This document shows, one piece after another, positions 1-64,000 of a DNA stretch of 64,000 nt (position 1 is the stretch's first letter; the number at the start of each line of letters is the position of its first letter). This DNA is from Nitrospirota bacterium (GTDB lineage Bacteria; Nitrospirota; UBA9217). Position numbers and translations under genes: made by a program. The stretch is taken from assembly GCA_963754875.1 (NCBI GenBank), contig CAVWHO010000017.1, positions 162,254 to 226,253 on the forward strand. The letters run 5' to 3'. The notes below the pieces were generated by a model, which ran no database searches, had not been told where the DNA came from, and saw only the letters and a list, made by a program, of their open reading frames with translations.

Positions 1-2
1 GA

Positions 3-77
3 ATTCTTGACAGTTTTTTAATTTGCAGTTTGCTTAAGACAATACTGGCTTTGCTGAAAGGATCGGGAGCAGGTTAA
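3..77 (+). CDS. 3' end of upstream gene, possibly a bacterial sugar transferase (partial)
   Basis: Open frame reads ...LLKTILALLKGSGAG*, resembling the C-terminus of priming sugar transferases; precedes the EPS cluster. Confidence 0.3.
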   Translation: MLDSFLICSLLKTILALLKGSGAG

Positions 78-176
78 GGTCGGATCGGTCGAAGTAATGC
101 ATTACCGCTGTGGATATGATGATCGAGAGACACGAGGCCGCAGTTTTATTCCTTGAAGAGGAGTTAGATTTATAAC

Positions 177-1505
177 ATGTTCACCGAACGACTTGAAATG
201 AAAACGGCATTGGCAAGCGTCGTCTTTTTCGCCCTAGTATTTTTTTTTAGCGATCATTATTTGTACTACTCTCTCTTAGAAAATTACGACCTCTCGACTG
301 ATGTTTTTGAAAGCTTAACTCTGGAAGGAAATTTAGGAAGACGGCTAGCGTTTGTGGCGCTTGCTTTATTTGCGATTAGCAGTTTATTGGCCAAGAACCG
401 CCACCGTCTTAAGATTCATGGGGCTCTCGGTTGGATGCTAGCATTATTCTTTCTGTGGTCCCTCATGAGCATTGCCTGGTCCATTGATCCAGGCTTGACC
501 TTCCGCAGACTCGGGGTCTTCATTATTGTTTGCCTCAGTGCCGTCGCCACGGTCAGACTTATCCCGATCAGTTTTCTTCCATCTTTGGCCTTTTTCGTTA
601 CGGCCTCTTATCTACTGGTAGGACTGATCGTAGAGATAAGCTTGGGGACATTTAGACCAATATCAGAGGGATATCGTTTCGCCGGCACTCTCCATCCAAA
701 CATGCAGGGCGTTAATTGCGCCATGATGTTACTTTCAGCTACAACCCTGGCTGGCAGTGGTAAAAGCCGAAAAGCCGTTTTTATCCTCGCTGCTTTTATC
801 GGTTTGCTGGCTTTATGCCTCACCAAGTCCCGGACGGCCTTTGCCGCTATGTTTTTTGCCCTGACCGTGTTCAAAACATTAAGTGGTTCTGCATCAAAGT
901 GTTTAAAAGTCATCTTGGGTATAATATGGATCTTCTGTTTTTCATATCTCCTCTGGGGAGATGATTTGATTTCGGTCTTGGGAAAATGGGTTTTTATGGG
1001 GAGAGCGTCCGAAGGTCTGGATACGCTTGCCGGTCGTATGCAAATATATAAACTAAGTCTGGATTACATCGGCCAGCATCCATTTCACGGTTATGGGTTC
1101 GCTAGTTTTTGGGTGCCCCGTCACATCCGTGAGTTTTCGCAAGCGGTAGGAATAGGCATCAACGGCGCCCACTCCATCTATCTTGAACTTTTGCTCAATG
1201 TTGGACTAGTGGGTTGTATCACCTATGTTTTCATTCTCTTTCTAGGGGTTAAGGATGCATTAAGCTACTATAAAAACACTCAAGCTGCCGAATATGGCTT
1301 TCTATTCATGCTGTTTGTTTTCTCTGTAATGCATGGGATGCTAGAAGGGGCACTAATTCAAGTGTCTTTCGGCTTGTTTCTGTTGATCTGTGGCTTCTTA
1401 CACTTAGCCTTCGGGGCTGTGCCAGCAACCATGCAGTTTGAGGGCGAGCTACAAGATAAGAGGGCCGAGTCTTTACCCTTTCCACGGCAGACAACACCAG
1501 AATAA
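177..1505 (+). CDS. O-antigen ligase / Wzy polymerase family membrane protein
   Basis: Many TM segments; G..HPN, LTKSRT, R..I..HP..GYG and AHSIYL motifs typical of Wzy_C. Confidence 0.8.
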   Translation: MFTERLEMKTALASVVFFALVFFFSDHYLYYSLLENYDLSTDVFESLTLEGNLGRRLAFVALALFAISSLLAKNRHRLKIHGALGWMLALFFLWSLMSIAWSIDPGLTFRRLGVFIIVCLSAVATVRLIPISFLPSLAFFVTASYLLVGLIVEISLGTFRPISEGYRFAGTLHPNMQGVNCAMMLLSATTLAGSGKSRKAVFILAAFIGLLALCLTKSRTAFAAMFFALTVFKTLSGSASKCLKVILGIIWIFCFSYLLWGDDLISVLGKWVFMGRASEGLDTLAGRMQIYKLSLDYIGQHPFHGYGFASFWVPRHIREFSQAVGIGINGAHSIYLELLLNVGLVGCITYVFILFLGVKDALSYYKNTQAAEYGFLFMLFVFSVMHGMLEGALIQVSFGLFLLICGFLHLAFGAVPATMQFEGELQDKRAESLPFPRQTTPE

Positions 1506-1507
1506 TC

Positions 1508-2977
1508 ATGCACAATATTCTAATAAAAAAAATCCTGCGTGTTTACGAGAATGTATTGTTCAAAAATAGTTCCTGGGGATTAATGTCTCATATCTCGCAA
1601 ACAATCCTGGTAAGCTTTTTTTTCATCATCATTGCAAGAATATATTCTACTACTGAATTTGCCAACTACATAATTGCCATTACTATTTACCAGCTTGTAG
1701 CAGCTTTTTCCACTTTCGGACTTAGCCAATGGTTTATTAGGGAATTTGCAGGTACGAGCAACCGAACGGATTTAATAAGTAAATTTTTGAAGATGCAAAT
1801 TTATTTTGGGGTTTTTTTTTATGTCATAAATATCATTTTTACACTATTTGTTTATAATGACGGGTTCATCCGCCTATTGGCCGCAATCTGTGGTCTTAAT
1901 ATTATTTTTGATAATTCAATTAATGCGATAAAATGTTTGAATATTGCAGAATTTCAGCAAACAAGAACATTTAAAATACTTACAGTTGAGGCGTTTTTAA
2001 AGTTAATAACTGGCTGCTTTCTGTTTGCGTATCCATTCTCTATAATCACACTGTCCACCCTTCTAATAATCATACGATTAGTAACCTTAAATATGTTCTT
2101 GACATATGGTTCTTCCAGCCTAATCAGTTTGCATTCTCTTTTGAAGTACAAGTTATCATTTATTGATATACGGCACTTGATCATTTTAAATTGGCCATTT
2201 GTGATTATTGGAAGTGTGTCCATGGTAAATTGGCGCCTTGCAAATATTATAATATCGAAAACATTAACTATTGCCGATATCGCTAATTATGAAATATCTT
2301 ATAAGGTATTTTCAATAGCTCAATTGTTACCAGTCGTTGTATCCACCACAGTTTATCCGTTGCTAGTAAAATTATATGCAGAGGGAGACATGGATAGGTT
2401 TCGATCTTTATATAAAATGACTCATTTGTATTATCTATTATTTGGTCTTTTTTCTTACACATTTATTTATACATTTTCAGATTTCCTGATACCGTTGGCA
2501 TTTGGTTCAAGATATGTCTTCAGTGCAGTTTATACAAAACAGCTATTCTTAACAATGCTAGTTTTTCCTACAGCTTTTTTACAAGCAAATATCCTAATTG
2601 CTATGAGATATGAAAAAAATGACATGTGGTTAAATATCATTTTACTCTTAGCAAATATTATTATATGTCTTATCGGATTGCATTATATAAAATCACTTGC
2701 AGTAGTGACTATTTCTATTTTCTTATCTTTTCTTATCTTTCATATTTTGCAAGATATATTTATGATAAAAGTAAACGTCTCGACCATAAGACACGCCTTC
2801 ACATTTTATGCTATTAGTTTAGTGGCTGTCATTAGCTATATATTACTATCCAAAGCTTTTGGTTCTTACTTTGCTTTTTTTACCTTTTGGCTCTTGACAT
2901 ATTATTTCCTGATTCGCTCGAATAAACTTAAGCATCACAATGAAAATATTACTTTTTTAACAATTAAGGATGGATAG
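1508..2977 (+). CDS. Wzx-type polysaccharide flippase
   Basis: 489 aa polytopic, very AT-rich membrane protein starting with FKNSSW..IIARI; EPS context. Confidence 0.8.
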   Translation: MHNILIKKILRVYENVLFKNSSWGLMSHISQTILVSFFFIIIARIYSTTEFANYIIAITIYQLVAAFSTFGLSQWFIREFAGTSNRTDLISKFLKMQIYFGVFFYVINIIFTLFVYNDGFIRLLAAICGLNIIFDNSINAIKCLNIAEFQQTRTFKILTVEAFLKLITGCFLFAYPFSIITLSTLLIIIRLVTLNMFLTYGSSSLISLHSLLKYKLSFIDIRHLIILNWPFVIIGSVSMVNWRLANIIISKTLTIADIANYEISYKVFSIAQLLPVVVSTTVYPLLVKLYAEGDMDRFRSLYKMTHLYYLLFGLFSYTFIYTFSDFLIPLAFGSRYVFSAVYTKQLFLTMLVFPTAFLQANILIAMRYEKNDMWLNIILLLANIIICLIGLHYIKSLAVVTISIFLSFLIFHILQDIFMIKVNVSTIRHAFTFYAISLVAVISYILLSKAFGSYFAFFTFWLLTYYFLIRSNKLKHHNENITFLTIKDG

Positions 2978-3081
2978 GATAATGTATAAAATGATTTTCC
3001 ATATTAAATCTAGAGTAATAAAAGTCGCTAATGTGGCAATTGACAAGTGGATAAACTGTATACAATAAGAAGAGAAAATTA

Positions 3082-4038
3082 ATGGCAAGAGCTAAAAGTG
3101 CACTGATTTGCGGAATTTCAGGTCAGGACGGCGCATACCTTTCGCAGTTTCTGTTAAACAAGGGGTATGAAATATATGGTACCTCCCGCGATGCGCAAAT
3201 GCAAGCATTTCATAACCTGGCCCGACTCGGAATACGTGATCGCGTAAAAACGGAATCAATGGCATTGAATGACTTCCGAAGTGTCCTCCAGATTGTTGCC
3301 AAAGTCAGGCCGGATGAGATCTATAACCTGGCAGGACAGAGCTCGGTAGGACTTTCCTTTCAGCAACCTATAGAGACACTAGAAAGTATTAGTGGAGGTA
3401 CTCTCAATTTGCTTGAAGCAATCCGTTTCATCGACCTTCCCGTCAAATTTTACAATGCTGGCTCTAGTGAAAGTTTTGGGGATACCGGTGGCGCCTCGGC
3501 GGATGAATCCACCCCATTCAGGCCGAGAAGCCCTTATGCAGTGGCAAAGGCGACTTCTTGTTGGGAAGTGTCAAATTACCGAGAGGCTTACGGCCTCTTT
3601 GCCTGTTCTGGAATCCTGTTTAACCATGAGTCTCCCTTACGGCCAGATCGCTTCGTAACAAAAAAAATAACTTCCGCCGTCTGTCGGATCGCTAAAGGAT
3701 CAAGGGAAAAACTGAGGTTGGGGGATATTTCAATTTCCAGGGACTGGGGATGGGCCTCGGAATATGTCGAGGCGATGTGGCTTATGCTCCAGCAGGATCA
3801 ACCGGATGACTACGTGATAGCCACGGGAGAGGAGCATACCCTGGAAGAGTTCACATCTTTTGCCTTTGGATGCATGGGGATTGACTGGCGCGACTATGTG
3901 GAAAATGGCCCTGAATTGTATAGACCGACCGAAATCAGGACAAGTCGAGGGAACCCTGAAAAGGCGCTGACTCAGCTGGGCTGGCAGGCTCGTTATAAGA
4001 TGTGCGACATAGTTAAAATGATGTTAATGGAACAGTAA
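3082..4038 (+). CDS. gmd: GDP-mannose 4,6-dehydratase
   Basis: GISGQDGAYL, YNLAGQSSV, SPYAVAK, ILFNHESPLR, RDWG motifs. Confidence 0.9.
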   Translation: MARAKSALICGISGQDGAYLSQFLLNKGYEIYGTSRDAQMQAFHNLARLGIRDRVKTESMALNDFRSVLQIVAKVRPDEIYNLAGQSSVGLSFQQPIETLESISGGTLNLLEAIRFIDLPVKFYNAGSSESFGDTGGASADESTPFRPRSPYAVAKATSCWEVSNYREAYGLFACSGILFNHESPLRPDRFVTKKITSAVCRIAKGSREKLRLGDISISRDWGWASEYVEAMWLMLQQDQPDDYVIATGEEHTLEEFTSFAFGCMGIDWRDYVENGPELYRPTEIRTSRGNPEKALTQLGWQARYKMCDIVKMMLMEQ

Positions 4039-4133
4039 AGGATGAAGCTGGGCGGAGAATTATAAACCGGTCGCGTTATGCTTACTGGCAGAGATTATGA
4101 AGGTGATTTCAAGTAAAAAAAAGAGCTGATGAT

Positions 4134-5246
4134 ATGCCAAAATTAAAGAAAAAACTCTGCTGGATAACACCTGATTATTTTTTGTGCGTTGATGCTTTAA
4201 TTGTTCCAGAGCTATCTAATGACTATGAGATTGACTGGATTCTTATTAATACACGAAATACAGGAAGAAAATCAGATGGCCTAGTATTTAATACATTTAA
4301 GCCCAAAGAATATAACCTAAAATATAGACAAAGGGACCCCCGCATAATAATACAATATCTGAGGTTACTAAACAACATCCGGGAATCAGATGCTGACTTA
4401 ATTTATATATCTTTTCACGGTCTGCCATATTTTTTCCCTCTTTTCTTTTTGTTAATAAACCCCAATCGGGTGATTTATGGTGCTCACAATGTTAGTACTC
4501 CAAAAGGGGCGAGTAATGAGTGCCTTATGCGAATATATAATAATTATGTACATAGCAGAATGAAAAAATTTCACGTATTTTCGAAGTCGCAGTTAACCAT
4601 TATTAGAAGACTGCTACCTGATAAAAAATCATATTATGCTCCCTTAGCTCTAGAAGATTATGGATCATCAGCTGTTATTCCACCTGATAATATAATAAGG
4701 TTTTTATTTTTTGGGTACATTAGAAATTATAAAAGGCTAGATTTATTGATAAATGCTTTTCAGGATTTGTACAAATCCGGAATGCAAAATATTGAGCTCT
4801 ATATTGCCGGCAATTGTGAAAATTGGGAATATTATCAATCAATGATTACTATCAGTGAAGGGATTAAAACAAGAATTGAAATTATACCCAATCATGATAT
4901 TCCAGATCTAATATCTTCTTGCCATTATATGGTATTGCCTTACCAGGATATAGCCCAAAGTGCGGTGCTTACATTAGCATATCAATACAATAAGCCAATA
5001 ATCGCTTCCGATATTGATCCTTTCAGGGAGTTCATCGTAGATGGATTTACAGGATTCTTTTTTAAAAGACAATCACGGGAAAGTTTATCTTCTGTTATGA
5101 GAGAAGTAATTTTAAAGCATAATGCTAATTACGAAAACATGAGACAAAATATCATGGCTTTTGTAAAGAAAGAGTATTCAATGAGCCAAATAATATCTAT
5201 GTATAAAGCCTTTTTAGATGAATGTATTTCAAGGGAACAGCAATAA
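4134..5246 (+). CDS. Glycosyltransferase family 4
   Basis: LFFGYIRNYKRLD..., VLPY...QSAV...KPIIASD GT-B C-terminal motifs. Confidence 0.85.
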   Translation: MPKLKKKLCWITPDYFLCVDALIVPELSNDYEIDWILINTRNTGRKSDGLVFNTFKPKEYNLKYRQRDPRIIIQYLRLLNNIRESDADLIYISFHGLPYFFPLFFLLINPNRVIYGAHNVSTPKGASNECLMRIYNNYVHSRMKKFHVFSKSQLTIIRRLLPDKKSYYAPLALEDYGSSAVIPPDNIIRFLFFGYIRNYKRLDLLINAFQDLYKSGMQNIELYIAGNCENWEYYQSMITISEGIKTRIEIIPNHDIPDLISSCHYMVLPYQDIAQSAVLTLAYQYNKPIIASDIDPFREFIVDGFTGFFFKRQSRESLSSVMREVILKHNANYENMRQNIMAFVKKEYSMSQIISMYKAFLDECISREQQ

Positions 5247-5263
5247 AAAAAAATGGGCTCTGT

Positions 5264-6421
5264 ATGAAAAAAATAGGAATATTAACTTATTTAAATGAAT
5301 ATGCAAATCTTGGTACTAACATGCAAGCGTATTGCACGTTGGAGGCAATTAAAAAAGAATATCCTGATGCCCAAGTAGAACTAATAAATTATGTGGGATG
5401 GCGGCGGCCAATGAGGCCCTATCTAACGGATATTTCTTTTCATTCGTTTAAAAATGATATTATCAGAATTAAAAAATATAATATTTTTTTTAAAAATGAA
5501 ATTACAACGAGCCGAAACAAATTAATGTCTTCAAACCGTGACAACTCTATTGAGTTTATTAAGAAACAAAACTATGACGCAATATATGTTGGCTCTGATA
5601 CGGTGTTGGAATTACAACAGGCCAACAAAGATAACTTGACTGCATACTGGTTAGACAATACGGTTGATAGTCATAAATTTCTTATAGCAGCTTCCTCTCA
5701 TAATGTTTATTATGACGCCTTATCTGAAAATCAAAAGAATCTAATTCAGAAAACAATAGATGGATTTTCTTTATTAGGGGTTAGAGATGAGGCTACCTTC
5801 CGATTGCTATCAAATTTTACGTCGCCAGGAGATAAAAGGTTGCAAATCGTACCAGATCCAACGTTTACCTATGAAATAGATTATAGTATTGCCGAGCAAT
5901 ATATTAAAAGGAAGAAATTAAATTTTAATAAACCTGTTGTCTGTTTGCATTTATTAAGAAATACAAAATGGGCGTGGGATTTATCGAATTATTTCAGAAA
6001 GTCGGGTTTTATTGTAGTATCGCTTCGTCCTGCTTATTATGCTGATATGATTTTTACAGATTTGTCGCCTTTTGAACAAATGGGAATATATAAATATTTT
6101 GACCTCGTCATAACTCATCGATTCCATGATTCCATTTTTTGTATAAAAAATTATACTCCTGTTATTTTCTTTACAGAGAATGTTACTGATGTAACGCCAG
6201 ATCAAGAATCGAAAGCCTTGACGCTATTTAAGTCGTTTAAATTAGACAAATCAAATTACATCGCAAACAAGGATATTTTGACAGCTAAATATTTACTTGA
6301 TATGCAGCAGAAGGCGATAATGAATTTTAAAAATAATGAGGATTTTATTAAATGTGAACTTAAGGTGCAAAAAAATAAATATGAAAACTTTGTACAGGAA
6401 TCTAGAAGAATGTGCATGTAA
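5264..6421 (+). CDS. Polysaccharide pyruvyl transferase family protein
   Basis: KIGILT..NLGTNMQAY, VGSD, GVRD, PDPT, THRFH motifs. Confidence 0.85.
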   Translation: MKKIGILTYLNEYANLGTNMQAYCTLEAIKKEYPDAQVELINYVGWRRPMRPYLTDISFHSFKNDIIRIKKYNIFFKNEITTSRNKLMSSNRDNSIEFIKKQNYDAIYVGSDTVLELQQANKDNLTAYWLDNTVDSHKFLIAASSHNVYYDALSENQKNLIQKTIDGFSLLGVRDEATFRLLSNFTSPGDKRLQIVPDPTFTYEIDYSIAEQYIKRKKLNFNKPVVCLHLLRNTKWAWDLSNYFRKSGFIVVSLRPAYYADMIFTDLSPFEQMGIYKYFDLVITHRFHDSIFCIKNYTPVIFFTENVTDVTPDQESKALTLFKSFKLDKSNYIANKDILTAKYLLDMQQKAIMNFKNNEDFIKCELKVQKNKYENFVQESRRMCM

Positions 6422-6449
6422 TGATTGCACAACAATGAGATTACGCCCG

Positions 6450-6560
6450 AGCAAAATAGCTCGGATCGAATATCTACTGAACCGCCGACCAAGGAGCCTT
6501 GGTTACAAAACGCCATTGAAGGTCGCAGCCTCAAGTAATACACTTCGAGTTTGAATTCGC
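6450..6560 (+). mobile_element. IS30-family right-end remnant
   Basis: Translates to LLNRRPRSLGYKTP (IS30 C-terminal LN.RPR..LGYKTP), followed by CACTTCGAGTTTGAATTCGC resembling IS30-family terminal repeats. Confidence 0.65.
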
Positions 6561-6594
6561 GACCTTACATTTTATCTGGTTATTCCCAAATTCT

Positions 6595-7689
6595 ATGAAA
6601 ATTATTATAACCTCACCTTCACTTAAGAAAAATCACAATATAAGTGGCATTTCATCGGTCACACAATTTATTATCAAAAGAAATACGGGAAAGGAATATA
6701 TTCATTTTCAACTGGGCAAAAAAGACTTCGAAAGTCGTAATTTAGGCTGGTTTTTCCGAATTCTGAAAGCATATCTGAAATGGGGTTATTTGATGCTTAC
6801 CCAAAAGGATATATTGATACATTTCAATCTCGCCTTTAGCATACTCTCCATATTTCGTGATTCTCCTTTGATTTTATTTGCCCGCTTGTTGCGCAAACCC
6901 ATGATTATTCATTTACATGGTGGTGAATATCTCACAGAGAGCAAAATGCCATTATTGATAAAGTATATTTTAAAATGCAGTATGTCGGGCCAAAACCCGA
7001 AAATTGTCCTAAGTTCTACGGAAAAGAAAATGATCAATCGAAATTTCAGTATTAGTAAAATATTTGTTCTCCCAAATTGCATCGAATTAGAGGATGCAGG
7101 CAAGTTTCAACGTACTTATACGAAAAACGAGGTGCTCAGACTTCTATTCATGGGCCGTATTGTTGTAAGCAAGGGAATTGAATTAATTTTTCGGGCACTG
7201 GAATGCCTAAAACAGAAAGGCGTTAGATTAAAATTTGTTATAGCAGGCAAAGGCCCTGACGAAAAACTTTATGTCCGTAAATTTAGGGAGTTGTTAGGCG
7301 AGGATTTTGAACATAAGGGCGTTGTATCAGGTGACCAAAAGACAGAATTATTAAGAAATTGCCATGTATTTCTTTTGCCATCATTTTTTGAGGGATTGCC
7401 AATGGCATTGATCGAGAGCATGTCTTTTGGCTTAGTCCCCGTAACCACGAATGTTGGTTCCATCAAGTATGTAATTAAACATGAGATAAACGGGATATTT
7501 GTAAATAAGCATTCATCAGCAGAAATAGCATCTGCTATTGAAAAACTTTCTAAAGATAAAGAACATTTGCAAGAATTAAGCAGAAATGCACGACAATATA
7601 TCTTTAGCAACTACAATCCGGACGCCTATATTGCCAGACTAAATGAGATCTACGACGATGAATATAATCATAAATATTCATTCAGTTAA
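6595..7689 (+). CDS. Glycosyltransferase family 4
   Basis: HLHGG, FMGRI..SKG, LPSFFEGLPMALIESM motifs. Confidence 0.9.
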   Translation: MKIIITSPSLKKNHNISGISSVTQFIIKRNTGKEYIHFQLGKKDFESRNLGWFFRILKAYLKWGYLMLTQKDILIHFNLAFSILSIFRDSPLILFARLLRKPMIIHLHGGEYLTESKMPLLIKYILKCSMSGQNPKIVLSSTEKKMINRNFSISKIFVLPNCIELEDAGKFQRTYTKNEVLRLLFMGRIVVSKGIELIFRALECLKQKGVRLKFVIAGKGPDEKLYVRKFRELLGEDFEHKGVVSGDQKTELLRNCHVFLLPSFFEGLPMALIESMSFGLVPVTTNVGSIKYVIKHEINGIFVNKHSSAEIASAIEKLSKDKEHLQELSRNARQYIFSNYNPDAYIARLNEIYDDEYNHKYSFS

Positions 7690-8596
7690 TAATAGTTTAT
7701 GGTTTGAGACCATAATTTGTTTCTTAAAATCAAAGTATGCATTGATACCTGTAGAAACTTTGCATGAAATCTACCTGGGACGAATATATATAAAAAACTC
7801 ATGTCATATTACTGTAGATGACGGCAATAAATCATTTTACGATGTAATTTTCCCCGTATTAAAAAAACATCATGTCCCGGCCTCTGTCTATGTATCTCCC
7901 AAGATATGTAAAGAAAAAAGCAATTATTGGTTTCAGGAAATACAAGGATATGACCAAATTGAGTTAAAGCGGATCATTGCCGATATGTCGAATTGCTCAT
8001 ATAATTACCTTCTCAAGTATAGTGCAGAAGGGATATTGAAGACCTTTCCAGTTTACCAGATTCATGAAATAATAATGAGATACCGAAAAATAACTGATAC
8101 TGAAAAAAAAGTATTTCAGAATCTGACGGTAAACAACCTTAAAGAGATCGATCAATCCGGTTTGGTGACAATTGGGTCGCACACTATCAACCACCCAATA
8201 TTAACAAATGAAGATGATGCAAGCAGCAAATATGAAATAGTTGAATCTGTACGCGAATTATCAACCCTATTAAGCCGAGAAATAAAATATTTTGCATATC
8301 CTAATGGCATACCTATCCTGGATTTTACAGAACGAGAGATGAATTATCTAAACAATATTGGTATTCAATTAGCTTTTACGACAGAGTCAAAAAATATCTC
8401 CTCCTTTGACAACCCAATGGGTATCCCCAGAATAGGAATATCGGATGGTGAAAGTTTGTCTTTTTTTAAAAGTAAATTATTTTTAGCTTCTTTTTGGAAC
8501 ACCTTTAAAAGGTTGAACCCGACAGGTGAATATAGAGAAAGAAAGGAATTACGCCGGTTTTTTCAGTCGGGAACACGCATGGATTATATTTCATGA
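7658..8596 (+). CDS. Polysaccharide deacetylase (CE4/NodB)
   Basis: ITVDDG, GSHTINHP, FAYPNG motifs. Confidence 0.85.
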   Translation: MNIIINIHSVNNSLWFETIICFLKSKYALIPVETLHEIYLGRIYIKNSCHITVDDGNKSFYDVIFPVLKKHHVPASVYVSPKICKEKSNYWFQEIQGYDQIELKRIIADMSNCSYNYLLKYSAEGILKTFPVYQIHEIIMRYRKITDTEKKVFQNLTVNNLKEIDQSGLVTIGSHTINHPILTNEDDASSKYEIVESVRELSTLLSREIKYFAYPNGIPILDFTEREMNYLNNIGIQLAFTTESKNISSFDNPMGIPRIGISDGESLSFFKSKLFLASFWNTFKRLNPTGEYRERKELRRFFQSGTRMDYIS

Positions 8597-9399
8597 ACGT
8601 CCAAAAACCTTTTCCATTACCTCATCGTACTATCCTTGGAATGCGGCTCGATGCGGCTAGCAATGCAGATGCAACTCGCATTATTTTAAAGTCGGCAAAG
8701 GAAAAAGTGCGCGGCTATGTTTGTGCAGCAAATGTGCACATGGTCATGGAATCGCACGATGAGGAGGCATTTCAAAGGATTGTGAACGGTGCCGTTTTAG
8801 TCATTCCGGACGGCATGCCTTTGGTTTGGGGTTTACGCTTTTTAGGGGTAAGAAAAGCTACTCACATTCGCGGCTACGATCTTACCGTGGATCTTCTCGA
8901 AGCGTCAGCACGAGAAGGCGTGACGGTCGGATTTTACGGCGGAAGCATCGAAGTTTTGAATAAGCTGCTGCAGGCTTCCCAAAAGAGATTCTCACAACTT
9001 AAAGCAGTCTATTCATATAGCCCACCGTTCCGCCAGATGTCACATGAGGAAGATGAGCGTATAATTACGGAGATCAATGACTCAGGAGTGAACATTCTCT
9101 TTGTCGGACTTGGATGTCCCAAGCAAGAGCGATGGATGGCAGAGCATGCTGGCCGTATCGACGCGATTATGATCGGCGTCGGTGCTGCGTTTGATTTTTT
9201 AGGAGGCTCAAAGCCCCAAGCTCCTCGTTGGATGATGTCTGCAGGGCTTGAATGGTTATTTCGCTTGGTTATAGAGCCGCGAAGACTTTGGCGAAGATAC
9301 TGTATTTATAATGCTCGATTTATAGTTTTATTTATTATGCAGTTGCTCAGCAATTACTACAGCATTGCCCGGCAAAAAATTTTTAAATGCATGGGCTGA
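8593..9399 (+). CDS. WecB/TagA/CpsF family glycosyltransferase
   Basis: PDGMPL, FVGLGCPKQE, GVGAAFDF, GLEWLFRL..EPRRLWRRY. Confidence 0.9.
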   Translation: MNVQKPFPLPHRTILGMRLDAASNADATRIILKSAKEKVRGYVCAANVHMVMESHDEEAFQRIVNGAVLVIPDGMPLVWGLRFLGVRKATHIRGYDLTVDLLEASAREGVTVGFYGGSIEVLNKLLQASQKRFSQLKAVYSYSPPFRQMSHEEDERIITEINDSGVNILFVGLGCPKQERWMAEHAGRIDAIMIGVGAAFDFLGGSKPQAPRWMMSAGLEWLFRLVIEPRRLWRRYCIYNARFIVLFIMQLLSNYYSIARQKIFKCMG

Positions 9400-9616
9400 A
9401 AACCTCTTATTCTGGATAAGAAAGGAGACCAGACCCTATTCTAGCATCGACAAATCTTTTTTCACTCACACACATATGCCATTAGACGGGATCAAGCATA
9501 CGCGCGATTACAACTGCTAAGGCAAGAGAGGGAAAAAGAAACACTGCTGTAATTAAAGAACCACAGAATCTTTTTCCATTTTAGTTTCCGGCATCTGAGC
9601 AGTATAGGTTTTATTT

Positions 9617-10729
9617 TCAATGAGCAACCAAATTACTTGGAATCAGAGGAGGAAAGCTAGTGTGTTTTTTGATAATGCTCCACTGCGCTTTATCCTGACG
9701 ATTTACCTCTGGAATAAGACTCATGCCGTAATCCGTACCGCTCATGCTCGGCCACCATGAATTTGCCCCGGAAGGATCGGCATAGGCATAGTACCAATAC
9801 GTTCCTGACACTCCATTTTGCTTCAAGACGTTAAGGAAATTGTCAAGTACAGTAAGCCATCGAGGATCGTTTTCTGGAATACCAAACTCTCCGACAAATC
9901 CTTTTGCATTGCTCTGCTTTAGCCATTGTAAGAAGGGCTGAACTTTATCGACTCCCCAGTTGGGATACGCGCCTTGCTGGTCATACGTCTGTGTATATGT
10001 GCCGCTCCCGTTGCCGTCAAAATACAAGTGGGCCTCATAGATGAGGTTGTTCGCCGGGTCAATAATTTTGAGGCCGCCATTGTCCCTAGGCCAATAATAG
10101 GCGCTAGCCCATTGCGTGCCTTCCACGTAAATTGTTGTGTGCATATCGACTGAGCGGATGCCATTAACCGCCGCTTGTGCGGCTTGTGGCCACACGCCTG
10201 TGCCGAGGTCGTGAGGTTCGTTCATGATATCGTAGCCAGCGAGACCAGCACTCCCCGATAGAGCTCCCGCCAGTTTGGTCCACAGATCTTGGAAAGCAGA
10301 AATGGGGAGAGAACTTGATCCGATAACCAGTCCGCCGGTACTGCTAACCGCAACGATGCCGTAATTAGCCACTGCGGTAGCCGCCCAATTAGGATTGTAG
10401 CGCCCATAATTATGAATATCTACAATTACTTGCATTTTGCGGGTCGTTGCTAAGTCTAAAAATGATTTAAGCTTTCCAACTTCAGTTTGATTGAGCGGGC
10501 CATTGAGAGTAGACTGTAATTTTTCCCATGCGATGGGCAAACGGACGAGAACGATACCTTTATTTTTGAGATAATCAAGGTGGCTCGCAATCGGATACGT
10601 TTCCCAAGAATATTCCGACCCAGATATGTTTATGCCGATCATTGCCCCGGTTGCCATACTTGGCGCAGCATAAGCCAGGATCATTAGTACGAAAAATAAT
10701 CTCTTTAGCATTTCATTTCTCTCCTTCAT
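9617..10729 (-). CDS. Secreted glycoside hydrolase family 5 (endoglucanase-like)
   Basis: Signal peptide; RLPIAWE, DIHNY, MNEPH (acid/base), EAHLY, VGEFG (nucleophile). Confidence 0.85.
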   Translation of the reverse strand: MKERNEMLKRLFFVLMILAYAAPSMATGAMIGINISGSEYSWETYPIASHLDYLKNKGIVLVRLPIAWEKLQSTLNGPLNQTEVGKLKSFLDLATTRKMQVIVDIHNYGRYNPNWAATAVANYGIVAVSSTGGLVIGSSSLPISAFQDLWTKLAGALSGSAGLAGYDIMNEPHDLGTGVWPQAAQAAVNGIRSVDMHTTIYVEGTQWASAYYWPRDNGGLKIIDPANNLIYEAHLYFDGNGSGTYTQTYDQQGAYPNWGVDKVQPFLQWLKQSNAKGFVGEFGIPENDPRWLTVLDNFLNVLKQNGVSGTYWYYAYADPSGANSWWPSMSGTDYGMSLIPEVNRQDKAQWSIIKKHTSFPPLIPSNLVAH

Positions 10730-10803
10730 AATAGGTTACTCTTTGTAGATTGGGATTAATAATGACATTTCTACAATCTAATTTCAATTATGGATAGAGA
10801 ATG

Positions 10804-11221
10804 CTAATGCACTTTTTGAACTGTTCTGAGCGGGAATTGTAAACCACCTGAGCTCCCGTCATTGGCTGCAAGCCAGCGCTTTTTTTTAACCTCGTTTTCC
10901 AAGTGAGCTTTTTTGAGCGCTTGTTCCGACTGGCCGATTCGTTCTTCCAACCCAGCTTCTTTTGCGGAATCGGCTTCGAAGCTTTTTTTGATATACTGCT
11001 TTCTCCAATGATACAGATGCCCGGAGGAAATGCTGTGTCTCCGGCAGAGCTGGGCTGCGGTGCTCACCCCGCTCAGATACTCTTCAACGACCTAGCCTTT
11101 GAATTCGGTGCTGAACTTCCTCTGTTTGCTCATGACAAGATCCTTTCCGCCCCTCGGGGCCGAAGATCCTGTCCGACATTCTAACATAACTTGACTTGTC
11201 TAAACAGAGGGGGTCAGTTCA
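10804..11221 (-). mobile_element. IS3-family remnant: left IR plus orfA pseudogene
   Basis: Terminal TGAACTGACCCC.. at 11221; orfA from ATG 11133 (MSKQRKFSTEFKG*VVEEYLSG..LCRRHSIS..LYHWRKQY) has in-frame TAG at 11094-11092; orfB absent. Confidence 0.75.
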
Positions 11222-11362
11222 GACGGCGGGAACCTTTCATCTATTAGAGAAGCATGGACGCAAAGCGACTATTGATATGAAATCGGCAAAACAAACATTA
11301 GCTGAGAGAGATCTCGTAAGTCAAAGTAAAAAAGAAAAAGAGACAGCAACTTGTTTTGATCC

Positions 11363-11423
11363 CTAGCTCAAAAATCGGGTTTCACAACCGAAGGTCACGT
11401 TTTCAAACCTTGTCACGCTACCA
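11363..11423 (+). pseudogene. Degenerate tRNA-Met(fMet)-like 3' remnant (putative att site)
   Basis: TAGCTC..TCGGG.TTCACAACCGAAGGTC..TTCAAA..CGCTACCA aligns with initiator tRNA 3' two-thirds; 5' end missing and stems degraded. Confidence 0.6.
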
Positions 11424-11433
11424 AATCTATCAA

Positions 11434-11459
11434 GGGGTTACAGCACATGCTGTAACCCC
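11434..11459. terminator. Perfect 11-bp hairpin after the tRNA remnant
   Basis: GGGGTTACAGC-acat-GCTGTAACCCC followed by ATTTATTT. Confidence 0.6.
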
Positions 11460-11844
11460 GATTTATTTATCAGGACAGTCTCAGGACACTCTCGAAACAT
11501 GAGATGTGACAGTGATAAAAGACGAGTTTGACAGCCTCAATGTCGAATGAAAAAAAGGAAAATTATGGGATGAAGTCTATACAAAGAGGATGGCATTGTC
11601 ATCGAATTCGATCCGATCACAATTCAAAAAAATTTCGCGTTCTTGCTGATAGCAATATCTATAAGATTGGGGATTGTGAATACATAAGAACCAAAATCGA
11701 ACTCCATCCCGGAGACGAAATTCTCTTCACTCCCATAGGCCCAATGGGTTCATAAATCCAAACGTTTGATCGTTCTGCATCGTTATACTGACTAGTTGAA
11801 AGTATCGTTGTATCGGATTTTTTCCCTTGGGATGCCAGGTACAC

Positions 11845-12177
11845 TTATCGCATCAAATTCGTGCTTCGGATCAGGTTCACATTCTTGATAAGTCCTTTTT
11901 CGCTGCAGCTCTCGTTCACCGAATCCGCACTGTATTTCTCTGCAAGCTGCCGTGTCCGTTGTTGGAGACCGCGGGGCTGTTTCAGTACGATTTGGAAATG
12001 GCCTTCCGCGAAATTAACAGGCATGAACAGCCCCCGCTCTCGTGCGATCAGAGATGCTTGTACGAAGGCCCATTCACTGCCGGTCTTAAACCCTCTGCTC
12101 TGACCGATAGGAACGCCAACAGCAAAACCGATCAATACTAAAACGATAACCGACACAATTCGTACTATAATTTTCAT
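11845..12177 (-). CDS. Hypothetical membrane-anchored protein (paralog of 56967-57299)
   Basis: GGAGG RBS, N-terminal TM; highly similar to the 57299 ORF (GQSRGF.TGSEWAFVQASLIARE..LFMP.NF.EGHF). Confidence 0.75.
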   Translation of the reverse strand: MKIIVRIVSVIVLVLIGFAVGVPIGQSRGFKTGSEWAFVQASLIARERGLFMPVNFAEGHFQIVLKQPRGLQQRTRQLAEKYSADSVNESCSEKGLIKNVNLIRSTNLMR

Positions 12178-12406
12178 AGCTCATCCTCCTTTTTTTACTT
12201 GGCAAACGCGAGAGGAATCACATTCCGACGCGATCATTTTTCGGCTTGCTCCCGTGCGCGTCAAAGCGGCGAACAAAGTTGTGCTCATGCCGGTACAAGT
12301 TCGTAACTAACTCTTATCCACAGAAAAAGTGAACGAACATTTTGTTTTCCCGCCCCTGACAGTTGTCAGTTAAAGCAACCATTGATAATTATTAATTCAC
12401 AGCCGG

Positions 12407-12787
12407 TTAATTTTGTAGCGGGTCACTTTTTGTGTCCGTTTTAATGTTGAATCTTACTCCAACAAACTCCCGAAACTTTTCTTCATCGACTTTGATAAAG
12501 TATGCATTCCCGAGTCGTCCTCCGATCCGTGTAATCCCTCGAGGACCGTCTTTCCTTGATACTATTCCTGCACCTCCGTATTTTTCGACTGGCACCATTA
12601 AGGAAAAGTTTATTTGTTCACGGAGCGCCAACCTTAGGCCGATGCCGGCTACCCTAAATCCCCCAGGGGATAAGTCGAGAGAGTAAGCTTTTCCCAGATT
12701 CTTGCCTGCAACCATTATATTGACTTCAAGTTCTCTTTTTTGGCGATTACCGCTCTTTCTCCGGTCCTTACCAAATATTGCCCGCAT
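12407..12787 (-). CDS. PilZ domain protein
   Basis: Arg-rich N-terminal segment plus DLSPGG (D/NxSxxG); GGAGG RBS. Confidence 0.65.
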   Translation of the reverse strand: MRAIFGKDRRKSGNRQKRELEVNIMVAGKNLGKAYSLDLSPGGFRVAGIGLRLALREQINFSLMVPVEKYGGAGIVSRKDGPRGITRIGGRLGNAYFIKVDEEKFREFVGVRFNIKTDTKSDPLQN

Positions 12788-13011
12788 ATTCCTCCTTTCC
12801 GTTCGGAACAGCCTGTCTTTAATAAATCAGAGGCAATTACACCTAAACATTTTTTACTATTGGTACTGGCCGTCTTGCGCCCTAAGACACATGTTCCCAA
12901 AATATGCATTCTGCAAACTCACATCATCAGAGTAAAACGATCTCCGCAAGCTTTGGAAAGATTACTTCCGGGTCAATCCGTTCTCTATTCCGGGGACCTC
13001 CGGCGGCTTCT

Positions 13012-13347
13012 TCACTTGGCGGAGATCGCAAAAGTGTTGGGTGCAGTTCGTGAAAGGCCTGGCAGCCTATGGAGTTTTTTGGCTAGGGCGCTCACGATCG
13101 ATTCCCGGTTAAGATTTGCTCCGTGAACCGTTTTAACTTCGGAAATGATCTCTGAAACATGGAGTGGGCGCCCGGCGCGTATAAGTATGTCTATGACCAT
13201 ATCCATATTAGACATACCTGTTCGCTCCCCTGTCAAACCCTTCAACTTAATCGGCCGAAATTGACGGATAGCGCGAAGCTGGGCCAATAATAAAGATTCA
13301 TGCATTTCAATAAGATAATCAGGTATGGTATTTTTTAATTGTTTCAT
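13012..13347 (-). CDS. Small winged-HTH DNA-binding protein
   Basis: DILIRAGRPLHVSEII...RESIVSAL...RTAPNTF pattern. Confidence 0.55.
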   Translation of the reverse strand: MKQLKNTIPDYLIEMHESLLLAQLRAIRQFRPIKLKGLTGERTGMSNMDMVIDILIRAGRPLHVSEIISEVKTVHGANLNRESIVSALAKKLHRLPGLSRTAPNTFAISAK

Positions 13348-13371
13348 GCAGCTTATCCTTTTCTCATTTTA

Positions 13372-15151
13372 CGTTTTGTCAAAATACTGCGATTAATTTT
13401 TCTGATTGCTTTTGCTTTTCAAGATGTTCTTAACAATTCTCTTGTCTCCCCCCTGAAAATGAGCTAAAAGTAGTGTTGATAACACCCTCAAGGGAGAGCT
13501 TGCTCATGTCGAACACGTCGCGTGTTGCTCGTTTTATCATCTGGATCTGTTCCAAGTTCACTCGCGTTGAAATTGAACAGATCGCCGCCGGGTTACAGGA
13601 TGTTCTCCAAAATCGCAATCCGGAAGTGAAACCGAAAGACGATTTTAAAGAGAAGCATCCAAACTACCGGCAGTTCGCGGTCGATCCAAAACCGCCGCTC
13701 ACCGAACCGCTGCTCGAAAAAAAACACAAGAAACGAAAGACTACAACCAACTCTTAGCTCAGTACGAAGCGCTTCACGGAAAGCCTCTTGCTGCTGTAAA
13801 GCGCTGGGGCAAGTCTCATGCACTCCCCAAACTGGTTTTTTGCCCCGTCTGCAATGCCCCGCACGACTATCTCTACTACAACGACGGTAAGAAAAAATCT
13901 CAGATCAGGTGCAAGGTCTGTGGTCACTTGTTTCAAGCCGACCAGAGATTCCGTAAAAACGATAAGTCAAAATACTTTTGCCCCTACTGCAACCACGCTC
14001 TCTTTCGTTGGAAAATGCGGAAAGAGGTTACGCTTTACAAATGCCCCAACGATGACTGCCAGCACCGCGTCCAGGCCATCGCAAAACTTAATCCGGCTGA
14101 GCGTGCATTACAGAAGAAACGAAGCTCGCAGTTCAAGCTCTGCTACCAGTACCGGGAGTATCATTACAAACCCCAAGAGCTTCTTCACTCTGAGCCCGAA
14201 AAGCCGATCGTCGAGCTTACGAAGATCCATAACTCCGAGAACGTCCTCGGCCTGATCCTTGCCTTTTATGTTTCCTTCGCCGTTCCAGCCAGGAAAACCG
14301 CGGCTATTTTGAAGTCCGTCTTCAATATCAAAGTCTCTTATCAGACGGTCCTAAATTATGCGGCAGCCGCAGCGTTTTACTGCCACAGCTACAATCTCCA
14401 GCGTAAAGGCCCGATCGATTCTATTCAGGCTGGCGATGAAACGTATATCAGGGTCCTGGGGAAGCATCAATACGTCTTTTTCTTCATCTCATCCAAGAGC
14501 CTGAAAATCACCGCCTACCATGTTGCCGATAACCGGGGAACGCAACCAGCAATCATCGCCATGAACGAAGCGATCCGTACCGCAGCTCCCGGTCAGGAGA
14601 TTATCCTCGTGACCGACGGCAATCCTTCCTACCCAGCCGGCATCCATTTTCTGAATGCTCAGGAAGGCGATGATCCCGATATCCAGCACCACAAGGTCAT
14701 CGGCCTCCAAAACCTCGATGCCGAGTCAACGGAATGGAGGGCGTTTAAACAGCTCATCGAGCGCTTGAATAGGACCTACAAGTATCACGTGAGGCCTGCG
14801 GCCGGTTTCAACAGTAACAACGGCTCCGTGGTCCTGACGACGCTCTTTGTGACCCATTACAACTTTCTCCGCCCTCACATGTCATTGAACTACAAGCCAC
14901 CCGTTCAATTGCCGGAGCTCCAGGCCATTACCACGCTTCAGGGCAAATGGGCGAAGATTCTTTCTCTCGCTGCTTAAACTTTCCGCCTGCTACATCTCAA
15001 AGAACGATCTCGTTAATGGACTTCTGTTGCCTGCTGCGTCCCATGCCGACGGTCGATCCGCCGCTAGATGATCTGGCTCCCCGTCGCTAACCTTATCCGT
15101 CGATCATTTCATAGGGTCTACTCTCATTTTCATGAAAGTTTTGACACTATC
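13372..15151 (+). mobile_element. Apparently complete IS (IS6-like DDE), ~1.78 kb
   Basis: Inverted ends share TGTCAAAA (13376-13384 region / TTTTGACA 15139-15146); flanking direct repeat TCATTTTA at 13364-13371 and 15152-15159. Confidence 0.8.
13506..14977 (+). CDS. DDE transposase, two frames joined by -1 frameshift at A8 (13717-13724)
   Basis: After the A-run the -1 frame is open (KTQETKDYNQLL..CPVC..CKVC..) into the 13928 ORF with GDETY, VTDGNPSY, IERLNRTYK catalytic motifs. Confidence 0.8.
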
Positions 15152-15321
15152 TCATTTTACGGAATATTGGCACTATAGCAGAATTACGTATGTATGTCAA
15201 TAAGATAGTTACATACATAATGGGGAGCGTATGGTGATATTTTGCCGTAACGAGAATTAGGATGCCGATGTTCGTTCCAAACTAAAGATAATATTCTCAG
15301 AAAACAATGACATAATGATTC

Positions 15322-15349
15322 TTGACAAGTGTGCCAAATATGGCACAAT
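15322..15349 (+). promoter_or_regulatory. sigma70-like promoter overlapped by palindromic operator
   Basis: TTGACA-16-CACAAT with TGTGCCA-aata-TGGCACA (15330-15347), upstream of the cytochrome. Confidence 0.55.
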
Positions 15350-15469
15350 GGGATTCGCATGGTGATGGTTCATGCTTACTGTGGAGTGGGCTATAGAGTG
15401 CGGCAGGTCGTTTCGTGCAGGAATGCCGGGCAGTGCACTCCGGCAGCCCGGTAACAAAAGGAGGGCAGT

Positions 15470-17029
15470 ATAAGGCAGGGAGTAAAATATGATGTATCGG
15501 CGGTTGTTTTGTGGGGCTTATTCTCTATCCTCGCTGGTTGCAGCAGCCAGAATCCACAGTCGAATTTCAATCCCGATACGGGAAGACATGTGTCCTCCGA
15601 CTGGCTTCCTGCGGGCCACATGACGGCGGCGACGGCGGACATCGCCTCCTGCATCCAATGTCATGGCGCGGATCTCGCCGGAGGCATTTCTCGCATCTCA
15701 TGCACGTCGTGCCATATGGGAAGCCCAACGTCCGTCCATCCGGCAAACTGGGTTCCCCTGTTCAGAACGCATGGGCCCTACGCGACGCTGAACGGGACCG
15801 TCGCCTGTGCGAACCAGTATTGCCACGGACCTACGCTTGCCGGCGTTGCCGGCAGCGGACCGTCCTGCACGAGCTGCCACGGTCTTCCCTTCGACCCGAC
15901 AGTGCTCGTTTGCGGAGACTGCCACAAACAGCAGATGGGCACGCGGAGACCGGTGGTGGGACCAAATGGAGATTTCGGCCAAAACGCAGCGATTCTGTCT
16001 CATCATGTCACGGGAACGGCTGATCCCACGCCCAACCAGTGTCGGGTCTGCCATGACATGTCTGAGCACATGTCCGGCACGGTCCGTCTGCGGAACGCCG
16101 ATACAGGAGCGACCATTGTCTACAGCATAGCCGCTCCCAGCACACTCAAGCCCTTCTGCTTGAGCTGTCACGACGCGAGTGGCGCGCTCGCGACCGCGGT
16201 CATGAGCGGTACGCCCTCAGCGCCATTCAACGACGGTTCAAGACTGGGAACCCCGCCATATCCCTTTGCCACCAGGATCTATTCAAGCTGGAACGGCACA
16301 TACGGCCACGGCACGAATGGGAACCACGCACCCGGATCGAGGCTTACCTGTCTAGGCACAGGCCAGCCCGGCACCGGCTGTCATGGAAATGGCCAAAGCA
16401 TCAATGCACACGGGTCTGTAAACCAGGTGTTGGCGACGAGGGAATTTAAATATGATATTGCTTCCTCGGGCCCGATGTATACTTATGATGAGGCGCATTT
16501 TGACCTGTGCTTCAATTGTCATGAAAGCTATCCTCTTGTCTCGAAGACGGAAATCTTTGGGGTGAAGTTCGGCGGGTTACTGGACACTGCTTACGGTCCT
16601 CTCGGACCACGCGGTCAGAATCCACCCTATGATACTGGTGGACTCTTCCTTACGCACTTTGCTGACCATGACGATCTCTTGAATCCCTCTAATCCCCTGA
16701 ATGATCCGGCCTTTTGGGGTACGACGAACATGAACCTTCACTGGTTCCATATAGGAGGGCAGACAGCCTCATTCCGCGGGACCGGTGCTACAACCGGCAT
16801 CAACTGCGTCAACTGTCATGATGTTCATGGTTCGAGTGATCCCTACGGTGCAGTTTATGATGAGCTGGCATATAGCAATACGACGACTCTTGGGAACAAT
16901 GTGAGCGGAGAGATGGTATATTCAGCATATACGACTACCTTGTTGGAAGGTTATCCCACTTATTGTTCCTTCAACTGTCACTTTTTGCAGGGTCCGACAA
17001 AGGCGTGGTTTTCCCCGATTGTTGAGTAG
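15470..17029 (+). CDS. Multiheme c-type cytochrome lipoprotein (CxxxxCH/CxxCH type)
   Basis: Lipobox LAGC; 8 CxxCH plus CX4CH, CX9CH, CX3CH; start uncertain (ATA 15470 behind AAGGAGG, or TTG 15509). Confidence 0.85.
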   Translation: MRQGVKYDVSAVVLWGLFSILAGCSSQNPQSNFNPDTGRHVSSDWLPAGHMTAATADIASCIQCHGADLAGGISRISCTSCHMGSPTSVHPANWVPLFRTHGPYATLNGTVACANQYCHGPTLAGVAGSGPSCTSCHGLPFDPTVLVCGDCHKQQMGTRRPVVGPNGDFGQNAAILSHHVTGTADPTPNQCRVCHDMSEHMSGTVRLRNADTGATIVYSIAAPSTLKPFCLSCHDASGALATAVMSGTPSAPFNDGSRLGTPPYPFATRIYSSWNGTYGHGTNGNHAPGSRLTCLGTGQPGTGCHGNGQSINAHGSVNQVLATREFKYDIASSGPMYTYDEAHFDLCFNCHESYPLVSKTEIFGVKFGGLLDTAYGPLGPRGQNPPYDTGGLFLTHFADHDDLLNPSNPLNDPAFWGTTNMNLHWFHIGGQTASFRGTGATTGINCVNCHDVHGSSDPYGAVYDELAYSNTTTLGNNVSGEMVYSAYTTTLLEGYPTYCSFNCHFLQGPTKAWFSPIVE

Positions 17030-17372
17030 TTCGTAACCTGACCAAGCATGCAAGATTTTCCATCAAGAAAGCAGCCATAAGAAAGGCCGCTGCTTCATCC
17101 CTGCCCGCGACGGGGCCTGTGGACCGCTGCTGGTCGGCGCATAGGCGGTGGGCCTGATCGCCCGCCGGAGTCTTTCCCGCTGGCCCGGGATTGGGCTTTC
17201 CACCTGGATCTCCTGAAGGCATGCTCACCATAATGAGCTGGCATGCCCAGCTGCACGGAATGGCCTCTTTAGTATCGCCTCTCCTCGCTGAAATTTAAAC
17301 ATTAAAAACCTGAAGAGAGGTCTCGTCCTAAGGCCTTTTTGACTGCTTAGGATATCGTCATACAATACTGAA

Positions 17373-17558
17373 CTAATCACGTACATTGACTGCAAAGATA
17401 ACGGTCCAGAAGAAAATAACAAAAGTTGCGGCCCCCCGGTAAATCTGCTCCAGGTTCCAGGAACCTGATGGCGTGTTCAGCAAGTCGGAAGGGTAGGCCC
17501 AATATGCCAGCGGTAGGCCGATAACGATGATCGCTATCCGGATAAAGCGCGCTTTCAT
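17373..17558 (-). CDS. Small two-TM membrane protein
   Basis: 61 aa, two hydrophobic segments. Confidence 0.45.
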   Translation of the reverse strand: MKARFIRIAIIVIGLPLAYWAYPSDLLNTPSGSWNLEQIYRGAATFVIFFWTVIFAVNVRD

Positions 17559-17669
17559 GAGAATTCAAACCTTCCTGAAATTATGATACCATGTTCAGCC
17601 ATCCTGTGTGGGCAGGCCGCAGCGAAATTATAAGAGCCGCTGATCAAGATTACACGGTGGATGATGTTT

Positions 17670-17810
17670 AAGAGAGTGTAAAAGAGGTCCTGAAGTGTAC
17701 GCCGTTCAAAGCGGAGTTGGAGCTTCGGGTGGATCTCCGTCCCGTCCCGATTGATGCAGAGCAAGATAAGGCAGGTCTTTTTCAATCTCATGACGAACGC
17801 AAAAGAAAAG
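17670..17810 (+). pseudogene. Histidine kinase fragment
   Basis: ..[10 protein letters not shown] / [14 protein letters not shown] (N-box) across a frameshift near 17763. Confidence 0.5.
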
Positions 17811-17848
17811 TTGCTGCGTGTAGATGTCGTAGCCGAAGGAGAATAGAC

Positions 17849-18178
17849 ATGCTCGTTGCAAAATCACTTGCTCTTTTTGTAGTTGCCGGTTTATGCGAGA
17901 TCGGAGGCGGGTACCTCGTTTGGCTCCGGCTCAGGGAAGGCAAAAGCTTGTGGGTAGCCTTTGCAGGGGCGATTGTGCTCATTCTGTACGGCATTATTCC
18001 CACCATGCAGGCGGCGAATTTCGGAAGAGTCTACGCGGCTTACGGCGGCGTGTTCGTGATCCTGTCGATCCTGTGGGGCTGGAAAGTGGACAACATTCTT
18101 CCTGATCGGTTCGATGTTCTCGGAGGATTGATCTGTCTTATCGGCGTCGGCGTCATCATGTACTGGCCGAGAGGATAA
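17849..18178 (+). CDS. ynfA: YnfA (UPF0060) SMR-like membrane protein
   Basis: [43 protein letters not shown]. Confidence 0.9.
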
Positions 18179-18200
18179 ACAGAGCGAGGAGGGAAACGTC

Positions 18201-18383
18201 ATGAAAGAGCTTATGAAAGTGCTGTCAGCAGCAGGCGTCGCCTCATACAGTGCGGTTGCCTGTGCTCAAGGACAACTCCAAGGCTACGGCATGGGTCCCG
18301 GCGTGATGGGCTGGGGGTGCGGCATGGGGTAGCCGTGGCCCATTATGGTACAACTCTTCAGGGTGCCCATCAAATCGGCTTAG
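18201..18383 (+). pseudogene. Degenerate signal peptide + GYGMGPG.MG-repeat protein
   Basis: GAGGAGG RBS; MKELMKVL..AQGQLQGYGMGPGVMGWGCGMG then TAG where Trp would be expected. Confidence 0.45.
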
Positions 18384-18775
18384 ACAGAAATCATATTCTC
18401 CACTTCCCGGCCAGTAAGAATGTTGTTATATTGCCTGATCATTGAAATCAGTTTTTGAAAGTCGACAGGCTTTTCAAAGAATGCATTAGCGCCGGCGGCA
18501 AGAAAGGCACTTTCCCTTGTTTCACAACTTAAACCGACAATAAGGGAATCTGCGAAGCGGCACCGCATGAGTCTCGCGAAATCAGCCCCGTTCATTCCCG
18601 GCATGTCATAATCGGTCACAATGATATCAAAGTTGCGCTTTCGAGAGAGGAGGAGTGCATCAGACGGGTTATTGCAGAATGATACGACGTATTCTTCTTT
18701 TTCCATGAAACGCATAAGGATGGTGCCGAAGAGTTCTTCATCATCTACAATGAGAATTGATTTTTTGTTTTTCAT
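18380..18775 (-). CDS. Single-domain response regulator
   Basis: ILIVDDE, TDYDMPGMNG, EKP. Confidence 0.85.
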   Translation of the reverse strand: MKNKKSILIVDDEELFGTILMRFMEKEEYVVSFCNNPSDALLLSRKRNFDIIVTDYDMPGMNGADFARLMRCRFADSLIVGLSCETRESAFLAAGANAFFEKPVDFQKLISMIRQYNNILTGREVENMISV

Positions 18776-18982
18776 ATATTTCTGTCAAAATCTAATATTA
18801 AAAAATACGACAAGTTCGGCGCGTTGCTCTTTACACATTTATCGCCATATCGGGCCAATAACTTTAATATTTTGTAAAATTTTATACAGTCGTACTCTCC
18901 TGGTAAATAAAAGAGTTTTCCCTTATGTTGTAAATTGTTGAATTAATGATATAAAATTGAACTATGCGCGATGTCTGAAAAG

Positions 18983-19013
18983 AAAAAGCAGGCCGGATTT
19001 CAGCCTGCTTTTT
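18983..19013. terminator. Bidirectional intrinsic terminator
   Basis: AAAAAGCAGGC...GCCTGCTTTTT. Confidence 0.65.
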
Positions 19014-19053
19014 AATCAGTTGATGCATCTGCCTGTTTTCTGAGGTAATCGTG

Positions 19054-19335
19054 TCAAAAAACGGTAATTCCGTTCCCCCACTCCATGCTCGGCTCGGTTG
19101 AACGTAAGCCGCCTGCGGCTGAACCTTCGTTTTCGGTATATTTTACCGGTCGAATGTCAAATGCGGTAATTTCGTTCCCCAGTGCGAGCCCCGATCCGAG
19201 ATCATGCGAGGGAACAGGTACCTTATCAAATACCGTAATGGCATTATACTCACCAGCGCTCATATCTTTGGCATAAGCAGTTCCGAAGGTAAGAGCAATT
19301 ACCAGAACGCTCAAAAGAATTAGTGTCTTTTTCAT
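19054..19335 (-). CDS. Small secreted protein with three N-x-I-T-x-F repeats
   Basis: Signal peptide ending AYA; repeats NAITVF, NEITAF, NGITVF; upstream TTGACA-16-TAAGCT promoter. Confidence 0.65.
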   Translation of the reverse strand: MKKTLILLSVLVIALTFGTAYAKDMSAGEYNAITVFDKVPVPSHDLGSGLALGNEITAFDIRPVKYTENEGSAAGGLRSTEPSMEWGNGITVF

Positions 19336-19710
19336 AGTTATCGCCTCTTTTCTTTTTGACTTTACCAAATCATGGTATAAGCTTATCACAGCTTTTGCAA
19401 TTGTCAAGAGAGTATGCAACTTTGCAACTTATCTGCAGCCAAAGTAAATCGGAGCTGTTCAAATAAAATAGATTGTAGTATGAATCCCGGGACTTGCAAT
19501 CCTCCGGCTCCTGCCCGGGTAATGCGTCGTAAACAGCACCATGCACTCGCGCTATTTCACTCGTAAACGCTGGTGCAGCCGGGAGGTCGCGATAGATATT
19601 AGAGGAAACTCCACTTGGTTGGACGGGAGAGGGGATATCGAAAACCCCTCCGCGGTGCTGCATCCGAAGGTCACGTGCTATTTCGATTATTACTTCCCCT
19701 GGAAAAGAAA

Positions 19711-21783
19711 CTAATAGGGAGACACGAAGCAGGTACTTAACCCCTTCGATGCCTGTTCCTGCTGCACTACCTTCTGCAGTTGTTGCCCGTTGGATTCAAG
19801 CAGACTGGAAGCGGACAATTGCCCCCAATTACTGACATGTATGAGCCTGACCACGCTGTTGGCAATGCTTTTTCTTTCATCCGGCGTGATTGCCATACAC
19901 GATGTGCTTTTGCGGCAATATCCGGAATAGCTGCAACTGATATTTTGACACATGTCATTGTCAACGGTTACGCTTTTGGACAAATTCCTCGGCCGGTCGA
20001 CATTACAGCCTTTGATCACGGCGACATGATAGGCAAGGAGCTGCAGCGGTACAACGGTGACAAAAGGAACGAGCGCGGGATGTGTCGGCGGCACCACGAT
20101 CATGTCGTCCGCCTTGTCGCGGAAGGCAGCGGGTGAATCCGTGACCACAATGATCCTTCCTCCCATCGCTTTCACCTCCGCGATGTTCGAGAGCATCTTT
20201 TCGTGCAGGCCGTCGATCGTTGCCAGGAAAACAACGGGGACTCCCTCCTCGATCAGCGCGATGGGGCCATGTTTCATTTCTCCCGCCGGATATCCGTCAG
20301 CGTGAATGTAGGCGAGCTCCTTCATCTTGAGCGCGCCTTCGAGCGCGACAGGGTAGTTTATGCCCCGGCCGACGTACAGCATGCTCTTCGCGTTCACGAG
20401 GGTCTTTGCGATCTCCTTGACCACGCTGTCGGTTTGGAGCGCCTGTCGAATGAGCCTTGGCAGATCGAGCAGAAATGGTTTGAGCGTCTGAATCTCGAGG
20501 TCGCTGAGCTTGCCTTTCTTGGTACCCAGGGCAATACCCAGGAGGCTCAGGGCGGCAAGCTGAGCGGTAAAGGCCTTGGTGGACACCACGCCGATCTCCA
20601 GCCCCGCACGCGTGTAGAGGACCGAATCAGCCTCGCGCGTGGTCGTGCTGCCGACGACATTGCAGATCGTTAAGGTCCTCGCTCCTTTTCCCTTCGCTTC
20701 CCGCTGTGCTGCGAGGGTATCGGCTGTTTCTCCGGACTGCGTAATGGTGATGAGTACCGTTCCTTTCGGGATGACCGGGCACATGTCGCGGAACTCCGAG
20801 GCGATGTCCACGGCCACGGGGATGCGGACGAACTTCTCGATCATATACCGGCCGACGAGGCCTGCATGGTACGATGTACCGCAGGCTGCAATATGGAGCC
20901 GCCTGAGGTCCTTGACGCTACCCGCGATACCCATCTCCTCCATGAGCCTGTTCGTGTCGTCGATCCACTCCCGCAGGGTATCCATGACCCCCTGGGGTTG
21001 CTCGTATATCTCCTTGAGCATAAAATGATCATATCCCTGCTTCTCGGCCATTGCGGGCGTCCAGTTGACCGTTACGATTTTCCCTTCAAGCTGCACCGAT
21101 TCCCGGGTCTCGGCATGCTTCAGTTCGACCCCGGTGCTCCTGAGCGCGGCCAGGTGCCCCTCTTCGAGATAAATGAAGTTCCTCGTATAGGGGAGAAGCG
21201 CGGGAACATCAGATGCGAGGTACTGTGCATCCGTGCCTATCCCAATGACGAGCGGGCTGCCGTTGCGAATCGCGAACAGCGTGTCCGGCGTGCCTTCGTA
21301 GATGATCCCCAGCGCATAAGCCCCGCGAAGGTGCGCGATCGCTTGTCGGATCGCCTCATCGATGGGAAGGCCGCGGTCAAGGTAACTCGCGATGAGCTGA
21401 GGCACCACCTCCGAGTCCGTCTGGGATGTGAAAACATGTCCGGTAGCTGCCAATTCGGTCCGCAACTCGCGGTAATTTTCAATGATGCCGTTGTGTACCA
21501 CGGAGACGCCTTTCACGGTGTGCGGTTGGGCATTGACTGTGGACGGCGCCCCATGGGTGGCCCATCGCGTGTGGCCGATGCCGATCGTAATGGCTGGTAA
21601 GGGGGTAGGCAGTAGCTTCTGGAGGTCCTTCAGCTTGCCTGGAGTCTTGTAAACCTCGATTCCCGATCCGTTCTTAAAAGCAATTCCTGACGAATCGTAA
21701 CCACGGTATTCCAAACGGGTAAGGCCATCAAAGAGAAGCTGCAGAGAATCCTTTTTTCCAACATATCCCACGATTCCGCTCAT
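19711..21783 (-). CDS. glmS: Glutamine-fructose-6-phosphate aminotransferase-like protein (Cys1->Ser, C-terminal extension)
   Basis: LEYRGYDS, GHTRWATHG, HNGIIEN, QSGETADT, EGALK, GEMKHGP, PRNLSKSVT motifs. Confidence 0.9.
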   Translation of the reverse strand: MSGIVGYVGKKDSLQLLFDGLTRLEYRGYDSSGIAFKNGSGIEVYKTPGKLKDLQKLLPTPLPAITIGIGHTRWATHGAPSTVNAQPHTVKGVSVVHNGIIENYRELRTELAATGHVFTSQTDSEVVPQLIASYLDRGLPIDEAIRQAIAHLRGAYALGIIYEGTPDTLFAIRNGSPLVIGIGTDAQYLASDVPALLPYTRNFIYLEEGHLAALRSTGVELKHAETRESVQLEGKIVTVNWTPAMAEKQGYDHFMLKEIYEQPQGVMDTLREWIDDTNRLMEEMGIAGSVKDLRRLHIAACGTSYHAGLVGRYMIEKFVRIPVAVDIASEFRDMCPVIPKGTVLITITQSGETADTLAAQREAKGKGARTLTICNVVGSTTTREADSVLYTRAGLEIGVVSTKAFTAQLAALSLLGIALGTKKGKLSDLEIQTLKPFLLDLPRLIRQALQTDSVVKEIAKTLVNAKSMLYVGRGINYPVALEGALKMKELAYIHADGYPAGEMKHGPIALIEEGVPVVFLATIDGLHEKMLSNIAEVKAMGGRIIVVTDSPAAFRDKADDMIVVPPTHPALVPFVTVVPLQLLAYHVAVIKGCNVDRPRNLSKSVTVDNDMCQNISCSYSGYCRKSTSCMAITPDERKSIANSVVRLIHVSNWGQLSASSLLESNGQQLQKVVQQEQASKGLSTCFVSPY

Positions 21784-21857
21784 GATTTCGCTCCCTCGAC
21801 TTGCCGGGTCTCATGCCAGTGATAACGGCATTGCTATTTTGGACTTGACATATATAA

Positions 21858-21873
21858 AGCAAGAAGGGTGCCG
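21858..21873 (-). promoter_or_regulatory. sigma54 promoter for glmS-like gene
   Basis: cGGCACccttcTTGCt, GG-N10-GC. Confidence 0.65.
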
Positions 21874-22208
21874 GATTAATGAAGGAAACGGCCAAGGCGT
21901 GATAAAATACCGTTAATCCCTTTATTTCCTCTATTTCTTCTATTTTTTAATAAGTTACTCGCACGCTTCCTTCTCATTAGAACATAATTAAAGAGAGGAA
22001 CGAAATATGATTTTGCCCTGAAATTTCACCTATCGCGGAGAAGGACATTAAAAAAAAATTGAGTTCTCCAATAAGTGGTTCCAGGGTATACAATAAAAAA
22101 TCAGAATTTTAAGTAATTATTCAATATAATATGGTGATGTATCTATGAGATACAATATATTATAATATTATTCAATTGTTTATATAATGTGTATCAAATA
22201 TATACACA

Positions 22209-22227
22209 AAATCCGGCCCCGCTACCA
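22209..22227 (+). repeat. tRNA-Met 3' end fragment (putative att)
   Basis: AAATCCGGCCCCGCTACCA, one base short of an initiator tRNA 3' end, at the edge of an AT-rich stretch. Confidence 0.5.
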
Positions 22228-22408
22228 AGAACTCATAACTCGACACAGCAATAACATTTCCTTTGAGCCGACAATCACCCTTTGATTTGCTTGATTTTTT
22301 CCCCAAGTTGTCCTATTCTCAGGGTAAAAAAGGAGAAGGAAAAGGAAAGGAAGAATTAAGAAGGAAGAAGGGGAAAATAAAAGAACTTCTTAATTCCTCA
22401 ATTGTCTT

Positions 22409-22819
22409 ATGAAAAAACAGGTAGAGTATCTGCAGAGGTTGTTTTACGATATTTGGAATGATTTTGGAAGCGTCTATCTCATCGTGAAATATTCAAGCAC
22501 TACCAGCATCGGCAGACGCGGGTTTACCGAAGAAGAGAAGAAACAGGGGCTGCTGCTCGTTTTTAACGATAAGACCAACACCACGCTGGACTGGGACGCC
22601 GAGGGAAATCTCACCTGCGTCCTCGCCTTCGGCACCCGCAAAGAAGACGTCTTCATCCATCACGATGATCTGCTGGGCGTGTATTCACCGGAGGCACGGG
22701 TGCAGTTTCTCAGGAGCGATGTCAGCAACGAACCTGCCGAATCGCCCGAAACGGATGCCGGGCAGCGTGATAAAAACCACGTCGTTTCGATCAGCAATTT
22801 CAAACAAAGGAAGAAGTAA
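22409..22819 (+). CDS. SspB-like ClpXP adaptor
   Basis: Compact beta domain (LAFG...I..DDLLGVYSPEARVQF), acidic linker, VVSISNFKQRKK tail. Confidence 0.5.
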   Translation: MKKQVEYLQRLFYDIWNDFGSVYLIVKYSSTTSIGRRGFTEEEKKQGLLLVFNDKTNTTLDWDAEGNLTCVLAFGTRKEDVFIHHDDLLGVYSPEARVQFLRSDVSNEPAESPETDAGQRDKNHVVSISNFKQRKK

Positions 22820-22872
22820 AAAGGTCTGTTCTCGATTCTTTTTTCCAATTGCCTGCAGGAGGGGACACAAAG

Positions 22873-23253
22873 ATGTTAACGAGAATCAGTGTTGCCGCGT
22901 TCGCATTCATGATGTGCATCTCGCCCGCTGCTGCCGAACAACGACTCGGGGTCGCCGTGTATCCCGGAGCGAAATACGATTTCATCAGGACGAAGCTGCT
23001 CGCGGAGAACCCGTCAGTTCAAGGGGCGGCATACCGGACCGGCGACGATCTCGCAAAGGTCACAGCCTTTTACCGGGAGCATGGGCTCCTGTTCCTGAAG
23101 ATCGGCAGTACGTCGAAAGAGGAAGTGCGGTTCAAGAAAGTAGATATTAACGTGGATGTGGTCGTTCAGCAGCCGTGGAGGGACCCGCAAACGGGCGCCA
23201 CAATGAAGGACACCCTTATTCTGATTTTAAAAGAAAAGGAGCAGGGGAAGTAG
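22873..23253 (+). CDS. Secreted hypothetical protein
   Basis: GGAGG RBS; signal peptide; GVAVYPGA..T.DD..KV.AFY. Confidence 0.6.
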   Translation: MLTRISVAAFAFMMCISPAAAEQRLGVAVYPGAKYDFIRTKLLAENPSVQGAAYRTGDDLAKVTAFYREHGLLFLKIGSTSKEEVRFKKVDINVDVVVQQPWRDPQTGATMKDTLILILKEKEQGK

Positions 23254-23255
23254 TG

Positions 23256-23444
23256 ATGCCGAAACGGCCTGTTGTAGATCAAGACCTGTGCATAGGCTGC
23301 GGACACTGCGCGGAAGTGTGCCCCAAGGTCTTCGATCTCATCGACGACAAGTCGAACGTGACCGGGCCGCACCAGTGCGGCACCTGCAACTGCCAGGAGG
23401 CGATCGATACCTGCCCGGTGCAGGCGATCTCATGGGAAGAGTAG
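23256..23444 (+). CDS. Single-cluster ferredoxin
   Basis: CIGCGHC...CPVQAI. Confidence 0.9.
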   Translation: MPKRPVVDQDLCIGCGHCAEVCPKVFDLIDDKSNVTGPHQCGTCNCQEAIDTCPVQAISWEE

Positions 23445-23510
23445 GCGCGATATAAACACGAGAGACCCGAACCGGAAGTTTGCGCAACCGTCCTTATGAG
23501 AGAGGTGTCT

Positions 23511-23631
23511 ATGAAACAGATCGCTGACAAAACCTCGTTCTGCCTGCCCTGGACCCAGACGCTCCTGGGCACTTATGTGAACGAACGGCAAGGTGAACTT
23601 CATGGCCCTGGACTGGCTCACGCGCGCGAAC
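23511..23631 (+). pseudogene. Flavin reductase/flavoredoxin N-terminal fragment
   Basis: LPWTQTLLGTYV / NGKVNFMALDWLTRAN broken by a GAAC duplication near 23580 and truncated. Confidence 0.55.
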
Positions 23632-23747
23632 CGGGGCCACGCCTCGAACGACGCCATCCGAGTGACCCGGCCCTGCCGGGAGGCTTGCCCAGTGCTATAA
23701 TTTAATTATCCACAACAAATATCCTGAAGGAAAAGGGGTGAGTCTCT

Positions 23748-23927
23748 ATGAACATCGATCTGGACAAGAAAGAACGGGACCTGCTCGTTCATGAACTGGA
23801 GGAGACCACGATTCCGCAGATCAGGGAGCTGGTCGCCTCAGGCATGCGGAAGATCAGCCGCGATGAGCTTAAAATGGACGAGGAAGTGCTGAAGAACGTG
23901 CTTGAAAAATTGAAAAAGGCCGCGTGA
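23748..23927 (+). CDS. 59-aa hypothetical protein (not in ORF track)
   Basis: AGGGG RBS; MNIDLDKKERDLL..ELKMDEEVLKNVLEKLKKAA, helical. Confidence 0.6.
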   Translation: MNIDLDKKERDLLVHELEETTIPQIRELVASGMRKISRDELKMDEEVLKNVLEKLKKAA

Positions 23928-24201
23928 TCAGTTTCAGCTTCGGTCGTAAACAGCGGATCGATCCATCGCCCGGACCTTGGAGGGAGAGGTACTTTTTTAA
24001 GTGCCTCTTTTTTTGTGGTTCAGGAGAAAAGTGAACGGACAATTAAGACCGCTGCACAAAGGGCCCCTTTACTTTTTTGTGCAGCGGTCTCCCCCACAGG
24101 CTGAAGAAATTGCATCGCATCTAATCGTTGGTAGGGAAAAGGAAGAAGTAAGAAATAAAGGAATTTCTAAATTCATGCATTCTTAATTCTTTCTTTAGCC
24201 A

Positions 24202-25512
24202 CTAGTACCATTCAAAGCCATAGTTATAACCTGCCTGGTCAGCGTAGATGACCCTGAAGACACCCGGAGTAAAACTCTGTGAGGCCGGCGCCGTGCTGCC
24301 GCTGGTTGTCAAATTAATGCTGCCTCGTACCCTGTTCGCGGCGCTCCAGCCCGAGTCTCCGATCTCATACCCGGCGTTGCCAAATACGGTCGAAAGCTCG
24401 GCATCGGAAGGCTGGACCCAGGAGCCATCATTCAGTTTCTTCCACCATTGCCATTCGATATTCGTAATGTTACCGTTGGCCATCGTGAGCCTGATTTGAG
24501 GCATATACATGTTATAGAGGTTCGAATCGATCGTTTGTGAGTTCACGTTCTGGAAGGTAAACACCGTCGAGCCCACGGTTACCGTATAAGTCCCCGCGGG
24601 AGGCGTGGCAGGCGTTGTTGCACTGCCGCCGCAGAAAAAGTTCAGGTTCCTGCCTGATGTGTCTGCAACGTTCCAGCACGGCGTCTGATCATTTGACCCG
24701 TTCACGGTTGCCGGAGTATGGAGTGCAGCACTCGGCCAGCTGGCGGAAGGCATATCCGGATTTGCCCAGAAATAATATTCATACCCTTTGTAGGTTATGG
24801 CCGTATGGTCGCTCCAGGCCCCCTGAATAGCGGAAAAACTGCTGCTGCCGTTAAATTCATAATCAAGCCCCAGGGAGTAAGACTTGTTTTCCTGATGATC
24901 GATCACTCCGTTTCCATCAATGTCCACATTACTCAACCTTGTCATGGCGATGTCCATGATGCCGTACGCCGTCGCTATCGCTTGAGAGAGTCCGAGGTCT
25001 TGAAGAAGCGCGGACGACGTTATGGAACCCTGGGCCTCGCTCCCGCTGAGAGAAACAGTACCCAGATTGATGTCCGTCGAATTCAAATTGATGGGGAAGG
25101 AATGCATGCCCGTCGTAGCGTCGGTTTTATAGAGGCCGACGATCGAAGTCCCATTTAAAAGACCGATGATATAAGGCTTACCCTTATCGAGGTTGAGGGA
25201 AAAATCGCTTCCGCTTGTTGTTGCTGTTGCAAACGTCCCGTCGGAGCTGACGGCCACGATGTTGCTGACCGTGGTCCCGGCTGCAAAAGCGCTTTTTAAC
25301 GGAGACAGGTAAGCCAGCAAGCGGCTGAATCGGGTGTCTGTTGCGGCCATGGTAACGGTTGCGTTGTCCAGCTTTCCAGTGATTTTAACGGTGCCATTGC
25401 CCGCTCCCGCTCCGGGTCCGGACCCGGAGCCGCCGCTGCTGCAGCCTGATGCGACAATACCGATCGCGCAGACTGTCGCGATCATAAGAACATGAACTCT
25501 GCCAATCTTCAT
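24202..25512 (-). CDS. Surface lipoprotein, beta-rich
   Basis: Lipobox ASGC, Gly/Ser linker, DIDGNG Ca-binding-like loop. Confidence 0.7.
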   Translation of the reverse strand: MKIGRVHVLMIATVCAIGIVASGCSSGGSGSGPGAGAGNGTVKITGKLDNATVTMAATDTRFSRLLAYLSPLKSAFAAGTTVSNIVAVSSDGTFATATTSGSDFSLNLDKGKPYIIGLLNGTSIVGLYKTDATTGMHSFPINLNSTDINLGTVSLSGSEAQGSITSSALLQDLGLSQAIATAYGIMDIAMTRLSNVDIDGNGVIDHQENKSYSLGLDYEFNGSSSFSAIQGAWSDHTAITYKGYEYYFWANPDMPSASWPSAALHTPATVNGSNDQTPCWNVADTSGRNLNFFCGGSATTPATPPAGTYTVTVGSTVFTFQNVNSQTIDSNLYNMYMPQIRLTMANGNITNIEWQWWKKLNDGSWVQPSDAELSTVFGNAGYEIGDSGWSAANRVRGSINLTTSGSTAPASQSFTPGVFRVIYADQAGYNYGFEWY

Positions 25513-25838
25513 GATACGCCCCTTTCTTTTCCACAAAAAGATATTGAGCTGATCGTACACCCCTTTTCCCGCACACGCAACATAAAGTTGCAGTTTACGT
25601 TGTGCAAAACGCAACAGGTTGTTTTCAAGAAAAGAAAATATTTTGCCTTGCCGCATCAATACTGATTTTGTTCTTTGCCTTCTGCAATTCTCACGCAAAA
25701 CTGTTGACTGGACTGCCTCTTTCCGTTATGGTGATCATGACCGCCCGCGCTGTCCCGTACTCCTAGTGCAGCACACTGCGACGGGATTACGAGGTCTGCG
25801 GCCGGACCGAAATACGGACTCCTCACTGCCTGTTGAAG

Positions 25839-26348
25839 ATGGTCTTTTCGTACTACAATAAACTGTCATCAGCCCAAAAGCGCGTCTATCGGAAGAGCGA
25901 CGAGATTCACGCGGTGCCCCTCGTTGATGGCAGGACATTCCAGCCGCTCATCGCGCGCCTGGCTTCGGCTTTGGAGCAGGAAGACCGGGCGCAGACAGAA
26001 GAGATCTGTAGAGCGCTCGCCTTGGGCCTCGCAAACGGTCTCGGTGTCCCTCCGCTTCGCCTGAAAGTGCTTCCAGCGCGGCCGGCCGGCGGATGGGGAG
26101 AACTGCACGGCTTGTATGAACTGGCCCAAGGCAGGGCATCCGCTGTCATAACCCTTTGGATGCGCACGGCAAGGCACAAGCGCGTGGTTGCCTTTCGTAC
26201 GTTCCTGCGCACGTTCCTGCACGAGTTCTGCCATCATCTGGACTATCACCGGTACGGCCTGGACGACTCGTTCCATACCGAGGGGTTCTATAAGCGGGAA
26301 TCGAGCCTCTTTCATCAATTGGTGCCGGAGTCGCACCCAACCTCATAA
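25839..26348 (+). CDS. Putative zinc metalloprotease (SprT-like)
   Basis: LHEFCHH...H..GFY. Confidence 0.65.
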   Translation: MVFSYYNKLSSAQKRVYRKSDEIHAVPLVDGRTFQPLIARLASALEQEDRAQTEEICRALALGLANGLGVPPLRLKVLPARPAGGWGELHGLYELAQGRASAVITLWMRTARHKRVVAFRTFLRTFLHEFCHHLDYHRYGLDDSFHTEGFYKRESSLFHQLVPESHPTS

Positions 26349-26479
26349 ACACAACTGAATAGAGATACGCGAAATGCAGAAGCAGCCATGGCGACAGGGT
26401 CTTCGATTTCAAGGTACTTCAGATAATCAACGGCTTCGTGATACTGTGTGATCTATGAGAGAATTGTCCAAAATCACCC

Positions 26480-26506
26480 TATAGTTTCAGCCAGAGTTGC
26501 CGATAA
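26480..26506 (+). promoter_or_regulatory. sigma28 (FliA) promoter
   Basis: TATA-N15-GCCGATAA. Confidence 0.7.
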
Positions 26507-26551
26507 GACAGATGGATGCTAAATGTTGCATAATGAAAGGAGCAAATAATC

Positions 26552-26785
26552 ATGTCAGATGCAATTTCTGGAATTGTTTCCGGGCAACCAGCTTATCAGC
26601 CTCAGCAAGTGGCTTCTCAGCAACCAGCAACACAGGGAGCTGCCCCATCATCCAAGGATGATATTGTAACTATCTCGTCTCAGGGCAAGCAAGCAACACA
26701 ACAACCCGCCCCTTACTCGCCGACTGAGGAAAAGAACGAGTCTTACGCTCAGAAGACCGCAGAGGCCCAGGCTGGCAAGAAGTAG
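26552..26785 (+). CDS. Small Gln/Pro-rich hypothetical protein
   Basis: AAGGAG RBS; DIVTISSQGKQ motif. Confidence 0.65.
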   Translation: MSDAISGIVSGQPAYQPQQVASQQPATQGAAPSSKDDIVTISSQGKQATQQPAPYSPTEEKNESYAQKTAEAQAGKK

Positions 26786-26922
26786 CAGTTTTAAGAAATG
26801 GGATGTTTTTATAGAGCACATCGGTACATCGGTGTGCTTATTTTGTTTCCAAGCTGACACACGTCGGAAAGGTAATGAGGGATTGTCGGCCGGCTGAAGG
26901 GAGCGTTGCCAGGAGATAGAAA

Positions 26923-27183
26923 TCAAGATTTGATGGGATCCCTTTTCAAATAGCAGCTCTCGCAGAAGGCCTTCCCATCAACGGAATAGTAGCCTTTGTT
27001 AGAGCAATCGCGATAAAAATTCCGTGTCGGCGAGCATGCCTCGTTACCGACAGCCGACGGTACGCACAATTGCAATTTGCATGCGGAACAAGTCAGTCTT
27101 TTCGGACAAGGACAGTGCTCGCAGTCTTTGTCAGGACATCCGGGGCATGGCTGCGCTGTTGAAGAATCCACAATAGTCTCCAA
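26923..27183 (-). CDS. Cys-rich small protein
   Basis: 12 Cys, several CxxC; start may be GTG at 27171. Confidence 0.5.
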   Translation of the reverse strand: METIVDSSTAQPCPGCPDKDCEHCPCPKRLTCSACKLQLCVPSAVGNEACSPTRNFYRDCSNKGYYSVDGKAFCESCYLKRDPIKS

Positions 27184-27435
27184 GATCTACGATCCTAAAG
27201 CCGGAATAAAAATGCCGGTGTCAACCATCTGTTCTGCGTGGTGCCGTATGGCAGGGCCGACGTTGTTATCTGCCGCCTTTCTGTTGCAGTGCCCGGTTTT
27301 CTAAAGAGTGAGCGCCCGGGGACGCGCTGGGCTCATGAAAAATTATAGTCGAACCCTGATTAATTTCAATCGGGGATTCCCTGATTGCTCTTCTGTGAGA
27401 AGCGAATGTAGGTCCGGCGCGCTTGCTTGGCCTGA

Positions 27436-28089
27436 TCAGTCTTCGAGGGAGGTTATGCCTTCGCGGATGGCGAATTTCGTAAGATCGGCGATGCTGCGGG
27501 TATTCAATTTGGTCATGATCTGGTGGCGGTGCGTTTCTACGGTCTTCACGCTGACGTCGAGCAGGGCTGCAACTTCCCGTGTTGTTTTGCCTTCCGCCAG
27601 GAGCTGGAGCACCTCCCGTTCCCGGGCAGTGAGCGTTGATTTAGCTGCTTTCCGGCCTTGCCGGGACGCCCGCGTCTCGCCTTCGCGATGAACAGCCGCG
27701 TTCTGGGGGCAGAAATATCGTTGGTTCTCCAGTACTGCGCGAACGGCCTTCAGCAACTCCGTGTACCCGCAGGTCTTGTGTATATAACCCGATGCGCCGG
27801 CATCGAGCATGTCCAGAACAAACCGCTTCTCCCTGTGTTTGGACAGGGCTATGATCTTGATGCCGGGACATTTGCCGACAATGCGTCGCGTCGCTTCCAT
27901 CCCGTTCATCCGGGGCATGGAAATGTCCATGATGACTACATCGGGAGTAAGCCGCTGCGCCAATTGGACAGCCTCGCGACCGTCATTCGCCTCGGCAACG
28001 ACTTTCATGTCCGCCTGTTTGTCGAAAAGCGTTCTCAGCCCTTCGCGCACGATCTCATGATCGTCGGCAAGAAGGATTTTAATGCTCAT
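27436..28089 (-). CDS. NarL/LuxR-family response regulator
   Basis: LADDHEIVREG, MDISMP, LTAREREVL..KTVETHR. Confidence 0.95.
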   Translation of the reverse strand: MSIKILLADDHEIVREGLRTLFDKQADMKVVAEANDGREAVQLAQRLTPDVVIMDISMPRMNGMEATRRIVGKCPGIKIIALSKHREKRFVLDMLDAGASGYIHKTCGYTELLKAVRAVLENQRYFCPQNAAVHREGETRASRQGRKAAKSTLTAREREVLQLLAEGKTTREVAALLDVSVKTVETHRHQIMTKLNTRSIADLTKFAIREGITSLED

Positions 28090-28403
28090 ACGTCTCCTCT
28101 TTGCAGTCTTGAATCAGCATGAATGAACCACGAATGTCGGTTGTCAGTGTTGTTGTTTCAGATGGACAGTGCAATGGGTGAGTTAAACAGGATGAATGGT
28201 ACCTTAAATCGTGGCAAATGACAATCGGGGAATTCCTTAGTATTGCTTTTTAAACGTTTCCCGTTCGACTTTTTCCGTCGGTTCATTCTGCTTTCATCTA
28301 TGCCTCATATGATATGATACCTCTTGCAAAAATTTAGTCAAGACCGCATCGAAGGTCCTCCACACCGTACCGTTATCCACTGCAACATGCCGGGGCTTTT
28401 ATT

Positions 28404-28432
28404 TTGACAGCGCTCCCTTTTTTTGCTAAAGT
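28404..28432 (+). promoter_or_regulatory. sigma70-like promoter upstream of the methyltransferase
   Basis: TTGACA-17-TAAAGT with extended TG. Confidence 0.5.
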
Positions 28433-28593
28433 TCCTGCATGACGCGCCACTCCTCAGAGAACATGCCCGTACTGTTTACCCGTTCAAAAACGCTGGCGTT
28501 CTCTATCACGATGGTGAAGTCGCATAACCTCAAGCGGCAATGAAAAGAGGGGGATGTTCAAAGCAGACCAGGACCGTATCTGAGAGGTGACCC

Positions 28594-29418
28594 ATGCAGG
28601 AGGAACAGAAGCACATACCCGGATCGGTCTGAGCGCCGTCGAGCGGCACCGGGGGGTGTTGCCAGGCGGGTCAGCAGCCGGGGCTGCAACCGGAAGAGAT
28701 CAGGAGCGCGGTGCGGACCAAATATTCCGAGGTGGCCCAGTCGGCCTCCGGGAAATTCTCCTACCCCACGGGCCGGGAGGGCGCATGTGCGCTCGGCTAT
28801 GATCCCGCACTCATCGACGCCGCCCTTCCCAGCCTGCTCGAATCCTTCTGCGGTGTGGGCAATCCCTTTTCCCTGTTCCCGATCCAGCCCGGATCGGTCA
28901 TCCTCGATGTCGGATGCGGCGCGGGTTTCGATCTCTCCGTCGCGGCGCGGCTGACCGGTCCCGAAGGCATGGTGCACGGGGTCGATCTGACCGAGGCCAT
29001 GGCGGCACGGGCGCGTGAGAACCTTCACAAGGCAGGCATTGCGAATGTCCGCGTGCAGCAGGTGGGGTCGGAGAGCCTGCCGTTTAAAGACAACACCTTT
29101 GATGCGGTCATTTCGAACGGCGTGATCAATCTCTCGCCTGACAAAGAGACCCTGTTCTGCGAGATCAACCGGGTGCTGAAACCGGGGGGCTGGTTCGGCT
29201 TCGCCGATGTGGTGCTGGAGAAGGAACTGCCCCAGGGCATGGCAGGCAGTGCCGAAGCGTGGTCGCAATGAATCGGCGGCGCGGTCCCGGTCGGGGACCA
29301 TCTCCTGGCGCTCCGGCGGGCGGGCTTTGCAGACATCCTGTTCACCGGCATGACGGGTTTCCGAACTTCTCCCTACACCGAAGGCGCGCTCTTCAGAGCC
29401 AGGAAGAAAGCGGCGTGA
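28594..29418 (+). CDS. ArsM-like SAM methyltransferase with two UGA (Sec) codons, 274 aa
   Basis: GAGAGG RBS; in-frame TGA at 28630 and 29269; CGVGNP, LDVGCGAGFD, ISNGVINLSPDK; WSQ-U-IGGA where ArsM has W..C..GA. Confidence 0.85.
28644..28661 (+). promoter_or_regulatory. SECIS-like hairpin 1
   Basis: CGGCACC-GGGG-GGTGTTG starts after an 11-nt spacer following UGA 28630. Confidence 0.6.
29283..29299 (+). promoter_or_regulatory. SECIS-like hairpin 2
   Basis: GGTCCC-GGTCG-GGGACC starts after an 11-nt spacer following UGA 29269. Confidence 0.7.
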
Positions 29419-29687
29419 TACAGGAGCGACGGGCGGAGCAACTGACTCTCTTCTTTGATCTTTCCCGCATTTGAATCTATCAATGGTCGAGAAGTGCCTC
29501 CGGTCCTCCTCTCGTCTTCCTGAACCCCATTCGGACAAGCCGGAACCAACGGCAGAAAACAAAAGCATCTCACGCAAAGCCGGACCCTGCCCCGGCATTT
29601 CTTTGCGTGCTTGGCGTCTTTGGGCGAAAATTTTTTTCAGTTTTGGGTAGAATTTTACTTATACGTCCCTGATTCCCGGAGCGATAG

Positions 29688-31007
29688 ATGCGCGACGCGA
29701 TAGCCCTGACCGCGAACATGGACAAACGCCGGAGACATCCCCCCGGATTATACGTCCTCTTTTTTACGGAAATGTGGGAGAGGTTTTCCTACTACGGGAT
29801 GCGATCGTTGCTGGTCTACTATATGATCAAGCACCTGCAGTTCACGCAGGAACGGTCGTCCCAAATTTACGGGCTCTATACCGGGTTCGTCTACTTCACG
29901 CCGCTCTTCGGCGGCATGCTTGCGGACCGGATCCTGGGTCAGCGCCGGACGGTCATCGTGGGCGGAGTGCTCATGGCCATCGGACATTTCCTGATGGCCT
30001 TTGAGAGCGCGTTCATCCCGGCGCTCCTGTTCCTGATCCTCGGAAACGGCGCCTTCAAACCGAATATCTCAACGCAGGTTGGGGCGCTTTACCCTGCGGG
30101 CGACCATCGCCGCGACCGAGCGTTCAGCCTTTTCTACATGGGCATCAATCTCGGTGCGTTCTTTTCACCGCTCGTGTGCGGGACCCTCGGCGAAAAAATC
30201 GGGTTCTCCTGGGGTTTTGCGGCAGCCGGCGTCGGCATGATCATCGGGCTTCTCGTTTATCTTTGGGGCCAGAAACACCTTGCCCCGGATCTGATCATGC
30301 AGAAGAAGGGACCCGAACAGCAGAAGTCTTCAGAACCTATGACGCGCGAGGACTGGCTGAAGATCGGCGCGATTTTCGTCATGATGGCCCTCTCCGTCGT
30401 TTTCTGGAGCGTTTACGAGCAGCAGGGCAACACGATGGCGCTCTGGGCAGACGCCAATACGGACCGGATGATCTTCGGCTGGGAGATGCCGGCCTCGTGG
30501 TTCCAATCCTTTAATCCGCTCATGATTTTCATTCTCGTGCCGGTGCTGAATATGTTCTGGGCCCGGCAGGACCACCGCAGAAAGGAACCGTCGAGCATCG
30601 CCAAGATGGGAATCGGCTGCATGCTGTTGGCCTCCGCCTTCCTGATCCTGATCCCGCCGGCACGGGAGCTGGCTGTCAATCCGAAGGCCAGCCTCTGGTG
30701 GCTGACCGCATGCACGTTCGTGCTCACGCTCGGCGAAGTCTATCTATCCCCGATTGGCCTCTCGCTGGTGACCAAAATCGCTCCCGCCCGGATCGTCTCC
30801 ATGATGATGGGCGTATGGTTCCTCTCGAGCTTTTTCGGCAACTATTTGTCGGGATATCTTGGAACGTTCTGGGAGAAAATGCCAAGGGAGAATTACTTCC
30901 TGCTCATGTTCGCCCTGTCCTTCTTCGCGGGCCTGGCATTCTTTGCCCTCCTTAAGCCGCTCAAAAAAGCAATCGGACAGGACAAACAGGCAAGAGCGGA
31001 CCTGTGA
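29688..31007 (+). CDS. POT/PTR family peptide:H+ symporter
   Basis: EMWERFSYYGMR, FYMGINLG; start may be 29718. Confidence 0.9.
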   Translation: MRDAIALTANMDKRRRHPPGLYVLFFTEMWERFSYYGMRSLLVYYMIKHLQFTQERSSQIYGLYTGFVYFTPLFGGMLADRILGQRRTVIVGGVLMAIGHFLMAFESAFIPALLFLILGNGAFKPNISTQVGALYPAGDHRRDRAFSLFYMGINLGAFFSPLVCGTLGEKIGFSWGFAAAGVGMIIGLLVYLWGQKHLAPDLIMQKKGPEQQKSSEPMTREDWLKIGAIFVMMALSVVFWSVYEQQGNTMALWADANTDRMIFGWEMPASWFQSFNPLMIFILVPVLNMFWARQDHRRKEPSSIAKMGIGCMLLASAFLILIPPARELAVNPKASLWWLTACTFVLTLGEVYLSPIGLSLVTKIAPARIVSMMMGVWFLSSFFGNYLSGYLGTFWEKMPRENYFLLMFALSFFAGLAFFALLKPLKKAIGQDKQARADL

Positions 31008-31113
31008 TTCGAAGACCTTTTTTTAAATAGAAGGAATGAGAAGCTTGGATGGGGAAGGGAAGAGAAGAGAAGACGCAGACCGGCTGCACGTCACCCCGTC
31101 TTCGAAAAAAGAA

Positions 31114-31144
31114 ACCGGCAGAACGGATGAACCGTCCTGCCGGT
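31114..31144. terminator. Hairpin between convergent genes
   Basis: ACCGGCAG.ACGG...CCGT.CTGCCGGT. Confidence 0.5.
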
Positions 31145-31160
31145 ATGAGTAAATGTCGAA

Positions 31161-32849
31161 CTAGGCGTTCACTTCGTTTGTCTCAACGCATTCCGCCTTG
31201 GTCGTGGACCAGCAGTGCCCGAGAATTTCCTTGAGGTCGGCCTCCGGCGTTGACGCGATCGGCTTGATGCTGAAATTCTTTACGAGCACATCGAGCACGT
31301 TCGGCGTGATGAACGCCGGGAGCGACGGCCCGAGCCGGATGTCCTTGATCCCGAGATGGAGCAGCGTGAGCAGGATGGCAACGGCCTTCTGCTCGTACCA
31401 GGAAAGGATGAGCGAGAGAGGCAGATCGTTCACGCCCACATTGAACGCCTTGGACAAGGCAAGGGCGATCTGTACCGCCGAATAAGCGTCGTTGCACTGG
31501 CCGATGTCCAAAAGCCTCGGGATGCCTCCGATATCTCCCAGTTCCTTATCGAAGAACCGGAACTTACCGCAGGCAAGGGTCAACACCACCGTGTCCCTGG
31601 GGGTCTTTTCCACGAATTCGGTATAGTAGTTTCTGCCGGGCTTCGCGCCGTCGCAGCCGCCTACAAGAAAGAAGTGGCGGATCTTGCCGGCCTTGACCGC
31701 ATCAATCACCTTATCGGCCACGCCGAGCACCGCATTCCGCGCAAACCCTGCGAAGACTTCCTTTCCCGGCACATCTTCCGTGAATCCCGGAAGGGCAAGC
31801 GCCCTGTCGATTGCCGGCGCAAAGTCGCTGTCAGTTATGTGTTTCACATCTGGCCAGCCCACAAGCCCGCAGGTGAATATATTCGCTTTGTACGATTCGT
31901 GCGGTTTCTGGATGCAGTTCGTGGTCATTACGATTGCACCCGGAAAGTGCGCAAATTCCTTGTGTTGGTTCTGCCAGGCGGTGCCGTAATGCCCGTAGAA
32001 GTGCGAGTACTTCTTCAGGGTCGGATACCCGTGGGCAGGCAGCATTTCCCCATGCGTGTAAATGTTGATTCCCTTGCCCTCGGTCTGCTTCAGGATCGTT
32101 TCGAGGTCCTTCAGATCATGTCCGGACACCAGAAGGGCTTTGCCCTTTTTCACACCCAGCGGGACCTTGGTCGGGATAGGGTGGCCGTACGTGCCGGTGT
32201 TGCCCGCGTCAAGAAGCTCCATGGCCTTGAGATTGACCTCGCCGCACTTCAGCACAAGACCGACCCAATCGTTCACCCCGAGGTTCGTCCCGGTCATGGC
32301 AGCCAGGGCCTCGCTCATGAACGCATAGATTGAATCATCGGTTTTGCCGAGGATCTGTGCGTGGTCTGCATACGCGGCAACGCCTTTCAGTCCGAAAAGC
32401 AGAATATCCTGGAGCGATTGAACGTCAGGGTTCACCACCACGTCGGGGACGTGCTCACGGACGACTCGTCCCTGCTTGACGAGGCCCTCGATCGTGGACT
32501 CCGGTTTAAACGATGCGCTTGCGTGGGCAAAATCCGTTTTGCCGTCCGACTGGCGTATTTTTGCGCCGAGCTGCTCGCGAAGTTCCACGCTTTTTTTGAT
32601 CAGCTTTTCGAACCGTTTGGGATCGAAGTCGACATTGGTGAGCGTTGAAAAAAGCGCTTTCGCCAAAAAGACGTTAACGTCCCCATCCACGACGCCGACC
32701 TTTCTCCCCTCTACGGCATAGAGCGACAGCCCCTTCAGGGTATAGATCAAAAGGTCCTGTAATGCCGAGACCTCCGGGTCCTTGCCGCATACGCCGATCC
32801 TGGTGCAGCCCTTTCCATTGGCTGCCTGCTCGCATTGATAACAAAACAT
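31161..32849 (-). CDS. hcp: Hybrid cluster protein (hydroxylamine reductase)
   Basis: MFCYQCEQ..C...G.CGK, SGHDL, HGEMLP, TTNC, GGCDG, GQCND, SWYEQKA. Confidence 0.95.
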   Translation of the reverse strand: MFCYQCEQAANGKGCTRIGVCGKDPEVSALQDLLIYTLKGLSLYAVEGRKVGVVDGDVNVFLAKALFSTLTNVDFDPKRFEKLIKKSVELREQLGAKIRQSDGKTDFAHASASFKPESTIEGLVKQGRVVREHVPDVVVNPDVQSLQDILLFGLKGVAAYADHAQILGKTDDSIYAFMSEALAAMTGTNLGVNDWVGLVLKCGEVNLKAMELLDAGNTGTYGHPIPTKVPLGVKKGKALLVSGHDLKDLETILKQTEGKGINIYTHGEMLPAHGYPTLKKYSHFYGHYGTAWQNQHKEFAHFPGAIVMTTNCIQKPHESYKANIFTCGLVGWPDVKHITDSDFAPAIDRALALPGFTEDVPGKEVFAGFARNAVLGVADKVIDAVKAGKIRHFFLVGGCDGAKPGRNYYTEFVEKTPRDTVVLTLACGKFRFFDKELGDIGGIPRLLDIGQCNDAYSAVQIALALSKAFNVGVNDLPLSLILSWYEQKAVAILLTLLHLGIKDIRLGPSLPAFITPNVLDVLVKNFSIKPIASTPEADLKEILGHCWSTTKAECVETNEVNA

Positions 32850-32932
32850 CGTGTGTCCTCCTTGTATGAAAGAAATGCCTGTCGTCGTCACCATTGACGA
32901 TGAACCGACTATACATGACTTATAGCAGGACA

Positions 32933-32953
32933 CCTATGACAGAGATCATAAGG
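32933..32953. promoter_or_regulatory. CRP/FNR-type (HcpR-like) operator
   Basis: TATGA-N6-TCATA palindrome upstream of hcp. Confidence 0.55.
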
Positions 32954-33298
32954 GTTACTTTTTTTAGAAATTATTTTTCGGAGAGGAGAGTGTCTATCCC
33001 GTAAAAATCAATACCTTAATCCGTGGCGGGCCGGTTTGACGATTTTATTTCTTGCACTGGAGGAGGAGGTCCCATGATCCCGAGAGGTGGGCGGCTCAAG
33101 CGATACCCTGAAAATACCCTTCTTTTGTTCTTTATCTTATCGCAAAATTCAATTATAATTCGCTTTAGTATACTTTGGCGCGGTTTATTCTTCCGGTTTT
33201 AGCATTTTCCCGAAAAGGGGTTGCATTGGGAGAAGCAGACGTATAAGGATATGCCCAGGGGACATTTTCGGGCTGATTTAATCCTACCGTGAATCTAC

Positions 33299-34015
33299 AT
33301 GCTTTGGAGGAGCCCCGGCGTGGAACAGGATAAAAGGCGGCATAAGAGATACAAACTGAAATTGGTGGAAGTAAACGGAAAGATGAGCCTGGCCGATAAA
33401 GTGGAAATCATCGATGTCAGCCTGGGCGGAGTGTCCCTGCGGGTAGATCGTCGACTCAACCCGGGCAGGGAATACCTGCTCAAGCTGGGAGACAAGACAA
33501 AAAGTTTCGATCTGAAGTGCGTCGTGGTACGGTCGGAATTAAGCGGGTTTGAGAAAAAAGTCAACGGCGAACAGACCATGATCTACACGGCAGGGATGAG
33601 ATTCACGGAGAGTTCGTTGGGCCAGATAGAGGGTTTTTTTAAATCGATTGAACTTGTCGAAAAAGGGAACGTGCATTCCGAATCCGATCGCAGGATTGAT
33701 ATACGGTTTCAGATCCACACTCCCGGCGAGAAGATATTGAATTACCCCGCCCAGTTCAAATTGAAGGAGATCAGCCTGAGCGGCATCCGGATCGAAACCG
33801 ATGTGAACCTTGCCTTGCAAAGCATCATCCCCATGGTGCTCGCTCTTCATGACAATAACTTTGTGCAGTTCAACGGACGGGTTGCCTCAACTCGCATGTT
33901 TGAAGAACAGGGTGAAACCCGCTACGATATCGGCGTGGAGTTATCGGACATTTCGGAAACGGGGGCCGCGCTGCTCAAATCTTTCATCGACTATCTGGCA
34001 ATGTCGGAAAAGTAA
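33299..34015 (+). CDS. Tandem PilZ domain protein
   Basis: RRHKR..DVSLGG and RIDIR..EISLSG. Confidence 0.85.
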   Translation: MLWRSPGVEQDKRRHKRYKLKLVEVNGKMSLADKVEIIDVSLGGVSLRVDRRLNPGREYLLKLGDKTKSFDLKCVVVRSELSGFEKKVNGEQTMIYTAGMRFTESSLGQIEGFFKSIELVEKGNVHSESDRRIDIRFQIHTPGEKILNYPAQFKLKEISLSGIRIETDVNLALQSIIPMVLALHDNNFVQFNGRVASTRMFEEQGETRYDIGVELSDISETGAALLKSFIDYLAMSEK

Positions 34016-34351
34016 GGCGGGACAAAAGAGAAGGACGGTGGCCCGTTGCACGTCCTCGGGCCTTCCAGTCCCGCATGACCCGCCTCCCTCCGCAGAGATT
34101 AGACCAATGCCTTCACGCCGTTAAAGAGGACCCGCTCTCGCTCTGCTCGTCTGAAATGGTGAGGTTACAACGGGCTCTTGGCACGAAGCGCTCAACGCAC
34201 AAAATTCGTTCCATGATTTATTACCTTTGGCAAAGCAATGCGTGAATATGGTAATATATATCCTCCTGAGGCCCAACGACAGTGCCTTTTTGGAAAATTC
34301 TAAAGAAAGACACAACGACCGGGAGGGCCGCCCTTTTATGGTGACGTTTCC

Positions 34352-35053
34352 GTGCTGCGATCATTGAGTACTGTGGGGTCTCAGGACCGTCATCACCATC
34401 CCGCGCTCCTCCTTGACACCATGCGATCGAACAATCCGAAAAATCGCCGTCTGAAGCGATTGCCGCAACACCGGCACAGCAGCGTGGAGGTCGACGTCGA
34501 GTCGCTCCGGTCGCTCGAGAACCGCTGCAACGGCTGCGTCAAGGGAGAACGGTGCTGCTGCTCGTCGTACGAGGTCTGCGTTACCACCGCGGAGTTGAAG
34601 AGGATCATCAAGGTCCTGCCCGAGGCCGCCAAGTTCTGCCCCCATCTCCTGGCCGCAGGAGGATACGACAACGTGTTCGAGGAAGAAGAGCCTGGGCTTT
34701 TTTCCATTGACACGACGGAGGACGGCCTCTGCCTCTTTGCCTACTGGTCCCAGCACCGGGTCCATTGCTCCCTGCACACCGTCGCAACGACACTCGGCCT
34801 GCCCCTGGCGCACGTGAAGCCGAAGGTCTGCCTGCTCTGGCCCCTGCACTTTTCAGAAGGCAACGAGGTCCTGGCCGTGATCAACGATGCATTTCTGTTC
34901 AACTGCAATGCCCGGAAAGCGCCGGGTTCGCGCAGTCTGAGCCCCGGCTTTGCCGAGGCGATTGAACTGGTGTACGGCAAAGGCTGCGGGACCCAGGTGA
35001 AGCAGGCGGCAGAGAACGGGGATCGGCGAACGCTGCTGGTCATCCGGCGGTGA
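34352..35053 (+). CDS. Cys-cluster protein (DUF3109/YkgJ-like); start uncertain
   Basis: CNGC..CCC, CLF, CSLH, KPKVCLLWP. Confidence 0.6.
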   Translation: MLRSLSTVGSQDRHHHPALLLDTMRSNNPKNRRLKRLPQHRHSSVEVDVESLRSLENRCNGCVKGERCCCSSYEVCVTTAELKRIIKVLPEAAKFCPHLLAAGGYDNVFEEEEPGLFSIDTTEDGLCLFAYWSQHRVHCSLHTVATTLGLPLAHVKPKVCLLWPLHFSEGNEVLAVINDAFLFNCNARKAPGSRSLSPGFAEAIELVYGKGCGTQVKQAAENGDRRTLLVIRR

Positions 35054-35164
35054 GCAGGCTTGCCACCGGGAAATAAGCCTCACGGGGCCGCGGAGAAGCA
35101 CTACGTGCTCTCTCCCGCGGAGTGAAGTCAACAACTTCATTCACGGTAAGGCGGTTCCTTGGCA

Positions 35165-35728
35165 ATGATTCAACGCTGCGCGTGGGCGACGGGGGATCCT
35201 CTCCTGATCGCATATCATGATCAGGAATGGGGCGTGCCCATTCACGAGGACGGAAAACTGTTCGAGTTCCTTATTCTGGAGGGCGTACAGGCCGGGCTCT
35301 CATGGTTGACCGTGCTCAGAAAGCGGGAAAATTATCGCGCAGCTTTCGACGGGTTTGATCCTGCCGTCGTTGCGGGCTACCAGAAAAAGGAAATCCAACG
35401 CCTGCTGATGAATGAAGGCATCATTCGCAACCGCTCAAAGATTGAAGCAGCGATCATCAATGCGAAGGAGTTTCTCGATGTCCAGCATGAGTTCGGGTCC
35501 TTCGATGCATACATCTGGAGGTTTGTCGGCAAGATACCCATAGACCACGGCTTTACGGCACGCACCACGATACCGGCCACAACCGAAGAATCAGGCGCCA
35601 TAAGCAGGGATTTGAAAAAACGCGGCTTCAAGTTCGTCGGTCCGACGATATGTTATGCCTTCATGCAGGCAATAGGAATGGTGAACGACCACACGACCGA
35701 CTGTTTCAGGCATAAGAAGGTGCGCTGA
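35165..35728 (+). CDS. tag: DNA-3-methyladenine glycosylase I
   Basis: RCAW..YHDQEWG, QAGLSW, GIIRNRSKI, FVGPTICYAFMQAIGMVNDH. Confidence 0.95.
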   Translation: MIQRCAWATGDPLLIAYHDQEWGVPIHEDGKLFEFLILEGVQAGLSWLTVLRKRENYRAAFDGFDPAVVAGYQKKEIQRLLMNEGIIRNRSKIEAAIINAKEFLDVQHEFGSFDAYIWRFVGKIPIDHGFTARTTIPATTEESGAISRDLKKRGFKFVGPTICYAFMQAIGMVNDHTTDCFRHKKVR

Positions 35729-35799
35729 AGAGGAACCTTCCGGAGAACGATACCCTCGCGAAGGACGATTTATAAAATAAGGCCGAAGACCGGTCGGAG

Positions 35800-35994
35800 C
35801 TAACTCAAAATGCAGGTTGCCTCAACTACCGCGTGGGCTTCTTCCTTGCTCATGCCGTTCGTCTGATAATAGATATAGTCATCAACCATATCGCACAGCT
35901 CTTTGCGGGGAACATCCGGCTTCAATTCGAGGACTTCCTCTTTAAATAACTTTGCGGCGTCGGCAGCCATTTCTTTCTTCTCTATCCTGTTCAT
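35800..35994 (-). CDS. Small hypothetical protein
   Basis: GGAGG RBS, 64 aa. Confidence 0.55.
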   Translation of the reverse strand: MNRIEKKEMAADAAKLFKEEVLELKPDVPRKELCDMVDDYIYYQTNGMSKEEAHAVVEATCILS

Positions 35995-36807
35995 AATGCC
36001 CTCCCTCGCGCCCGGAAACCGGCGACGAAATACCGTCGCTTGCGATCTCTGAAGGAAAGAAGTCTATTTTTGTCTTTATTATATCATACTTCCAGCTCTC
36101 TATTTGCCAGCCGACAGGTCTAGAAAACCGTGATTCCCGTGTTGCGACATGTTTACTCTGCACTGAAGGCTTTATGTGCGGAACGAGTTTCCGTCTGCTT
36201 CCAGAATATGAAGCAGGAACCAGTCCTTGAGAGGAGGAAAACGAAAAGGGATAGTGCGGCAGTGAAAAGAAGGCCCTATTCATGAAGCCCGTGTGTATTT
36301 TTATACAGCACCCCGGAGGTTAGATTGGCCCGCCCTTGGAGCAGGCCAAAGGCTGCGCGTCCGGATAAGAGAACTGGCGACTTAGGTATTAGACCATAAA
36401 AAAGCACTAATTCGATCGGGAAATAATAAGATATACTTAAATTATAAATTAGTTTGCGAGCGCCAAGGCGGTAAACATGGCAGAGACGCTGAAAAAAGGT
36501 AAATGATCGAAATGTGGCCTTGTGGTACAAAGCCATGATGAAAAGGAAATAGTCGAGATTGTTGCGCATCATATAAAAAAAGTGCATAATACGAGTATCT
36601 CTGAAAATGAAACATGCTGCATAACGCTCAAATGACGGCATATGTTGTCTTAAGGGGCTTGGCGATTTCAAGCCCTTTTTTATATTAATGATTCTCCCTG
36701 CATACCCTGTGAGCCAGTGTTCATCGGGGCTGTCATATTCCAGATGCGGGGGATGACGTGAAAGATTTCGGTTGAAAGAGAGGCCGAAACTGCCACTGAG
36801 GCGCGCG

Positions 36808-38922
36808 ATGAAGAACGTGAATATTAATGTGCTTGCTATCGAAGATAATCCGGACGATGCGGAACTGCTTCGGATGATGCTGGGAAAGGCACGTGAGCCT
36901 TCTTTTACCTTCATCCGGGCGCAACGGTTGTCCGAGGGGCTCCAACTGCTGCGCGAAAGCTCATTCGATATCGTGCTCCTCGATCTGGGACTTCCCGACA
37001 GCGCGGGGATGGACTCGGTCATGGAGATCAGGAAGCAATCCCCCACGATCCCGATCATCCTATTCACCGGGATCGACGACGACGAGATCGCCCTTAAAGC
37101 CCTGCACCTGGACGTGCAGGACTACCTCGCGAAGGGGCAGATCGACCGCAATCTCCTGGTGCGCTCCATACGGTATGCCATCGAGCGAAAACGGGCCGTC
37201 GAAGCGCTCCGGGACAGCGAGGCGCGTTTCCGCCGCCTGAGCGAGAGCGGTATTATCGGTATAGTGTACTTCGATGCCGATGGGCGGATCATCGATGGAA
37301 ACGACAAATTCCTCGCGATGATCGGTTCCAACCGCGAGGAGCTTGCGGCCGGTCGGGTGCGGCGCTGGGTCCGTCTGGTCCCGCCGGAATGGAAGAGGAG
37401 AATGAGGGAAGCTTATAGCGAGTTCAGGGCGACCGACCGCATCACGCCCTACGAAACGGAGTATCTCCGCCGGGATGGGTCGAAATTCTGGGGTCTCTTC
37501 GGCGCGGCGAAACTCGACGGGCAGGCGGACGGCATCGCCTTCATCGTGGACATCACCGAGCGCAAAAGGCTCGAAGAGGAGATCACCCATATGGCCCATC
37601 ACGATGTCCTGACGGGCCTGCCGAACAGGCGGCTGTTTATGGAACTGATCCGCTTCGAGATCGCAGAAGCCCGCCGCAATCGGAAAAAAACAGGCCTCTT
37701 GTTCCTCGATCTCGACCGCTTCAAAGAAGTCAACGACACGCTGGGACACGAAGCGGGCGATCAGCTCCTGAGGACGGTGGCGGAGCGCCTCAGGGCCGCA
37801 ATCAGGGATTCGGACGCCGTTGCAAGGATCGGCGGGGACGAGTTCAGCATCCTCCTTGCGGGCATCACGCGGCCGGAGGACATCACGGAGATTGCTCAGA
37901 AGATACTGGATGCCTTTCGGGAGAAGTGCGTCCATGCCGGCCACGAGTTCACCATCACGGCCAGCATGGGCATCAGCGTTTATCCCGATGACAGCGATTC
38001 CATTGAATCACTGTTTCGGTATGCGGACATTGCCCTGTATCACGCCAAGAACCGGGGCAGGAATACATTCGAATTCTACGACCCTGACATCAACCGGCGT
38101 TCAGTCGAGCGGCTGAAATTTGAAAACGCCCTTCGCCGGACCGTTCTGCGCCGGGAACTGACGGTTCACTATCAACCGCTGATCGACATCGGGACGGGGA
38201 GGATCGTCTCGGCCGAGGCGCTGGTGCGCTGGAATCACCCGAAACTGGGCCTGCTTGACGCTAAACGGTTCATACAGACCGCCGAGTCCATCGGGATCAT
38301 CACGACCATCGATGAGTGGGTCTTACGGACCGCCTGCACGCAGCTCAAGACGTTGCTGGACGCGGGGTATGCTCCCTTTTTCATAGCGGCAAACCTCTCC
38401 TCCCGGGTATTTCAGAACCCCGGCTTTGCAGACATGATAACGAGGATCCTCGATGAAACGGGAGTGCCGCCCCATCTCGTTGATATCGAGATTACGGAAA
38501 GCGTCGCGGTGGTGGATATCGAACGTACGATCGGCCGCCTGCATGAGCTGGCACAAAAGGGAATCCGCATCACCATTGATGACTTCGGCACGGGTTATGC
38601 GTCTTTGAGCTATCTGAAGAAGCTGCCGATTCAAAGGCTCAAAATAGATCAAACGTTCGTTAAGGACATTGCCGTTGATCCGGATGACCGGGCGATTGTC
38701 GGCGCCGTGACCTCCATGGCCCATCAAATGAAACTATCGGTCGTTGCCGAGGGCGTGGAAACCGCGGAGCAGCTTTCCTGTCTCACCGAAATCCGGTGCG
38801 ACGAGGCGCAGGGGTACTTTTTCAACAGACCGCTGCCGCCCGAAGAATTTATCAAATTGATGGCCGAACGAAAGCACCTGAGAGAAACGGCTGCACCGAA
38901 GTTCACGGCCACCTCTCCTTGA
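36808..38922 (+). CDS. REC-PAS-GGDEF-EAL c-di-GMP enzyme
   Basis: IEDNPDD/LLDLGLPD receiver, PAS, GGDEF, EAL and DDFGTG all intact. Confidence 0.95.
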   Translation: MKNVNINVLAIEDNPDDAELLRMMLGKAREPSFTFIRAQRLSEGLQLLRESSFDIVLLDLGLPDSAGMDSVMEIRKQSPTIPIILFTGIDDDEIALKALHLDVQDYLAKGQIDRNLLVRSIRYAIERKRAVEALRDSEARFRRLSESGIIGIVYFDADGRIIDGNDKFLAMIGSNREELAAGRVRRWVRLVPPEWKRRMREAYSEFRATDRITPYETEYLRRDGSKFWGLFGAAKLDGQADGIAFIVDITERKRLEEEITHMAHHDVLTGLPNRRLFMELIRFEIAEARRNRKKTGLLFLDLDRFKEVNDTLGHEAGDQLLRTVAERLRAAIRDSDAVARIGGDEFSILLAGITRPEDITEIAQKILDAFREKCVHAGHEFTITASMGISVYPDDSDSIESLFRYADIALYHAKNRGRNTFEFYDPDINRRSVERLKFENALRRTVLRRELTVHYQPLIDIGTGRIVSAEALVRWNHPKLGLLDAKRFIQTAESIGIITTIDEWVLRTACTQLKTLLDAGYAPFFIAANLSSRVFQNPGFADMITRILDETGVPPHLVDIEITESVAVVDIERTIGRLHELAQKGIRITIDDFGTGYASLSYLKKLPIQRLKIDQTFVKDIAVDPDDRAIVGAVTSMAHQMKLSVVAEGVETAEQLSCLTEIRCDEAQGYFFNRPLPPEEFIKLMAERKHLRETAAPKFTATSP

Positions 38923-39103
38923 CCGCGTCGTACCAGGGAGATCAAGCGTGCAGCCGGAGACTGAACGGAATGAGGGAAGGACCAACCGGAACGGCCGGCA
39001 GATCCGGCGGATTGCTTGGCAGAAATTATTCGAAATGAGCGGTGTCATTCTTCGGAACGTGCAACAAACCTCCCGCAGGTCCTTTTCGTATTCTCACGAT
39101 CCT

Positions 39104-40882
39104 TCAGGCACCAGGCATCTGACTGCATTCGTTGAACACCCGGAGCCGGCAGACCCGGCACCGTTCGGGGTCGAGCCGGGGAACGATCGCCCGTATGGCG
39201 GCCAGCTTGGACCCCAGGATGTTCTCCTCCCCGATGCGCTCGGTATACCCTCCGCGATGAAGCGTCTCGACAACCTCCCCCTTTAACGAGCAGAGGTAGA
39301 GCTTTCTACCCTCCAGGTGCAGCCGGTGGGCCTCGTTCGCCAGGGTCTCGGCGCCGGCCACATCGATGAAGTTGATCCCGCCGCCGACGATCAGGATATG
39401 GGCCTGCTCGGGGTTCGCGCGCGTCACGGCGTGCAGTTCCTCGGCAAAGTAATTCACGGCACCGAAGAAGAGTGAACCGTCCACGCGCAGAATCTTGAGC
39501 TGCGGGCATTCGGGCAAGTCCATCCGCTCGATGTTGATGAAGCGCTGATGGTCGTCCTGGTGCTCCGGCACCAGCGTCACGAACCCGGGATGGGAAGTTC
39601 GGTTCAGGTAAAGCAGCAGAGAGAGCATGACGCCCACGTAGATCGCAAACTCCAGCTCCACGAGCAGCGTGGCAAGGAGGGTGACAGCAAGCACTGCTGC
39701 TTCCTGGCGGCTCGTCCGAACGATGGTCGCAATATGATGAAAGTCGATGAGGTTCCATGCGACGAGCAGCAGCACGCCCGCCATTGCCGGAATCGGCAGA
39801 TAGGCCGTGAGCGGCGCGATAAGGAGCAGAATGAGCAAAAGAGCAATTGCGGCGAACACGGCCGCCAGGGGCGTCCGCGCCCCGGCGTCGAAGTTAACGC
39901 CCGTGCGGGTGAAGGAGCCCGATGAGGCGTAGCTCGAGAAGAAGCTGCCGACTATGTTCGCCAGGCCCTGGCCGATGAACTCCTGGTTGCTGTCGATGCG
40001 CTGCTGGGACCGTGTGGCCACGGCGCGGGCAATGGAGACCGCCTCGGCCAGGCCGAGCATGGCCACGGCCAGCGCGGCCGGAGCGAGGCTGCGGATATTT
40101 GCCGTCGAGAGGTCGGGCAGCGAAAAAGGCGGCAGGTGCGCGGGCAGCGAGCCGACGAGGCGCACGCCATGCTCCTTTCCGTTCAGCAGGAGCGACAGGA
40201 GGCTTCCGATGACCATGGCGACGAGCATGCCCGGCAGCTTCGGAAGATAGCGCTTGAACAGCAGCGCGAACATGAGGGTAGTCAGGGCGATCGCAACAAC
40301 GACGGGATTAATGGCGGAGAGATGCTGCAGCAGGTCGACCCAGACATGAATGAACGCGTGACGCTTCGAACCGGGAACGCCGAGAAAGTTGCTGAGCTGG
40401 CTCGTGCCGATCAGGAGCGCAGCGCCCGCGGTGAAGCCCACTACGACCGAATGCGATACGAAGTTCACGAGCGCCCCGAGCCGCGCGACACCCAGGGACA
40501 GCTGGAACAGGCCGGCCAGGAACGTTATGGCCAGGACCATCTCGATGTACGACGGGCTGCCCACCTGCACGAGCGGGCTGACCGTCGTGAACAGTACGAT
40601 GGATATGGCCGTCGTCGGTCCGGATACCAGGTGGAAAGACGAGCCGAAGAGCGCGGCAATGATGGCGGGGACGATGGCCGTATAGAGGCCATATTCCGGC
40701 GGCAATCCTGCGATCATGGCAAAGGCCACGCCCTGCGGCAGGACAATGATCGCGCCGGTAAGACCCGCCAGAAGATCGCTGCGCATTGTACGACGGGTAA
40801 CCTGCGGCCACCAGTCAGCAGGCGGGAAGATTTTTTTGATCAGAGCAGCAGTGTCGCTCATAGTCGTTCCCTTCGGCTCCAT
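39104..40882 (-). CDS. SulP family anion transporter with STAS domain
   Basis: PQGVAFA..AGLPPEYGLY, SGPT, NQEFIGQGLAN, GSFTR. Confidence 0.95.
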   Translation of the reverse strand: MEPKGTTMSDTAALIKKIFPPADWWPQVTRRTMRSDLLAGLTGAIIVLPQGVAFAMIAGLPPEYGLYTAIVPAIIAALFGSSFHLVSGPTTAISIVLFTTVSPLVQVGSPSYIEMVLAITFLAGLFQLSLGVARLGALVNFVSHSVVVGFTAGAALLIGTSQLSNFLGVPGSKRHAFIHVWVDLLQHLSAINPVVVAIALTTLMFALLFKRYLPKLPGMLVAMVIGSLLSLLLNGKEHGVRLVGSLPAHLPPFSLPDLSTANIRSLAPAALAVAMLGLAEAVSIARAVATRSQQRIDSNQEFIGQGLANIVGSFFSSYASSGSFTRTGVNFDAGARTPLAAVFAAIALLLILLLIAPLTAYLPIPAMAGVLLLVAWNLIDFHHIATIVRTSRQEAAVLAVTLLATLLVELEFAIYVGVMLSLLLYLNRTSHPGFVTLVPEHQDDHQRFINIERMDLPECPQLKILRVDGSLFFGAVNYFAEELHAVTRANPEQAHILIVGGGINFIDVAGAETLANEAHRLHLEGRKLYLCSLKGEVVETLHRGGYTERIGEENILGSKLAAIRAIVPRLDPERCRVCRLRVFNECSQMPGA

Positions 40883-41444
40883 GCTTTTTCTCTTACCTTA
40901 ACCCGCTTCTTGCGGCGGCGATACCTACTAGAAACTATTATATCCTAAACCGGACGAGCCGGTACTACAAGAAATCTCCGACAATCAAGAGAGACACCAA
41001 CGGGATCATCAATCCCGCGACTTGGAATCCCTGGCTCCGGTTGGAGCAGCTCCACTAAACCAGGATGCACACAACATTAATACGTTACTTATGCACATTG
41101 ATGCAAATATGCCCTAAAGGCTACCCGTTATGCCAGTAGCTGGCAAATTTAAAAAGAAGAATTAATTTAGGTTTAATTCAGCGTGCAAAGACGAAATTAT
41201 TGAAAGTCTGCGGGAATACTGTCATTGAATGGAAGGATGTTTTAGTTCAGCGTGAACTGGACATTTTGCCGATTTGAGATAGTCTATCTCGAACGGAGGA
41301 AAATTCATGCGAAAAAAGGCGTCACAATACACAACCAGTACCGCACTGCTTCATTTACGCGATGTGTGGTGGACAATAGTAAAGGCGAAAAAAAATATCC
41401 TTGCCCTTTCAAAAAGTTTGACAGCAGTATCGATTTCTGCACAA

Positions 41445-42125
41445 CTATTCAACTTTAAACACATCAAGGATTGCATATGAGGCAATCGCGATGGTTAAAG
41501 CACAGACAGCTCTAAATAATTGGATAGGAAGTCCAAGAATGGGATTAATAAGCAGCCCCCCGAACACGGCATAGCACAAAAAACCAAATGCGGCGACGTT
41601 TAAACCTCTAATCAATTTCGGGATATTAGCGGCTTTCATAGTATTGCCAAGCTTGAACAGTACAAATGCGCTAAACGCCGACCCCACGATGCCAAAGCTG
41701 TAACGTGCGATAAGTCCCATTTGACTAATGTCAGAGATACCGAGGACAAAGATGGCCACTATGTATATCACGAATAGAAAAAATGGAATTGCTCTGACGA
41801 TACCTTTTTTTTCAGATTTGTACGTTATGAGGTTGATTGCAAACTGCAGCAAGAAGACAAAAGATAGAATCATCATTATTTGTCCTACGTAGAGAAGTTG
41901 GACAGATTCCGACATGGTTAAAGTCTTGCCGACGAATCTTGCCCAATCGGTCAGTTCTGCCGCACCATGCATGAAACCAAATACAACAAGCATCCAAAAC
42001 GATGACACTAAGGCAATGGCAGTAGTCTTTACAAGCTCCGTGCCAATAAGAGTCGCCATTACCATGAAACTTAGTCCGTAAACCAGAAAGATATAAAAGA
42101 GCGGCTGCGTGAAAAGTTTATCCAT
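41445..42125 (-). CDS. Stand-alone polytopic membrane sensor-like protein
   Basis: ~7 TM; YGLSF..FG.MHG..E..DW motif; GGAGG RBS. Confidence 0.6.
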   Translation of the reverse strand: MDKLFTQPLFYIFLVYGLSFMVMATLIGTELVKTTAIALVSSFWMLVVFGFMHGAAELTDWARFVGKTLTMSESVQLLYVGQIMMILSFVFLLQFAINLITYKSEKKGIVRAIPFFLFVIYIVAIFVLGISDISQMGLIARYSFGIVGSAFSAFVLFKLGNTMKAANIPKLIRGLNVAAFGFLCYAVFGGLLINPILGLPIQLFRAVCALTIAIASYAILDVFKVE

Positions 42126-42145
42126 ATCTCCTCCATGCCACAAAA

Positions 42146-42391
42146 CTAATCGAACGTTTCTAAAAGATTCTTCAAATCTTCATTTACCATCTTTGATTCA
42201 TTTTTTGATTCAAATAACGATACGGCTTTTGTAATGTTCTCAACGAGGATTTGCATATCGCTCTTATCCAGGCTTGCTACCGGTTTATTCATTTTCGCAA
42301 GATTGTTTTTTAGGATAGAGCCCGCAATAATTTTACCGATTTTCATAGTTAAAGCAGCTTCGACTTTTTTCAGAAATTCTTCCTGTTTCAT
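42146..42391 (-). CDS. Small helical hypothetical protein
   Basis: 81 aa, directly upstream of the membrane gene. Confidence 0.6.
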   Translation of the reverse strand: MKQEEFLKKVEAALTMKIGKIIAGSILKNNLAKMNKPVASLDKSDMQILVENITKAVSLFESKNESKMVNEDLKNLLETFD

Positions 42392-42526
42392 AGGCATTTT
42401 ATAGCATGAAAGCACACAGAAAGCGAGAAAAAATTGTTTTGTGAAATAAATGTTGTTTGCGGGATAATACTCTGGAAGGGGCGAGGAGAAATTGAAACCA
42501 TCCTAGGGGGGACAGCCCTACGTATA

Positions 42527-42976
42527 CTACGAATCCAGTACCTCCCTCATCTTTTTCAGCAGGTCCATCGGGGAGAGCGGTTTCATGAGAAATTCAACAC
42601 CTTTTTCGACGAGGTCCTCGGAAATTTTTTTATCGGCCGTATAACCGCTCACAAAAAGTGTCTTTATGCCGGGTTGAACCTTTTGTATCTCTCGATACAC
42701 TTCACGGCCGTTCTTTTTCGGCATGATCATGTCGAGGATGACGAGCTTGATGACGTCCTTATGCATCATGAACTTGTGAACGGCGTCTGCTCGTCCTCCG
42801 CTTCGACGACCGTATAACCAGCCTCCTTAAGCACCGTATGGGATAGCTGCCGCACTGTTTCGTCATCTTCGGCGACCAGCACGGTTTCCGTTCCGCCGGG
42901 AAATTTTTCTTCGGGAATGCCGGCGGTCAAAGTCGGGGGTTCAGCTTCTCTCTCGATCAGCGGCAGGTAGATCTTC
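42527..42976 (-). pseudogene. C-terminal fragment of hybrid histidine kinase (receiver)
   Basis: KIYLP..GTETVLVAEDD.. then frameshift near 42790 into ILDMIMPKKNG..SGY..KP; no 5' part. Confidence 0.75.
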
Positions 42977-43466
42977 TTTCTATATTATATAAGGATAGAT
43001 CATATATCGAAGAACCTAATACTCTAGAAGTGGTTAAGAAGGGGTATTTTAAGGGTAGGCGGAAAGTATCAGGTTTTGATCCATTTCTTACTGCCGCCAC
43101 GCCATGCGGCGATGTGGTCCACGAGGTCCGCATCCGGCTTATGCGCACCTGAGAGCTGTAAGCGAGATTCAAAATGGATGTCGTACTGTTTCCCGACGGT
43201 TTTATCGGCAAGAACAGGATACTTTAGGAAGATGAGGGGGGAAATCCGGTGTATTCCGCATCCTGGCATTATGTTCGATTACCTTCTCCTTTCTCCGGCC
43301 TTGCCATCCGGTCAATGAAGCGCTATCCTTGTCCATATAATACCGCTCTGCATTCGTCTTGAGGCAAAGCATCACTGGCAATTGCATAAGTTCATAGTTA
43401 GATCTCGAAGCGCACCGCTTTTCTTTTCAATATATCAATTTCATGATCTCTACAAAGGAGAGCTGC

Positions 43467-44111
43467 GTGAAAAACGAAAAAGAAAACGACGATAAAAAAG
43501 ATGAGACCAGGAACTATGCATCCTCGCCGGGGCTGACCCGCCGCGGTTTTCTGACAACCCTAGGGGCAGGAGCCGTGACCCTCGCGGTCTCGGACAAGGT
43601 CCATGCAGCGCCTGTTGCGGATGCGGAAATGACCGAACGCGGAGAGATGACGAAACTCGTGCTGCAGATCAACGGCCGCAAATACCGCCTGCTCGTGGAG
43701 CCGCGCTGGTCGCTCTTGTACGTGCTGCGCGAACAGCTGGGGCTGACCGGCACCAAGGTCGGGTGCGAACGCGGCGAGTGCGGCTCCTGCACCGTGCTCA
43801 TCGACGATGTCCCGCGATACGCCTGCATGACCCTGGCAGTTGAGGCCGAAGGAGCGAGGATCACGACCCTCGAAGGGCTCATGAAAGGCGAGGAACTCGG
43901 ACCTGTGCAGCAGGCCTTCGTGGAACAGGACGCTTTCCAGTGCGGTTACTGCACGCCGGGCCAGATCATGGCCGTCGAGGGGCTTCTGCGCAAGAACCCT
44001 CATCCGTCGACAGAAGAGATCCGAAATGGCATGAGCGGCAACCTGTGCCGCTGTGGTACCTACAAACACATCGTCAATGCCGTAAAGAAAGCTGCGGAGC
44101 TGAAAAAATAA
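43467..44111 (+). CDS. Xanthine/aldehyde oxidoreductase 2Fe-2S subunit with Tat signal
   Basis: TRRGFL; GCERGECGSC, QCGYCTPG, NLCRC. Confidence 0.95.
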   Translation: MKNEKENDDKKDETRNYASSPGLTRRGFLTTLGAGAVTLAVSDKVHAAPVADAEMTERGEMTKLVLQINGRKYRLLVEPRWSLLYVLREQLGLTGTKVGCERGECGSCTVLIDDVPRYACMTLAVEAEGARITTLEGLMKGEELGPVQQAFVEQDAFQCGYCTPGQIMAVEGLLRKNPHPSTEEIRNGMSGNLCRCGTYKHIVNAVKKAAELKK

Positions 44112-44364
44112 ATCATCATTACGGAGGCACAGCCTGCATTCGCGCGACGCGCTCATAAACGCTGGCCGCAGGCTGAGGCACGGAGAAAGAGAAATGTCCA
44201 AAGGTTGGCTCCGATTTCTTGCAGCGCACGCTACGCACGCAGAGCGTGTAAGATCCGAAATGAAAATTAAAGATTAAGCTTTGCGGCCTTCGCGCCTTTG
44301 CAAGAAGAAGTCTTTTCTCTGTGTTCTCAGTGGATACTGTTTTGAAGATATCGTGAGGTGGACA

Positions 44365-46695
44365 ATGCAAAAGGACGACAAAGAACTCTACTTCGCGCAG
44401 AACATGCCCGTGCCGGAAACACCGCTGCCTGCTCGCGGCGTGAAACCGTGGCAACTAACAAAGGTAGTGGGCAAACCATTGCCGCGCGTGGATGCGTACG
44501 AGCGTGTGAGCGGGAATGCGGTCTATCCCTCGGACGTGCTTCTGTCCGACATGCTCTATGCCGCCATTCTTCGCTGCCCCCACCCCCATGCCGTTGTGAA
44601 GGACGTTGATACGAAAGAGGCGGAAAAGATGATCGGCGTCCGTGCCGTGCTGACAGATGCGAGCAAGGAAGCCGACGTCCTGTGGCCCTGGTCGCCGGAT
44701 GTGAAGACCAGGCTCTTTGATCCGGAGTGCCGCTTCGAAGGCGAGGTTGTTGCCGCAGTGGCTGCAGAGACCTTGTACCAGGCATGGGATGCGGTTCGTG
44801 CCATCAAGGTGAAGTACGAAGTCCTGCCTTTCGTGTCCGATGAGCGAAGATCACTCGATGCAGGGGCAGCGCAGGTCCACACAACAGGGAATAAGATCAA
44901 AACGGACAAGTACGAGCGCGGCGACGTGGCAAAGGGCTTTGCTGAGGCAGATGTGGTGCTTGAACAGACCTACCGGAACGAGTGCGAGCTCCATACTCCC
45001 CAGGAGCTGCATGGCGGCGTGGCAAAGTGGGACGGCGATAGCCTCACGATCTGGGAGTCCACGCAGGGGGTGTTTGCGGTCCAGGCCCGGGTCGCTGAAG
45101 TGCTGCGTCTGCCGCTTTCGAAGGTACGCGTGATCGGGCATTATATGGGAGGCGGCTTCGGCAGCAAGCTGCAGGCCGACAAAGCAACCATCATCGCGGC
45201 ATTGCTCGCCAGGAAGACCGCCCGTCCGGTCAAGATGGTCCTGTCGCGCGAAGAGACCTTTCTTGCCGTGGGCAACCGGCCTCCGGGCACGCATGAAACT
45301 GAAAGCAGGAGTGAAGAAGGACGGTACGCTGACCGCCCTCGAGTTCAGCGGCATCGGCGAGCAGCGGCGCCTATCCCGCAGGCGGCACGGCGCTCATGGA
45401 CTGGCTGGTGCGCGATCTTTACCTCTGCCCGAACGTGCGCACCGAGACCACGGACGTGTACATCAACGCCGGACCTGCGCGGCCTTTCCGCGCGCCGGGC
45501 CATCCGCAGGGCGCGTGGGCGCTTGAGCAGATGCTCGATAGCCTGGCCGAGGCGATCAAGATGGATCCTGTCGAGCTCCGGCTCAAGAATATCCCTACCT
45601 TCAGCCAGGCGCGGCCGGGCAATCCTCCCTATACCACGACCGGTCTTCGGGAGTGCCTTGAAAAAGGCGCAGAGGCCTTCGGATGGAAGGAAGCGCGGAA
45701 AAGAACCGCTTTGAGACTCCGGCGACCGGCCATATCAGAAGAGGGGTGGGCATGGCCGCCGGCCTCTGGGTTGCCGGCGGGGGCAATCCCCCTTCCACGG
45801 TGATCGTGAAGCTCTTCTCCGACGGCAGCGCAAATCTCAATATGGGCGCGAGCGACATCGGCACGGGCACGAAGACCGTCATGGCCATGGTCGTTGCCGA
45901 GGAACTGGGCGTAAAGCCCGAAGCGCTCCAGATCGAGAATGCCGACACGGGCACGACGCAGTACGCAACGCCGAGCGGCGGCAGCAAGACCGTGCCCACG
46001 GAAGCGCCGACAGTGCGCGCTGCCGCGCTCAGCGTAAAACAGCAGCTCCTTGAGCTGGCGGCCCAGGACCTGAAAGCCGAGTGCCGGGGACCTGGAGCTG
46101 CATCGGGGATGAGGTCGTGTCTACTCTGGACCCGTCGAAAAAGATCAAGATCATCGAGTGTTACCGGGTCTCAAGAAGCGCGGGGTGATCGTGGGCGTCG
46201 GATACCGCGGCCCGAACCCCGAGGGCAAGGTGGTGAACCCCTTTGCAGCCCAGTTCTGCGAGGTCGAGGTGAACATGAGGACCGGCGAGGTCAGGATCAT
46301 CCGGTTCCTGGCAGCCCACGACAGCGGAAGGGTGATGAACCGGCTGACCTTCGACAACCAGGTCTTCGGCGGCATCGTCATGGGCATCGGCTTCGGTATG
46401 ACCGAGGCGCAGGATCCTGGACAAGAACCAGACCGGCAAGATGGTGAACAAGAACTGGCACGATTACAAAGTGCCGACGATGCTCGATGTTCCCGCGGAC
46501 ATGACGTCGCTGCCGATCGAAGTTCCGGACAACGAGGCCAATATCGCGGGTGCAAAGGGCCTGGGCGAACCCGTCACGATACCGACGGCAGCGGCCATTG
46601 CGAATGCCGTGTATCACGCAACGGGCGTACGCGTGACCGAAACGCCCATGAGCCTGTTGCGGCTTGCGAAGATGTTTGCGGAAGCGAAGAAGTAA
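44365..46695 (+). pseudogene. Molybdopterin-binding large subunit, multiply frameshifted
   Basis: GGGFGSK, FRAPG, DIGTG, GGS, QVFGG, AKGLGE motifs spread over several frames. Confidence 0.85.
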
Positions 46696-46724
46696 GAGCG
46701 TTTTGTGCCGCGGAGGTGCTCATC

Positions 46725-47702
46725 ATGCTTTCCAATTTCTCGTACATACGGCCGAAGACCTTGAAAGAGGCCTCAAAGCAGCTCGCGGGCGAAGGTGCGT
46801 GTCTTCATGCCGGGGGCACGGACCTGCTCGGCTGCCTCAGGGACCATGTCTTCGAGATCAATAAGATGGTAAGCATCAACGCGCTCAAAGAACTCAGAGG
46901 GATCAAAAAAACAGCTGACGGAGGCATTCGGATCGGGGCACTCACGACCATTTCCGAAGTCTCTGAGCATCCGGTCGTGCGTTCTCAATATTCGGCGCTG
47001 GCGCAGGCAGTTCGCGAAGTTGCGAGTCCCCAGCTTCGGAACCAGGGTACTATCGGCGGAAATATCTGCCAGAAGCCGCGGTGCTGGTACTATCGCGGAG
47101 ATTTCCTTTGCCTTCGAAAGGGAGGGGAGAAGTGCTTCGCCGTTGCCGGAGAGAACCAGTATCACTGCATTCTCGGAGGCGGACCGTGCTTCATTGTCCA
47201 TCCCTCGGACACGGCTCCTGCGCTCGTTGCGTTTGAAGCTTCTGTCCGTATCGTTGGCCCAAAAGGAACCCGGACAGTAGCGGTCGAGAAATTTCACGTC
47301 CTTCCGAGGGTGGACGTGCAAAGGGAGACCGTGCTCGAACCGGGCGAGATCGTTACCGAGATAGTGCTCCCGACCGCGCAGGGAGTGAAAAGCTCTTACC
47401 GCAAGGTGCGGGCACGCGCTTCCTGGGACTTTGCGGTCGCAGGTCTCGCCCTCGCGGTTAAGTTTAACGGCGATACGGTTGCCAGCGCGCGCGCCGTATT
47501 GAGCGGCGCCGCACCCGTTCCCTGGCGTTCCAAAGAAATAGAAAGTACGATCATCGGCAGTCGCCTGGACGAGTCAGTCGCGGCAAAGGCGGGAGAGGCA
47601 GCGATGATGAACGCACGTCCGTTGATGCAGAATGACTACAAGATACCGCTTTTCCGCGGCATGATCGAAGAGGAACTTCTGGCTGCCCGGAAAGCCTCCT
47701 AG
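46725..47702 (+). CDS. FAD-binding medium subunit
   Basis: AGGTDL, ASPQLRN.GTIGGNICQ.PRCWYYR, HPSD. Confidence 0.95.
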   Translation: MLSNFSYIRPKTLKEASKQLAGEGACLHAGGTDLLGCLRDHVFEINKMVSINALKELRGIKKTADGGIRIGALTTISEVSEHPVVRSQYSALAQAVREVASPQLRNQGTIGGNICQKPRCWYYRGDFLCLRKGGEKCFAVAGENQYHCILGGGPCFIVHPSDTAPALVAFEASVRIVGPKGTRTVAVEKFHVLPRVDVQRETVLEPGEIVTEIVLPTAQGVKSSYRKVRARASWDFAVAGLALAVKFNGDTVASARAVLSGAAPVPWRSKEIESTIIGSRLDESVAAKAGEAAMMNARPLMQNDYKIPLFRGMIEEELLAARKAS

Positions 47703-47901
47703 CAGGAACCTGGAAAAGGAGAGTCTTCAACGACTGATTTGACGGTCACGACGCCTGAAGATATTTATGAAAGTCAAGGGAATCAAACAGAAGAGCTTCG
47801 AGAAGATAGAGGGCCTGATCACGGGTCGTTGACGCACCGGGGCATTTCAATTTCACGTTTTCACGGACGTGTGTATCTCTACTCTAAAGGAGGGTTATGG
47901 T

Positions 47902-48183
47902 ATGAAGCGTTTTTTGATCGTAGTCGTGGCATCCCTGTTCGTAGCTTCCCTGGCTTTTGCCGGCATGAGGACGTATCAGGTAACAGGGCCGGTCCTGGAA
48001 TTAACGAACGACAAGATTACCGTGCAAAAAGGCAAGGACAAATGGGAAATTGCGCGCGATGCCGGCACCAAGGTTACCGGTGACCTGAAAGTGGGTTCCA
48101 AGGTAACGATCCAGTACGAAATGAGGGCGGCCAGCATCGAGGTGAAGGAGGAAAAAGGGAAAGGAAAAGGCAAGTCAAAGTAA
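47902..48183 (+). CDS. Small secreted OB-fold-like protein
   Basis: Signal peptide; YQVTGPV..GDLKVGSKVTI.Y. Confidence 0.75.
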   Translation: MKRFLIVVVASLFVASLAFAGMRTYQVTGPVLELTNDKITVQKGKDKWEIARDAGTKVTGDLKVGSKVTIQYEMRAASIEVKEEKGKGKGKSK

Positions 48184-48205
48184 AATAAAAATCCGTTCGT
48201 CGTCG

Positions 48206-48238
48206 TATTCTCCGGTAATACCGTATCGCCGGAGAATG
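48206..48238. terminator. Hairpin terminator
   Basis: ATTCTCCGG...CCGGAGAAT. Confidence 0.5.
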
Positions 48239-48425
48239 CTTCATCTTGTCAATCGGCGGATTTATGCAGGATTCTTTTCTATCGCCGATTCGACACGATC
48301 GGGTCCGGCAATCTGATCACGCAGGAATGACTTCCAGGAAAAGGAGAATGCCATGGCCTTACTTTACCAACTCAAAGAGGGGTTAACGGCGAAAGGGACG
48401 ACTGCCGGAGAAGGGAGGTATTGAC

Positions 48426-48869
48426 ATGCTGAAAGCCTTCAAGGATTTTATCATGCGCGGCAACGTGGTGGACCTTGCGGTCGGTATTATCATCGGCGCG
48501 GCCTTCGGAAAGATCGTTACGTCGCTGGTAAGTGACATCCTGATGCCGCCACTCGGCCTGATCGTGGGGAAAATGGACTTCAGCGGATTGTTCATCAACC
48601 TCTCCAAAGAAGCGTACCCCTCGTTGGCGGCGGCCAAATCGGCCGGAGCGCCCACTATCAACTACGGGGCATTCATCAATACGATTGTCGATTTTCTCAT
48701 CGTAGCGGCTGCAATATTTTTCGTTGTCCTGCAGGTCGACCGGTTGCGAAAACTGCATGAGATGCCGCCAGCGCCGAGTACAAAAGCGTGTCCCTATTGT
48801 CTGTCAGCCATTGCGATAAAGGCCACCCGCTGCCCTCACTGCACATCCGAGGTGAAAGAGGTATCGTGA
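48426..48869 (+). CDS. mscL: Large-conductance mechanosensitive channel with C-terminal CxxC..CxxC
   Basis: [26 protein letters not shown]. Confidence 0.95.
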
Positions 48870-49006
48870 GAAGGCCCCGTGGTTTACTGAATAACGGCAG
48901 GCATGTATATCCGCCTCAGGCTGCCAAACCATGTTGCAGGCCATGGATATGCGACAATATAGCTGCGCATAAAAACATGCTGAATCGTTTACTCAGCGAG
49001 AGGTGA

Positions 49007-49720
49007 TTGAATGCGCAAGATGATCGCAAACCTGCTGAAGATCCTGAATCCCTAAACCGATCGGTGCTATTCATGCCGGCCATTGAATCCTTTGACAGGA
49101 ACGTTAGTCAATACGAGCAGTGGTTCATCGATCATCCGCGCGCGTATGTGTCCGAACTTCGCGCGGTGAAGAAGTTTCTGCCAACAGGCAGCGGACTCGA
49201 AATCGGCGTGGGAACCGGCAGGTTTGCCGCGCCGCTCGGGATCACGAAAGGCATCGAACCGTCCCAGGCCATGGCCGCACTTGCGAAACGCAAAGGCATC
49301 GAAGTCTTTTCAGGAAAGGCTGAGGATATGCCCTTCCGAGATAGCGAATTCGACTTCGCGCTCATGGTGACCACGGTTTGCTTTCTGGATGACATTGATC
49401 TGGCGTTCCGCGAGGCCCATCGTGTTATCAAGCCCGGCGGCTCATTCGTCATCGGTTTTGTCGATCGCGAGAGCCCCTTGGGCAGGGAATACCAGAAGCG
49501 CAAGGACAAGAGCGTCTTCTACAAGGACGCGACCTTTTATTCCGTCGCTGAAATCGTAGACCATCTTGAACACGCCGGATTTCGCGACTTCTCCTTTTGT
49601 CAGACCCTCTTTAAGCCACTCTCGGACATGGAAGAGGTTGAGCCCGTGAAGGAAGGCCATGGCGCGGGTTCCTTCGTCGTCGTGCTGGGGAAGAAGGAAA
49701 AGCAGGGCCGGCTTTCCTGA
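49007..49720 (+). CDS. Class I SAM-dependent methyltransferase
   Basis: LEIGVGTGRFA, AEDMPF..FD, IKPGG; start may be 49073. Confidence 0.9.
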   Translation: MNAQDDRKPAEDPESLNRSVLFMPAIESFDRNVSQYEQWFIDHPRAYVSELRAVKKFLPTGSGLEIGVGTGRFAAPLGITKGIEPSQAMAALAKRKGIEVFSGKAEDMPFRDSEFDFALMVTTVCFLDDIDLAFREAHRVIKPGGSFVIGFVDRESPLGREYQKRKDKSVFYKDATFYSVAEIVDHLEHAGFRDFSFCQTLFKPLSDMEEVEPVKEGHGAGSFVVVLGKKEKQGRLS

Positions 49721-49957
49721 ACACACTCGTTCTTGCGGAGGCTTGTAGCAATTTCCGGCTTCGGATTGGCCATGCTCCTCGCTGCCTCTGCCCTTATCGG
49801 CCTATTCGAAAATCGAATGATACGCTTTCGATAATCATATAATTCCCTGGTTTCCCTTGCCCTTCATAAGCGATTCTAACGCTTCGTCGACAGCCTTTCC
49901 GGACCTATGCCATTGATTTTTCGATGCCGAAAACACCCATGCTCTCGTTCCACGCTC

Positions 49958-49973
49958 TGGCACGATAGATGCA
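49958..49973 (+). promoter_or_regulatory. sigma54 promoter
   Basis: TGGCACgatagaTGCA. Confidence 0.6.
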
Positions 49974-50029
49974 TTTTATCTGGCAGAAAAGCGAAACAGA
50001 GATTTGCTCACAAAAAAGGGGGTGGGTGT

Positions 50030-50149
50030 ATGAGGACGATCGGGATTTCCATATTATTAATCGTCTTATGGCTGGTAGTGTGCATGCCTGAACTTTTCAG
50101 CGCTCTGGAGTCTACGGGGTCAAGCCTGCAAATCGCCGTTCTGCATTAA
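50030..50149 (+). CDS. 39-aa hydrophobic peptide
   Basis: G-rich RBS; downstream of sigma54 site. Confidence 0.4.
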   Translation: MRTIGISILLIVLWLVVCMPELFSALESTGSSLQIAVLH

Positions 50150-50381
50150 GCCAGGGCCGGCGTTACGCAGGGGAAGCAGGGCAGGATGCCTGATCCGCGG
50201 TGACGTTGAGCGAATACAGCCCTGTTACGCGCAGGTGCTGCAGTATCTTGGCATCACTACCGGATAGGGTGTGATCGGGAATCTCTTTCGAAGAGCGGCG
50301 CGTCTATCATGTCCGGAGGGAGGGATCGGTGAGGGGAGGGATGAATGCGTTTCCTCGTGTGCAGGTGATTTGCCGCATGAG

Positions 50382-50789
50382 CTAGAATTTGTACTGCAAC
50401 AGTACTTCCAAATTTTTGATATCGGTCATCGGGTCGAAGCTGAACTTGTCAGACAGAGGTGCAAGACACCATTTGGTCTCATTAGTGTCGTAGAATGGCA
50501 GTGCCCACTGTTCGTGAAAGTATTTCGCAGAAAAATCCGTGAACGAATCGGGGGGGATTTCCCTTGGTGCGCGAGCGGCGGTTTCGCTCCTGAAATCCAT
50601 GTGTATTCCCTGGGAATATTCACTCGTAATATCCACCAACGCCGCTGCCGACGTACAATTTACCGTCCATCGGGAAGTGGTATCCTGAGACCGGTTTGTT
50701 TGATCAGCTGCGGCGAAAACAAGAGATGCGGAGAAGACGATCAGCAGAAGAACGGGGGAAAATATTAGTAGACGATTGAACGACATCAT
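50382..50789 (-). CDS. Secreted hypothetical protein
   Basis: Signal peptide, C-terminal LQYKF. Confidence 0.55.
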   Translation of the reverse strand: MMSFNRLLIFSPVLLLIVFSASLVFAAADQTNRSQDTTSRWTVNCTSAAALVDITSEYSQGIHMDFRSETAARAPREIPPDSFTDFSAKYFHEQWALPFYDTNETKWCLAPLSDKFSFDPMTDIKNLEVLLQYKF

Positions 50790-51061
50790 GGTACGCCCTT
50801 AAAGCCGGTGAGCTCAGCAAATTTGGTGTTTATTATACCGGCTGTCACCAAAAAAAATCTACAAGAATCTTTTCATGCAATTCCAGTATCTTAGAGTACT
50901 ATCGGGAACACTCATACCGATACCACGAAAAGTTGTTGCCAGGTGATGCTTTATCATATCAATTCCCATTGATTAAGCCCCTTCTTCCTTCATCAGCCAG
51001 CTTCTGTTATAATTTGCAAGAGACCCCCCTTTGAAGGGGGAAAGAGGGAAGGAGTAGCTTA

Positions 51062-51250
51062 ATGTTGGAAACAAAAGATTTTGCTACAGGTTGCTTGACG
51101 ATAATACTGTGCATAATTTTAATTCCCCTTTTTTTTCTGCTCTTCAAGTTGACCCTGTTTTTTGCTATCTTCCTTGCAATCATCACCGGCATTATCTTAG
51201 GGATAACTATTTTAGGAAGGATAGTGAGAATTTTCATCACAGGGAAATGA
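51062..51250 (+). CDS. Small membrane protein
   Basis: AAGGAG RBS, hydrophobic. Confidence 0.55.
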   Translation: MLETKDFATGCLTIILCIILIPLFFLLFKLTLFFAIFLAIITGIILGITILGRIVRIFITGK

Positions 51251-51311
51251 CAACGGGACCCTGGGGGGATAGAGGGCGCCCGAATGTTTCCAGGGACGAA
51301 AGGCAAAAACA

Positions 51312-51806
51312 ATGAACATCGAAATTTCCACAAAAGAATACCGCGACCTGCTGGACATTCTGCACATCGCCGATATCGTCCTCTCCGGACATCGGAGAGA
51401 AGGGGACGAGCGCAGCGTGCGGCACCGGGCGCTCATTCAGAAGTTTTATGCCCTCGCAAGGGGCGAGGAAGGTCTTGACCGGCTTATCAGCCATAACGAG
51501 AGCGCGCACACGTATGTCCCGACCGTGGAATTTGAAGAGAGCAGCCTGGCGCATACGTTGATCGACGAATTTGGAGACCACCTCTTCTGGGATGAACTGA
51601 TCTCGCGTCTGTCATTCCGTGATGCGGCGCGGATTGCGGGCGGGATCGATCACCTCACTGCAATGGACGACAGCGAGCGTCAGGCAGCGGAAGGACCCAT
51701 CCGGCAGCGATATCTCGAAGAATTCTCAAAGAATGGTGTCGCTAATCTGGCCGTCATCGAGCGGTTCGACATTGGCGGGGGGATCCCGGTAACGACGTCG
51801 GACTGA
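51312..51806 (+). CDS. Hypothetical protein
   Basis: 164 aa, FWDELISRL..RD..Y.EEF..NG. Confidence 0.65.
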   Translation: MNIEISTKEYRDLLDILHIADIVLSGHRREGDERSVRHRALIQKFYALARGEEGLDRLISHNESAHTYVPTVEFEESSLAHTLIDEFGDHLFWDELISRLSFRDAARIAGGIDHLTAMDDSERQAAEGPIRQRYLEEFSKNGVANLAVIERFDIGGGIPVTTSD

Positions 51807-52140
51807 TCCCGAAAGCTCCTCTGCGAATTCATCGAAACCGATGGCCTTGCATCGCAGTTCACGCTCCGCGATCTTTTTCTTGAGCTTTCGATGAACTTCC
51901 TCCTCTGGGGAACGTGCTCGAACTCATGCGGATACATTTCGAAAGGGCGAAGAGCAGGCACTATCTCCGGGCGAAGCGTGTCATCACGGACATGGAGATT
52001 AGGCGCCCCTGGCAGAGCTGAAAAGTTCCCGCCGAGGTGTCGCATGCACGGTTATGAGGAGGGCTGCTCCACGCGACCAGTTCTCTCCTTTGCCCAACCG
52101 TTCCGAAGATAATCCCGACGATTTCTGCTAAACTACTTTT

Positions 52141-53343
52141 ATGATTGTCATCGAGCCCTTTAAGGGAAAATCGGTCATCGACCAGCGGGTCGAGATCGTC
52201 GAACGCAAGGGGACGGGGCACCCCGACTATCTCTGCGATTCCATGATGGAAGCCGTATCGATAGCTCTTTCCCGGGAATACGTGAGGGAATTCGGGACGA
52301 TCCTCCATTACAATATCGATAAAGGCCTGCTTGCCGCAGGCAGTACCGAGAAGCGGTTCGGCGGCGGGAAAGTGCTGAAGCCCATGGAACTCATCATCGG
52401 CGACCGGGCCACCTTCTCCGCGGGCGGGAAGAAGATCCCCGTAGCAGAGATAGCCGTGGACGCGGCAAAGCAGTGGCTCAAAAAGAACATGCGGTATATA
52501 GATCCGGAGAAGCACCTGAACTATCGTGTCGTGCTTGCACCCGGGTCCGAAGAACTGACGGACATTTTTTCCCGGCTCGGCGCCATCAAGAGCGCGAACG
52601 ATACTTCTGCCGCAGTAGGGTATTATCCGCTTAGCCCTACGGAACGTGTTGTCCTCGCACTGGAACATTATCTGAACTCAAAACCATTCAAAAAAAAGCA
52701 CCCCGAGACCGGGGAAGACATCAAGGTGATGGGCCTGCGTACAGGAAACAACCTCGACCTCACCGTTGCCATGCCGCTTATCTGTAAATACGTAAAATCC
52801 GAGCAGGAGTATTTTGAGCGCAAAGATGCCCTCCATCAGGAAATGCAGGGGTTCGTCGAGAGGTTCCAGGATTTTAAATATATTCGCATTCACTTCAACA
52901 CGCTCGACACGACCGGCAGGGGGTTGGGCGGGGTGTATCTGAGTCTCCTCGGCACGTCGGCCGAAGACGCGGATTCGGGGCAGGTGGGCCGCGGCAACCG
53001 GGTGAACGGCCTCATTTCCCTGAACAGGCCGATGGGGACCGAGGCCGCTGCAGGCAAGAACCCGGTGAGCCACGTGGGCAAGATCTACAGCGTGCTCGCG
53101 CACAAGATCGCAAAAGACGTCTATGAGAATATCGAAGGCGTGAGGGAGGTTTACGTTCTCTTGCTCAGCAGGATCGGAACGCCGATCGACAGGCCGCAAG
53201 TGGCCACGGCGCAGGTCCTGCTCGAAGGCCGGAGAAAGGTTCGCGAGATCATGAGACCGGTTGAGAAGATCTTCGATTTCGAGTTTTCGAACATAAACCG
53301 GTTCTGCCTCGAATTGAGCAAGGGGAAATACCCGATATGCTAG
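52141..53343 (+). CDS. mat: Archaeal-type methionine adenosyltransferase
   Basis: EIVERKG.GHPD, ANDTS, GEDIKVMG, GTSAE.ADSGQVGRGNR, AGKNPVSHVGKIY. Confidence 0.9.
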   Translation: MIVIEPFKGKSVIDQRVEIVERKGTGHPDYLCDSMMEAVSIALSREYVREFGTILHYNIDKGLLAAGSTEKRFGGGKVLKPMELIIGDRATFSAGGKKIPVAEIAVDAAKQWLKKNMRYIDPEKHLNYRVVLAPGSEELTDIFSRLGAIKSANDTSAAVGYYPLSPTERVVLALEHYLNSKPFKKKHPETGEDIKVMGLRTGNNLDLTVAMPLICKYVKSEQEYFERKDALHQEMQGFVERFQDFKYIRIHFNTLDTTGRGLGGVYLSLLGTSAEDADSGQVGRGNRVNGLISLNRPMGTEAAAGKNPVSHVGKIYSVLAHKIAKDVYENIEGVREVYVLLLSRIGTPIDRPQVATAQVLLEGRRKVREIMRPVEKIFDFEFSNINRFCLELSKGKYPIC

Positions 53344-53385
53344 ACCGTCCCGGCTGAAGGCAGACGACTGTGATGAGCAGTCCGA

Positions 53386-54069
53386 TCATTTCCCGGTGAC
53401 GCGCTGCTTCTTTCTCCGTGTTTCTATTCCGGCCCTCACCAAAGCCGCCTCAAAGTCCGGAAAGTCCTTTGTTCGCTTACCTGCTTTTTTCCATGCTTCC
53501 CGCAGAAGCTCAAGGACCTTCCCCCTGTCCTTCACGGCCGCCGGAACGATGCCCCTGTCTTTTGCCGCCATGACCACCAGATCTGAGGGAAGAGGATCTG
53601 CCTTTTTCCAGATGCCGCGCATCTCCCGAAGGAAGATGTTTACGGTCACGTCGCCGATGCCCCCGGCGAGCGACTTGAGCCGCTGTTCAAGGTCTCGCGG
53701 ATCAGCTGCAGCACACAGGAGTTTCGTCAAGTCCGCCTGGTAGACCTCCGTCAGCGCCTTGCACATGTCCAACAGTTTGGTCGCCGTCTTGAAGTCGTAC
53801 CGTACATAGCCGCCCCGGTCCAGGATGGCAACGAGGCCGTCCCAGCCGGTATCGAGAATGGCCTTTGGAGAAACGGTATCTTGAGAGACGAACTCCCGGA
53901 AAGTCTTTTTTACGATGGTTTCGGATATCCTCGCTCCGAAGAGGACGGATGCGAGGAACCACTTGAATATCTCGCCGGGGCGTCCTGCAGAAAGATCGAT
54001 GCCGAGTTCGACCGAGAACCTTCCGGGATACCGGATGATGAGCGTCCGTATGGCCTTAATCGATGTCAT
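53386..54069 (-). CDS. HhH-GPD-like hypothetical protein
   Basis: FKWFLASVLFGARI, GGYVRYD, GIGDVTVNIFLRE. Confidence 0.65.
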   Translation of the reverse strand: MTSIKAIRTLIIRYPGRFSVELGIDLSAGRPGEIFKWFLASVLFGARISETIVKKTFREFVSQDTVSPKAILDTGWDGLVAILDRGGYVRYDFKTATKLLDMCKALTEVYQADLTKLLCAAADPRDLEQRLKSLAGGIGDVTVNIFLREMRGIWKKADPLPSDLVVMAAKDRGIVPAAVKDRGKVLELLREAWKKAGKRTKDFPDFEAALVRAGIETRRKKQRVTGK

Positions 54070-54302
54070 GACGCGTAGTACCATTCCAGGACATCCTCGT
54101 CGTAATAGATCCGGTGAGTATTCCCGTCGCTTCCTTTCACCCTGAAATACCGTTTTCGTCCCCTGTCCTTGAACTCTTCTTCGATCCAGCGGTCCAGGAT
54201 CCCTACAATATCGATGCGAAGTCCCCGGAGGATGAACGTGACAGGACGCTCGTCACCTTTGCGGCCTGCATAGGATATGACGTCGATTCGTTCGGTGTGC
54301 AT
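54066..54302 (-). CDS. Small cytoplasmic protein (DUF6504-like)
   Basis: YAG.KGDERP..F..ILDRW..YFRV. Confidence 0.65.
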   Translation of the reverse strand: MHTERIDVISYAGRKGDERPVTFILRGLRIDIVGILDRWIEEEFKDRGRKRYFRVKGSDGNTHRIYYDEDVLEWYYAS

Positions 54303-54496
54303 ACAAAAGACCTTAAACCAGGGAGCTACGGTGACAATGCAATATCTTGCTCCTACGTGGAATCTGTTTCGTGAATCATTTTAATTATAATCAAACAAAA
54401 TAAGTATTGGAAATTGTTATGCGGTCATGGGGACGCAGGAGAGACGGTGCTACAATAATCGTATACCAATTGGTCAGGGACTCGAGGCAAATACCC

Positions 54497-55204
54497 ATGA
54501 AGTTCACACATCCTGTCCTGTTTTGCTCTTTTCTGTCAATCTTCTTTGCGTCAGCCGTTGCCCCTGTCGCGATCGTTGCCGAAAGCAATCCCTTGCCAGG
54601 TTCGGCCCACGAAGCAATACCGCTGCCTCCACCGCTCTACGACAGTAAAACATCGGTGGAAAAAGCAATGCGCGGGAGGCGGTCCGTACGACAGTATAAA
54701 AACCTGCCGATTAAGCTTTCCGATTTATCACAGCTTCTCTGGGCAGCCCAAGGCAGTTCCGGCATCGGGGGGCGGCGAACAGCCCCCTCAGCAGGAGCTC
54801 TGTATCCACTTGAAGTATGTGTCGTCGTCGGTAATGTGACGGGCCTTTCTGTCGGCATATATTCCTATGACCCTCAGAAACATCAGCTTGCCAGGATTGC
54901 GGAAAACGATGCCAGGTCAGAATTGAGCTCCGCGGCTTTGAGGCAGTCGTCCATCGAAAAGGCGGCTGCGGTCCTGGTTATTTTGGGCGTATATGAACGG
55001 ACAACGATCAAATACGGAGAACGGGGCATTCGCTACGTGCATATGGAGGCCGGCCATGCCGCCCAAAACGTCTACCTGCAGGCCGTGTCCCTTGATCTCG
55101 GGACTGTTGTCATCGGGGCGTTCCATGACGAACAGGTAAGGTCCGTCCTGCATATTTCCGGACAAATGCAGCCGCTCTATATAATGCCGGTAGGAAAGCA
55201 GTAA
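54497..55204 (+). CDS. SagB/ThcOx-family nitroreductase
   Basis: RRSVRQY, LSQLLWAAQG, RTAPSAGALYP, EAGHAAQN. Confidence 0.9.
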   Translation: MKFTHPVLFCSFLSIFFASAVAPVAIVAESNPLPGSAHEAIPLPPPLYDSKTSVEKAMRGRRSVRQYKNLPIKLSDLSQLLWAAQGSSGIGGRRTAPSAGALYPLEVCVVVGNVTGLSVGIYSYDPQKHQLARIAENDARSELSSAALRQSSIEKAAAVLVILGVYERTTIKYGERGIRYVHMEAGHAAQNVYLQAVSLDLGTVVIGAFHDEQVRSVLHISGQMQPLYIMPVGKQ

Positions 55205-55314
55205 ACCAGGGTTTCATTCACTTGGGGCCGCGCAGGAACAGAATAGACCGGGACGAGGTACCGAACATGGATGGCAGGACCAACCCGCCGTCGAAGTCGC
55301 CTACGAAAGTAGTG

Positions 55315-55881
55315 ATGGAAAAGATCCATATTATACCCATCGGCATCATTGATCCGGACATTTTGGCCCATATCGCAGGCGTTCTCCAGGAAGTCTATCA
55401 ACGCGAGACAGTACTGGCCAAATCAGTATCAATGCCGCACAAGACCTATAATGCGCTCAGAGCCCAATACAACTCTACAAAGATCTTGAAAAAGCTGGAG
55501 GCTTTGAAATCCCAGCCGTACGAATTCATCCTCGGCGTGGTTGATGAAGACCTCTATGTCCCGGAACTGAACTTCGTGTTTGGAGAGGCGGACGTGCCGG
55601 CAGGAGTTGCAGTCATCGCCCTCGCGCGTTTGCGGCAGGAGTTCTATGGTCTTGAGCCGGACAGGGAACTTTTTCTCCTGAGAGCGTCAAAAGAGGCGAT
55701 CCATGAACTGGGCCATACCTGCGGGCTCGGCCACTGCTCTGATTCCGGGTGCATCATGCATTTCTCGAACAGTCTCAGTGACACGGATAGGAAGGAACCG
55801 AGGTTCTGCACCGCGTGCAGGAACAAGTGCGGCGTCTTGTCCGCAACGAGACGGAGAAAAGCCGTGGGCGTGCAGAGGTGA
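55315..55881 (+). CDS. Archaemetzincin (M54) zinc protease
   Basis: LNFVFGEA, HELGHTCGLGHC..C.M.FSN..D..FC..C. Confidence 0.9.
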   Translation: MEKIHIIPIGIIDPDILAHIAGVLQEVYQRETVLAKSVSMPHKTYNALRAQYNSTKILKKLEALKSQPYEFILGVVDEDLYVPELNFVFGEADVPAGVAVIALARLRQEFYGLEPDRELFLLRASKEAIHELGHTCGLGHCSDSGCIMHFSNSLSDTDRKEPRFCTACRNKCGVLSATRRRKAVGVQR

Positions 55882-55884
55882 AGG

Positions 55885-56880
55885 ATGAACAGGCGTGAGT
55901 TCCTCATAACCGTAGGTGCAGTCATGGTCATGAATAGAGGAGAAGGAGAGGGGGGCAGCGTGGACAAACCGGTGCGCAGGGCACAGAAAAGCAAAAAGAC
56001 ACGAGTGTCTCTCATCAGGACCCGCGACCGGGCAGCGGGCATCAGGAGGGCCGTCGATCTGCTCGAAATAAACCCGGTGAAGGGGATGGACGTGCTGCTC
56101 AAGCCGAACTTCAATACTGCAGACCCGTTCCCCGGTTCGACCCACAACGACACATTGACCCATCTGGTCCTCCATCTCCAAACGATGGGCGCGGAGAGCA
56201 TCACGATCGGCGAACGCAGCGGCCCCCCAGACACCGCCGACGTCATGAAGGAAAAGGGGATCTACGACCTGTGCGACAAGTTGGGCGTCGACATCATCAA
56301 TTTTGAACATCTCCCCGCGACGGGCTGGGTGCACTTCAAGCCTGAGCAGAGCCACTGGATGAACGGGTTTGATGTTGCCAAACCGCTCGTCGATTCATCA
56401 TGCATTGTTACGACCTGCTGTCTCAAGACCCACGGCTACGGAGGGGTCTTCACCATGTCGCTCAAGCTCTCCGTGGGCGTCACCCACAAGAGAAATATGA
56501 GGGAGCTTCATACCTCGTTTCTGAGCATGCGCAAGATGATCGCCGAGATCAACCAGGCCTATTCACCCTCCCTCATCCTTCTGGACGGCATCGAGGCATT
56601 CGTTGATAAAGGCCCTTCGCATGGCCCCGTGAAGCAGGCAGGCGTCATCCTTGCCGGCACGGACCGGATCGCGATCGACGCCGTCGGGCTGTCGATCTTA
56701 AAAGAACTCGGCAGCAACAAGGCCATCATGGAGAAGAGGATCTTTGAGCAGGAACAGATCAGCAGGGCCGTTGAACTCGGACTGGGCGTATCGCGTCCCG
56801 GGGACATCGAGATTGTGTCGGATGACGCTACGGGCAAACAGTACGCGGAAACATTGATGCGTATATTGCTGAAAGGCTGA
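55885..56880 (+). CDS. DUF362 protein with twin-Arg N-terminus
   Basis: MNRREFL; LLKPNFN, LKTH, TMSLKLSVG, D.IAIDAVG. Confidence 0.85.
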   Translation: MNRREFLITVGAVMVMNRGEGEGGSVDKPVRRAQKSKKTRVSLIRTRDRAAGIRRAVDLLEINPVKGMDVLLKPNFNTADPFPGSTHNDTLTHLVLHLQTMGAESITIGERSGPPDTADVMKEKGIYDLCDKLGVDIINFEHLPATGWVHFKPEQSHWMNGFDVAKPLVDSSCIVTTCCLKTHGYGGVFTMSLKLSVGVTHKRNMRELHTSFLSMRKMIAEINQAYSPSLILLDGIEAFVDKGPSHGPVKQAGVILAGTDRIAIDAVGLSILKELGSNKAIMEKRIFEQEQISRAVELGLGVSRPGDIEIVSDDATGKQYAETLMRILLKG

Positions 56881-56966
56881 AACACGCTCCTTCACAAGAG
56901 CAAGGTTTGGAAGAAATACATAAGGTCTTTTCCATCGGACCTTCTTCCACAAGGATGCAAATACCT

Positions 56967-57299
56967 TTATCGCGTCAGATACGTGCTTCGGATCAGGCCC
57001 ACATTCTTGGCAAGTTCCTTTTCGCCCTTGCTCTCGTAAACCACATTTGCCCCGTATTTCTCTGCAAGCTGACGTGCCCGTTGAAAATGACCGCGGGGTT
57101 GTTTCAGTATGATTTCGAAATGGCCCTCCACAAAATTAATAGGCATGAACAGATCCATTTCTCGTGCGATGAGAGATGCTTGCACGAAGGCCCATTCACT
57201 GCCCGTCGTAAAGCCTCTGCTCTGGCCGATAGGAAAACCTGCTGCAAAACCGAGAGACAGTAAAACGATCACCGACACGATTCGTATTATGTTTTTCAT
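56967..57299 (-). CDS. Hypothetical protein (paralog of 11845-12177)
   Basis: GGAGGAGG RBS; colinear 110-aa paralog. Confidence 0.75.
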   Translation of the reverse strand: MKNIIRIVSVIVLLSLGFAAGFPIGQSRGFTTGSEWAFVQASLIAREMDLFMPINFVEGHFEIILKQPRGHFQRARQLAEKYGANVVYESKGEKELAKNVGLIRSTYLTR

Positions 57300-57487
57300 C
57301 GCTCCTCCTCCTTCCGGCATGGTCAACGTGAGAGGAATCTCAGCACGACGCGATCGCTTTCCTCCGGTTGCTCCCGAACGCGGCAAAGCTGCGGGCGCGG
57401 TTATGCCCAATGCCACTCTCTGTGTCAGCACATGCGTCGCCTTGCCCGATAATCGGTTTCTAACTGAGTTCGGTTATACAACTTAAA

Positions 57488-57503
57488 AGCAAATATTATG
57501 CCG
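57488..57503 (-). promoter_or_regulatory. sigma54 promoter
   Basis: cGGCATaatatTTGCt. Confidence 0.65.
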
Positions 57504-58207
57504 AAGTGAATGGGAAAAGCCCGCTGAACCGAAATGAATAAGAAGTATGTGACATTGTGTAAACAATATCTTCAATAAGCGGTCTAACTCATTTAAAGCG
57601 CTTGGTTTTCTGATATATCGCGAAATATTTCATTTTGTTGTGTATATCCACTCTTGACTTTTACAAGGCTTCACGAGGCAGCAAGATACACCAGGGAGCG
57701 ACATCGTCAATACGGCGGTGAGGGGAGAACTGACTCCGAAAGAAACATTCATGATGAAATTGAAGTTGATTTTGAATGATTAAGTGGGACTGTTTCCAAA
57801 GGAACCATAAAGCATATGTAAAGTTTCAATAAGACTGTTACTTTAGGATACACAAGCAAGATGACTGGTTTGCTTTCGCCCTCCTGTGCAAGACCATCCT
57901 CGAAAGCCGAGCCTGTTTGTATTGAGACTTTTTGTCGAGCGAACGCCCAGTAATGCAGCCGCGGCCCGGAAGAGCGCAAGAGTATGCAATGTATATAAAC
58001 TTATCGCACATTCGAAGCACATCCTGTTGCATCCGGTGAATGTGTCAACCGGAGCCCGACCTCCCTGTCCTCCTGCTGTGCTATATTAAAAAAGATAGTC
58101 TGTGCCTTTTCAGGAGTGTTGTCCGGAGAACGTGCAGGGTGGCGTCAACGACGGATCGTTGTGCCAAGCATCATTGCTCGTTTATTTCCATCCAAGGAGG
58201 TAGTGCC

Positions 58208-59248
58208 ATGAGAGTTGCAAAGCAGATATTCAGTGTGCTCGTTGTCCTCGCCATCGCAGGAGGAGCCCATGCTTCCGACGCTCTTCTTAAGCGCGCGCAG
58301 GGGATATTCAAACCTGTTCCTTCTAAACCGCCCGTTATCGCCGATAATTCCGCAACGCCGGAAAAGGTTTACCTCGGCAAAGTGCTCTATTTCGATCCGA
58401 GACTTTCTGCAAGCGGTCTCATCAGCTGCAACACCTGCCATAATGTAGGCATGGGAGGCATAGATTTTCAGGAGACCTCCACGGGACATAAGTGGCAGAA
58501 GGGGCCGCGGAATGCCCCGACGGTTCTGAATTCTGTTTTCAATATCGCCCAGTTCTGGGACGGCAGGGCCCCCGATCTCGAGCAGCAGGCTAAGGGGCCG
58601 GTGCAGGCATCGGTCGAAATGAACAATACGCCGGCGCGGACCGTGGAGACCATCAAGAGCATGCCCGAGTACATTGCCCTGTTCAGGAAGGCCTTCCCCG
58701 GGGAAAAGGACCCGGTCAGTTTCGAGAACATGGCAAAGGCAATTGCCGTATTCGAGGCGACGCTCATCACCCCTCACTCAGCCTTTGACCAGTATCTCGA
58801 AGGCAAGGAGAGCGCGTTGAATGCCTCTGAAAAAGAGGGGCTCAGGCTGTTCATAGACAAAGGCTGCGGCGCCTGCCATGAAGGCGTCAACATGGGCGGA
58901 AGCGGTTATTTCCCCTTCGGCGTTGTGGCGAAACCATCACCGGACATCATGAAGGGAGATGAAGGGCGGTTTAAAGTCACCGGGGTCAAGTCCGACGAAT
59001 ATATGTTCAAGGCTCCTTCCCTCAGAAATATCGCTTTAACACCGCCGTACTTCCACTCGGGTATGGTATGGAGTCTCAACGAAGCCGTGGCCATCATGGG
59101 TAGTGCACAGCTCGGTATCACCCTGAACCCCGGGGAAATCAACCGGATCGATGCATTCCTCCAGAGTACAACCGGCGACCAGCCGTCAATCATGTATCCC
59201 GTCCTGCCGGCCTCAACGGACGACACGCCGAAGCCGAAACTGGATTAG
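58208..59248 (+). CDS. ccpA: Di-heme cytochrome c peroxidase
   Basis: Signal peptide; FDPRLS..CNTCH, QFWDGRA, CGACH, FK.PSLRN..PYFHSG. Confidence 0.9.
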   Translation: MRVAKQIFSVLVVLAIAGGAHASDALLKRAQGIFKPVPSKPPVIADNSATPEKVYLGKVLYFDPRLSASGLISCNTCHNVGMGGIDFQETSTGHKWQKGPRNAPTVLNSVFNIAQFWDGRAPDLEQQAKGPVQASVEMNNTPARTVETIKSMPEYIALFRKAFPGEKDPVSFENMAKAIAVFEATLITPHSAFDQYLEGKESALNASEKEGLRLFIDKGCGACHEGVNMGGSGYFPFGVVAKPSPDIMKGDEGRFKVTGVKSDEYMFKAPSLRNIALTPPYFHSGMVWSLNEAVAIMGSAQLGITLNPGEINRIDAFLQSTTGDQPSIMYPVLPASTDDTPKPKLD

Positions 59249-59622
59249 GAAAATTTGCTTATTCGTGATATCCGGGGGCGCGGACAGAAGGCCGCGCTCC
59301 CGGCGTCTTATCACCGTGAAAACACAATCCCCGGCCAATTCCCTGCGGAACCTATGGGTCACCATTCAAAATTATGATCAAGAGGAACGCCGCCTATTGG
59401 CCGGGCAAATCGCGAAAGTGAGAAGGCAGCTGGTGAAAACGTAGTTTCCGTGATTTATGATTTCCTTCGCGTCCTCTGCGCCTTGACGGTAAATGGTTTT
59501 GATTTTAGATTTATCTAAAAACTTGACTCAAAATTAAAGATGTTGGTCCGTAAAGTACTTTAACATTCGTGCACGTCTTTACCACGGCTCATACCGTCCA
59601 AGCTCAGACGTAAAGATTGATT

Positions 59623-60582
59623 TTACGTACTGGGGTGCGGACGTTGTTGAAATCGCCCGGAATGAACCGTGATGACCGGAATCGGAGAATTCATGATCGT
59701 GTCCCGGGCGGTGCTGCCGAGAAAGGCTTCCAGCAGCATATTCCTGCCGTGCGTCCCCATGATTGCCAGCGTATAGCCGCGTCCGCACTCTTGATAAACC
59801 GCGCAGGAAGCCACGATATCCTTTTCATCGATTTTGTAATCACAGGGAACGCCGCGGTCCTGAAAGAACCGGACTTTTTGCTCCATCGATTGGATGGAAT
59901 CATCCCGGAGCTGGGACAGAATTGCATCAAGGTTGCTCGGGACCCATCCGGCGACCATACTGCTGTCGCGAATGATGGCCCGGTATCTGTCTCCCAGGCA
60001 ATGAAACAAAAAAACTCTTGCATTGATGCGTTTTGCCAATGACAGCGCATAGCGCTCTGCTGCGCGGCTGTTTTTCCCGAGATCGGTCGCAACGAGAATG
60101 TCGATTTGTTTTCGCGCGCCAAAATCCTGGACCTTTTCCTGGGCCACGGGGCCGATCACTGCCACGGGCCGCCGGGAGTGACGGACCACTTCTTCAGCCA
60201 CGCTTCCTATGAGCAGGCGTTCCATTCTTTTCCGTCCCGCGGTACCCATGACAACAAGCTCCGGAACAGCCTTCGCGCGCAGGGCCACCAGAATCTGCTC
60301 GGGCGCAGACCCACTCTTTAAAACCGCGTGAATGGGCGTTGTAAATCGAACGCTGATATCCGCAAGCTCCTTCTGATGCCGGGAGTGCCATGCCTGGATG
60401 CCGGAGGCATCAAATCGTCCGCGGGGATAGCGTCGTAGGTCTTCTACGAACAGGAGTTCGATGCCGGCCTTGAGCCGCTGGGCCAAGGAAGAGGCTGCAC
60501 GCTGTATCGCCTGAGATCGTTTCTTGCCAAACTCGGTACGATCATCAATATCGTCGGCCACCAGGATTGAACGCTGCGGCAT
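59623..60582 (-). CDS. Tandem universal stress protein
   Basis: VMGT.GR..IGSVAE and IMGTHGR..LGSTA. Confidence 0.85.
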   Translation of the reverse strand: MPQRSILVADDIDDRTEFGKKRSQAIQRAASSLAQRLKAGIELLFVEDLRRYPRGRFDASGIQAWHSRHQKELADISVRFTTPIHAVLKSGSAPEQILVALRAKAVPELVVMGTAGRKRMERLLIGSVAEEVVRHSRRPVAVIGPVAQEKVQDFGARKQIDILVATDLGKNSRAAERYALSLAKRINARVFLFHCLGDRYRAIIRDSSMVAGWVPSNLDAILSQLRDDSIQSMEQKVRFFQDRGVPCDYKIDEKDIVASCAVYQECGRGYTLAIMGTHGRNMLLEAFLGSTARDTIMNSPIPVITVHSGRFQQRPHPST

Positions 60583-61138
60583 TCTCTCTTCCCTCCTTAT
60601 TGTTCTTTTTGGCTGATGGAACCCGGTTTTGCAGCATGCAGGGCTCGCAATCGGCAGGCATCATGTTGAACAGCGTAAGTAAGAGAAACTTTCTCTGCTC
60701 AGATACGGGAAGCATTCCCCTGACATCGGTTGCCCGGAGACCGTGCCATGCGGCTTCTGAGATGGATACTACTATTATAGCAGTTGCTCAGCATGAAACA
60801 TATACCCTCATCTTATCCAAAAGGGCGCCGTAAAGGTCAAAAATTCCTATTGTTCTCCGCCTGTGGCATGCACCTGATTCACAACGATGAAGAACTGGTG
60901 GGCTCAGTTGCAGTTCTGTCGGTGTTTCAAACACCTTCTTCGCTTTCCTCCCTAACGAGCGTGTGCTGCGTCACATAAGACATGCGCGTTGACATCAGAC
61001 TCGATATTTAAGCCAACGCAAGCCTTTCTTGTTTTGAAAAGCAATTAATACTTATAATCCGCAACTTGCTGCGGTTCGCTTATAAGGACCGCGATTCAGC
61101 AGTTTATTTGCTAAGATAATACTGAGGAGAATGTGAAC

Positions 61139-61290
61139 ATGTTCAAAGGCAGAAAAGACTCTGGTAAGCATTTGGCTGAAAAATTCAAAGACCTTTCCGG
61201 ACAGCGGAACGTGCCCGTTCTCACATTTCCCCGGGGCGGGGTCCGTCACCGGTGCCGAGATCGCGAATCGCCTCAGAGCCCCTCTCGAGA
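61139..61290 (+). pseudogene. Phosphoribosyltransferase N-terminal remnant
   Basis: MFKGRKDSGKHLAEK..VLTFPRGGV / VTGAEIANRLRAPLE across a frameshift; GAGGAG RBS; truncated. Confidence 0.6.
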
Positions 61291-61460
61291 ACGCACAGCA
61301 GCGTAAACCGCAGGCCAAGGCATTTCCGTCCATCTCTCATTCCGATGGGTCTGGAGTCCCTGAGGAATGGAATGCTCTCGCCGCGGTCTTGAGGAGAAGT
61401 TAAGTTCTTGCGGGAATTCGGATAATACAACAGGCTTGATCTATTTCAGGAGGTAGTGCC

Positions 61461-62309
61461 ATGAACATGACGCCCGCACCATCCTGTCCTCTCTCCAAAC
61501 TCGATAAGCTTCTTGTAGCCACAGATCGTTCGGCATTCAGCGAGGGAGCTGTACGCGAGGCGATAAACTTCGCGAAGAAGTGCTCCAGCAGGCTCTCTGT
61601 AATGTCGATTCTTGAATCAAATCCTCAATATGAAACCATCGGCGCGAACGTGTATGAAAAAGAAGAGGCAGAAGCGATGAAATATCTTGAATCCGTAAAG
61701 GCGAGGGCATTGCAAGAGGGGGTATCCTCCTGCGAGGCTGTCCTTCTCTTCGGCGAAGAGCCTTACCGGCTCATCGTCAATGAGGCTATAGAGAAAAAGG
61801 TCGACATGATAATCATCGGCAGGCGCGGCCGCAGCGGCCTGATGAAGGTGTTGATGGGGCAGGTGGCCGCAAAAGTCATAGGTCATGCGTCCTGTAAGGT
61901 TCTGGTTGTTCCACGGGCTGCGAAGATCGAATGCAGAAATATATTGGTTGCCACAGATGGTTCGGACCACAGTCTCGCGGCGGCCTCGGAAGCTATCGGC
62001 ATTGCGAAACGGTGTGGAAGTCATATTATTGCGCTTTCGACGGCGCATTCGGACATAGAATTAAAAGAAGCAAAAGCGCATGTTCATAAAGTCGTTGAAA
62101 TGGCGCAAAACGAGGGCATAACGGTAGAGGCAATCACGCCTCTGGGAAGCTCCCACAACATCATCATCGAAACAGCAGGCGGCAGAGGCGTTGATCTGAT
62201 CGTCATGGGAGCCTATGGGAAAACAGGTATAAAAAAACTTCTCATGGGAAGCTCGACGGAAAAGGTTATCGGACGTGCGGGTTGCGCTGTCCTGGTTGCA
62301 AGGGCATAA
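61461..62309 (+). CDS. Tandem universal stress protein
   Basis: LLVATDRS..GRRGRSG..MG and ILVATDGS..MGAYG..MGSST. Confidence 0.9.
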   Translation: MNMTPAPSCPLSKLDKLLVATDRSAFSEGAVREAINFAKKCSSRLSVMSILESNPQYETIGANVYEKEEAEAMKYLESVKARALQEGVSSCEAVLLFGEEPYRLIVNEAIEKKVDMIIIGRRGRSGLMKVLMGQVAAKVIGHASCKVLVVPRAAKIECRNILVATDGSDHSLAAASEAIGIAKRCGSHIIALSTAHSDIELKEAKAHVHKVVEMAQNEGITVEAITPLGSSHNIIIETAGGRGVDLIVMGAYGKTGIKKLLMGSSTEKVIGRAGCAVLVARA

Positions 62310-62364
62310 GGACCAATGATGACCGGGATGTCGTCTTCTCTCGACCAGCCTTTCTTCAGAACGC

Positions 62365-64000
<1,636 letters not shown>

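Follow-up and report, generated by a model that had tools for sequence, protein, structure and literature searches.

An ArsM-like methyltransferase gene of Nitrospirota with two probable selenocysteine codons, one of them in an N-terminal arm

In the arsenic methyltransferase CmArsM the arsenic is bound by Cys174 and Cys224, and an N-terminal pair, Cys44 and Cys72, re-reduces the bound arsenic (excerpts of PMC6138428). Tyr70 contacts the methyl group of SAM, and the human mutant C156S, which is equivalent to a mutation of Cys174, is inactive (both from excerpts of PMC3790734). An arsenite methyltransferase with one selenocysteine (Sec) is listed in the excerpted parts of PMC13188914 and PMC9312934 and credited there to Fomenko et al. 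2007. In a table of PMC13188914 the methyltransferase/UXPK-star double selenoprotein family NF047649 is credited to Haft and Tolstoy 2025, and another table row describes MduS by the domain PF13649, a CxxU motif and two Sec. NF047649 is one of three multi-Sec families included there, the others being NF041537 (ArsM/AhpD) and NF041536 (ArsM/DUF2284). The passage of the same source on the bSECIS model gives it as a hairpin with a G early in the loop, 16–37 nt after the UGA.

Here we describe a related gene within a stretch of 64,000 nucleotides of Nitrospirota DNA (in the following the window), in which one Sec would occupy the Cys224 position of CmArsM and a second one an N-terminal extension of the methyltransferase core.

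The read-through gene and its selenocysteine context

The gene and its start region comprise the following features:

28594..29418, plus strand: read-through gene with two UGA codons; its product of 274 aa is an ArsM-like class I SAM methyltransferase (frame, profiles, model and structure matches)
28404..28432, plus strand: sigma-70-like promoter match (10/12, extended -10), probable promoter of the gene (consensus scan only)
28584..28589, plus strand: Shine-Dalgarno-like GAGGTG upstream of ATG 28594 (sequence)
28711..28713, plus strand: GTG (Val40), start of the 186-aa annotation and possible internal start (ORF call; inside the conserved helix 33–47)

An earlier note on this DNA had described one frame interrupted only by TGA at codons 13 and 226. 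Translation confirms this, as the frame 28594–29418 contains exactly two internal stops, TGA 28630–28632 (codon 13) and TGA 29269–29271 (codon 226), and is terminated by TGA 29416–29418 directly after the C-terminus RKKAA. Counting also gave the 48 residues claimed to follow the second UGA, and they belong to an ArsM-like fold. The consensus promoter scan returned 3 sites as compared to 0.6 in shuffles, and the start of most homologs is preceded by GAGG- or GGAG-type elements. As predicted, standard annotation truncates the protein to 186 aa by starting the open reading frame at GTG 28711, and this product is present in the public protein collection (P0002).

The nearest named loci (81% identity) are from Nitrospirota, and the gene is present in 23 of the 63 genomes of one Nitrospirota family. 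In public sequencing runs, contigs of close strains cover site 226 in 3/3 and site 13 in 2/3 runs, and none of the listed letter changes falls on these codons; thus, the two UGAs are not assembly errors.

The window's genome (G000) has the complete set of selA, selB, selC and selD, a check that the earlier note had proposed, and all four genes score above cut-off: selA with 604 bits and selB adjoining it with 374 bits, selD with 379 bits and an in-frame TGA of its own, and the tRNA-Sec gene selC with 62.3 bits. Among 61 genomes searched, which are kin and not independent of each other, selA was found in 17/17 genomes carrying the TGA-bearing subfamily gene, and the subfamily gene was found in 0/19 genomes without a selA match. 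selA was likewise present in five additional genomes belonging to other groups. Contigs C14, C7, C13 and C16 of the window's genome hold further candidates consisting of a UGA and a hairpin, with the contexts MsrA-like G-U-F-W-G, T-P-G-U-G-I-C, P-G-C-U-R-T and G-D-U-D-T-T.

The two UGA codons, their hairpins and the N-terminal arm

The elements around the two codons are:

28594..28692, plus strand: N-terminal arm, residues 1–33, predicted to be disordered, with U13 in G-S-V-U-A-P-S (model pLDDT, conservation)
28630..28632, plus strand: UGA codon 13, likely Sec (phylum census; internal position in the fusions of G027 and G031)
28644..28661, plus strand: SECIS-like hairpin 1, 7 bp, GGGG loop, 11 nt past UGA 13 (folding, comparative pair counts)
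29269..29271, plus strand: UGA codon 226, very likely Sec, at the Cys224 position of CmArsM (alignment, conservation)
29283..29299, plus strand: SECIS-like hairpin 2, 6 bp, GGUCG loop, 11 nt past UGA 226 (folding, covariation, RNAalifold)

The hairpins with a G-first loop that had been placed exactly 11 nt past each UGA are indeed found there. Folding of single sequences gave values no better than chance (z -1.3, -0.1, -1.4 and -1.0) and is uninformative, and thus the evidence for the hairpins is comparative. The site-2 helix is paired in 98.3% of the cells over 49 distinct rows, with 24 two-sided changes (0/500 shuffles), and RNAalifold recovered it unprompted. The site-1 helix is paired in 76.8% with 15 two-sided changes (0/500 shuffles; slid controls 28–50%), and RNAalifold gave no consensus structure for site 1. 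Covariation is strong for hairpin 2 and weaker, that is moderate, for hairpin 1. A strict hairpin rule, which was written after the window had been seen, applies to 28/56 site-1 UGAs and 68/119 site-2 UGAs as compared to 590/19026 other in-frame codons, and to 2845/150148 of all TGA triplets in the genome. With a relaxed rule, also post hoc, the numbers are 46/56 at site 1 and 50/52 at site 2, with a background of 506/8320 and 0/20 true terminal TGA stops. The final TGA of the gene (29416–29418) has no hairpin after it. The hairpin of the bSECIS model is recognizable at both sites, strongly at 226 and moderately at 13.

Site 226 is TGA in 119/119 parsed loci of the subfamily, a further 16 being not reached or not parsed, and in 30/30 loci of an unselected phylum census, which includes the window's gene and overlaps the earlier loci. 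U226 aligns with CmArsM Cys224, in line with the suggestion that the second UGA replaces the conserved ArsM Cys in W..C..GA. Gene callers lose the whole subfamily, as 102 of the 120 best homologs in the protein collection are cut off immediately upstream of the second UGA. Another 15 of the 120 have Trp at site 2, most of them also at site 1, and these entries, together with a decayed-looking relative in genome G001, could be taken to mean that the UGAs encode Trp or that the gene is a pseudogene. This reading is extremely improbable: TGG occurs at neither site in any of the DNA loci parsed, the gene and its neighbours terminate in TGA, and both codons are retained in homologs with as little as ~47% protein identity. 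The Trp entries are probably the output of gene callers using a UGA=Trp table. The G001 copy (L031, G001:C1 ~578100–578900) has a leader out of frame and a cut C-terminus with both UGAs remaining.

The earlier note had looked for homologs with Cys or UGA at both sites. At site 226 these exist, as sister groups carry Cys at this position; at site 13 the UGA half of the expectation holds and the Cys half does not. Of the 30 unselected phylum loci, 28 (one of them decayed) carry the arm TGA, and Cys or Trp never takes its place. A Cys version of the arm was found in 0/30 census loci, in none of the 24 rows of a second sample and in none of the 25 rows listed, and therefore the classic Cys/Sec-pair test fails at site 13. 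A homolog search with the arm only returned nothing; since this insensitive search missed even the known arm proteins it is no evidence. No NCBIfam model matched the 39-residue arm.

A larger set of 56 arm loci was picked by hand. The anchor-motif step left out nine loci without the motif and six duplicates, and three of the nine (L028, L030 and L031) were examined later. The lack of any in-frame linker stop in the 56 loci was discarded as evidence, because it follows from how the loci were chosen; it is replaced by the unselected census and by a core-only tree. In this tree the arm occurs in 48 of the 49 rows of one clade, the 49th being cut by the contig end. The support of the arm clade is SH-aLRT 98 in the first and 84 in the second tree, both being quick searches with SH-aLRT only, and the second tree left out seven ArsM-type rows and most Planctomycetota-type rows. 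In the first tree three more arm rows are found among armless relatives, and the forms with a C-terminal tail or AhpD domain make up a separate clade. As many relatives, 53 of the 123 tree rows, have no second Sec, it is dispensable in the wider family.

In two genomes (G027 and G031) the arm is preceded by a further domain:

L028:683-1756 (G027), minus strand: three-UGA fusion of a TsoC-like thioredoxin, the Sec arm and the methyltransferase
L030:1495-2586 (G031), minus strand: three-UGA fusion of a TsoC-like thioredoxin, the Sec arm and the methyltransferase

The TsoC-like domain is fused in frame, has a UGA of its own and scores 44.6 (G027) and 45.5 bits (G031) against NF045708 with a cut-off of 45. 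The Cys86 motif of the fusions reads C-P-V-G-N-P. The fusion is present in 2/401 genomes, and as the two rows are sisters inside the arm clade it represents one event.

The arm UGA of the fusions lies ~96–98 residues inside the protein behind an earlier UGA. Since a domain lies on either side of it, so that only read-through yields the fusion protein, it cannot be the stop of a leader peptide there. This bears on the proposal that translation truly ends at UGA 13, releasing a leader peptide of 12 residues, and that the enzyme starts at GTG 28711 with a single Sec. Although an AGGAG precedes this GTG, armless relatives exist and some ATG, GTG or TTG is found in the linker at 33/51 loci, the linker from the arm UGA to the core lacks any such start in the remaining 18/51 loci, the positions in the others are scattered, Val40 lies inside helix 33–47 after the nearly invariant Ile36, and a covarying hairpin follows UGA 13. 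We regard a leader peptide as very improbable.

UGA 13 could also be Sec and serve mainly as a selenium checkpoint that stops translation after 12 residues and not after 225, with a non-catalytic Sec13. Such a role would suit the near-fixed distance from the start to the UGA (ATG exactly 13 codons upstream in 42/56 arm loci), the poorly conserved leader, the variable linker to Cys86 (69–98 residues in the 56 arm loci), the disordered arm, the weaker hairpin 1 and the failure to find a Cys version. On the other hand Pro is retained at U-2, U+1 and U+2 with all synonymous codons (at U+2 in 46/56 arm loci, with all four codons in use), which points to selection on the peptide, and the UGA is kept inside the fusion although the earlier UGA would already serve as a checkpoint. 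A checkpoint as the main function therefore seems rather improbable to us, and we suggest that the arm is probably a redox or ligand arm.

The earlier note had pointed to the N-terminal Cys residues of ArsM. Sec13 is unaligned with them and sits on an added, predicted disordered arm. Its main proposal of a double selenoprotein is borne out by the conservation of both UGAs, the Sec machinery in the genome and the comparative support for the hairpins, and none of the contrary outcomes it had named (a genome devoid of Sec machinery, homologs with Trp or a true stop, an unconserved region upstream of codon 13) occurred. It is very likely that both UGAs are translated as Sec.

The active site, its possible partners and the substrate

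The predicted model, in which U was entered as C, has a mean pLDDT of 90.9 with a confident core from about residue 31; the arm is unplaced and undocked, with pLDDT below 50 at residues 1–13 and 15–27. The 13 best Foldseek matches are all ArsM/AS3MT structures (TM ~0.6–0.7, E to 9e-19), which agrees with the ArsM-like fold suggested before, and a profile search matched the PF13649 methyltransferase domain. Two positions of the core need to be mentioned:

28849..28851, plus strand: Cys86 (S-F-C-G-V-G-N-P) at the position of CmArsM Tyr70, two residues before Cys72 (alignment)
29119..29121, plus strand: Gly176 at the position of the arsenic-binding Cys174 of CmArsM (alignment)

Cys86 is invariant in 50 aligned homologs. 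The Cys174 position is Gly in 115 and Ala in 1 of 135 loci, 19 being unparsed, and the position of Cys72 is occupied by Val88. Cys65 is unconserved, and only one of three alignments places it at the Cys44-type motif. With Cys174 changed to Gly176, Cys72 changed to Val88 and an invariant Cys86 at Tyr70, the active site is rebuilt. Canonical arsenite methylation is thus not assured, as Cys174 is missing and the Cys that stands in for Cys72 lies two residues upstream of it. Class I SAM enzymes donate CH3+ and the methylation of Hg(II) needs a carbanion-type methyl, and therefore mercury methylation is chemically unlikely.

The neighbours in the window, a divergent LuxR-type regulator, a POT transporter and hcp, are uninformative on the substrate, and no arsenic genes are among them. 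Two Cys-rich ORFs without a Pfam match are found at 26926–27183 (minus strand) and 34352–35053 (plus strand) of the window. The arsenic genes of the genome are on another contig, and no ArsM-type gene was seen in the 9 kb listed around them:

G000:C4:2045-5199, minus strand: cluster of an arsC-like gene, acr3 and a permease

Clustering of the neighbourhoods gave no conserved operon for the arm clade, and tblastn of the sequence fetched at the 56 arm loci, with a median length of 4 kb, detected ArsR-like genes in 2 and acr3 in 0. A few arm loci lie behind TsoA-like, ArsR-like or MerT genes. The TsoA-like gene (L054:2166-2651, L055, L062, L103, L150) has a read-through UGA in H-U-I-x-E-C, lies behind a TsoR/ArsR-like gene, scores 102.6 bits against NF045695 (cut-off 170) and is upstream of the arm gene in L054, L055 and L062. 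Directly upstream of the arm methyltransferase of L062 there is also a MerT-like ORF with C-U (451–738, plus strand; NF033560 49 bits vs 130).

Both fusion genes have an ArsR/SmtB gene upstream, and in G031 acr3 is located ~2 kb upstream. The fusion gene of G031 is directly followed by selD and then by a permease, presumably TauE-like, for which the profile scan gave only a weak MamO match, and a partial second copy of the methyltransferase. In the window's genome a stand-alone TsoC-like gene with a UGA is located on another contig behind the same type of ArsR gene as in the fusions:

L237:1547-4401 = G000:C20 ~230546-233400, plus strand: operon of ArsR/SmtB, TsoC-like (with UGA), DsrE-like, TusC-, TusB- and SQR-like genes

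The gene which we take to be DsrE-like has a UGA in U-G-G-C and no model match at 1e-6. This operon contributes two more hidden selenoprotein candidates.

How these proteins might work can be outlined as follows, all catalytic steps being ones that we infer. SelB would read each hairpin and insert Sec. Sec226 and Cys86, the latter in place of the SAM-methyl-contacting Tyr70, would take over from the Cys174/Cys224 pair and bind, next to SAM, a soft metalloid that is most likely As(III) or methyl-As(III). After methyl transfer the oxidised site would be resolved by a swinging Sec13, in analogy to the N-terminal Cys pair of CmArsM, and the arm would be re-reduced by a TsoC-like thioredoxin. In related clades a C-terminal U-x-x-stop tail or an AhpD domain would fill this role. 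The mechanism is supported by the ArsM precedent, by the TsoC fusion and by the related clades which add redox-type Sec by other routes. The loss of Cys174, for which Cys86 would have to compensate, counts against the arsenic reading, as do the lack of arsenic neighbours in the window and the selD gene and permease beside the fusion. We hold the whole chain as tentative and somewhat short of an even chance; for arsenic or antimony as the substrate the chances are about even.

The same protein with two Sec and the arm might instead methylate a chalcogen, that is sulfide, selenide or a persulfide or perselenide on Sec226, and the methyl-S or methyl-Se products could serve detoxification or trafficking. 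The broken arsenic-binding pair fits this proposal, and so do the sister proteins (9 rows) with only the site-2 Cys, Gly at 174 and no Cys86, which suit one-thiol chemistry, a sister methyltransferase with Gly174 and the site-2 Cys that is fused to a NifS-type class V aminotransferase (P0156), the selD gene behind the G031 fusion, and the TusC/TusB/SQR-like sulfur operon headed by the stand-alone TsoC-like gene. Nevertheless, the fold and the best solved relatives are those of arsenic enzymes, acr3, MerT and ArsR-type neighbours occur at some loci, and each fusion clue is a single case. A chalcogen acceptor is the main alternative but appears unlikely.

A further reading, which we judge still less likely, regards the motif G/S-G/S-x-U-x-P as a portable Sec peptide, a swinging redox arm that could be attached to the N-terminus of the core, as in Nitrospirota, or to its C-terminus, as in Thermodesulfobacteriota. 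The arm would pass electrons from a TsoC-type thioredoxin selenoprotein, which is fused to it in the three-UGA form, to the rebuilt Sec226/Cys86 site, and this site would methylate selenide, a persulfide or another substrate that is not arsenite. If true, this would be a new selenium-dependent methylation chemistry and a function for TsoC.

Returning to the metalloid reading, these enzymes escape arsM surveys of anoxic soils and groundwater if arsenic is methylated. Otherwise the name "arsenite methyltransferase" would be wrong for a large group of proteins. With the fusion, TsoC has a candidate partner that can be tested, and the arm, tail, AhpD and TsoC architectures form a natural series on the role of the second Sec in one enzyme.

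Comparison with described families

The earlier note had raised the question whether the protein belongs to MduS. Both have a PF13649 methyltransferase domain and two Sec. However, neither site lies in a CxxU motif, the contexts being G-S-V-U and W-S-Q-U, a comparison made with the table description only. No model named MduS is among the 25 best of 65 NCBIfam matches, and judged from the sequence membership in MduS is unlikely. The nearest models are instead NF047649, NF041537 and NF041536.

With ArsM/AS3MT proper (PRK11873; CmArsM structures 4FR0 and 6CX6) the protein shares the fold, the SAM motif and the Cys224 position, which is Sec226 here. It differs by Gly for Cys174, Val for Cys72, the missing conserved Cys44, the added Sec arm and the lack of an ars operon at this locus. 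The suggested comparison with an ArsM model gave 192.8 bits for PRK11873, which is below its cut-off of 263.

The best match is to NF047649, which covers residues 34–272 with 283.4 bits at a cut-off of 460; three other arm proteins reach 255–279 bits. NF047649 proteins have the same core, the same UxxG Sec, likewise two Sec and a similar U-x-P context of the second Sec. In contrast, their second Sec is near the C-terminal stop (U-x-P-K-stop), whereas here it is in an N-terminal arm, and the two forms fall into separate clades. The tails at the C-terminus read U-[AP]-[PR]-K-stop, which is similar to the arm motif U-[PA]-P; arm and tail occur together in 0 of the 24 parsed loci of the second phylum sample (27 returned). 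NF041537 (ArsM/AhpD, 281.6 bits, cut-off 510) and NF041536 (ArsM/DUF2284, 259.5 bits, cut-off 575) are likewise missed. They have the same core with Sec at the Cys224 position and an extra Sec elsewhere, but the C-terminal AhpD and DUF2284 domains are absent here. The protein has the core of these three families and would work in a similar way, but by sequence score and architecture it is a member of none of them.

The 2025 work of Haft and Tolstoy is said to deal with second Sec sites in unrecognised extensions. In the literature searched, from which this likeliest source is excepted, there is no description of an N-terminal Sec arm on an ArsM-like methyltransferase, and a term search of the main text on deep-Sep (PMC12013277) gave no match. 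The layout of an N-terminal Sec arm combined with an active-site Sec is absent from the catalogues searched. We conclude that the double-selenocysteine gene is real and well supported and that it is an N-terminal-arm variant of a catalogued group of families.
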